This document shows positions 1-27,144 of a DNA stretch of 27,144 nt, one piece after another. The stretch is from Acidobacteriota bacterium. GTDB taxonomy: Bacteria > Acidobacteriota > Thermoanaerobaculia > Multivoradales > UBA5704. The position numbers and the translations under genes were made by a program. Each line of letters starts with the position of its first letter. The stretch's first letter is position 1. The notes beneath the pieces are model-generated. The model did not search any database and was not told where the DNA came from. It worked only from the letters and a program-made list of their open reading frames with translations. Where the stretch lies: contig JBDTZG010000068.1 of assembly GCA_040005235.1 (NCBI GenBank), forward strand, positions 1 to 27,144, in the 5' to 3' direction.

Positions 1-3000
1 CTACTCCGGTTTCCAGACCGGCACGCGACCGGGGGTCCAGGGGGCTCCGGCGGCGTCGAGTTGCGATTCGACCTTCGGCAGTTCCACCTCGACCAGGGCA
101 CGCAGCTTGTCGAGCAGTGGACCGACCTGTTCGGCGGCGATCCGGTAGTTTTCTTGGTGAGTGGCGGTCGGGGCGGAGGTGGAACCCCAGGCCCCGAAGA
201 GGATCTGGTTGACCCGATCGGAGATCGCGAGCGGCACCGGCTCGTTTCTCCTCGAAATCGTCGAGTTGCCGGATAGTTCCACTTCCAGATCTTCGAGCTT
301 CCCTTCGATCGTTTCGAGCTGGGTATAAAGAGCCGGATCCGCCCCCGCCGTCACCTCGACCGCCTTCTTCAGGTGATCGATGCGGGTCTTCGTTTCGTCG
401 ATCAAGCTCCCTGCGCCCATCACCGCCCGCTGGAGCCGGGCGACTTTGGAGTGGAAGGCGAGCACTTGGCGCTGGTCGACGGGCGGGAGAGATCCGAGGC
501 CCAGCGGTTCGGCGCGGAAGGTACGGGCCTCTCCCAGGGGGGTGAGGATGCCGTCGACGCGCTTGGCGAGCTGTACCTTGTAGATCCCAGCGGCGGCGAG
601 CGGACCGTCGATTACGCCACGGCCCGGCTCGGGATCTTCGAGGCTGATCGGCGACTCGGCCGGATAGCGCAGGTTCCAGGCGACCCGGTGGAAACCGGCG
701 GTCGCGTCGCCGATCAGACGGCGCACGACCTGGCCCTGATCGTCGGTCACGGTGAGCACGATCTCCGGTGTCGGCTCCCGCTCTTCGGCCCGCAGCGTGT
801 CCCAAGTCGGGTAGGGATGGATGTCATCGCGGGCAGCTTCGCCTTTCGGGTCTTTTTTCGCCTCGGCCTTCTCGTCCGCCTCCTTCTCCCGCTTCCAGCG
901 CTGCTTCTCCTGGGTGGTGAGACCTTCCTTCAGGTAGTAGGTGAAGACCGCGCCGAACGGCGGATTGGGCGCGGTGAAGAAGGTCGAGCCGCGGAAACCG
1001 GGGCCCGGCTCGCCGCCGGGCGCCGCTTCGATGTACATCTTGGCTGGGCGTAGGTCGAACAGCTCCGCATCCTTCGCGACCGTCGCGGGCGTCGCTTCGC
1101 GCAGCGGCGTGAGGTCGTCGAGCACGAAGAATCCGCGGCCGAAGCTCGCGATCACCAGATCGCCCTCTCGCTTCTGGACCGCGATGTCGCGTACGGCGAC
1201 CGTCGGCAGGCCACCTTTGAGCTGCAACCAACGCTTGCCGCCGTCCTTGGTGAAGAACAGCCCGAACTCGGTCCCGACAAACATGAGGTCAGGAGCGGCG
1301 GGGTCTTGCTTCACGGCATAGGCCGGGCTGGTCTTCGGCAGGTCGCCCACGATCGACACCCAGGTCCGTCCGCGGTCTGCACTCTTCAAGACGTAGGGGT
1401 TGAAGTCGCCCATCTTGTGGTTGTCGAACGCGACGTAGACGACGTTTCCATCGGCGACGCCCGCCTCCAGGCGCGAGACGTAGGCGTTGTCCGGCACGCC
1501 AGGGAACTTTTCGACCTTGCGCCAGTTCGCACCGCCGTCCTCGCTGACCTGGACCAGGCCGTCATCGGTGCCGACGTAGAGCACTCCTTCGGCGACGGGA
1601 GATTCGGCGAGCGAGACGATGTTGCCGAAAAACGAGGTCGAAGCATTCTTCGCGACCGCGTCGATACCCCACACTTTGCCCATCACGGGGAGGAGGTTGC
1701 GATCGACCTGGCGCGTGAGGTCGGGCGAAGCCGGTCGCCACGTGGTGCCCCGGTCGTCGCTGCGGAACAGCCGGTTTGCCGCGAAGTAGAGCCGGCTCGG
1801 AGCATGGGGGCTGATCAGGATCGGCGCATCCCAATTCCACTTGAGCGGCGGCTCCCCTTTGCCCGGCTGGGGCTGGATGTCCACCTGCTCGCCGCTTTTG
1901 CGGTCGTAGCGGACGAGGCCGCCATCCTGCGATTCGGCGTAGACGATGTTCGGATTGACCGGATCGACCTGGCTGAAGAAGCCGTCGCCGCCGCTCGTCA
2001 CGAACCAATCGCCCGAGACGCCGCCATGGATGTTGTTGGTCCGCGACGGGCCGCCCAGGCTGAAATTGTCCTGCGTGCCGCCGTAGACGTAATAGAACGG
2101 TTCGCTGTTGTCCAGCGCGACGCGGTAGAACTGGGTGATCGACAGGTTCGGCGTGTGGCGCCATACCTTGCCGCGGTCAAACGATTCATAGAGGCCGCCG
2201 TCGCAACCGACGAAGAGGTGCCGGGTGTCTTCCGGGTCGATCCAGACGACGTGATTGTCGACGTGCTTGTTCTCCTCGCCGACCGGTTTGAACGTCGTGC
2301 CGCCGTCCTCGGAGACCTGGAGAAAGGTGTCGATCGAATAGACGCGGTCGGCGTCCTTCGGATCGACGAACAGCTCCTGGTAGTACTGAGGCGAGGAGGA
2401 GACGGTTTTGACCGTCCTTTCCCAGCTCGCGCCGCCGTCTTTCGAGCGAAAAAAGCCGCCCGCCTTACGCGTCGATTCGATCGTCGCGTACACCGTGTCG
2501 GGCGCGGTGGGGGCGACCGCGATGCCAATGCGCCCCATGTCCTCCTTCGGTAAGCCACCCGAGAGCTTGGTCCAGGTCGCGCCGCCGTCGCGCGTCTTGT
2601 GAATGCCGGACTCCGGGCCGCCGTCGATCAGGGTCCAGACGTGACGCCGCCGCTGATAGGCCACGGCATAGACGACGTCCGGGTTGCGCGGATCGAACGC
2701 CAGATCCGAGACGCCGGTGTTTTCCGAGATGTCGAGCACCTTCTTCCAGCTCTTGCCGCCGTCGGTCGTCTTGTAGAGGCCGCGGTCGCCGCCGGAAGCC
2801 CAAAGCGGCCCTTGCGCCGCCACCCACACCACTTGTGAGTCGCGCGGGTCGATCAGGATCTTTCCGATGTGCTCGGATTTGCCCAATCCCATGTTCTTCC
2901 AGCTCGCCCCGCCGTCAGTCGACTTATAGACGCCATCGCCCCAGGAGACGCTCCGCTGGCTGTTGTTCTCGCCGCTGCCGGCCCAGATCGTCAGCGAATC

Positions 3001-3519
3001 CTTGGAATCGATCGCCAGGCAACCGATCGAGTTGACCGACTCGCCGTCGAAGATCGGCTGCCAGGTGACGCCCCGATTAGTGCTCTTCCAAATTCCCGCT
3101 GCCGCGGCCGCCAGATAGAGAACGCTCGAATCTCTCGGATCCGCAACGAAATCGGTGATTCGTCCGGACGTGAGCGCCGGCCCGATCCCGCGCAGCTCCA
3201 GCCCCGAGAAGGTATCGCCGTTCCAAGGGTCCTTCTTCTTGGCGTCCTTCTTGGCGTCCTTCGCCTCGGCCCTCTTGAGCTTTGCCTTTTCGTCCTTCTT
3301 CGTCCCCGCGGCGGCCTCCTGTTCGCGCTTCGCCGCGGCCTCGCGTTCGTCTTTCCTCTGCTGTTCTTTGGCGAGCTCTTCCTTTTTCAGCTCTTCCTTC
3401 TTGGTCTTGGTCGGATCTTCCTGCTGCGCGTTCGGCTCTTGCGCAAGAGCCAAGGGCACGAGCCCCGTCACGAAGAGGAGTCCCATAAGGACTGCGAGGG
3501 CGATCACTCTCTGTTTCAA
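1..3519 (-). CDS. Secreted Asp-box (BNR)/VPS10-sortilin-like beta-propeller protein (putative glycosyl hydrolase) with C-terminal coiled coil
   Basis: Many Asp-box repeats (STNRGVTW, STDGGASW, TTDGGKSW, SKDGGASW, SDDRGTTW, SEDGGANW) and the motifs GPALTSGRI and GGTQDN. Start moved from 3639 to TTG at 3519 because GGAG lies 7 nt upstream and a signal peptide follows (MKQRVIALAVLMGLLFVTGLVPLALA-QE). Stop TAG at 1-3. Confidence 0.85.
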   Translation of the reverse strand: MKQRVIALAVLMGLLFVTGLVPLALAQEPNAQQEDPTKTKKEELKKEELAKEQQRKDEREAAAKREQEAAAGTKKDEKAKLKRAEAKDAKKDAKKKDPWNGDTFSGLELRGIGPALTSGRITDFVADPRDSSVLYLAAAAAGIWKSTNRGVTWQPIFDGESVNSIGCLAIDSKDSLTIWAGSGENNSQRSVSWGDGVYKSTDGGASWKNMGLGKSEHIGKILIDPRDSQVVWVAAQGPLWASGGDRGLYKTTDGGKSWKKVLDISENTGVSDLAFDPRNPDVVYAVAYQRRRHVWTLIDGGPESGIHKTRDGGATWTKLSGGLPKEDMGRIGIAVAPTAPDTVYATIESTRKAGGFFRSKDGGASWERTVKTVSSSPQYYQELFVDPKDADRVYSIDTFLQVSEDGGTTFKPVGEENKHVDNHVVWIDPEDTRHLFVGCDGGLYESFDRGKVWRHTPNLSITQFYRVALDNSEPFYYVYGGTQDNFSLGGPSRTNNIHGGVSGDWFVTSGGDGFFSQVDPVNPNIVYAESQDGGLVRYDRKSGEQVDIQPQPGKGEPPLKWNWDAPILISPHAPSRLYFAANRLFRSDDRGTTWRPASPDLTRQVDRNLLPVMGKVWGIDAVAKNASTSFFGNIVSLAESPVAEGVLYVGTDDGLVQVSEDGGANWRKVEKFPGVPDNAYVSRLEAGVADGNVVYVAFDNHKMGDFNPYVLKSADRGRTWVSIVGDLPKTSPAYAVKQDPAAPDLMFVGTEFGLFFTKDGGKRWLQLKGGLPTVAVRDIAVQKREGDLVIASFGRGFFVLDDLTPLREATPATVAKDAELFDLRPAKMYIEAAPGGEPGPGFRGSTFFTAPNPPFGAVFTYYLKEGLTTQEKQRWKREKEADEKAEAKKDPKGEAARDDIHPYPTWDTLRAEEREPTPEIVLTVTDDQGQVVRRLIGDATAGFHRVAWNLRYPAESPISLEDPEPGRGVIDGPLAAAGIYKVQLAKRVDGILTPLGEARTFRAEPLGLGSLPPVDQRQVLAFHSKVARLQRAVMGAGSLIDETKTRIDHLKKAVEVTAGADPALYTQLETIEGKLEDLEVELSGNSTISRRNEPVPLAISDRVNQILFGAWGSTSAPTATHQENYRIAAEQVGPLLDKLRALVEVELPKVESQLDAAGAPWTPGRVPVWKPE

Positions 3520-3619
3520 GGCGCTGCTCCTATCAGTGGTTACGCGACTGTGCCGGCGGGAGGCACACGGGCTCCCGGAAGCATACGGCGGCAGGAGCCA
3601 GAAGGTTCTGGCCGCCCCC

Positions 3620-6600
3620 CTACCGAACCGCCATCCCATCCGGCTCCCGGCCGGTCTCGATCACCCGCACGACATCCAGGCTTTCAGTGTCGATTTCGAT
3701 CACCCGGTCGGATTGCGTGGCGGCGACGTAGGCGCGTCTTCCCGAAGGGGCGAAGAGGAGGCCCACGGGAGCGGGGCTGTTGGCGAAGCGATCGCCGAAA
3801 AGGCGATCTTTCGCTTCGGCGACGACGCTCAAGTCGAGCTTTTTCCTCAGCGTTTCGCGTTTCCGCACCGGGTCGATGGCGACCACTTCTCCCGATTTGG
3901 TGGCGGTGACCAGGGCGCGCAGGCCGCGCGGGGAAAAGGCGATGCGAATGGGATAGCCGGAGCAAGGGACGGTGGCGATCACCGTGAGGCGATCGGCGTC
4001 GATGACGGACAGCGTGTCGGCTTCGCGGTTGGTCACCCAGACCTCCCTCGTGCCGGGGCGGAAGGCGATCCCTTCGGCGCCGGCTCCGGTGGGGATGTCC
4101 TTCAACTTCTGGCCGGTCCCTAGGTCGATCACGGTGACGCTGCCCGAGCCGATATTGGCAACGAACGCGCGGTTCCCTTCCGGGGTCACCGCGACCATGT
4201 GGGAAATCTCCTGCCCGGTTGCCACCGCTCGCACGATCTGGCCCTCGCGCGGTTTGACGATCAGCAGCTCGCCGCTTCCCTCGGCGGTCACCGCGAGGTA
4301 TTGAGGACCTAGCCAGGCGAGGCCATGCGGTTTCTTGGGGGCGCCGAGATCAACTTTCTTGACGACGCTACGCGTCGCCAGGTCGATCACCGTGAGGCTC
4401 GATCCCGGCTCCGCCTTCGTGCCGTAGTCGCTCACCACCAGTGTCGTTCCGTCCGGCGAGATCGCCGCCTCGTGCGGGCCGTTGCCGGTCGGAATCGTTG
4501 CGCGGCTCTTGCCCGTCGCGGGATCGACCAGATCGACGCTCGCGTCGGATTTCCTCACGATCGCGAGGGTCTCAGCCGGCTCGACGAGCCAACGGCGGAA
4601 CCAGCCGACCGTCTGGGCGTAGCGCTCGCGCTCGCCCTCGTTGTTCAGCCGGTGCCCTTGGTCGGGGAAAATGTATAGCTCGGAGGGAACTCCCAGACGG
4701 CGCAGCGCCTTCCAGAATTCATACCCCTGCGGCGCCGGCACCTCCGAATCGCGTTCGCCATGGAGCATCAGCGTCGGAGTCTTGGCGTGGGAGACGAAGG
4801 TGATCGGCGAGCTGCGCGCGTAGATCCACGGGTCTTCTTCGACGGTCGCACCGAAGAACGGCACGAGCCAGTCATCGATCCGGTTCTGGCCCGCGTAGCT
4901 CTGCCAATTCGAGATGCCCGCTCCGGCGACAGCCGCCGCAAAGCGATCGCTCTTGGCCACCGCCCACATGACCATGTAACCGCCGTAGCTCCAGCCGAAG
5001 ATCCCCACCTGGCCCGGATCGATCGGCGCCGCCTTCGGTGCGTTGGCGACGGCAGCATCCACGCCTCGCTCGATGTCGCGGAAATCGCCATAGCCGAAAT
5101 CCTTGAAGTTCGCGGCCTGGAACGCAGCGCCACTTCCGAAGCTGCCGCGCGGGTTGGGCATCAGGACGTAGAACCCCGCCTCCGCGAGGACTCCCGCTAT
5201 GGTCGGCCAGCCGGAGTGATGCGCCGAGGACGGACCGCCGTGGACCAGCACGATCATCGCCTGACGTTTGCCCGGTTCGGGATGGAGCGGCGGAAGGAGC
5301 CAGCCTTGGATGTCCAAGCCGTCGCTCGTCCACCGCAGGTCTTTTGCCGCGCCCCAAAGCGGATGGACTCCGGCGTTTCGACGCGTGATCTGGCGCCAGC
5401 CGCCGATTTCTCCGGCCCAGATCTCGGGGGGATGCTCGAACGAATGGCGGATCATGGCCGAGGTCTTCCCGTCCGCGGCGAGCGAAAGACCGATCGCCCC
5501 TCCGGCGAGAACGAAGGATTCGGCCCCGCGCCATCGGCTCTCGATCCTTCCGGTCGCAAGCTCGACGGTCGAGATGCCGGTCGAGCCGGCGATGTTTTCC
5601 ACCCAGAGCAGACGGTCGGGGCTGGACCAGGCGAACCAGGCGGGCGACGCGGCGAAACCCGGCGTCAGGTTTCGCGCTGCGGGCCGTTGGGTGCCCTCAT
5701 TTCCGGAGGACGTATCCAAGGGGAGCGTCCAGACATCGCCGCCGGTCGAGCCGGCATCGCTCATCAAGCCTTCGATCCAGGCGACGTTACGTCCGTCGGG
5801 CGACCAGCGCGGCATGGCGATCTGAACCTTGGGCTCGTAGAGGACCCTTCCCGCCGGGGCTGTGGCGTCGAAACGCATTAGTTTGGCCACCCACCATTTC
5901 GCGTCCCCCTCCCCGTGGGCCGCCGTCGCGACGAACGCCGAGCCGTCGGGCGAGGCGTCGTACTCGTAGACGAATAGATCCGCGGGCGAGACCCACCGGA
6001 GCGCGCCGTTTGCAGCTTCGAACCGGGCGATTCGTTGAACGTCCGGATGATCGCCGACCAGGCCCGCGTCGCGCGGATGCGCCGCGAGCGGCCCTGCCGC
6101 ATCCATCCGCCCTTCGATCGCCAAAGCCGTGAGGCCCAGGCCGTCCGGCAGCCAGCGCAGATCGGCGAGCTGGCCGGCAAACCCGGTCAGGCGCCGAACC
6201 GCCGGACGGGACGTGCCGCCTTTCTTTCCGGCAGCCGGGGAGGGCGCGAGGTCGGCGAGCCAGATCTGGAGCTGCGGACTGCGGCCGTCGTCGGCAAGGA
6301 ACGCCAATCGCCGGCTGTCGGGCGAAAACGCCGGAACGGCGGCAGCGTCGCCGGGCAGATCGATCGTGGTCGGAGTCGGAGGCGAGGTCTCTGGAGAGTC
6401 GGCGGAAAGCACCGCGGTGCGGAGTGCGAGCTTGCCCGAAGGGCGGCCGTCGGCGTCGAGCAGCGCTTCCACCCAGGCGACCCGGCGGCCGTCCGGCGCG
6501 ATCGCGACGTCGCGAAAGCCCGTTCCGGCATGGAGGGCGGCTTCGATCGGATCGATCGCCGGATGAGGCGCGATCGGCGGCTTAGGGTCGGCCGCACCGA

Positions 6601-6664
6601 CCGGCAATACCGCGAGCCAAGTTCCAAGAAGCCCGAGAGCTCCGAGACGCCAATTCCGCTGCAT
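3620..6664 (-). CDS. Secreted S9-family (prolyl oligopeptidase/acylaminoacyl peptidase-like) serine peptidase fused to a C-terminal YVTN/YncE-type beta-propeller
   Basis: Signal peptide; PD40-like repeats (SPDSRRLAF, WSPDGRNVAW); HGGP, NPRGS, nucleophile GWSYGG, Asp in HGERD, His in DQGH. About 315 aa of YVTN-like repeats follow (IPTGNGPHEAAISPDG, IPTGAGAEGIAF, IETGREPDGMA). GGAGG RBS upstream. Confidence 0.85.
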   Translation of the reverse strand: MQRNWRLGALGLLGTWLAVLPVGAADPKPPIAPHPAIDPIEAALHAGTGFRDVAIAPDGRRVAWVEALLDADGRPSGKLALRTAVLSADSPETSPPTPTTIDLPGDAAAVPAFSPDSRRLAFLADDGRSPQLQIWLADLAPSPAAGKKGGTSRPAVRRLTGFAGQLADLRWLPDGLGLTALAIEGRMDAAGPLAAHPRDAGLVGDHPDVQRIARFEAANGALRWVSPADLFVYEYDASPDGSAFVATAAHGEGDAKWWVAKLMRFDATAPAGRVLYEPKVQIAMPRWSPDGRNVAWIEGLMSDAGSTGGDVWTLPLDTSSGNEGTQRPAARNLTPGFAASPAWFAWSSPDRLLWVENIAGSTGISTVELATGRIESRWRGAESFVLAGGAIGLSLAADGKTSAMIRHSFEHPPEIWAGEIGGWRQITRRNAGVHPLWGAAKDLRWTSDGLDIQGWLLPPLHPEPGKRQAMIVLVHGGPSSAHHSGWPTIAGVLAEAGFYVLMPNPRGSFGSGAAFQAANFKDFGYGDFRDIERGVDAAVANAPKAAPIDPGQVGIFGWSYGGYMVMWAVAKSDRFAAAVAGAGISNWQSYAGQNRIDDWLVPFFGATVEEDPWIYARSSPITFVSHAKTPTLMLHGERDSEVPAPQGYEFWKALRRLGVPSELYIFPDQGHRLNNEGERERYAQTVGWFRRWLVEPAETLAIVRKSDASVDLVDPATGKSRATIPTGNGPHEAAISPDGTTLVVSDYGTKAEPGSSLTVIDLATRSVVKKVDLGAPKKPHGLAWLGPQYLAVTAEGSGELLIVKPREGQIVRAVATGQEISHMVAVTPEGNRAFVANIGSGSVTVIDLGTGQKLKDIPTGAGAEGIAFRPGTREVWVTNREADTLSVIDADRLTVIATVPCSGYPIRIAFSPRGLRALVTATKSGEVVAIDPVRKRETLRKKLDLSVVAEAKDRLFGDRFANSPAPVGLLFAPSGRRAYVAATQSDRVIEIDTESLDVVRVIETGREPDGMAVR

Positions 6665-6702
6665 CTACCACCTCCGCCGCCCGTTGCGGGCAGAGGCGAA
6701 TC

Positions 6703-8019
6703 TTAGCCGATGCGCCCTCCATCGCCGCCGCGGAACTTGAGATCTCGATCGACAGACGCCTCGCGAAGGTAGGCGGACAACCGGTTCACGAAGGAGAGCG
6801 TGACCTTCTCCCGCCTTGCGGCCTCTTGGAACAGCACGAGCGACGCGAGCGCTTCACGGTGAATGTCCTGTGCCTGAAAGATCGGAATCATCGCCTCGGC
6901 GAGAAAGCGAACCTCTTCGCCCCGGCCCGCGCGAAGGTAGAACGCGGCGAGGTCCATGGAAACGATCGCGGCATCAAAGCCCATCTTCCGATCGAGGAAC
7001 GCGTCGCGCGCTGCGACGAGCGAAGCCTCTGCGGCCTCCAACCGCCCTATGCCGTCCGCCACCAGGCCCCACAGCCACTCCCGCCGAATCAAGAAAACGG
7101 GGCCGCCATGGGCTGCGAAAAGCTCCGCGTCTTCATCGAACGACTCGGACGCTTCCTCGTGCCGGCCGGAAGCGACGAGATAAGAGGTTAGATTGTGTCG
7201 AGCGCAAAGATAATCCTGGATGTCCAGATCTGGACGGATCTCGCGGAACGCGTGCTCAAGCGTCGAGATGGCGCGGATCGGATCACCGCGATAAAAATGG
7301 ACATCGGCCAAGATCAGCTTCACCTTCGCCAGCCGCTCCTCGCGTCCCGCGATCTGGTAGAGCGCGAGCGCACGTCCCAGCAGATCCTCTGCCTGGTCGA
7401 AGCGACGCTGGTCCTTGCGCAGAGATCCTTCCAAGTCGTCAACCTCGGCGAGGACTGCCAAATCTGTCACGTCTTGAGAGTGGAGCAGGAAGCGGACGTA
7501 CTCAAAGTGGCGGTCTGCTGTTCGAAGATCCCCCTGAGCCCGGCAGGCATTTCCCATCGCGGCGGCGGCCAATACATGTAAGTCAAAAGAGTTCGCTGAA
7601 CGGTCGGCGATTGAAAGTGCCAGCGCGGCCAAGTGATAGGAGACGTCGCAGTCCTCGCGTAGCGCCTCGCGGGAGGCTCCGAGGAGGCGACGCACGAGTG
7701 CAGGCCCGCGAAATCGGGAGCGCGAACGGGCGACTCGTGCCGGCCGCGCACCGACGGGCAATGCAATCAGCTCGGCGAAATCGCGGGTAGCCTGCTCTTC
7801 CGCCTCGGCAATTTTCGTCGTTGAAGCCGCCAGTAGTGGCACCATCAGCCTGGGATCGACGGCCCGATCCGATTCGAGAGGGCTTTCTCGCCAAGCGGCG
7901 ACCTCGCGCGCACAGCAGGGGCAGAGAGACGTCAAATGCTCCAAGCCGACCCGGGCTAGAAGCCGGGGCGGTAGGTCGCCGTTTGCGACCGCACGCAATA
8001 GATCCCGCGTGATGTGCAT
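6703..8019 (-). CDS. Cytoplasmic tetratricopeptide-repeat protein with N-terminal His/Cys zinc-binding (anti-sigma ZAS-like) motif
   Basis: RBS AGGGAGG directly upstream of ATG. N-terminus MH...EHLTSLCPCC. TPR-like helices (AMGNACRAQGDLRTADRHF, LEGSLRKDQRRFDQAEDLLGRALALY, LADVHFYRGDPIRAISTLEHA, HNLTSYLVASGRHEEA). No signal peptide or TM segment. Confidence 0.8.
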   Translation of the reverse strand: MHITRDLLRAVANGDLPPRLLARVGLEHLTSLCPCCAREVAAWRESPLESDRAVDPRLMVPLLAASTTKIAEAEEQATRDFAELIALPVGARPARVARSRSRFRGPALVRRLLGASREALREDCDVSYHLAALALSIADRSANSFDLHVLAAAAMGNACRAQGDLRTADRHFEYVRFLLHSQDVTDLAVLAEVDDLEGSLRKDQRRFDQAEDLLGRALALYQIAGREERLAKVKLILADVHFYRGDPIRAISTLEHAFREIRPDLDIQDYLCARHNLTSYLVASGRHEEASESFDEDAELFAAHGGPVFLIRREWLWGLVADGIGRLEAAEASLVAARDAFLDRKMGFDAAIVSMDLAAFYLRAGRGEEVRFLAEAMIPIFQAQDIHREALASLVLFQEAARREKVTLSFVNRLSAYLREASVDRDLKFRGGDGGRIG

Positions 8020-8103
8020 CAGATCCTCCCTCGGACCAGAAATTCGATTTCGATGGGGCTATTACCCAACTAGGTGAGAGAACTTGGGATTTCGTGACAA
8101 GAG

Positions 8104-8143
8104 CAAGAAAGGGCTGCGAGCGGCAACCTGCCGTTCGCAGCCC
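8104..8143 (-). terminator. Intrinsic terminator downstream of the DPNG prepeptide gene
   Basis: Minus strand reads GGGCTGCGAACGGCA-GGT-TGCCGCTCGCAGCCC (15-bp stem, one mismatch) followed by TTTCTTG, 12 nt after the stop codon at 8156. Confidence 0.7.
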
Positions 8144-8155
8144 TGACGGCCTCAT

Positions 8156-8407
8156 TCAGCCATTGGGATCGACGGTAACGCCCCTCTCTGCGGTAGAGGT
8201 TCCGCCTGAATCGGCCCCGGGGGCGGCGGGCGTTGGCCGGCCGTTGGGATCGATCGTACCGCCACGATCCGAAGCAGCCCACACGGCCTGCGGGTGACTC
8301 TCTCCGCCGAGAAATCCGTGGAACAGCTGTTCCAAACGACCGAACCAGGAGCCGTCGGCGAAGAGCAGACCTGCGAGGAGAAGCGAAGAAGCGGAGCGAC
8401 GAAACAT
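8156..8407 (-). CDS. Small secreted prepeptide (83 aa) with two [DE]RG[GV]T[IV]DPNG core repeats; putative signalling-peptide precursor
   Basis: Strong RBS AGGGAGGT about 5 nt before ATG. Basic/hydrophobic N-terminus MFRRSASSLLLAGLLFA, then an amphipathic segment WFGRLEQLFHGFL. Repeats DRGGTIDPNG and ERGVTVDPNG, the second ending at the stop. Followed by a terminator. Confidence 0.75.
   Translation of the reverse strand: MFRRSASSLLLAGLLFADGSWFGRLEQLFHGFLGGESHPQAVWAASDRGGTIDPNGRPTPAAPGADSGGTSTAERGVTVDPNG
8159..8269 (-). repeat. Two imperfect 30-nt repeats encoding DRGGTIDPNG (8240-8269) and ERGVTVDPNG (8159-8188)
   Basis: 7/10 identical amino acids, with D/E and I/V conservative. Several identical residues use different codons (CGT/AGG, ACG/ACC, AAC/AAT), which points to protein-level conservation. 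Confidence 0.8.
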
Positions 8408-8557
8408 GAAGCACCTCCCTCATCGAGGATGCTGCCGGCCGCGCCTCTTTGGCCCGGTGGCGCGACCCTCCCAAGGAAAAAGGTGCCGGAAAAGAGAATT
8501 TTCAAGTAGCGATCCGCCAACGGCGACTCAAAAATGCGGCTTACGCTCGCTCACCGC

Positions 8558-11263
8558 CTAGAGCTGAGCACGCACCTCGGCCAGTCGGCGGGCGAGCTCA
8601 TGGGCGGAGTCCGGACGCCGGGTGCGCGCCCTGTGCAGCGTGCCCCGGAACAGCTCGACCAGCGCTTTCGGGGTGTCCGGCCGTTCGGCAGCAAGGTCAG
8701 GAACCCGAACCAGCTGGATTCGCACGCTCAGCTGCCGGTCGTTGTCGCCGGAAAACACCTTGCGTCCCAGCAGACATTCGAACAACACGACCGACAGGCT
8801 CCAGAGGTCGCAGGCCACGTCCGGCGCCCCGCCGTTCAAGATTTCGGGCGCGAGGTACGGCAGCGTCCCGGCCATGACGTGCGAGGCCGTCGAAGCGGTC
8901 GAGGCGTTGGCGGCCGCCGCCCTCTCCCGGCTCGTTCCGGTGGAACTGCCGGGCCGTCCGCCGATCCAGGTAGGCGGCAACAGGGTCGAGTCGATGTCCT
9001 CCTGCGGCAGCTCGGAGTTCCTCGGGCTCTCGCGCTCCGTGCTTCCCGGAGCGCGGGCGATGCCGAAGTCCATCAGCTTCGGCACGCCCTCGCCCGAGTA
9101 GCCGATGTTGCTCGGCTTGACGTCGCGATGAAGGATATCGGCCTCGTGCAGCCGCTCGAGCGCCCCGGCCATCGCGATCCCCAGATCGATGGTTTCGAGC
9201 GGAGATAGCTGACCTTCCGTCAGGCGGTCGGCGAGCGTGCCCCCGGCCAGATATTCAAAGATCATGATCGGCGTGCCGAGCCACGTTTCGATGCCGTACA
9301 CCCCGGCGAGATGGGTATGAGAAAAACGCGCCGCCGTCCGCGCCTCGCGGCGCAGACGCACCGCGTCCTCCGGCGAGACCCGACGCAAGGTCTTCGCCGC
9401 GATCGGGCGGCCGAGCGCGAGATCCGTACCACGATAGACGACGCCCATTCCCCCAATGCCGAGCCGCTGCTCGAAACGGTAACGACCGGGCAGGATGTAC
9501 GGAATCGGCGCCGACTCCAAGCGGTGGCTGCACTTGCCGCAATAGACCAGGAAGGCGCGGTACAGCCCGCCGCAACTGAGGCACTCGCGCGCGGCCTCCG
9601 CGGCCGGCCCGAATCGCTCCGGCTCGGCGCGGCTCGGATCGTCATGAGGTGCGCTCTCTTCGATCGGACGGGCGGCTTCGCGCTCGCGGCTGGACTGCAG
9701 CTCCAACCCAAGCGCCGCGGTCCGCGCAACGTCCGCGAGCAGCCGCCGATCCTCGCGCAGAAACGGCAGCTCGCTCTTCTTTGTGCCGAGCGCGATCACC
9801 CCGAGCAGCGAACCGCTGGCCGCTTGAATCGGCACCAGGAGCCGCAGCTCGGCGTCGGCCAACCAATGGCGATCGGCCTCCGGCAGCAGAGCGAGCGGCG
9901 AGCGCGGATTTTCGAGGTCGACGTCCAGTGGTTCGCTCGCCTCGGCGATTTTGAGCCCGAGCGGCGAAGAGGCATCCAACCGCCGCGCCCGGCGGCGCGG
10001 ATCTTCGAGCTGGCCGGTTCGGTGATCCTCCAGGAGCAGCGCCGAATGCTCCAAGTGAAGCGCCCGGTCGATGCCGCCGAGGATCAGGTTCGCCAGATCT
10101 TCGGGACTTGCCGCGGTGCGGATCCGCTGGACCAACTCAGTCAGGATCTGGCGGGCATCTACCTGTTCCCGGAAGAAATGCCGGTCGAGCGCGGCGAGGA
10201 TCGGCCGCCGGAACCAGAGCATCGCCAGCCCGACCGCCGCGGGAAAACCCAGGCGCAGCACTTTCCCTTCTGAGAAGACTTCGCCGATCGGCCGCGCCCG
10301 TTGCTCGAAGAGGTACCAGACCATCAAGCCAAACGGGATCGCCCCCAGCGCGACCACTGTCGCGCGGGCCATGGCGTAACTGACGATACCTCTCGCGATC
10401 AATCGCAGGTCGAGCACCTGATGGACCAGCACCGCGTAAGCGGAAGTGAACGGCACCGACCAGAGAAACGAAAAGCAGAGCGCGATCAGCAGCGCCCGGT
10501 GAGCGGCGAAAGCGGCTCCGATCGGCGGCACGACGGCGCCGAGCACGAACTCACCGAAGTTCGCGACGACCATCGGCGCGAAGCCGAGCAACAAAGCCCC
10601 CAACAAGAGACGGACGCGGCGGCGGTCTTCCCCGGTTTCGCCCCGTAAACGCCAGGCGATCATGCCCAATCCTGGCACCAAGGCGGTGAAGACGAACCCC
10701 CAGAACAGACTGCCGTCTTCGCGATCGAGCATCGCGCCCCACCGGGAGAGCGGCATTCCGGCGATCTGTTGGAAGGCGCCGAAAAGGTTCACCGCGAAGA
10801 GGATCACGCCTCCCCAGGTGGTCAGCCGAACCGCTGCCGATCCGAGTCGGCGCTCGTACCAATCGAGGTGCCCGTGAGGAAAGCGGAGCGCGAAGCGCCA
10901 GAGGAACAGCGGTAAGAAGGCATCCACCTCGAGTTCTTCGAGAAGCTTCGGTAGTACCCCCCATCCGGGCAGCCGCGCCCCCGCTTCGGCCCAGATCCGC
11001 AGCGGGGCGTTGTCGAACGTCGAAGCGAGCAGGAGATAGAGAACGCCCAGGTCGAACGCCCGCCGGTCGTTGCGACCGCCGATCAGGAACACCAGGGCGC
11101 CGAGCGCGAACGCCCCGGCCGAGAGGACACCGCGGTAGTCCGCGAGCCATCCGGTGCCGATCGGGACCAGCGCCCCCGGCACGCTCAGATATGCCACGAA
11201 GGTGGCGGCCACCTTGACCAGCGCCACCGCCACCAAGAGGTGAACCCAACCGCTCCGTTTCAT
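8558..11263 (-). CDS. Polytopic membrane Hanks-type Ser/Thr protein kinase (multi-TM sensor - GAF - zinc ribbon - kinase)
   Basis: About 9-10 hydrophobic segments in the first ~355 aa; linker LDRHFFRE; GAF-like region (LLVPI...LLGVIALGTKKSELPFLREDRRLL); CLSC-x10-CGKC; kinase motifs GIGGMGVVY, IAAK, REAR, HRDVKPSN, DFG, GTLPYLAPE, DLWSL. RBS AGGGAGGG upstream. Confidence 0.9.
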   Translation of the reverse strand: MKRSGWVHLLVAVALVKVAATFVAYLSVPGALVPIGTGWLADYRGVLSAGAFALGALVFLIGGRNDRRAFDLGVLYLLLASTFDNAPLRIWAEAGARLPGWGVLPKLLEELEVDAFLPLFLWRFALRFPHGHLDWYERRLGSAAVRLTTWGGVILFAVNLFGAFQQIAGMPLSRWGAMLDREDGSLFWGFVFTALVPGLGMIAWRLRGETGEDRRRVRLLLGALLLGFAPMVVANFGEFVLGAVVPPIGAAFAAHRALLIALCFSFLWSVPFTSAYAVLVHQVLDLRLIARGIVSYAMARATVVALGAIPFGLMVWYLFEQRARPIGEVFSEGKVLRLGFPAAVGLAMLWFRRPILAALDRHFFREQVDARQILTELVQRIRTAASPEDLANLILGGIDRALHLEHSALLLEDHRTGQLEDPRRRARRLDASSPLGLKIAEASEPLDVDLENPRSPLALLPEADRHWLADAELRLLVPIQAASGSLLGVIALGTKKSELPFLREDRRLLADVARTAALGLELQSSREREAARPIEESAPHDDPSRAEPERFGPAAEAARECLSCGGLYRAFLVYCGKCSHRLESAPIPYILPGRYRFEQRLGIGGMGVVYRGTDLALGRPIAAKTLRRVSPEDAVRLRREARTAARFSHTHLAGVYGIETWLGTPIMIFEYLAGGTLADRLTEGQLSPLETIDLGIAMAGALERLHEADILHRDVKPSNIGYSGEGVPKLMDFGIARAPGSTERESPRNSELPQEDIDSTLLPPTWIGGRPGSSTGTSRERAAAANASTASTASHVMAGTLPYLAPEILNGGAPDVACDLWSLSVVLFECLLGRKVFSGDNDRQLSVRIQLVRVPDLAAERPDTPKALVELFRGTLHRARTRRPDSAHELARRLAEVRAQL

Positions 11264-11296
11264 CGCGGCGCGAACCCTCCCTTTAGGAACGCGCCA

Positions 11297-11620
11297 TTAG
11301 GTTTGCGCCGATGGGCAATAGGGTGTGCCCGATTCGCTCTCGACAGTCAGGCAGGCGCTCTCCATCGTCGTCGCGGAGATCGATCCTCCGCTGGAAAGCG
11401 AAGCGGCGAGCGCGCCGATATCGCGGCAGCGGTCGAGAATATCGCCACCGATCGTGCTCCAGGCATCCTGCGGCGTTCCACGGCCGGGTTGAGAGGTCAC
11501 GATCCAAGCATAACCGTGATTCTCCAAGTAAGTCGCGGCGGCTTCTTCGAGCGAGGCTCCGCCTGCCCCCTGACCGATGGCAAACACCATTTCTCCGTAG
11601 ATCGTGTCCTGACTCGGCAT
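11297..11620 (-). CDS. Small acidic Ser/Thr-rich protein (107 aa), possible histone-fold-like protein, co-transcribed with the kinase
   Basis: GGAGGAG RBS (11627-11633) 6 nt before ATG at 11620 (MPSQDTIYGEMVFAIGQGAG...TPYCPSAQT). Sigma70 promoter upstream; 33-nt gap to the kinase start. The fold assignment is inference from the helix pattern only. Confidence 0.7.
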   Translation of the reverse strand: MPSQDTIYGEMVFAIGQGAGGASLEEAAATYLENHGYAWIVTSQPGRGTPQDAWSTIGGDILDRCRDIGALAASLSSGGSISATTMESACLTVESESGTPYCPSAQT

Positions 11621-11699
11621 GTTCGTCTCCTCCACGAACGCGAAATCCCGAGCCGGAATGGCGCAGGATGCGCTCATGTGACTGAAAACTTTTGTTTGC

Positions 11700-11728
11700 A
11701 GTGTAGAGACGAAATGAAGCAATTGCAA
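11700..11728 (-). promoter_or_regulatory. Sigma70-type promoter for the small protein-kinase operon
   Basis: Minus strand TTGCAA-N17-TACACT in a locally AT-rich stretch, about 80 nt upstream of ATG 11620. Confidence 0.65.
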
Positions 11729-11785
11729 CGACTGGATTGGGGCGCGCCAGCCGGACACGCCCCGATTCGGGAGGACTGTCGGCGC

Positions 11786-12403
11786 CTAGTACTTGACCGA
11801 GCAGCCGTACGGCTGGGTCACGGCGGGGTTCAGGGGCCGGCCCGCCAGCTCGGCGCCAAGGCCGGAATCTACGTAGTTCACCCGAGCCGGCTTCGCCTTG
11901 CGGCCGCTCGGGTCGTCGTCGATCGCGCCGTTGTAGGCGATCTTTCCCGTCGGATCGACGATGAACATGTGGGGCGTGGTCTTTGCGCCATAGGCATGGC
12001 CGACGTTGCCGGTCGGATCGTAGAGAATCGAGTAGCCGATGCCGTTTTTCTTCGCCCAAGCCAGGTGCTCGGCGGGCGGCAGGTAGTCCTGATGCTTGGG
12101 GTTCGTGCTGTTGATTCCGAGCCAGACCACCTGAGCGTACTTCTTGTTCAGGTCGACCATGGTCTTCTCCCGCGCCTGGCGGTCGGAGAACGGACAGTTC
12201 GGGTTGATCCATTCGAGCACCACGACCTTGCCCTGATACTGATCGAGCGACTGCACCTTGCCGTTCAGGTCGGTGAGCTTCCAAGCGGGAGCTTTTTCGC
12301 CCACCGCAACGGTCGCCGCCGCGGGCAGGGTCCCGAACGCAAGAACTGCCCCAAGCGCCAGGCTGGCGGTGACGAGTGCGGTACGAATTCTCTTCATCTT
12401 CAT
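11786..12403 (-). CDS. Secreted thioredoxin-fold redoxin (AhpC/TSA, peroxiredoxin-like)
   Basis: Signal peptide; VGEKAPAWKLTDLNGK; VVLEWINPNCPF; YGAKTTPHMFIVD; YNGAIDD; C-terminal YGCSVKY. Confidence 0.85.
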   Translation of the reverse strand: MKMKRIRTALVTASLALGAVLAFGTLPAAATVAVGEKAPAWKLTDLNGKVQSLDQYQGKVVVLEWINPNCPFSDRQAREKTMVDLNKKYAQVVWLGINSTNPKHQDYLPPAEHLAWAKKNGIGYSILYDPTGNVGHAYGAKTTPHMFIVDPTGKIAYNGAIDDDPSGRKAKPARVNYVDSGLGAELAGRPLNPAVTQPYGCSVKY

Positions 12404-12448
12404 CGTGTTCCCTTCTCCTCGGTTGACGGTCGTATTGGGAAGGTCGGT

Positions 12449-13618
12449 TTACCGGCAGGCCCTCCGGCGGAAAAGCCAGAAGGCGAGCCCCAGCCCGAGC
12501 AGAGCAAGCTCGATGCCCGCCAGCCCCGGCGCCGTCACCCGGATCGCGAGCAGATAAAGACAGGCGACGACGAGGCCGAGCGCGGCAAAGCCGAGCAGGC
12601 CGCGCCCGAGGCTCGCGGATTCCTTCCCCCAGAGCGCCATGGCCACTGCCAGGAACCCCGCGGCGAGCACGGCCAGCAGGATCGGCATCCATTTCACCGC
12701 GGAGCGTGAAGCTTGGGAGGCCGCGACGGAACCCGGCGTGGCGAGCTGCCGCCGCACTTCCAGAGCGACCGGCGCCCCTTTCTCGACCAGGCCGACCGCG
12801 GTGAAGGCGAGGGGAAATCTCTTCGGTAGAGGGAGATCGGTCCGGCGCGGCACCAGCGGCAGCTCGAAACGGACGCCGCCCGGCAACCGCAGGACGACCG
12901 GCCGGCCGATCTCGAACAGCTCCTGAGGCTCGACGAACAGGTCGGAAGCGGGCGAAGCCTCGACACCTTCGAGCTCGATGTCGAGGACGAGGGAAGACGC
13001 CGAACGCGCCAGCTCGGCACGGACCGCGACGCCCGGAAGCGTGCCATCCCGGCGGGGTAGCGACTCTTCGGCCCGATCGAGCAGCGGCGCGGTCTCCGAA
13101 TCGTCGGCCGACGCCGGAGCGAGGGCCAGGTCGAGCGCCAGGCGGTAGCGGTAGGGGACGCAGTCGACTTCGCAGGTCAAGTAGTCGACGTCCGCCTCGA
13201 TCCGCACACTCTTGGCTCCCGCCGGGGCTAAGTACTGCCGGGGTTTGAGCGGATAGACGACCTCCCCCTCGTAGCCGATCGCGAACAGGCCGCCGGAGAG
13301 CGCAAAGCGACGCGGCGCGGGAAACTCGATCTCGACCGTCGGCTCTCGGCCCACCAGCTCCGGCGGCGCGAGCAGATCGACGCGCGGCGGAAACCCCGCG
13401 TCGCCCGGGTTCTTCCAGTAGACGTGCCAACCGGGCGCGGTGCGGAACTCGACGCCGAGGCGGATCGGCGCCTCGTTCCCGGACGCCAAAGCGGATTCGG
13501 CGGCGATCAGGCGGACCGCCCCGTGCGGGTTCGTCTGCCAGGGACTCGTAGCGGCGGCCGCCAGGGCAGGCAGCGCTAGGCCCGAGAGAAGTGCGATCGG
13601 GGGCAGTAACGTTTTCAG
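12449..13618 (-). CDS. DsbD N-terminal (Ig-like CxxxC) domain protein with three C-terminal TM helices; probable CTG start
   Basis: APGWHVYWKNPGDAG and YLTCEVDCVP motifs. The frame extends 43 codons upstream of the called TTG (13489) to CTG 13618, giving a signal peptide (MKTLLPPIALLSGLALPALAAA) with GGAGG 9 nt upstream. Confidence 0.75.
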   Translation of the reverse strand: MKTLLPPIALLSGLALPALAAAATSPWQTNPHGAVRLIAAESALASGNEAPIRLGVEFRTAPGWHVYWKNPGDAGFPPRVDLLAPPELVGREPTVEIEFPAPRRFALSGGLFAIGYEGEVVYPLKPRQYLAPAGAKSVRIEADVDYLTCEVDCVPYRYRLALDLALAPASADDSETAPLLDRAEESLPRRDGTLPGVAVRAELARSASSLVLDIELEGVEASPASDLFVEPQELFEIGRPVVLRLPGGVRFELPLVPRRTDLPLPKRFPLAFTAVGLVEKGAPVALEVRRQLATPGSVAASQASRSAVKWMPILLAVLAAGFLAVAMALWGKESASLGRGLLGFAALGLVVACLYLLAIRVTAPGLAGIELALLGLGLAFWLFRRRACR

Positions 13619-13674
13619 AGTCGGGGTCCTCCAGGTCGGGCAGCGCTTACGGGTTAAGATCCTACCGGTTCCCG

Positions 13675-14970
13675 ATGCGCGTCTACTTCACCAACCTCGG
13701 CTGCAAGCTCAACCAGGCGGAAACCGAGCGCTGGGCGCGCGATTTCGCCGCCGCCGGATGGCAGGTGGCGGCCGAGATCGAATCCGCCGATCTCCACGTG
13801 GTCCACTCCTGTACGGTCACCGCGGAGGCCGAGCGCTCCTCCCGCCGCGCCGCCGGCCGGGGGAGGCGCAAGGGGTTGCCACTGCGCACGGTCCTCGCCG
13901 GCTGTTACGCGACGTCCCACCCGGAGGCCGCGGCGCGCGCGGCGGGAGTCGATCTGATCGTCTCGAACCAAGAAAAGGCGGACCTGCTCCGTCTCGTCAC
14001 TCGGGCGTTTCCGGATCTTTCTCCAGAGCCCCTTCCGGTCGAGATCGAAATCCCTTGCTCTGCTCCTGAACCCGGTCGGACGCGGACGTTCCTCAAAGTG
14101 GAGGACGGCTGCGACATGCGTTGCGCGTTCTGTATCATCCCATCGGTGCGCGGCGGCCAAAGGAGCCGGCCGCTGCCCGAGGTGATCGCCGACCTCCGCG
14201 CCCTCGCCCCACCGGACCGCCCCGGGGCGCCCGAGATCGTGGTCACCGGCGTACAGATCTCTTCCTATCGTTGGCAGGGGCTGCGCCTGCCCGACCTGGT
14301 GGCCGCCTTGTTGGATGCTCTCCCCAAGGGAGAGCGGGCTCCCCGCTTGAGGCTCTCCTCGATCGCTCCGTGGGAGTTCGACCGGCGCCTGCTGCCGTTG
14401 TTCGCCGATCCGCGTCTCTGCCGCCACCTGCACCTGTCGCTCCAGAGCGGCGCCGCCGCAACCCTGAAGCGGATGCACCGACCGCACACCCCCGAGCGCT
14501 ATGCCGACCTGCTCGGGGAGATCCGCGCGGCGGTGCCGGGGGTCGCGATCACCACCGATGTGATCGCCGGCTTCCCGGGCGAAAACGATGAGGATTTCGA
14601 AGAGAGCCTCGCGTTCGTCGCCCGGGTGGAGTTCGCCAAGATTCACGCCTTCCCCTATTCCCCCCGGCCGGGCACCGAGGCTGCGAATCTGCCTGGACAA
14701 CTCCCGACCGCGACCATCCACGCCCGGAACCTCCGGCTGATCGCCCTCGCCGCCGAGGCCGAGCGCCGCCATGCCGAACGCCAGATCGGCCGGCGAGCAA
14801 ACGTCCTGTGGGAAAACCCGCGCCGAGGTCTCGACGGACCGATCGGCCAAGGGCTCACGGGCGACTACCTCCGCGTGCTCTGTCCGGAGGCGGCGGGCCT
14901 CGCCGGAACCTTTGCGGCGGCTGATCTGTTCGAGGTCGCCGCAGGCGGCGTAATGGGCCGCCTGAGTTAG
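13675..14970 (+). CDS. mtaB: Radical SAM methylthiotransferase, MtaB-like (tRNA ms2t6A37)
   Basis: N-terminal UPF0004 domain (NLGCKLNQAE, SCTVT, AGCY); LKVEDGCDMRCAFC (CxxxCxxC); HLHLSLQSG; TTDVIAGFPGE; HAFPYSPRPGT. Start set at ATG 13675. Confidence 0.75.
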   Translation: MRVYFTNLGCKLNQAETERWARDFAAAGWQVAAEIESADLHVVHSCTVTAEAERSSRRAAGRGRRKGLPLRTVLAGCYATSHPEAAARAAGVDLIVSNQEKADLLRLVTRAFPDLSPEPLPVEIEIPCSAPEPGRTRTFLKVEDGCDMRCAFCIIPSVRGGQRSRPLPEVIADLRALAPPDRPGAPEIVVTGVQISSYRWQGLRLPDLVAALLDALPKGERAPRLRLSSIAPWEFDRRLLPLFADPRLCRHLHLSLQSGAAATLKRMHRPHTPERYADLLGEIRAAVPGVAITTDVIAGFPGENDEDFEESLAFVARVEFAKIHAFPYSPRPGTEAANLPGQLPTATIHARNLRLIALAAEAERRHAERQIGRRANVLWENPRRGLDGPIGQGLTGDYLRVLCPEAAGLAGTFAAADLFEVAAGGVMGRLS

Positions 14971-15025
14971 GATCTGCGACCGGCGACGCGCGGGCGCCGT
15001 CCCTTTCCTCGGTGGAATTCTCACG

Positions 15026-16081
15026 ATGGACAAGAAGATCGAAGTCGGCATCCTCGGCGCCACCGGCACGGTCGGGCAGCGCTTCATTCAAATTCTCGAA
15101 GGGCACCCCTGGTTCGAGGTCGCCTGGCTCGGCGCCTCCGACCGAAGCGCGGGCAAGCGCTATGCCGAGGCGACCGCCTGGCAGCTCAACACGCCCATCC
15201 CGGCGCGGATCGCCGAGATGACGGTCGAAGAATGTACGCCGGGCACCGCGCCGCAGCTCGCCTTCTCTTCGATGGCCGGCGCGCAGGCTGGCGAAATCGA
15301 ACAGGCCTTCGCACAGGCGGGGCATTTCGTAGTCTCGAACTCCAGCCACTTCCGGATGGCCGAGGACGTGCCGCTCCTGGTGCCCGAGATCAACCCCGAG
15401 CACCTCGGCCTGCTCGCCATTCAGCGGCGCAACCGCGGCTGGTCCGGCGCGATCGTCACCAATCCGAACTGCGCCGCGATGGTGTTGGTGATGCCGCTCG
15501 CCGCCTGGGACCGGTTCGGGGTGGACCGGGTGCTCGCGAGCACGCTCCAGTCCGCTTCGGGTGCCGGCTATCCGGGGGTCCCCTCGCTCGACATCCTGGG
15601 CAATGTGATCCCCTATATCGGCGGCGACGAGGAAGGAAAATTCGCCCGTGAAACGGTGAAGATCCTCGGGCGATTGAGCCCTGACGGCGAGCGGATCGAG
15701 CCGCTACGGGCTCAGGTCGCCGCGAACTGCCATCGGGTCCCGGTGATCGACGGCCACATGGTGACCGCTAGCGTCGGATTTGGCGAGATGCCGCTTCTGT
15801 CGGACCTCGCCCAGGCGCTCGACTCGTTTTCCGGCCGGCCGCAGGAGCGAGGTCTCCCTTCGGCCCCCTCGCGACCGATCCATCGCACCGAGGCGCTCGA
15901 CCGCCCCCAGCCGCGCCGCGATGCCGGGGCCGAGCGCGGCATGGCGACCACCGTGGGCCGCCTGCGCCCATGCCCCATCCTCGGCGTTCGGTTCAGCGCC
16001 CTGTCGCACAACGTGATCCGCGGCGCAGCGGGCGCCGCTCTCTTGAACGCCGAGCTGATCCGGAGCGAAGACCTACTGTGA
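15026..16081 (+). CDS. asd: Aspartate-semialdehyde dehydrogenase (archaeal/fungal-type clade)
   Basis: GILGATGTVGQRF, VPLLVPEINPEH, catalytic NPNC, QSASGAGYPG, RVPVIDGH, HNVIRGAAG. Confidence 0.93.
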   Translation: MDKKIEVGILGATGTVGQRFIQILEGHPWFEVAWLGASDRSAGKRYAEATAWQLNTPIPARIAEMTVEECTPGTAPQLAFSSMAGAQAGEIEQAFAQAGHFVVSNSSHFRMAEDVPLLVPEINPEHLGLLAIQRRNRGWSGAIVTNPNCAAMVLVMPLAAWDRFGVDRVLASTLQSASGAGYPGVPSLDILGNVIPYIGGDEEGKFARETVKILGRLSPDGERIEPLRAQVAANCHRVPVIDGHMVTASVGFGEMPLLSDLAQALDSFSGRPQERGLPSAPSRPIHRTEALDRPQPRRDAGAERGMATTVGRLRPCPILGVRFSALSHNVIRGAAGAALLNAELIRSEDLL

Positions 16082-17460
16082 TTGCGATGAAGTTCGGCGG
16101 TAGCTCGCTCGCCGCCGCGCCGGAGATCGAACGGGTCGTAGGCATCGTCCGCGCCCGGCTCGACCGGCGTCCCCTGGTGGTCGTCTCGGCGATGGCGCGC
16201 GCCACCCGGTCGTTGCTCGCCGCAAGCAATGCCGCGGCGCGAGGCGATTTCGTGGCCCGAGCGGCGTTGCGCGCGGAGATCCGAGCGTTTCACGACTTGG
16301 TGGGCTCCGCGGTCGCGGCGCCTGCAGACCGGCCGCATCTCGCCGAGGCGCTCGACCGCCGGTTTGCCGATCTCGACGCGGTGCTGGCGCAGATCGCGGC
16401 GGCGGGCGAAATGACGCCCCGGCTTCAAGATGCCGTAGCCTCGTTCGGCGAGCTGCTGTCGAGCGAGATCTTCACCCTGGCGCTACGGCGCGCCGGAATC
16501 GCCGCCCGATTCGTCGATTGCCGCGAGGTTTTAAAGACCGACGGCGCCTTCACCCGCGCCCGGCCGCTCTACCCGGAAACCGAGGCATGCTTGCGGGCAG
16601 AAGTCCTGCCGATCCTCGAACGGGGCGAAGTGCCGGTCATCGGCGGCTACGTCGGCCGAACGCTCGAAGGCGTGACCACCACGCTCGGCTTCGAAGGCTC
16701 GGACTTCTCGGCCGCGATCTTCGGCGCGGCCCTCGGCGTCGAGGAAATCCAACTCTGGACCGACGTCTCCGGCATTCTTTCCGCCGATCCGCGCCTCTAT
16801 CCTGCCGCCCGAAGGGTGCCCGTCCTGTCGTTTGCCGAAGGGCTGGAGCTGGCCTGGTCGGGCTCCAAGAAACCGCATCCGGGGACGCTGGAACCGACCC
16901 GCCATCGGGCCGTTCCGATCCGCATTCTTTCGTCTCTGGAACCCGAAGGAGCGGAGGAGCGAAGCACGCGGATCGGCGCGGGAACGACCGGCGCCGCGGA
17001 GAGCCCAGCCTTCAAGTCGATCGCCTGCCGCCGAAATTCCCACCTGCTGCGCATTCATCCCCTGGCCAACGCTTCGCTCGACGAGATCCATCCGGCGGTG
17101 TGTGCGGCGATCGAACGGGTCCGGCCCGCGCTCCTGCCGCTCGGCGAGGAAAACGGTGCGATCGACCTCGCGCTCGACTCCGCCGATCATCTCGCCGAGG
17201 TTTTGGCGGCGCTTCCGCGGGAGATCCGGCTGGAGATCCTTCCCGGGCGGGAAGTCGTGTCGCTGATCTCGGACGATCTGGTCGAAGGATCGGACCTGGC
17301 AAATCGGGCGCTCGCCGCCGCGGCCGGGCGTTCTCCGCGGTTGATTCTGCCGAGCGGATTGGAGGGCGCTCCTGCCATTCGTCTGCTCGCGGATGAACGA
17401 GAGATCCACGAGGTCGTCGCCCACCTCCACCGCACGCTGCTCGGAGAAGACATTCCATGA
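16078..17460 (+). CDS. lysC: Aspartate kinase (divergent)
   Basis: GTG start overlapping the asd stop (GTGA); MIAMKFGGSS, VVVSAM, SFGELLS, TTLGFEGSDFSA, WTDVSGILSADPR; operon context. Confidence 0.8.
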   Translation: MIAMKFGGSSLAAAPEIERVVGIVRARLDRRPLVVVSAMARATRSLLAASNAAARGDFVARAALRAEIRAFHDLVGSAVAAPADRPHLAEALDRRFADLDAVLAQIAAAGEMTPRLQDAVASFGELLSSEIFTLALRRAGIAARFVDCREVLKTDGAFTRARPLYPETEACLRAEVLPILERGEVPVIGGYVGRTLEGVTTTLGFEGSDFSAAIFGAALGVEEIQLWTDVSGILSADPRLYPAARRVPVLSFAEGLELAWSGSKKPHPGTLEPTRHRAVPIRILSSLEPEGAEERSTRIGAGTTGAAESPAFKSIACRRNSHLLRIHPLANASLDEIHPAVCAAIERVRPALLPLGEENGAIDLALDSADHLAEVLAALPREIRLEILPGREVVSLISDDLVEGSDLANRALAAAAGRSPRLILPSGLEGAPAIRLLADEREIHEVVAHLHRTLLGEDIP

Positions 17461-18170
17461 CCCGCATCGCGTTGCTCGGCTACGGCCGGATGGGCCGCTT
17501 GATCGAGGAGATCGCCCCGTCCGAAGGATGTTCGATCGGCCTTCGGCTGAGCGGCGAGAGCAATCCGGGAGTACAGGGGATCAACGCCAAGGCTTTCTCG
17601 GAGATCGACGTGGCGATCGACTTCTCCGTATCTACCTCCGTGACGGAGAACACGGAACGGATCGCGGCGCTTAGGCTGCCGCTGGTGGTCGGCACCACCG
17701 GCTGGGGCGACGACCTGCCCCGAGTGCGCGAGATCGTCGAAAAGAGCGGCATTGGGTTCGTTCACGGCGCGAACTTCTCGATCGGCGTCCAGGTGTTCTA
17801 CAAGGTCGTCGCCGAAGCCGCCCGCCAGCTGGCCGCGGCCGAGGGATACGACGCCTGGGGGCACGAGATCCACCACCGCAAGAAGCTGGACGCCCCCTCC
17901 GGCACCCTGCTCGAAACGGTGCGCACGATGGAGCGGGCAGGATATACCCGGCCGATCGACGTCGCCTCGAACCGAGCCGGGGCGATCCCCGGCACCCATA
18001 CGATCGGCTTTGACTCGGAGGCTGATACGATTCTCCTCGAACATCGAGCCCGCTCGCGCACCGGCTTTGCCCGCGGCGCGCTCTGTGCGGCCCGGTGGAT
18101 TGCGACGCGGCGCGGCTTCTTCGATTTTCGCGACATCTGGAGCGAGGTTCTCTCGCCGCCGCGCTCGTAA
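17457..18170 (+). CDS. dapB: 4-hydroxy-tetrahydrodipicolinate reductase
   Basis: GYGRMG, IDFS, VVGTTG, ANFSIGV, EIHHRKKLDAPSGT, FARGAL; ATGA overlap with lysC. Confidence 0.93.
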   Translation: MTRIALLGYGRMGRLIEEIAPSEGCSIGLRLSGESNPGVQGINAKAFSEIDVAIDFSVSTSVTENTERIAALRLPLVVGTTGWGDDLPRVREIVEKSGIGFVHGANFSIGVQVFYKVVAEAARQLAAAEGYDAWGHEIHHRKKLDAPSGTLLETVRTMERAGYTRPIDVASNRAGAIPGTHTIGFDSEADTILLEHRARSRTGFARGALCAARWIATRRGFFDFRDIWSEVLSPPRS

Positions 18171-18242
18171 ACGGCCCAATCCGAATTCCAAACATTCAAA
18201 GCGGCTCGCCATCCAAGCCCCGAGCCCTTAGAGGGAACTGCG

Positions 18243-19199
18243 ATGTCCGATGCGATCTCTCCCGCCGTCTCTCGGCCGCTGCCCGACGCGATTTTCCGCG
18301 GCTGCGGCACTGCCCTGGTCACCCCGTTCAAAGCCGACCTCGGAATCGACGAAGAGGCGCTGCGCCGCCTGGTTAACCGGCAGATCGAGGACGGCATCCA
18401 TTTCCTGGTCCCCTGCGGCACCACGGGCGAAAACCCGACGCTTTCGCGGCGCGAGCTGCTGCGCGTGATCGAGATCGTGCTCGAAGAGGCCAACGGCGAG
18501 GTTCCCGTGCTCGCCGGCTGCGGGGGCAACGACACCCGGGAGGTCGCCCACCTGGCGAAGGAGATCGAAGCGCTCGGCGCTCAAGGGCTGCTCTCGGCCA
18601 CCCCCCATTACAACCGGCCGACGCCCGAGGGGCTGGTCGAGCATTACAGAGCGATCGCCAAGGCCTCGAAGCTGCCGATCGTGCTCTACAACGTGCCGAG
18701 CCGCACGGGAACCAACATGGACGCCAAGGTCACCGCGCGGATCGCCGAGATCGAAACCGTCGTCGCGGTCAAGGAAGCTTCGGGCAATCTCTCTCAGGTG
18801 GCGGCAATTCTTCAGGAGGCGCCGGACGGCTTCACGGTCCTCTCGGGCGACGACGTGCTCACGCTACCGGTGATGTCGCTCGGCGGCGTCGGCGTGATCT
18901 CGGTCGCCTCGAACGAGGTTCCGGCGGGCATGGCGCGCATGGCGGCTCTCTGCCTGGCGGGCGATTTCGCCGCGGCGCGCGAGGTCCATCGCCGCCTTCA
19001 CGACCTGATGGAGGTGAATTTCATCGAGTCGAACCCCGGACCGGTCAAAACCGCTCTGGCGATCATGGGCCACCTGGAGCCGGTTTTCCGCCTGCCGATG
19101 GTGCCGCCGCGGCCGGAGAGCCGTAGGAAGATAGAGAAAGTCCTGCTCGGCCTCGGCCTGATCGCCCAGGAGGCGCCCGCCATCGAGGCGGTGCGGTGA
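18243..19199 (+). CDS. dapA: 4-hydroxy-tetrahydrodipicolinate synthase
   Basis: TALVTPF, CGTTGE, LYNVPSRTG, AVKEASG, LSGDD, ESNPGPVK. Confidence 0.95.
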   Translation: MSDAISPAVSRPLPDAIFRGCGTALVTPFKADLGIDEEALRRLVNRQIEDGIHFLVPCGTTGENPTLSRRELLRVIEIVLEEANGEVPVLAGCGGNDTREVAHLAKEIEALGAQGLLSATPHYNRPTPEGLVEHYRAIAKASKLPIVLYNVPSRTGTNMDAKVTARIAEIETVVAVKEASGNLSQVAAILQEAPDGFTVLSGDDVLTLPVMSLGGVGVISVASNEVPAGMARMAALCLAGDFAAAREVHRRLHDLMEVNFIESNPGPVKTALAIMGHLEPVFRLPMVPPRPESRRKIEKVLLGLGLIAQEAPAIEAVR

Positions 19200-20068
19200 G
19201 CGGGAGTCCCGTCGCGGATCTCGTACCCGAGATCGACCGGCTGTTCGCCGAGCCGCCCGCGAAATTCTCCCGCGCCCATCGCGAGCTGTTCGCGCTTTTC
19301 TTGGCCGCCCTCGAATCGGGCGCGGCGCGCGCCGCGGAGCCCGATCCGGCAAGCCCTTCCGGCTGGCGGGTGAACCCTTGGGTCAAGCGCGGCATCCTGC
19401 TCGGCTTTCGGATGGGAGGCATTGTCGATCAGTCGGTGGGCGTCCCCGCCGCCGGCAAGGGCCTGCCGTTCTACGACAAGGACACCTACCCGCTCCAGCG
19501 CTTTCCGGCCGCCTCCGGAGTCCGCATCGTCCCCGGCGGTTCGGGCATCCGCTCGGGGAGCTACGTGGCGCGCGGCGTGGTCTGCATGCCGCCGATGTAC
19601 GTCAACGTCGGGGCCTATGTCGGAGAAGGATCGCTGATCGATTCGCACGCCCTGGTGGGCTCCTGCGCCCAGGTGGGCGCCCGGGTCCACCTCTCCGCCG
19701 CCGCCCAGCTCGGCGGCGTCCTGGAGCCCGTGGGGGCCAGCCCGGTCATCATCGAGGACGAGGCATTGATCGGCGGCAACTGCGGAGTCTACGAAGGCAC
19801 CGTCGTCAAACGCCGCGCGGTGCTCGGCTCCGGCGTGATCCTCACCCGCTCCACCCCGGTCTACGACCTGGTGCGAGAAACGATCCACCGCGCGTCGGAC
19901 GACCAGCCCCTGATCATCCCGGAAGGCGCCGTCGTCGTCCCCGGAGCCCGCTCGATTCCCCGAGGCGCCGGCAAGGAGTGGGGCCTCTCGCTCGCCACCC
20001 CGGTGATCGTCAAATACCGCGACGAGGGAACCGACAGCCGCGTGCAGTTGGAGGATTGGCTGCGATAG
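19196..20068 (+). CDS. dapD: Tetrahydrodipicolinate N-succinyltransferase
   Basis: WRVNPWVKRGILLGFR, RIVPGG, YVNVGAYVG, VGSCAQVG, GGVLEP hexapeptide region; GTGA overlap with dapA. Confidence 0.92.
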   Translation: MSGSPVADLVPEIDRLFAEPPAKFSRAHRELFALFLAALESGAARAAEPDPASPSGWRVNPWVKRGILLGFRMGGIVDQSVGVPAAGKGLPFYDKDTYPLQRFPAASGVRIVPGGSGIRSGSYVARGVVCMPPMYVNVGAYVGEGSLIDSHALVGSCAQVGARVHLSAAAQLGGVLEPVGASPVIIEDEALIGGNCGVYEGTVVKRRAVLGSGVILTRSTPVYDLVRETIHRASDDQPLIIPEGAVVVPGARSIPRGAGKEWGLSLATPVIVKYRDEGTDSRVQLEDWLR

Positions 20069-20085
20069 GGGCCCGAGATGGCCCT

Positions 20086-21891
20086 CTAGCTGCGCGCTCT
20101 GCCGGCCGTTTCGCCGACCCGCTCCTCGGCAACGACCTCGCCCACGATCTCGATCCGTTTCGGCGCAAAGCCGTCGGCCACCAGCAGCTCGCGCTCGAAC
20201 CGGGTTGCCACCAGCAGGCGATCCGCCGCGCCGTAAAACCGCCGGACCAGGTCGCGGGTCAGGTCTTCAAGGAACACTTCGCGGGTGATCCGCTGCACGA
20301 TGGCGGGAATGTCCGTTCGGACCAGGGCCACGAGAGGCAACCCAAGAATCCGCGCCGCGAGCCAACCGGCCAACCCCAACGGGCCGGGACTGCTCACGAC
20401 GATCTCGGTATAGCGCTCGCGCTCGCAGAGATCGAGGATTTCGAGGATCGGCGGCACGCCGAGGCTCGGCGCCCCACCCTCCGCACCGACAGGCACATCG
20501 AACCAGGGAGTAAAGACGCGTTGCGAAACGCCGGGAACGGCGGAGTCAATGCCCCTCCCGCAGCTGGATTCCCCCTTGCCCGCAAGGACCGCGGCCGCAA
20601 TCGACCCACCCCGCTCGCGGCTCGCTTCCAGCAGGCCGCTCGCCGCGGCATTCGGCCGCGCCAACTCCTCTCCGTCGTCGACCAGCCAGAGGCGACGCTC
20701 CGCCGCGATCGGCCCGGCACCGAAACGCGCCGCGGCGGCTCGGACCAGGTCGCGATCCTTGTGCTGCGCCCGGAGCGAGATCAAATGCGGCGCGAGCGCC
20801 AGACCGAGCGGTGCAAGCTCCCCCAACGCTTCGGCCGCCGAGGCGAACCGCCCACGCGCCAGCCGCTTGGCGAATTTCTTCGCCATCACCTCGCACGCCG
20901 CCCGACCCGCCGCGGCCGCGCGCGCGACGGGATCGCGGCCGATTCCGGCGAACCCCACCGATTCCGCCGCGAATCCCGTGTCTTGCGGCTTCGCCCGCCA
21001 GAAAGGCAACCCCTTCCGCGGCGGGGCCTTGGTTGGTCCGGAGGCCAGCTCGCCCAGCAGTTTCGCGAGAGGATCTCGCCGCGCCCAGAAAGCCCAAGCC
21101 GGCACCGCCCGCCGATGCCAATCGGCCGCGATCGCATACAGGCTCTGGGTCAAACGCCGGCTCGATCCTGCCTCTCCCCCCGGCTCCGAGCGGCCGGCGC
21201 GCAGATGGGCGAGGAAGTCAAACGACTCGGCGGCGTCCGGCGTCTCGGTCCAGGTGGTTGCGATGTAGCGCCCTCCATGGTCGTCGCTACCGCCGGTGAA
21301 ACTCTTTTCCCAGGGTCGCTCGCCCCACGGCTCCAGGCGATGGCGCGCTGCGAGGTCGTGGATCGCCTCGGCGTCGAGACCGGAGAAGATCCGCCGCACC
21401 AGCGCGTGCTCCCCCGTGTCGTGGATGCCGTTCAGCGCCTCGAACCGATTGAACAGGACCATGAGCTTCTCGACATGGCCGATCGTCAGACGTTCGTTCA
21501 CCCGGAACAGCGGATGGGCGACCGAACAGAGCACCCCTTCCTGCCGCAGGTAATCGCGCAGCTTGTAGAGGTCGCCGCGCAAGCGGTCGATCTCGCGGAA
21601 TTGCCCCTCGGTAATCCCCAGCGTGAGCAGGTGGATCTGGCAACCGTCGTCGGGAAAGGTAGTCGTCACCTCACAGGAGAGAAAGGTTCCTGGAAGATGG
21701 GAGATCGAAAGCGCGCCGTCGATCGTGTCGTGATCGGAGATCGTAACGAAATCCATTCCGCGCGCTCGGGCCTTCCTGTAGATCTCCAACGGCTCGGTGT
21801 AGCTCTCGGCGGCAGCGACGCGCCGCAACAGCCACTCGGTGGGACGGTTCGAAAACTTGCTGTGAACGTGGAGATCGACGCGCGCCGTCAT
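20086..21891 (-). CDS. PHP phosphoesterase domain fused to a degenerate, C-terminally truncated GT4-type glycosyltransferase domain
   Basis: DLHVHS, ISDHDT, CEV, AHP and GGSDDH PHP motifs. The C-terminal part has VSSPGPLGLAG...LVRTD resembling a GT4 N-terminal domain, but no nucleotide-sugar-binding domain follows. GGAGG RBS upstream. Confidence 0.75.
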   Translation of the reverse strand: MTARVDLHVHSKFSNRPTEWLLRRVAAAESYTEPLEIYRKARARGMDFVTISDHDTIDGALSISHLPGTFLSCEVTTTFPDDGCQIHLLTLGITEGQFREIDRLRGDLYKLRDYLRQEGVLCSVAHPLFRVNERLTIGHVEKLMVLFNRFEALNGIHDTGEHALVRRIFSGLDAEAIHDLAARHRLEPWGERPWEKSFTGGSDDHGGRYIATTWTETPDAAESFDFLAHLRAGRSEPGGEAGSSRRLTQSLYAIAADWHRRAVPAWAFWARRDPLAKLLGELASGPTKAPPRKGLPFWRAKPQDTGFAAESVGFAGIGRDPVARAAAAGRAACEVMAKKFAKRLARGRFASAAEALGELAPLGLALAPHLISLRAQHKDRDLVRAAAARFGAGPIAAERRLWLVDDGEELARPNAAASGLLEASRERGGSIAAAVLAGKGESSCGRGIDSAVPGVSQRVFTPWFDVPVGAEGGAPSLGVPPILEILDLCERERYTEIVVSSPGPLGLAGWLAARILGLPLVALVRTDIPAIVQRITREVFLEDLTRDLVRRFYGAADRLLVATRFERELLVADGFAPKRIEIVGEVVAEERVGETAGRARS

Positions 21892-22102
21892 CGCTCGGTT
21901 CCTCCCGGGGATCGTTAGTCTTTATGAACCGACTGGAGACCTGGGTCCACCGATTCGTCGAACCCGCGACAAGCTACTGGGGCGAAAGCGCCGCCGCGTG
22001 GCGCGTGGATGGCGTTCGGGTGAATTCGTTCAGGTGAAACGTGATTCGTCCTTGTCGATTTCTCGTCACCCTCGCGCCTTCGGTGGTTGCCATCCTCCCG
22101 AT

Positions 22103-23344
22103 GTGCCGAGCCCCACTCTCGCCGCCGACTTCGCTTCGGCCTTTGCCTTGCTCGCCGCGCTTTCTTTGCTCGTCACATTCGCCGCTGCGGCAAGCGTGTT
22201 CGCGGTGCTGCGGCGCAAAATCTCCCCACGCCGGCCCGACTCGGAGCTGCCGCCGATCTCGGTGCTCAAGCCGCTCTGCGGGCTGGACGAGGGATTGTTC
22301 GAAAATCTTGCGGCGCTCGCGCGCCAGGATTATCCGCGATTCGAGCTGATTCTCGGCTGTGAAGATCCGGCCGATCCGGCGCTTCGCATCGCGGAGGAGT
22401 TGCGGCTCGCGTTTCCTGAAGTTTCGATCCGCATCGTTTCGAGCGCCACCCGTTTCGGTTGGAACCCGAAGGTGACGAACCTCGCCTCGCTCTCTTCGCA
22501 CGCCCGGCACGAGTTGCACTTGATCTCGGATTCGAACGTCCGCCCGGATCCCACCTACCTGCGCGCGCTCGCCGCGGAGATGGAAGACCCCGCGGTTGGC
22601 CTGGTCGGCTCGGTACTCGCCGGAGTGGGAGCGACGAGCTTCGGCGCGCGGCTTGAAAACCTTCAGTGGAATTCGTTCGTCGCCTCCGCCGTCTCCGGAG
22701 CGGACATACTTTCGCGCCTCACCCGCCAGCCGATCATGGTCGGCAAATCGATGCTCTTCCGGAACAGTGATCTCCATCGCCTCGGAGGCCTCGCCGGGGT
22801 AAAGGACGTGCTCGCCGAGGACTACGAGATCGGCCGGCGCTTTGCCGCGGCGGGATTCCGCGTCGCCCTCTCGCCTCACGCTGTCGCGGTCCGCCACGAA
22901 CGGCGCAGCGTCGCCGCCTTCGCCGAGCGCCACTTACGCTGGGCCGCCATGCGGAGAAGCCTCTCACCGTTCGCCTATCTGGGCGAGGCGCTGCTCCTGC
23001 CCACCCCCTGGCTGTTCGCTGCGGGAACCGCCGGCCTCGCCGCCTCCCGCCCAGGAATCGCTATCGGGGCGACGGCAGGTCTTGCCGCGCGGATTGCATT
23101 CGACCTTGTCCTCAGCCGAACGCTGGCCCGTCGGGCGTCCGATCCGCCCCGGGTGGTCGAGTTGGCCGATCTCGCCGCGGTGCCGGCCAAGGACTGCGCC
23201 GCCCTCGCCTTCTGGCTCGCCGGTTGGTTTCGAAACATTGTGAGTTGGCGCGGCCATCGCCTCCGCATCGGGCGAGGGAGCCGGCTCACGCCGGTCGAAA
23301 CGATGATCCCCGATCGGCAGTTGTTCCCCCGTCCCAGCCCATGA
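22103..23344 (+). CDS. GT2/GT21-like ceramide- or hopanoid-glucosyltransferase (HpnI-like)
   Basis: N-terminal TM; ISVLKPLCG, NPKVTNL, ISDSN, GKSM, LAEDY, ERHLRW; C-terminal TMs and VSWRG. Start at GTG 22103 is uncertain (the ORF is open from 21998). Confidence 0.8.
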   Translation: MPSPTLAADFASAFALLAALSLLVTFAAAASVFAVLRRKISPRRPDSELPPISVLKPLCGLDEGLFENLAALARQDYPRFELILGCEDPADPALRIAEELRLAFPEVSIRIVSSATRFGWNPKVTNLASLSSHARHELHLISDSNVRPDPTYLRALAAEMEDPAVGLVGSVLAGVGATSFGARLENLQWNSFVASAVSGADILSRLTRQPIMVGKSMLFRNSDLHRLGGLAGVKDVLAEDYEIGRRFAAAGFRVALSPHAVAVRHERRSVAAFAERHLRWAAMRRSLSPFAYLGEALLLPTPWLFAAGTAGLAASRPGIAIGATAGLAARIAFDLVLSRTLARRASDPPRVVELADLAAVPAKDCAALAFWLAGWFRNIVSWRGHRLRIGRGSRLTPVETMIPDRQLFPRPSP

Positions 23345-24657
23345 CCCCTCCCCTCATCGCTGCAGTCGAGATGGGTTACGGCCATCTCCGAGCGGCGCGG
23401 GCGCTCGCGGATGCCCTGGCCACGAAGGTGACGCTCGTCGACCGGGCGCCGATTGCGGGCAAAGAGGAACAGCGCCTATGGCGCGCCTCGCGCCGCTTCT
23501 ACGAAATCGCCTCGCGCGCCTCGCAACTTCCGGGAATCGGCGCACCGCTCGAAGCGCTGCTCGAAGCGCTGACTTCGATTCCGCCGCTGTATCCGCATCG
23601 CGATCTGTCGGCCTCGACGTTTCAATCGCGCTCGCTCGGGCGCCTGATCGATCGCGGGCTCGGCCGAGGTCTCGCCCGTCAGCTGCTCGAAACCGGCGCG
23701 CCGCTCGTCACAACGTTCTTCGCCCCCGCGCTCGCCGCGGAACGCTTTGGCGTGGAAGAGATCTATTGCGTCGCGACCGACGTCGATCTGAACCGCACCT
23801 GGGCGTCGCGCGATCCGGCGAAAACCCGCATCAACTACCTGGCCCCCACCCGCAGAGCCCGGCGGCGGCTGATCGCCTACGGCGTGCCGCGCGAACGGAT
23901 CGATGTCACAGGTTTTCCCCTGCCTTCCGAACGGCTCGGCGGAGAGAATCTGCCTATTCTGCGACGCGACCTCGCGGCCCGTCTGGTGCGGCTCGATCCG
24001 AAAGGGGTCTTTCGCGAACAGGTGGGGCCGGAGATCGATCACTTTCTCGGCGATCTACCGTCCGAACAGGAGGGCCTTCCACCGCTCGCCGTCTTCGCTG
24101 TGGGTGGTGCGGGGGCGCAAGCCGACCTCGCCGCAGCGTTGCTTCCCACGCTCCGGCCTCTCATCGAACAGGGTCGCCTGCGTCTCACCTTGGTGGCGGG
24201 CATCCGCCGCGAAGTGGCCGCGCGCTTTGCCCTCGAAGTGCGCGCGGCGGGCCTCGAATCCTGCCTCGCCCCGAACATTGAATCGGCGGCAGGCCCTACA
24301 CCGGACAAACCCATTTCGATCCTGCTCGAAGCCGATCACGACACCTATTTCGACCGCTTCCACGCCCTCTTAGGAAGCGCCGACCTGCTGTTTACCAAGC
24401 CGTCCGAGATGGTCTTCTTCGGAGCCCTCGGACTCCCCTTGATCCTCACCCGCCCGGTGGGAGTCCACGAGCGCTACAACCGTCGCTGGGCGGTCGAAAA
24501 CGGCGCGGGCTTGAAGATGCGCGACCCCCGCCACGCCGGAGATTGGCTGCGGGAATACCTCACCGAAGGAACCCTCGCCGCCGCCGCCTGGTTTGGCTAT
24601 TTGCGGCTGCCGAAGTTCGGGCTGTATCGGATTCTGGAGCGGTTGGGCCGGAAGTAG
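23341..24657 (+). CDS. GT-B fold protein resembling GT28/MGDG-synthase-like glycosyltransferases
   Basis: ATGA overlap with the upstream GT; MGYGHLRAA, VATDVD, VTGFPL, VGGAG, TKPSE, PVGVHERYN motifs. Confidence 0.65.
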   Translation: MTPPLIAAVEMGYGHLRAARALADALATKVTLVDRAPIAGKEEQRLWRASRRFYEIASRASQLPGIGAPLEALLEALTSIPPLYPHRDLSASTFQSRSLGRLIDRGLGRGLARQLLETGAPLVTTFFAPALAAERFGVEEIYCVATDVDLNRTWASRDPAKTRINYLAPTRRARRRLIAYGVPRERIDVTGFPLPSERLGGENLPILRRDLAARLVRLDPKGVFREQVGPEIDHFLGDLPSEQEGLPPLAVFAVGGAGAQADLAAALLPTLRPLIEQGRLRLTLVAGIRREVAARFALEVRAAGLESCLAPNIESAAGPTPDKPISILLEADHDTYFDRFHALLGSADLLFTKPSEMVFFGALGLPLILTRPVGVHERYNRRWAVENGAGLKMRDPRHAGDWLREYLTEGTLAAAAWFGYLRLPKFGLYRILERLGRK

Positions 24658-24679
24658 GTCGTCCGGAAGGGACCGCGGC

Positions 24680-24685
24680 TAGAAT
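24680..24685 (+). promoter_or_regulatory. -10 element, possible leaderless transcript for the ClpX-like gene
   Basis: TAGAAT followed by 7 nt, then ATG 24693; no SD at normal spacing before this ATG. Confidence 0.45.
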
Positions 24686-24692
24686 GGCGGGC

Positions 24693-25865
24693 ATGACAGT
24701 CGTCGCCCCGTTCGACGCTCCCGATCCGCGAACCATCGCCACCGCGATAGGCCGCCGCGTGCTGGGACAGGAGGTCGCCGTGCGGGAGATGGCGGTGGCC
24801 CTGGCGAAGCACCTGGGGGGGTTGGCGACCGGCAACATCCTGATGATCGGCTCTTCCGGGAGCGGGAAGACCACCTTGATGCGGGCGGTCGAGTCGTATT
24901 TGGCGGAGGAGCCCGCGCTCGCCGGCCGGTCCACGGTGGTTCGCATTCACGCAAACGTACTGGCCGAGGAGGCCGAGCGGGGACGGCCCGGTGAGGCCGT
25001 GCTGGGGCGGCTGATGCAGCGCGCCCGCGAGCAGTTGGGACCTCAGGCTCCCGTGCAGCAGATGATCGCGCGGGCGAAGAGCGGCTTGGTGTTCGTCGAC
25101 GAGGTGGACAAAATCCGCTCGCTGATCGGCGGCGGAGTGAACATCCCCGGCCTGCGCGCTCAGGAAGCCCTGCTCACCCTGATCGAAAACGAGGCGGTGC
25201 CGTTCGAGCTGCCTGAGTGGTCGGGCGGCGGCACTACGGTGATCGATTCCTCCGGCCTGCTGTTCGTCTGCGCGGGGGCGTTCGAGGGGCTGTACGACAA
25301 CGTCTACGACCGAGTGACGATCGGCCGCGACAAAGGCGCCCTCCAACCGACGATCATGGTCGAAGGGGGAAAAGTCCGCGAGGAGATGCGCTTCGAGCTG
25401 CGCCGCTTCCTGCGCAACGAGGACCTGTTCGATTACGGCCTGTCGCCGCAGTTCCTGTCGCGGTTCGACGCCGTGGTCCTGCTCGAAAACCTCGGGGTGG
25501 ACGAGTTGATCCGGATCTTCCTCGACGCACCCGACTCGGCCTATCGGCAGAGTTGCGCCTATTTCGAGAGCCGCGGTCTGCATCTCGCGCTCTCGCCCGC
25601 CGCCGCGCGGCGGATCGCGGTCGAGGCCGAGCGGGCGAACCGGCTTGGCGCCCGCGCGCTCAAAGAGGTCTTCCGGCGGGTAATCCGTGACTACGAGTTC
25701 GAGCCCGAGCGGGCGGCGAGCGAAGGTTCGCTGCTGATCGACCTGCCGGAGGTCGAGGCCGCTCTCGCTCGCGGCATGGCCCCTCCCTCCAAGACGCCGA
25801 CCGGAGCCTCCGGATCGGCCGATCCGAAATCCCATCGAGCTTCCGCTTCAGGAGGTGGTCGTTGA
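24693..25865 (+). CDS. ClpX/HslU-like AAA+ ATPase (divergent, no N-terminal zinc-binding domain)
   Basis: VLGQE, Walker A GSSGSGKT, Walker B VFVDEVDK, QEALLTLIE, LFVCAGAFEGL, YGLSPQFLSRF, LGARALK. Confidence 0.8.
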   Translation: MTVVAPFDAPDPRTIATAIGRRVLGQEVAVREMAVALAKHLGGLATGNILMIGSSGSGKTTLMRAVESYLAEEPALAGRSTVVRIHANVLAEEAERGRPGEAVLGRLMQRAREQLGPQAPVQQMIARAKSGLVFVDEVDKIRSLIGGGVNIPGLRAQEALLTLIENEAVPFELPEWSGGGTTVIDSSGLLFVCAGAFEGLYDNVYDRVTIGRDKGALQPTIMVEGGKVREEMRFELRRFLRNEDLFDYGLSPQFLSRFDAVVLLENLGVDELIRIFLDAPDSAYRQSCAYFESRGLHLALSPAAARRIAVEAERANRLGARALKEVFRRVIRDYEFEPERAASEGSLLIDLPEVEAALARGMAPPSKTPTGASGSADPKSHRASASGGGR

Positions 25866-26923
25866 CGCACCCGCCGTTGCTCCGCGCGCTCGTTTTAAAA
25901 ACTGCTCTCGCTTCGACGTTGCTCGTCGGGATCGCCCCGGCCGCGGCGCAGAAATCTCCTCCCCAAGCGGTCCAACCGATCAAGCCGGCGCCGGTCAAGC
26001 CCAACGTCGCGCGGGCTCGGGAGCTGATCGACGCGGGGAAGGCGGCCCAGGCGCTGCCGCTGCTCGACCAGACCCTCGGCGCGACCCCTTCCGACGCCCA
26101 GGCGCTCCTGCTGCGAAGCACCGCGCGCTTCCAAACCGGCGACCTCGAAGGGGGAAGGAAGGACCTGGAGCGCTCGCTCGCGCTCGATCCCAAGCAACGC
26201 CAGGCGTGGCTCAACCGCGGCGCGCTGGATTTGGCGGAAAAACGCTACGACCGCGCGCTCGAAGCGTTCCAAGAGGGGGAAAAGCTCGATCCGGCCGCCC
26301 CCGACAACGACATCAACCTGGGCGCGGTACTGCTTCTCAAAAGCGACCTTCAGGGGGCGAGTTCGCGTTTTCGCCGCTACCTCGCCGCCCAGCCGAATTC
26401 GGCCGAGGCGCACTACCTGGTGGCGAGCAATTACGCGCTCGCGGGCTACGCTGCCTTGGCGGTCGAGACCCTGCGCCGCGCCGTCGAGATCGACGAGCGG
26501 ACCCGCCAGCGGGCGCGAAACGACCCCAACTTCTCAGGCTTGGACGAGAACAAGGCATTCCTCGATCTGCTCGCGACCGATTCGTACCAGCTCCCTCCGG
26601 GCGCCTATGCCGTGCGCCGCACCTATCCGCTCCCCTATTCGGAAGATGGCCGGCTGGTCCAGGCAGTGGTGCAAGCGATGCGCGCCGCGGGCGAGAAGCT
26701 CGAACCGACGTTCGAAAGCGGGCGCGGCTGGACGATCCTCTGGGGCGATCTGCGTATCAAGGTCTCCGGCGCGCCGGACCAACCCGGAACGGTCGAGATC
26801 AGCGCCCCGGTCGAGCGGATGAACGCCGCGGACTGGAAACGCCGGACCGACAAGCTTCTCGCCGCGATCGCCGTCGAAGCGGAGAAGCTCAAGAAGCCGT
26901 CGTTCAAGCCGGGGAAGCCTTGA
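25862..26923 (+). CDS. Secreted tetratricopeptide-repeat protein
   Basis: TTG start overlapping the ATPase stop (TTGA) with AGGAGGT RBS; signal peptide ending AAA-QK; TPR motifs (GDLEGGRKDLERSLALDP, AWLNRG, AEAHYLVA). Confidence 0.8.
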   Translation: MTHPPLLRALVLKTALASTLLVGIAPAAAQKSPPQAVQPIKPAPVKPNVARARELIDAGKAAQALPLLDQTLGATPSDAQALLLRSTARFQTGDLEGGRKDLERSLALDPKQRQAWLNRGALDLAEKRYDRALEAFQEGEKLDPAAPDNDINLGAVLLLKSDLQGASSRFRRYLAAQPNSAEAHYLVASNYALAGYAALAVETLRRAVEIDERTRQRARNDPNFSGLDENKAFLDLLATDSYQLPPGAYAVRRTYPLPYSEDGRLVQAVVQAMRAAGEKLEPTFESGRGWTILWGDLRIKVSGAPDQPGTVEISAPVERMNAADWKRRTDKLLAAIAVEAEKLKKPSFKPGKP

Positions 26924-26965
26924 AGAAGAGTAGCGGTTGAACTGAGCCGGACTTTCCCCGCCCCT

Positions 26966-27144
26966 TCAATTCCCGCGCGCCATCAGCTGGACGAAGTCGG
27001 CCTCGGTGAGGATTCCGACCAGCAGGCGGTCGTCGAGTACCGGCAGGCAGCCGTATTTGTTCTCGTACATGATCTGCGCCGCTTCGCGGAGGTCGGTGGT
27101 GGGGGTGACCGTGCGGACTTCGCGCACCATCGCCTCTTCGATCG
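26966..27144 (-). CDS. CBS-domain protein, 3' part (runs off the window)
   Basis: Manual translation: IEEAMVREVRTVTPTTDLREAAQIMYENKYGCLPVLDDRLLVGILTEADFVQLMARGN*, a typical CBS repeat. Not in the ORF track. Confidence 0.85.
   Translation of the reverse strand, partial: IEEAMVREVRTVTPTTDLREAAQIMYENKYGCLPVLDDRLLVGILTEADFVQLMARGN

Follow-up and report, generated by a model that had tools for sequence, protein, structure and literature searches.

Gene organisation of the locus

The window, a 27,144-nt stretch of DNA from an Acidobacteriota bacterium (contig JBDTZG010000068.1), carries on its minus strand a small gene followed by the gene of a polytopic membrane Ser/Thr kinase. The relevant features, in the direction of transcription, are the following.

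12449..13489, minus strand: DsbD_N-domain membrane protein, upstream of the redoxin (domain search)
11786..12403, minus strand: exported AhpC/TSA-redoxin-like protein, directly upstream of the small gene (domain search)
11700..11728, minus strand: promoter-like element TTGCAA, 17 nt, TACACT (read from the sequence; 8 of 12 consensus positions)
11621..11699, minus strand: conserved 5' leader in which a hairpin is predicted just ahead of the ribosome-binding site (orthologue comparison and RNAalifold)
11297..11620, minus strand: small gene, 107 aa (ATG at 11620, TAA at 11297-11299)
11264..11296, minus strand: 33-nt spacer with the kinase ribosome-binding site AGGGAGGG (read from the sequence)
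8558..11263, minus strand: polytopic membrane GAF / Cys4-ribbon / Hanks Ser/Thr kinase, 901 aa (ORF and domain searches)
10208..11263, minus strand: kinase aa 1-352, membrane domain with about 10 hydrophobic segments (sequence analysis, alignment)
9710..10105, minus strand: kinase aa 387-518, GAF domain (PF01590, 35.8 bits against a cut-off of 22.4)
9530..9583, minus strand: kinase aa 561-578, CxxC-x10-CxxC ribbon (alignment)
8585..9481, minus strand: kinase aa 595-893, Hanks-type catalytic domain (PF00069)

Re-reading of the DNA upheld the coordinates and anatomy that a sequence-only reading had assigned to the 107-aa ORF and the kinase. The GGAGGAG ribosome-binding site lies, as described there, 6 nt ahead of the small-gene ATG (11633-11627), and the recomputed composition of the product (12 D/E, 3 R, 0 K, 23 S/T and 3 Cys) is the one originally given, with a pI of 4.05. 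The protein ends in ..TPYCPSAQT and, by eye, has no hydrophobic signal-like segment at its N-terminus, in agreement with the reported absence of a signal peptide. The longest frame at the small gene starts with GTG at 11758 and comprises 153 aa; the extension is not conserved as protein, and the start codon of the 107-aa form is backed by 15 full-length homologues of 107-108 aa (66-88% identity). The warning that ORF callers could misplace this start was justified, since the database entry P0009 (143 aa) carries a miscalled N-terminal extension.

Long open frames are numerous in high-GC DNA, and the small ORF could on that ground be taken for a non-functional chance frame. This reading is refuted by homologues of conserved length, by a dN/dS of 0.17-0.24 against five orthologues, which indicates purifying selection, by the strong ribosome-binding site and by the existence of a 66-cluster family, and it has practically no probability left. 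The small ORF is a genuine gene.

The TTGCAA (11728-11723) and TACACT (11705-11700) hexamers each match four consensus positions. They had been called a clean sigma70 promoter; the element is present and partly conserved in relatives, but it is not clean, as it matches 8 of 12 positions and a promoter scan of 8300-12000 called nothing. Among seven orthologous upstream sequences (the window and loci L004-L009), TTGCAA or TTGCAT with 17 nt is kept in four and TA[CG]ACT in five, and the block of about 130 nt containing the element is conserved at dS 0.25-1.2. A promoter upstream of the small gene is plausible. For the leader, RNAalifold predicts 21 pairs, four of them with compensatory changes, with a weak covariation term; an Rfam search of the leader gave no match.

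The gap of 33 nt between the small gene and the kinase was also given correctly, the kinase ATG being at 11263. No terminator-like site was found in this spacer, and co-transcription of the two genes is therefore likely. The gap between the redoxin gene and the small gene is 165 nt and contains the conserved promoter-like block.

The small-protein family

The small protein matches no Pfam family at E<=0.1 and no NCBIfam model, and neither it nor two relatives matched any family among the PADLOC models of anti-phage defence. A family profile searched with hmmsearch against 1.84 billion representatives (E<=1e-3, no length limits) retrieved 66 matches, each a cluster representative. Most of them are stand-alone proteins of 100-117 aa, six are tandem doublets of 234-249 aa, and no fusion to an ATPase was found among the 66. 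Across 49 aligned members G18, W54, G69 and C102 are invariant. The small protein thus founds a conserved family that lacks a Pfam or NCBIfam model, and about 66 sequence clusters of "hypothetical proteins" become one definable family with the signature G, W, G and a C-terminal Cys.

The acidic charge, which had been held to argue against DNA binding, extends to the family, whose median pI is 5.06. Five of the 49 members have a pI above 8; these five have Lys-rich tails and a protein pI of 8.7-10.7, and further tails of this kind are found in other loci. The family also includes a short-hinge subfamily (A9).

The C-terminal Cys (C102) is usually the second of a pair. Most relatives have the pair as CP-x(1-27)-aromatic-C in a short flexible tail, while the clade of the window has Thr in place of the pair's first Cys and retains C65 and C90 instead. 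Conservation, not hypervariability, marks the tail region (VE..S.CP.CP). The two conserved Cys lie between 2 and about 27 residues apart, with a Gly-rich stretch in between, an arrangement more in keeping with a loop than with a site of cleavage.

The membrane kinase

The membrane domain of the kinase (aa 1-352) belongs to no Pfam family; its conserved motifs include a GGR.DRRA loop and DAFLP.F.W.FA..FP. In an alignment of 18 kinases, every sequence retains all four Cys of the Cys4 ribbon as well as K624, D714, N719 and the DFG motif (732-734). The catalytic domain matches PF00069 with 126.9 bits (cut-off 31.7) and, as its catalytic residues are intact, the kinase looks catalytically active. 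The Ser/Thr-rich insert ahead of the APE motif is longest in the clade of the window. NF033483 matches over the kinase domain with 176 bits and TIGR02916 (PrsK) weakly (E 5e-4), in the GAF region only; every equivalog score is far under its cut-off. The PADLOC models matched the kinase only via its generic kinase domain.

Linkage of the small gene and the kinase

In all six close genome loci the small gene is followed by a long MKRS..W ORF, and four of these ORFs align to the kinase at 79-95% identity. Ten metagenome loci encoding CPxCP-type members, 28-38% identical to the small protein of the window, each have a homologue of the kinase membrane domain downstream of the small gene, and two of the ten contain a second pair. 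In a sample of 401 genomes of the phylum, the small-protein profile matched seven genomes and adjoined a GAF-Pkinase protein in five. The reverse search of the same sample with the kinase membrane domain yielded 15 strong places in 13 genomes, and a family member adjoins 13 of the 15 (nine detected by the first profile, the rest by a profile of divergent members); at the other two neither profile detected a small-protein partner. A single family member (G176) has no kinase in its vicinity; it is also devoid of the Cys tail, and its genome gave no match to the kinase membrane domain.

The genes occur as small gene then kinase, as kinase then small gene, and once in a divergent arrangement, so the adjacency has been maintained and not inherited as a single block. 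The linked loci all come from one phylum (Acidobacteriota) or from metagenome contigs with similar GC content and synteny, so the linkage events are not fully independent. The linkage is strong and reciprocal: the gene-neighbourhood survey that the earlier reading had proposed ties homologues of the small protein to the same TM-GAF-kinase family over a wide divergence and in both orders. Since the small gene almost always lies beside this family of membrane kinases, they are probably the components of a signalling pair not described so far.

The upstream redox genes are conserved over a narrower range. A redoxin homologue precedes the small gene in eight of the ten metagenome loci, DsbD-like homologues are present in all three with enough upstream DNA, and a DsbD_N protein is also found upstream in G357. 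In more distant loci the redoxin and DsbD genes are absent, with C39-like, DUF4097 or MacB-like neighbours instead.

Predicted fold and relation to histones

The AlphaFold model of the monomer has a pLDDT of 74.7 and a pTM of 0.69, two of the five models reaching only pLDDT 53-57; the doublet was modelled with a pLDDT of 83.7 and a pTM of 0.83, and each of its halves has the same H-b-H-hinge-H-b-H pattern. The modelled secondary structure (helix 4-19, bridge 24, helix 26-42, a break, helix 50-75, bridge 81, helix 83-97) agrees with the pattern previously read from the sequence. DSSP assigns one bridge residue to each inter-helix loop of each unit in both models, and we infer that the bridge residues of the two loops would pair with each other. 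The middle helix, corresponding to "alpha2", is broken in the model at a conserved Pro/Gly hinge (residues 43-49), which measures 7-15 residues across the models.

The structural matches, all with Z-scores in the range that helical bundles can reach through arrangement alone, are headed by the archaeal histone HMk (1f1e), the best match of both the monomer model (Z 8.8 and rmsd 3.1 over 96 residues) and the doublet half (Z 7.4), followed in the ranking by many AAA+ lids (Z 5-6.8 and rmsd 2.5-3.3 over about 70 of 75 residues), and include the stand-alone, lid-like N-terminal domain of subunit B of DNA polymerase epsilon (2v6z, Z 6.2) and the DUF1931 double histone fold (1wwi, Z 4.6). Searched against PDB sequences, the short-hinge profile gave HMk first (E 0.042) and HMfB fourth (E 1.2), both borderline, and both aligned at alpha2C-L2-alpha3; these alignments echo the likeness between L2 and the histone RKT-type loop noted in the earlier reading. 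With the whole-family profile HMk was the second match (E 0.83), and this PDB search found no sequence match to an AAA+ lid. The first helix-strand-helix of the family aligns to alpha1-L1-alpha2 of HMk fold 1 and the second to alpha2-L2-alpha3 of fold 2. A scan of the entire genome with the histone model PF00808 yielded no match at E<=1.

One unit of about 100 aa aligns over the full HMk pseudo-dimer and likewise with entire AAA+ lids, which points to a closed bundle of two motifs. At model level the fold class, two helix-strand-helix motifs in a closed bundle, holds, and the predicted bundle is AAA+ lid-like, although the protein is free-standing and not part of an AAA+ ATPase polypeptide. 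In place of a continuous long alpha2 within about 65 residues, the models have a broken helix in a unit of about 100 residues, and the composition of the protein argues against a basic DNA-binding surface. The proposed likeness to a histone fold therefore stands in part: the helix-strand-helix motifs and the best match to HMk speak for it, but the model is a closed bundle and not a single fold in need of a handshake partner.

Proposed function and alternatives

According to the explanation that we favour, and to which we give somewhat better than an even chance, the small protein serves the neighbouring polytopic kinase as its dedicated partner in the cytoplasm, is co-transcribed with it and possibly bears a thiol switch in its Cys tail. 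It would be an acidic, all-helical protein whose two helix-strand-helix motifs fold back into a closed bundle, an un-swapped relative of the histone fold comparable to the AAA+ lid domain. The kinase would sense a membrane or envelope signal through its domain of about 10 helices and the GAF domain, and the small protein would dock on the cytoplasmic part of the kinase as a regulatory subunit or first substrate. The Cys tail is possibly a thiol switch, of redox or metal type, through which kinase activity would be gated or reported, as the invariant Cys and the neighbouring redox genes suggest; against the switch count the lost first Cys in the clade of the window and the lack of those redox genes in more distant loci. 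In this lineage the pair sits directly behind the genes of a DsbD-like protein and an exported redoxin, which would make thiol-redox or metal stress in the envelope the likely input. Physical binding, which way the regulation runs, phosphorylation and thiol chemistry are elements of this explanation that we infer.

The redox genes might themselves be the true partners, the small protein acting, for example, as a cytoplasmic CxxC electron donor to the DsbD-like/redoxin pair and adjoining the kinase incidentally. The CPxCP motif is of the CxxC type and the window shares the synteny of four genes (DsbD-like, redoxin, small gene, kinase) with metagenome loci at about 36% identity; distant loci, however, keep the small gene next to the kinase when DsbD and redoxin genes are absent, the first Cys of the CxxC is lost in the clade of the window, and the gap of 165 nt to the redoxin, with its promoter-like block, contrasts with 33 nt to the kinase, which makes this alternative highly improbable. 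An equally slim chance is given to a Cys-peptide signal or RiPP precursor, in which the folded part of about 95 aa would serve as a long leader, the tail would undergo cleavage or cyclisation, and the polytopic kinase would receive the signal as in Agr or Com systems. For it speak the polytopic membrane sensor, the Ser-, Thr- and Cys-rich tail of the window protein, and five distant loci where a C39-like protein with invariant Cys/His/Asp is encoded downstream of the small gene and the Gly-rich tails end in an aromatic residue or Val, Cys and one or two residues. But the Peptidase_C39_2 matches of these proteins are sub-threshold (E about 2e-3, two of three tested) and they have no obvious membrane or ABC part, the tail of the small protein is conserved, there is no linked exporter, cyclase, dehydratase or maturase of another kind, the surroundings of the window pair contain no C39-like gene, and the window showed no C39 peptidase/ABC exporter or maturase, as a double-glycine leader peptide or RiPP precursor would call for.

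We also consider it very unlikely that the small protein has a true histone fold and forms domain-swapped handshake dimers on DNA, as a nucleoid protein under kinase control. The HMk pseudo-dimer is the best structural match of both models and heads the PDB matches of the short-hinge profile, with HMfB fourth, natural tandem doublets occur as in double histone folds, and some members have Lys-rich tails. A short-hinge subfamily exists, and hinge shortening is argued by Alva et al. 2007 (PMC1847821) to turn the closed bundle into the swapped histone fold; the lid-type bundle is described there as the closed precursor of that fold and its bridge is proposed as a protein-binding site. Against this stand the acidity and lack of Lys of the window protein, the low median pI of the family, the borderline E-values, the failure of PF00808 to match, and models of a closed monomeric bundle with a Pro/Gly hinge in which one unit would span both HMk folds. 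A joint reading, rather unlikely, would make the family a living closed relative of the histone fold, nearer in sequence to archaeal histones than to any AAA+ lid and taken over as the dedicated output of a transmembrane Ser/Thr-kinase pathway with a single step. Members with a long hinge, among them the window protein, would then act as closed acidic regulators, those with a short hinge and the tandem forms would be swapped histone-like dimers, and Lys-tailed members would bind DNA under kinase control. If true, the family would span the domain swap from bundle to histone as a natural series, and a signalling axis from kinase to histone fold would exist in bacteria.

Acidobacteriota and other soil phyla are rich in Hanks kinases, yet to our knowledge very few such bacterial kinases have a known input, partner or substrate. 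The dedicated-partner explanation, which we favour, concerns a sensor kinase family defined by a membrane domain of about 10 helices, a GAF domain, an invariant Cys4 ribbon and a genetically dedicated partner, and a partner from an unannotated family makes the kinase pathway directly testable. Long hinges, short hinges and tandem doublets offer a series for testing the proposal of Alva et al. 2007 (PMC1847821) that a closed bundle gave rise to the histone fold when its hinge became shorter and domains were swapped.

Comparison with known systems

The nearest neighbour in both structure and sequence, with borderline scores, is HMk of Methanopyrus kandleri (PDB 1f1e), a DNA-binding protein with a double histone fold in a single chain. 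In the small protein one unit of about 100 aa covers both HMk folds and not one handshake half, and unlike HMk the family is acidic, bears a Cys tail and has no Pfam histone match. With the AAA+ C-domain (lid) and 2v6z the small protein shares, in the models, a four-helix bundle, a pair of helix-strand-helix motifs plus a single beta-bridge; it differs from the lid in lacking an ATPase core, in its length (about 100 against 75 residues) and in its Cys tail. The bacterial histones HBb/Bd0055 and the DUF1931 proteins (PDB 1wwi) are likewise small bacterial proteins with histone-type helix-strand-helix motifs. Unlike the small protein of the window, these proteins bind DNA or are basic. Schwab et al. 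2024 (PMC11390915) describe no linkage to a kinase: their text uses the word "kinase" a single time, for a labelling enzyme, and does not contain "Acidobacteri", "acidic" or "cysteine".

The kinase of the window has the Hanks catalytic core in common with the membrane kinases of the PknB/PrkC class, which have dedicated partners, and, like the PrsK-like GAF sensor kinases, a polytopic membrane domain followed by GAF. It differs from both in having no PASTA or FHA domains and a membrane domain outside the Pfam families, in carrying a Cys4 ribbon between the GAF and kinase domains, and in a partner that represents a new family.

Gene pair, promoter and leader

The small gene encodes an acidic protein and is followed on the same strand by the kinase gene, the elements of the pair being:

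11728-11700, minus strand: promoter-like element, TTGCAA, 17 nt, TACACT
6 nt 5' of the small-gene ATG, minus strand: ribosome site GGAGGAG
11620 (ATG) to 11297, minus strand: small gene, a 107-codon frame
11263 to 8558, minus strand: kinase gene, 901 codons, starting 33 nt 3' of the small-gene stop, after AGGGAGGG

The site scan found no terminator-like site in the 33-nt spacer. The recomputed composition of the small protein (12 D/E, 3 R, 0 K, 23 S/T and 3 Cys) is exactly that given in the sequence-only reading, and its computed pI is 4.05. That reading also described a clean sigma70 promoter; the element is not clean, with 8 of 12 consensus positions matched and nothing called by the scan, but it is conserved, lying within a ~130-nt block shared among seven orthologous sequences (the window and six loci, L004-L009) at synonymous distances of 0.25-1.2. 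TTGCAA or TTGCAT with the 17 nt is kept in four of the seven and TA[CG]ACT in five. The DNA-level conservation covers window positions 11621-11735 (minus strand) and the same region in L004-L009, and extends into the leader, where a predicted hairpin ends just 5' of the ribosome site; compensatory changes are seen in 4 of 21 predicted pairs. Rfam gave no match at gathering thresholds over the entire window, including the leader. The stretch or part of it is present in four DNA sequencing runs from two studies; RNA sequencing runs containing it are not listed.

The small-protein family

A word-indexed search returned 18 proteins, of which 15 have lengths of 107-108 aa and identities of 66-88%; the other three comprise one with a miscalled 143-aa start and two frameshifted fragments. 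The few source names given are all Thermoanaerobaculia. The dN/dS of the small gene against five orthologues is 0.17-0.24. It is a genuine gene, the founder of a family that has no name; no model in Pfam, NCBIfam or PADLOC matches its product.

Run against 1.84 billion cluster representatives with unlimited length and a cut-off of E<=1e-3, a profile search yielded 66 representatives, 14 of them at E<=1e-10. Three long repeat proteins matched over short stretches (P0055, P0065 and P0069) and a 39-aa fragment (P0061) were removed. Most of the remaining representatives have 100-117 aa; six, at 234-249 aa, are tandem doublets. None of those retained is fused to a kinase or ATPase. A few members (P0035, P0082, P0062, P0080 and P0071) have N-terminal extensions, for which a Pfam search gave nothing useful. 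Residues G18, W54, G69 and C102 are invariant across 49 aligned members and E94 is nearly so; the family is acidic, with a median pI of 5.06 and a pI >8 in five of the 49.

The best match of an ESM Atlas feature search, to DUF2920 and hydrolase fragments (0.91), was treated as chance because its 133 shared features fall below the 170 typical of true kin. A conserved (S/T)-P before helix 50-57 was rejected as a phospho-site for want of support, since S/T-P-x-[DE] resembles, in our own reading, a helix N-cap and is absent from the short-hinge subfamily (profile A9).

Unlike the acidic majority, a subset of members carries Lys/Arg-rich N-terminal, and sometimes also C-terminal, tails and has a pI of 9-10.7; these tails could bind nucleic acid or an acidic membrane. 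They are found in the following homologous loci (L) and cluster representatives (P):

L059:3699-4150, minus strand: Lys/Arg-tailed member
L021:9055-9408: Lys/Arg-tailed member
L019:8856-9206: Lys/Arg-tailed member
L061:4588-5067: Lys/Arg-tailed member
P0079 and P0073: Lys/Arg-tailed members

In most members the C-terminal motif is VE..S.CP-aromatic-CP. Thr or Ser takes the place of its first Cys (TP-aromatic-CP) both in the short-hinge subfamily and in the window's clade, the latter conserving C65 and C90 instead. In divergent kinase-linked members the two Cys of the motif lie 6 to ~27 residues apart, often with a Gly-rich stretch between them, the last following an aromatic residue or Val and lying 1-7 residues from the end. 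Only one member, from genome G176 (L018:8992-9657), was found with no kinase beside it; its N-terminus bears a long extension, its acidic C-terminus lacks Cys, and a search of that genome with the kinase membrane domain gave no match.

Linkage to the kinase

Among close relatives, a long ORF starting MKRS(G/V)W follows the small gene in six of six genome loci; the four that were aligned (L006, cut by a contig end, and L008 were left out) share 79-95% identity with the window kinase. With four CPxCP-type members as seeds, a metagenome scan gave 11 loci, one of which (L073) was discarded as spurious, having a 26-residue match, a GC of 0.47 and no family ORF. In the ten retained, where the small gene is 28-38% identical to that of the window, a sequence homologous to the kinase membrane domain comes after it every time (E 7e-6 to 3e-43), and homologues of the GAF and kinase parts come next where the contig permits.

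In the phylum sample, the family profile matched 7 of 401 genomes. The small gene adjoins a Pkinase protein of 830-951 aa in five of them (four scanned and the window), and a GAF domain is found at E<1e-3 in the window kinase and in three of the four scanned neighbours. As to the other two, G176 has no kinase nearby and the match in G206 (E 3.4e-4, with an internal TAG) was judged spurious. The reverse search, with the first 350 residues of the kinase, gave matches in 36 of the 401 genomes; 13 of them contain the 15 places matched strongly and over the full length (E<=5e-16). The first family profile detects an adjacent member at E<0.01 in nine of these 15. A second profile was built from nine divergent kinase-adjacent members, which match it by construction, and beyond these it recovered further genes in L057, L055, L058, L054 and L062. 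Neither profile found a family member beside the kinases of G285 and G110.

The small gene precedes the kinase in the window's clade, in G357, G021 and G015 and in the metagenome loci; it follows the kinase in G383, G391, G134 (both loci), G268 (both loci), G325 and G098; in G093 the two are divergent. The small protein of G357 belongs to the short-hinge subfamily. Several matches (G093, G110, G325 and G357) are in genomes of 1-3 contigs, possibly from cultivated Acidobacteriota. Since adjacency survives rearrangement, these comparisons provide good evidence that the two genes are functionally tied, with the caveat that all named loci are from Acidobacteriota and the other contigs look to be of the same lineage. 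The gene-neighbourhood survey proposed with the sequence-only reading bore out the linkage, the homologues being linked to the same kinase family in all six close and all ten metagenome loci and, with both profiles, in 13 of the 15 strong places.

The module is multiplied in some genomes. In two metagenome loci a short-hinge small gene and then a second kinase lie directly behind the first pair, two near-identical metagenome loci contain two small genes in tandem, and such tandem genes stand before or after one kinase:

L069:8082-10300: second short-hinge small gene and second membrane kinase
L072:8166-10300: second short-hinge small gene and second membrane kinase
L063:3810-4682: multiplied module
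L064:151-1023: multiplied module
L055 and L057: multiplied modules

The kinase

The N-terminal region of the kinase (aa 1-352) contains about ten hydrophobic segments and matches no Pfam family. It is followed by a GAF domain (aa 387-518), a CxxC-x10-CxxC ribbon and a Hanks domain; the four ribbon Cys are kept in all 18 kinases aligned. Judging by the invariance of K624, D714, N719 and the DFG motif, the enzyme should be active. The NCBIfam equivalogs all score far under their cut-offs, the best being a PASTA kinase model that matches the catalytic domain only. Between DFG and APE (window 8780-9040, kinase aa ~742-798) lies a Ser/Thr/Ala-rich insert of ~55 residues, a candidate region for autophosphorylation. 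The insert reaches its greatest length in the window's clade; distant kinases have a short one or none.

Fold of the small protein

The monomer model, built on 15 sequences (pLDDT 74.7, pTM 0.69; two of the five models were poor), consists of helix 4-19, a bridge residue at 24, helix 26-42, a hinge, helix 50-75, a bridge residue at 81, helix 83-97 and the tail. Residues 24 and 81 probably pair, being the only bridge residues that DSSP reports in the model. The model of a natural doublet (7 sequences; pLDDT 83.7, pTM 0.83), the more confident of the two, repeats this pattern in each half. The secondary-structure map of the sequence-only reading agrees with both models.

Foldseek found nothing in the PDB at E<=0.001 for either model; AAA+ lids and 1f1e, the Methanopyrus histone pseudo-dimer HMk, occupy the weak top rows. 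With the exhaustive aligner 1f1e comes first for the monomer (Z 8.8, rmsd 3.1, 96 aligned residues, chain residues 4-154), followed by many AAA+ lid domains and the lid-like domain of Pol epsilon subunit B (Z 5-6.8), and by doublet histones and DUF1931 (1wwi) at Z 4.6-5.3, although the aligner warns that helical bundles can reach Z-scores of this range by arrangement alone. Each half of the doublet alone gives the monomer's list (1f1e Z 7.4), and the doublet as a whole has no structural match with this aligner.

Sequence searches, as independent evidence, lead in the same direction. The family profile has only two matches at E<=10 among all PDB sequences, one of which is 1f1e (E 0.83); the first helix-strand-helix aligns with alpha1-L1-alpha2 of HMk fold 1 and the second with alpha2-L2-alpha3 of fold 2. 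The short-hinge profile has four, 1f1e being the best (E 0.042) and the archaeal histone HMfB the fourth (E 1.2), both aligned at alpha2-L2-alpha3, so that the likening of the second loop to histone L2 was right. The proposed histone handshake is not supported, as the models show a closed un-swapped bundle, and the tests run here speak against a place in the histone family proper; the Pfam histone model gives no match. An internal repeat test (hhalign, first against second helix-strand-helix) placed nine columns in register, L1 with L2, and was not significant (P 0.069). Alva et al. (PMC1847821) propose a closed un-swapped form as the histone precursor, with hinge length deciding between closed monomer and swapped dimer. 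In the window protein the hinge is long, conserved and contains Pro/Gly. In our reading the small protein is to be grouped with the helix-strand-helix proteins that include histones and AAA+ lids, and it is modelled in the closed un-swapped form.

Genomic context

In this lineage the pair lies behind two genes, one for a membrane protein with a DsbD_N domain and one for an exported redoxin of the AhpC/TSA type. A redoxin homologue is found upstream in eight of the ten metagenome loci and a DsbD-like homologue in all three that reach that far. The order of genes resembles DsbD/Scs-type envelope redox or copper systems and may hint at the input, but this context is absent from distant loci. The active-site region of the redoxin (window 11786-12403), N-P-N-C-P-F-S, contains only one Cys, and a conserved Cys lies in its C-terminal Y-G-C-S-V-K-Y, where all eight metagenome homologues keep it; this suggests an atypical two-Cys mechanism. 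The other side of the pair contains:

8020-8557: 538 nt between the kinase stop and the TPR gene, with no convincing ORF and no Rfam match
6703-8019, minus strand: 438-aa TPR protein with an N-terminal CxxC pair
3620-6664, minus strand: 1014-aa exported S9 peptidase with a beta-propeller
1-3639, minus strand: 1212-aa Sortilin/BNR-repeat protein

The TPR gene and the 1014-aa gene also come after the kinase in L004, L005 and L009; L007 has the TPR gene too, after an extra 380-aa gene, and in L008 a 1049-aa gene directly follows the kinase.

In five distant loci the kinase and small gene are followed by a gene for a protein of 380-420 aa with invariant Cys19, His142 and Asp171, for which two of three scanned sequences gave sub-threshold Peptidase_C39_2 matches (E ~2e-3):

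L019:9219-10415: C39-like protein
L021:9417-10661: C39-like protein
L059:2471-3727: C39-like protein
L061:3373-4587: C39-like protein
L058:3669-4817: C39-like protein

These five loci are exactly those in which a Gly-rich stretch separates the two Cys of the small protein, whose chain stops 1-2 residues past the last.

Proposed role and alternatives

On the genetic linkage, the small protein would be the dedicated cytoplasmic partner of the kinase, either its regulatory subunit or its first substrate. The Cys tail may be its working end: a terminal Cys that never varies, a spacing between the paired Cys that does, and the missing tail of the one unlinked member suggest that it acts through putative thiol chemistry, via a disulfide or a metal. 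That single-domain members work as dimers is suggested by the doublets and by how confidently their halves pack in the model. A complex prediction of the kinase (aa 1-890) with the small protein from separate alignments (score 0.00, mark 0.32) is evidence neither way.

Other roles are conceivable. A true DNA-binding histone would accord with the place of HMk at the head of the structural list, and is improbable in view of the acidic family and the silent Pfam histone model. A peptide-signal precursor is suggested by the C39-like gene that follows the small gene in five distant loci; we give it a very low probability. The same very low probability attaches to a redox partner of the DsbD system, which the upstream genes of the window would fit and against which stand the distant loci that lack those genes. 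That the small gene is a chance ORF can practically be dismissed, given its dN/dS and its family. We retain the dedicated kinase partner as the preferred role.

Comparison with known systems

Family and module are absent from Pfam, NCBIfam and PADLOC, and a full-text literature search found no description of them; a full-text look-up of the prokaryotic histone survey (PMC11390915) found no mention of kinase linkage, Acidobacteria or cysteine. PrsK matches the window kinase weakly and in the GAF region only. We rate the pair as a signalling module of the Hanks-kinase kind, in which both the sensor architecture and the histone-related partner family are new.
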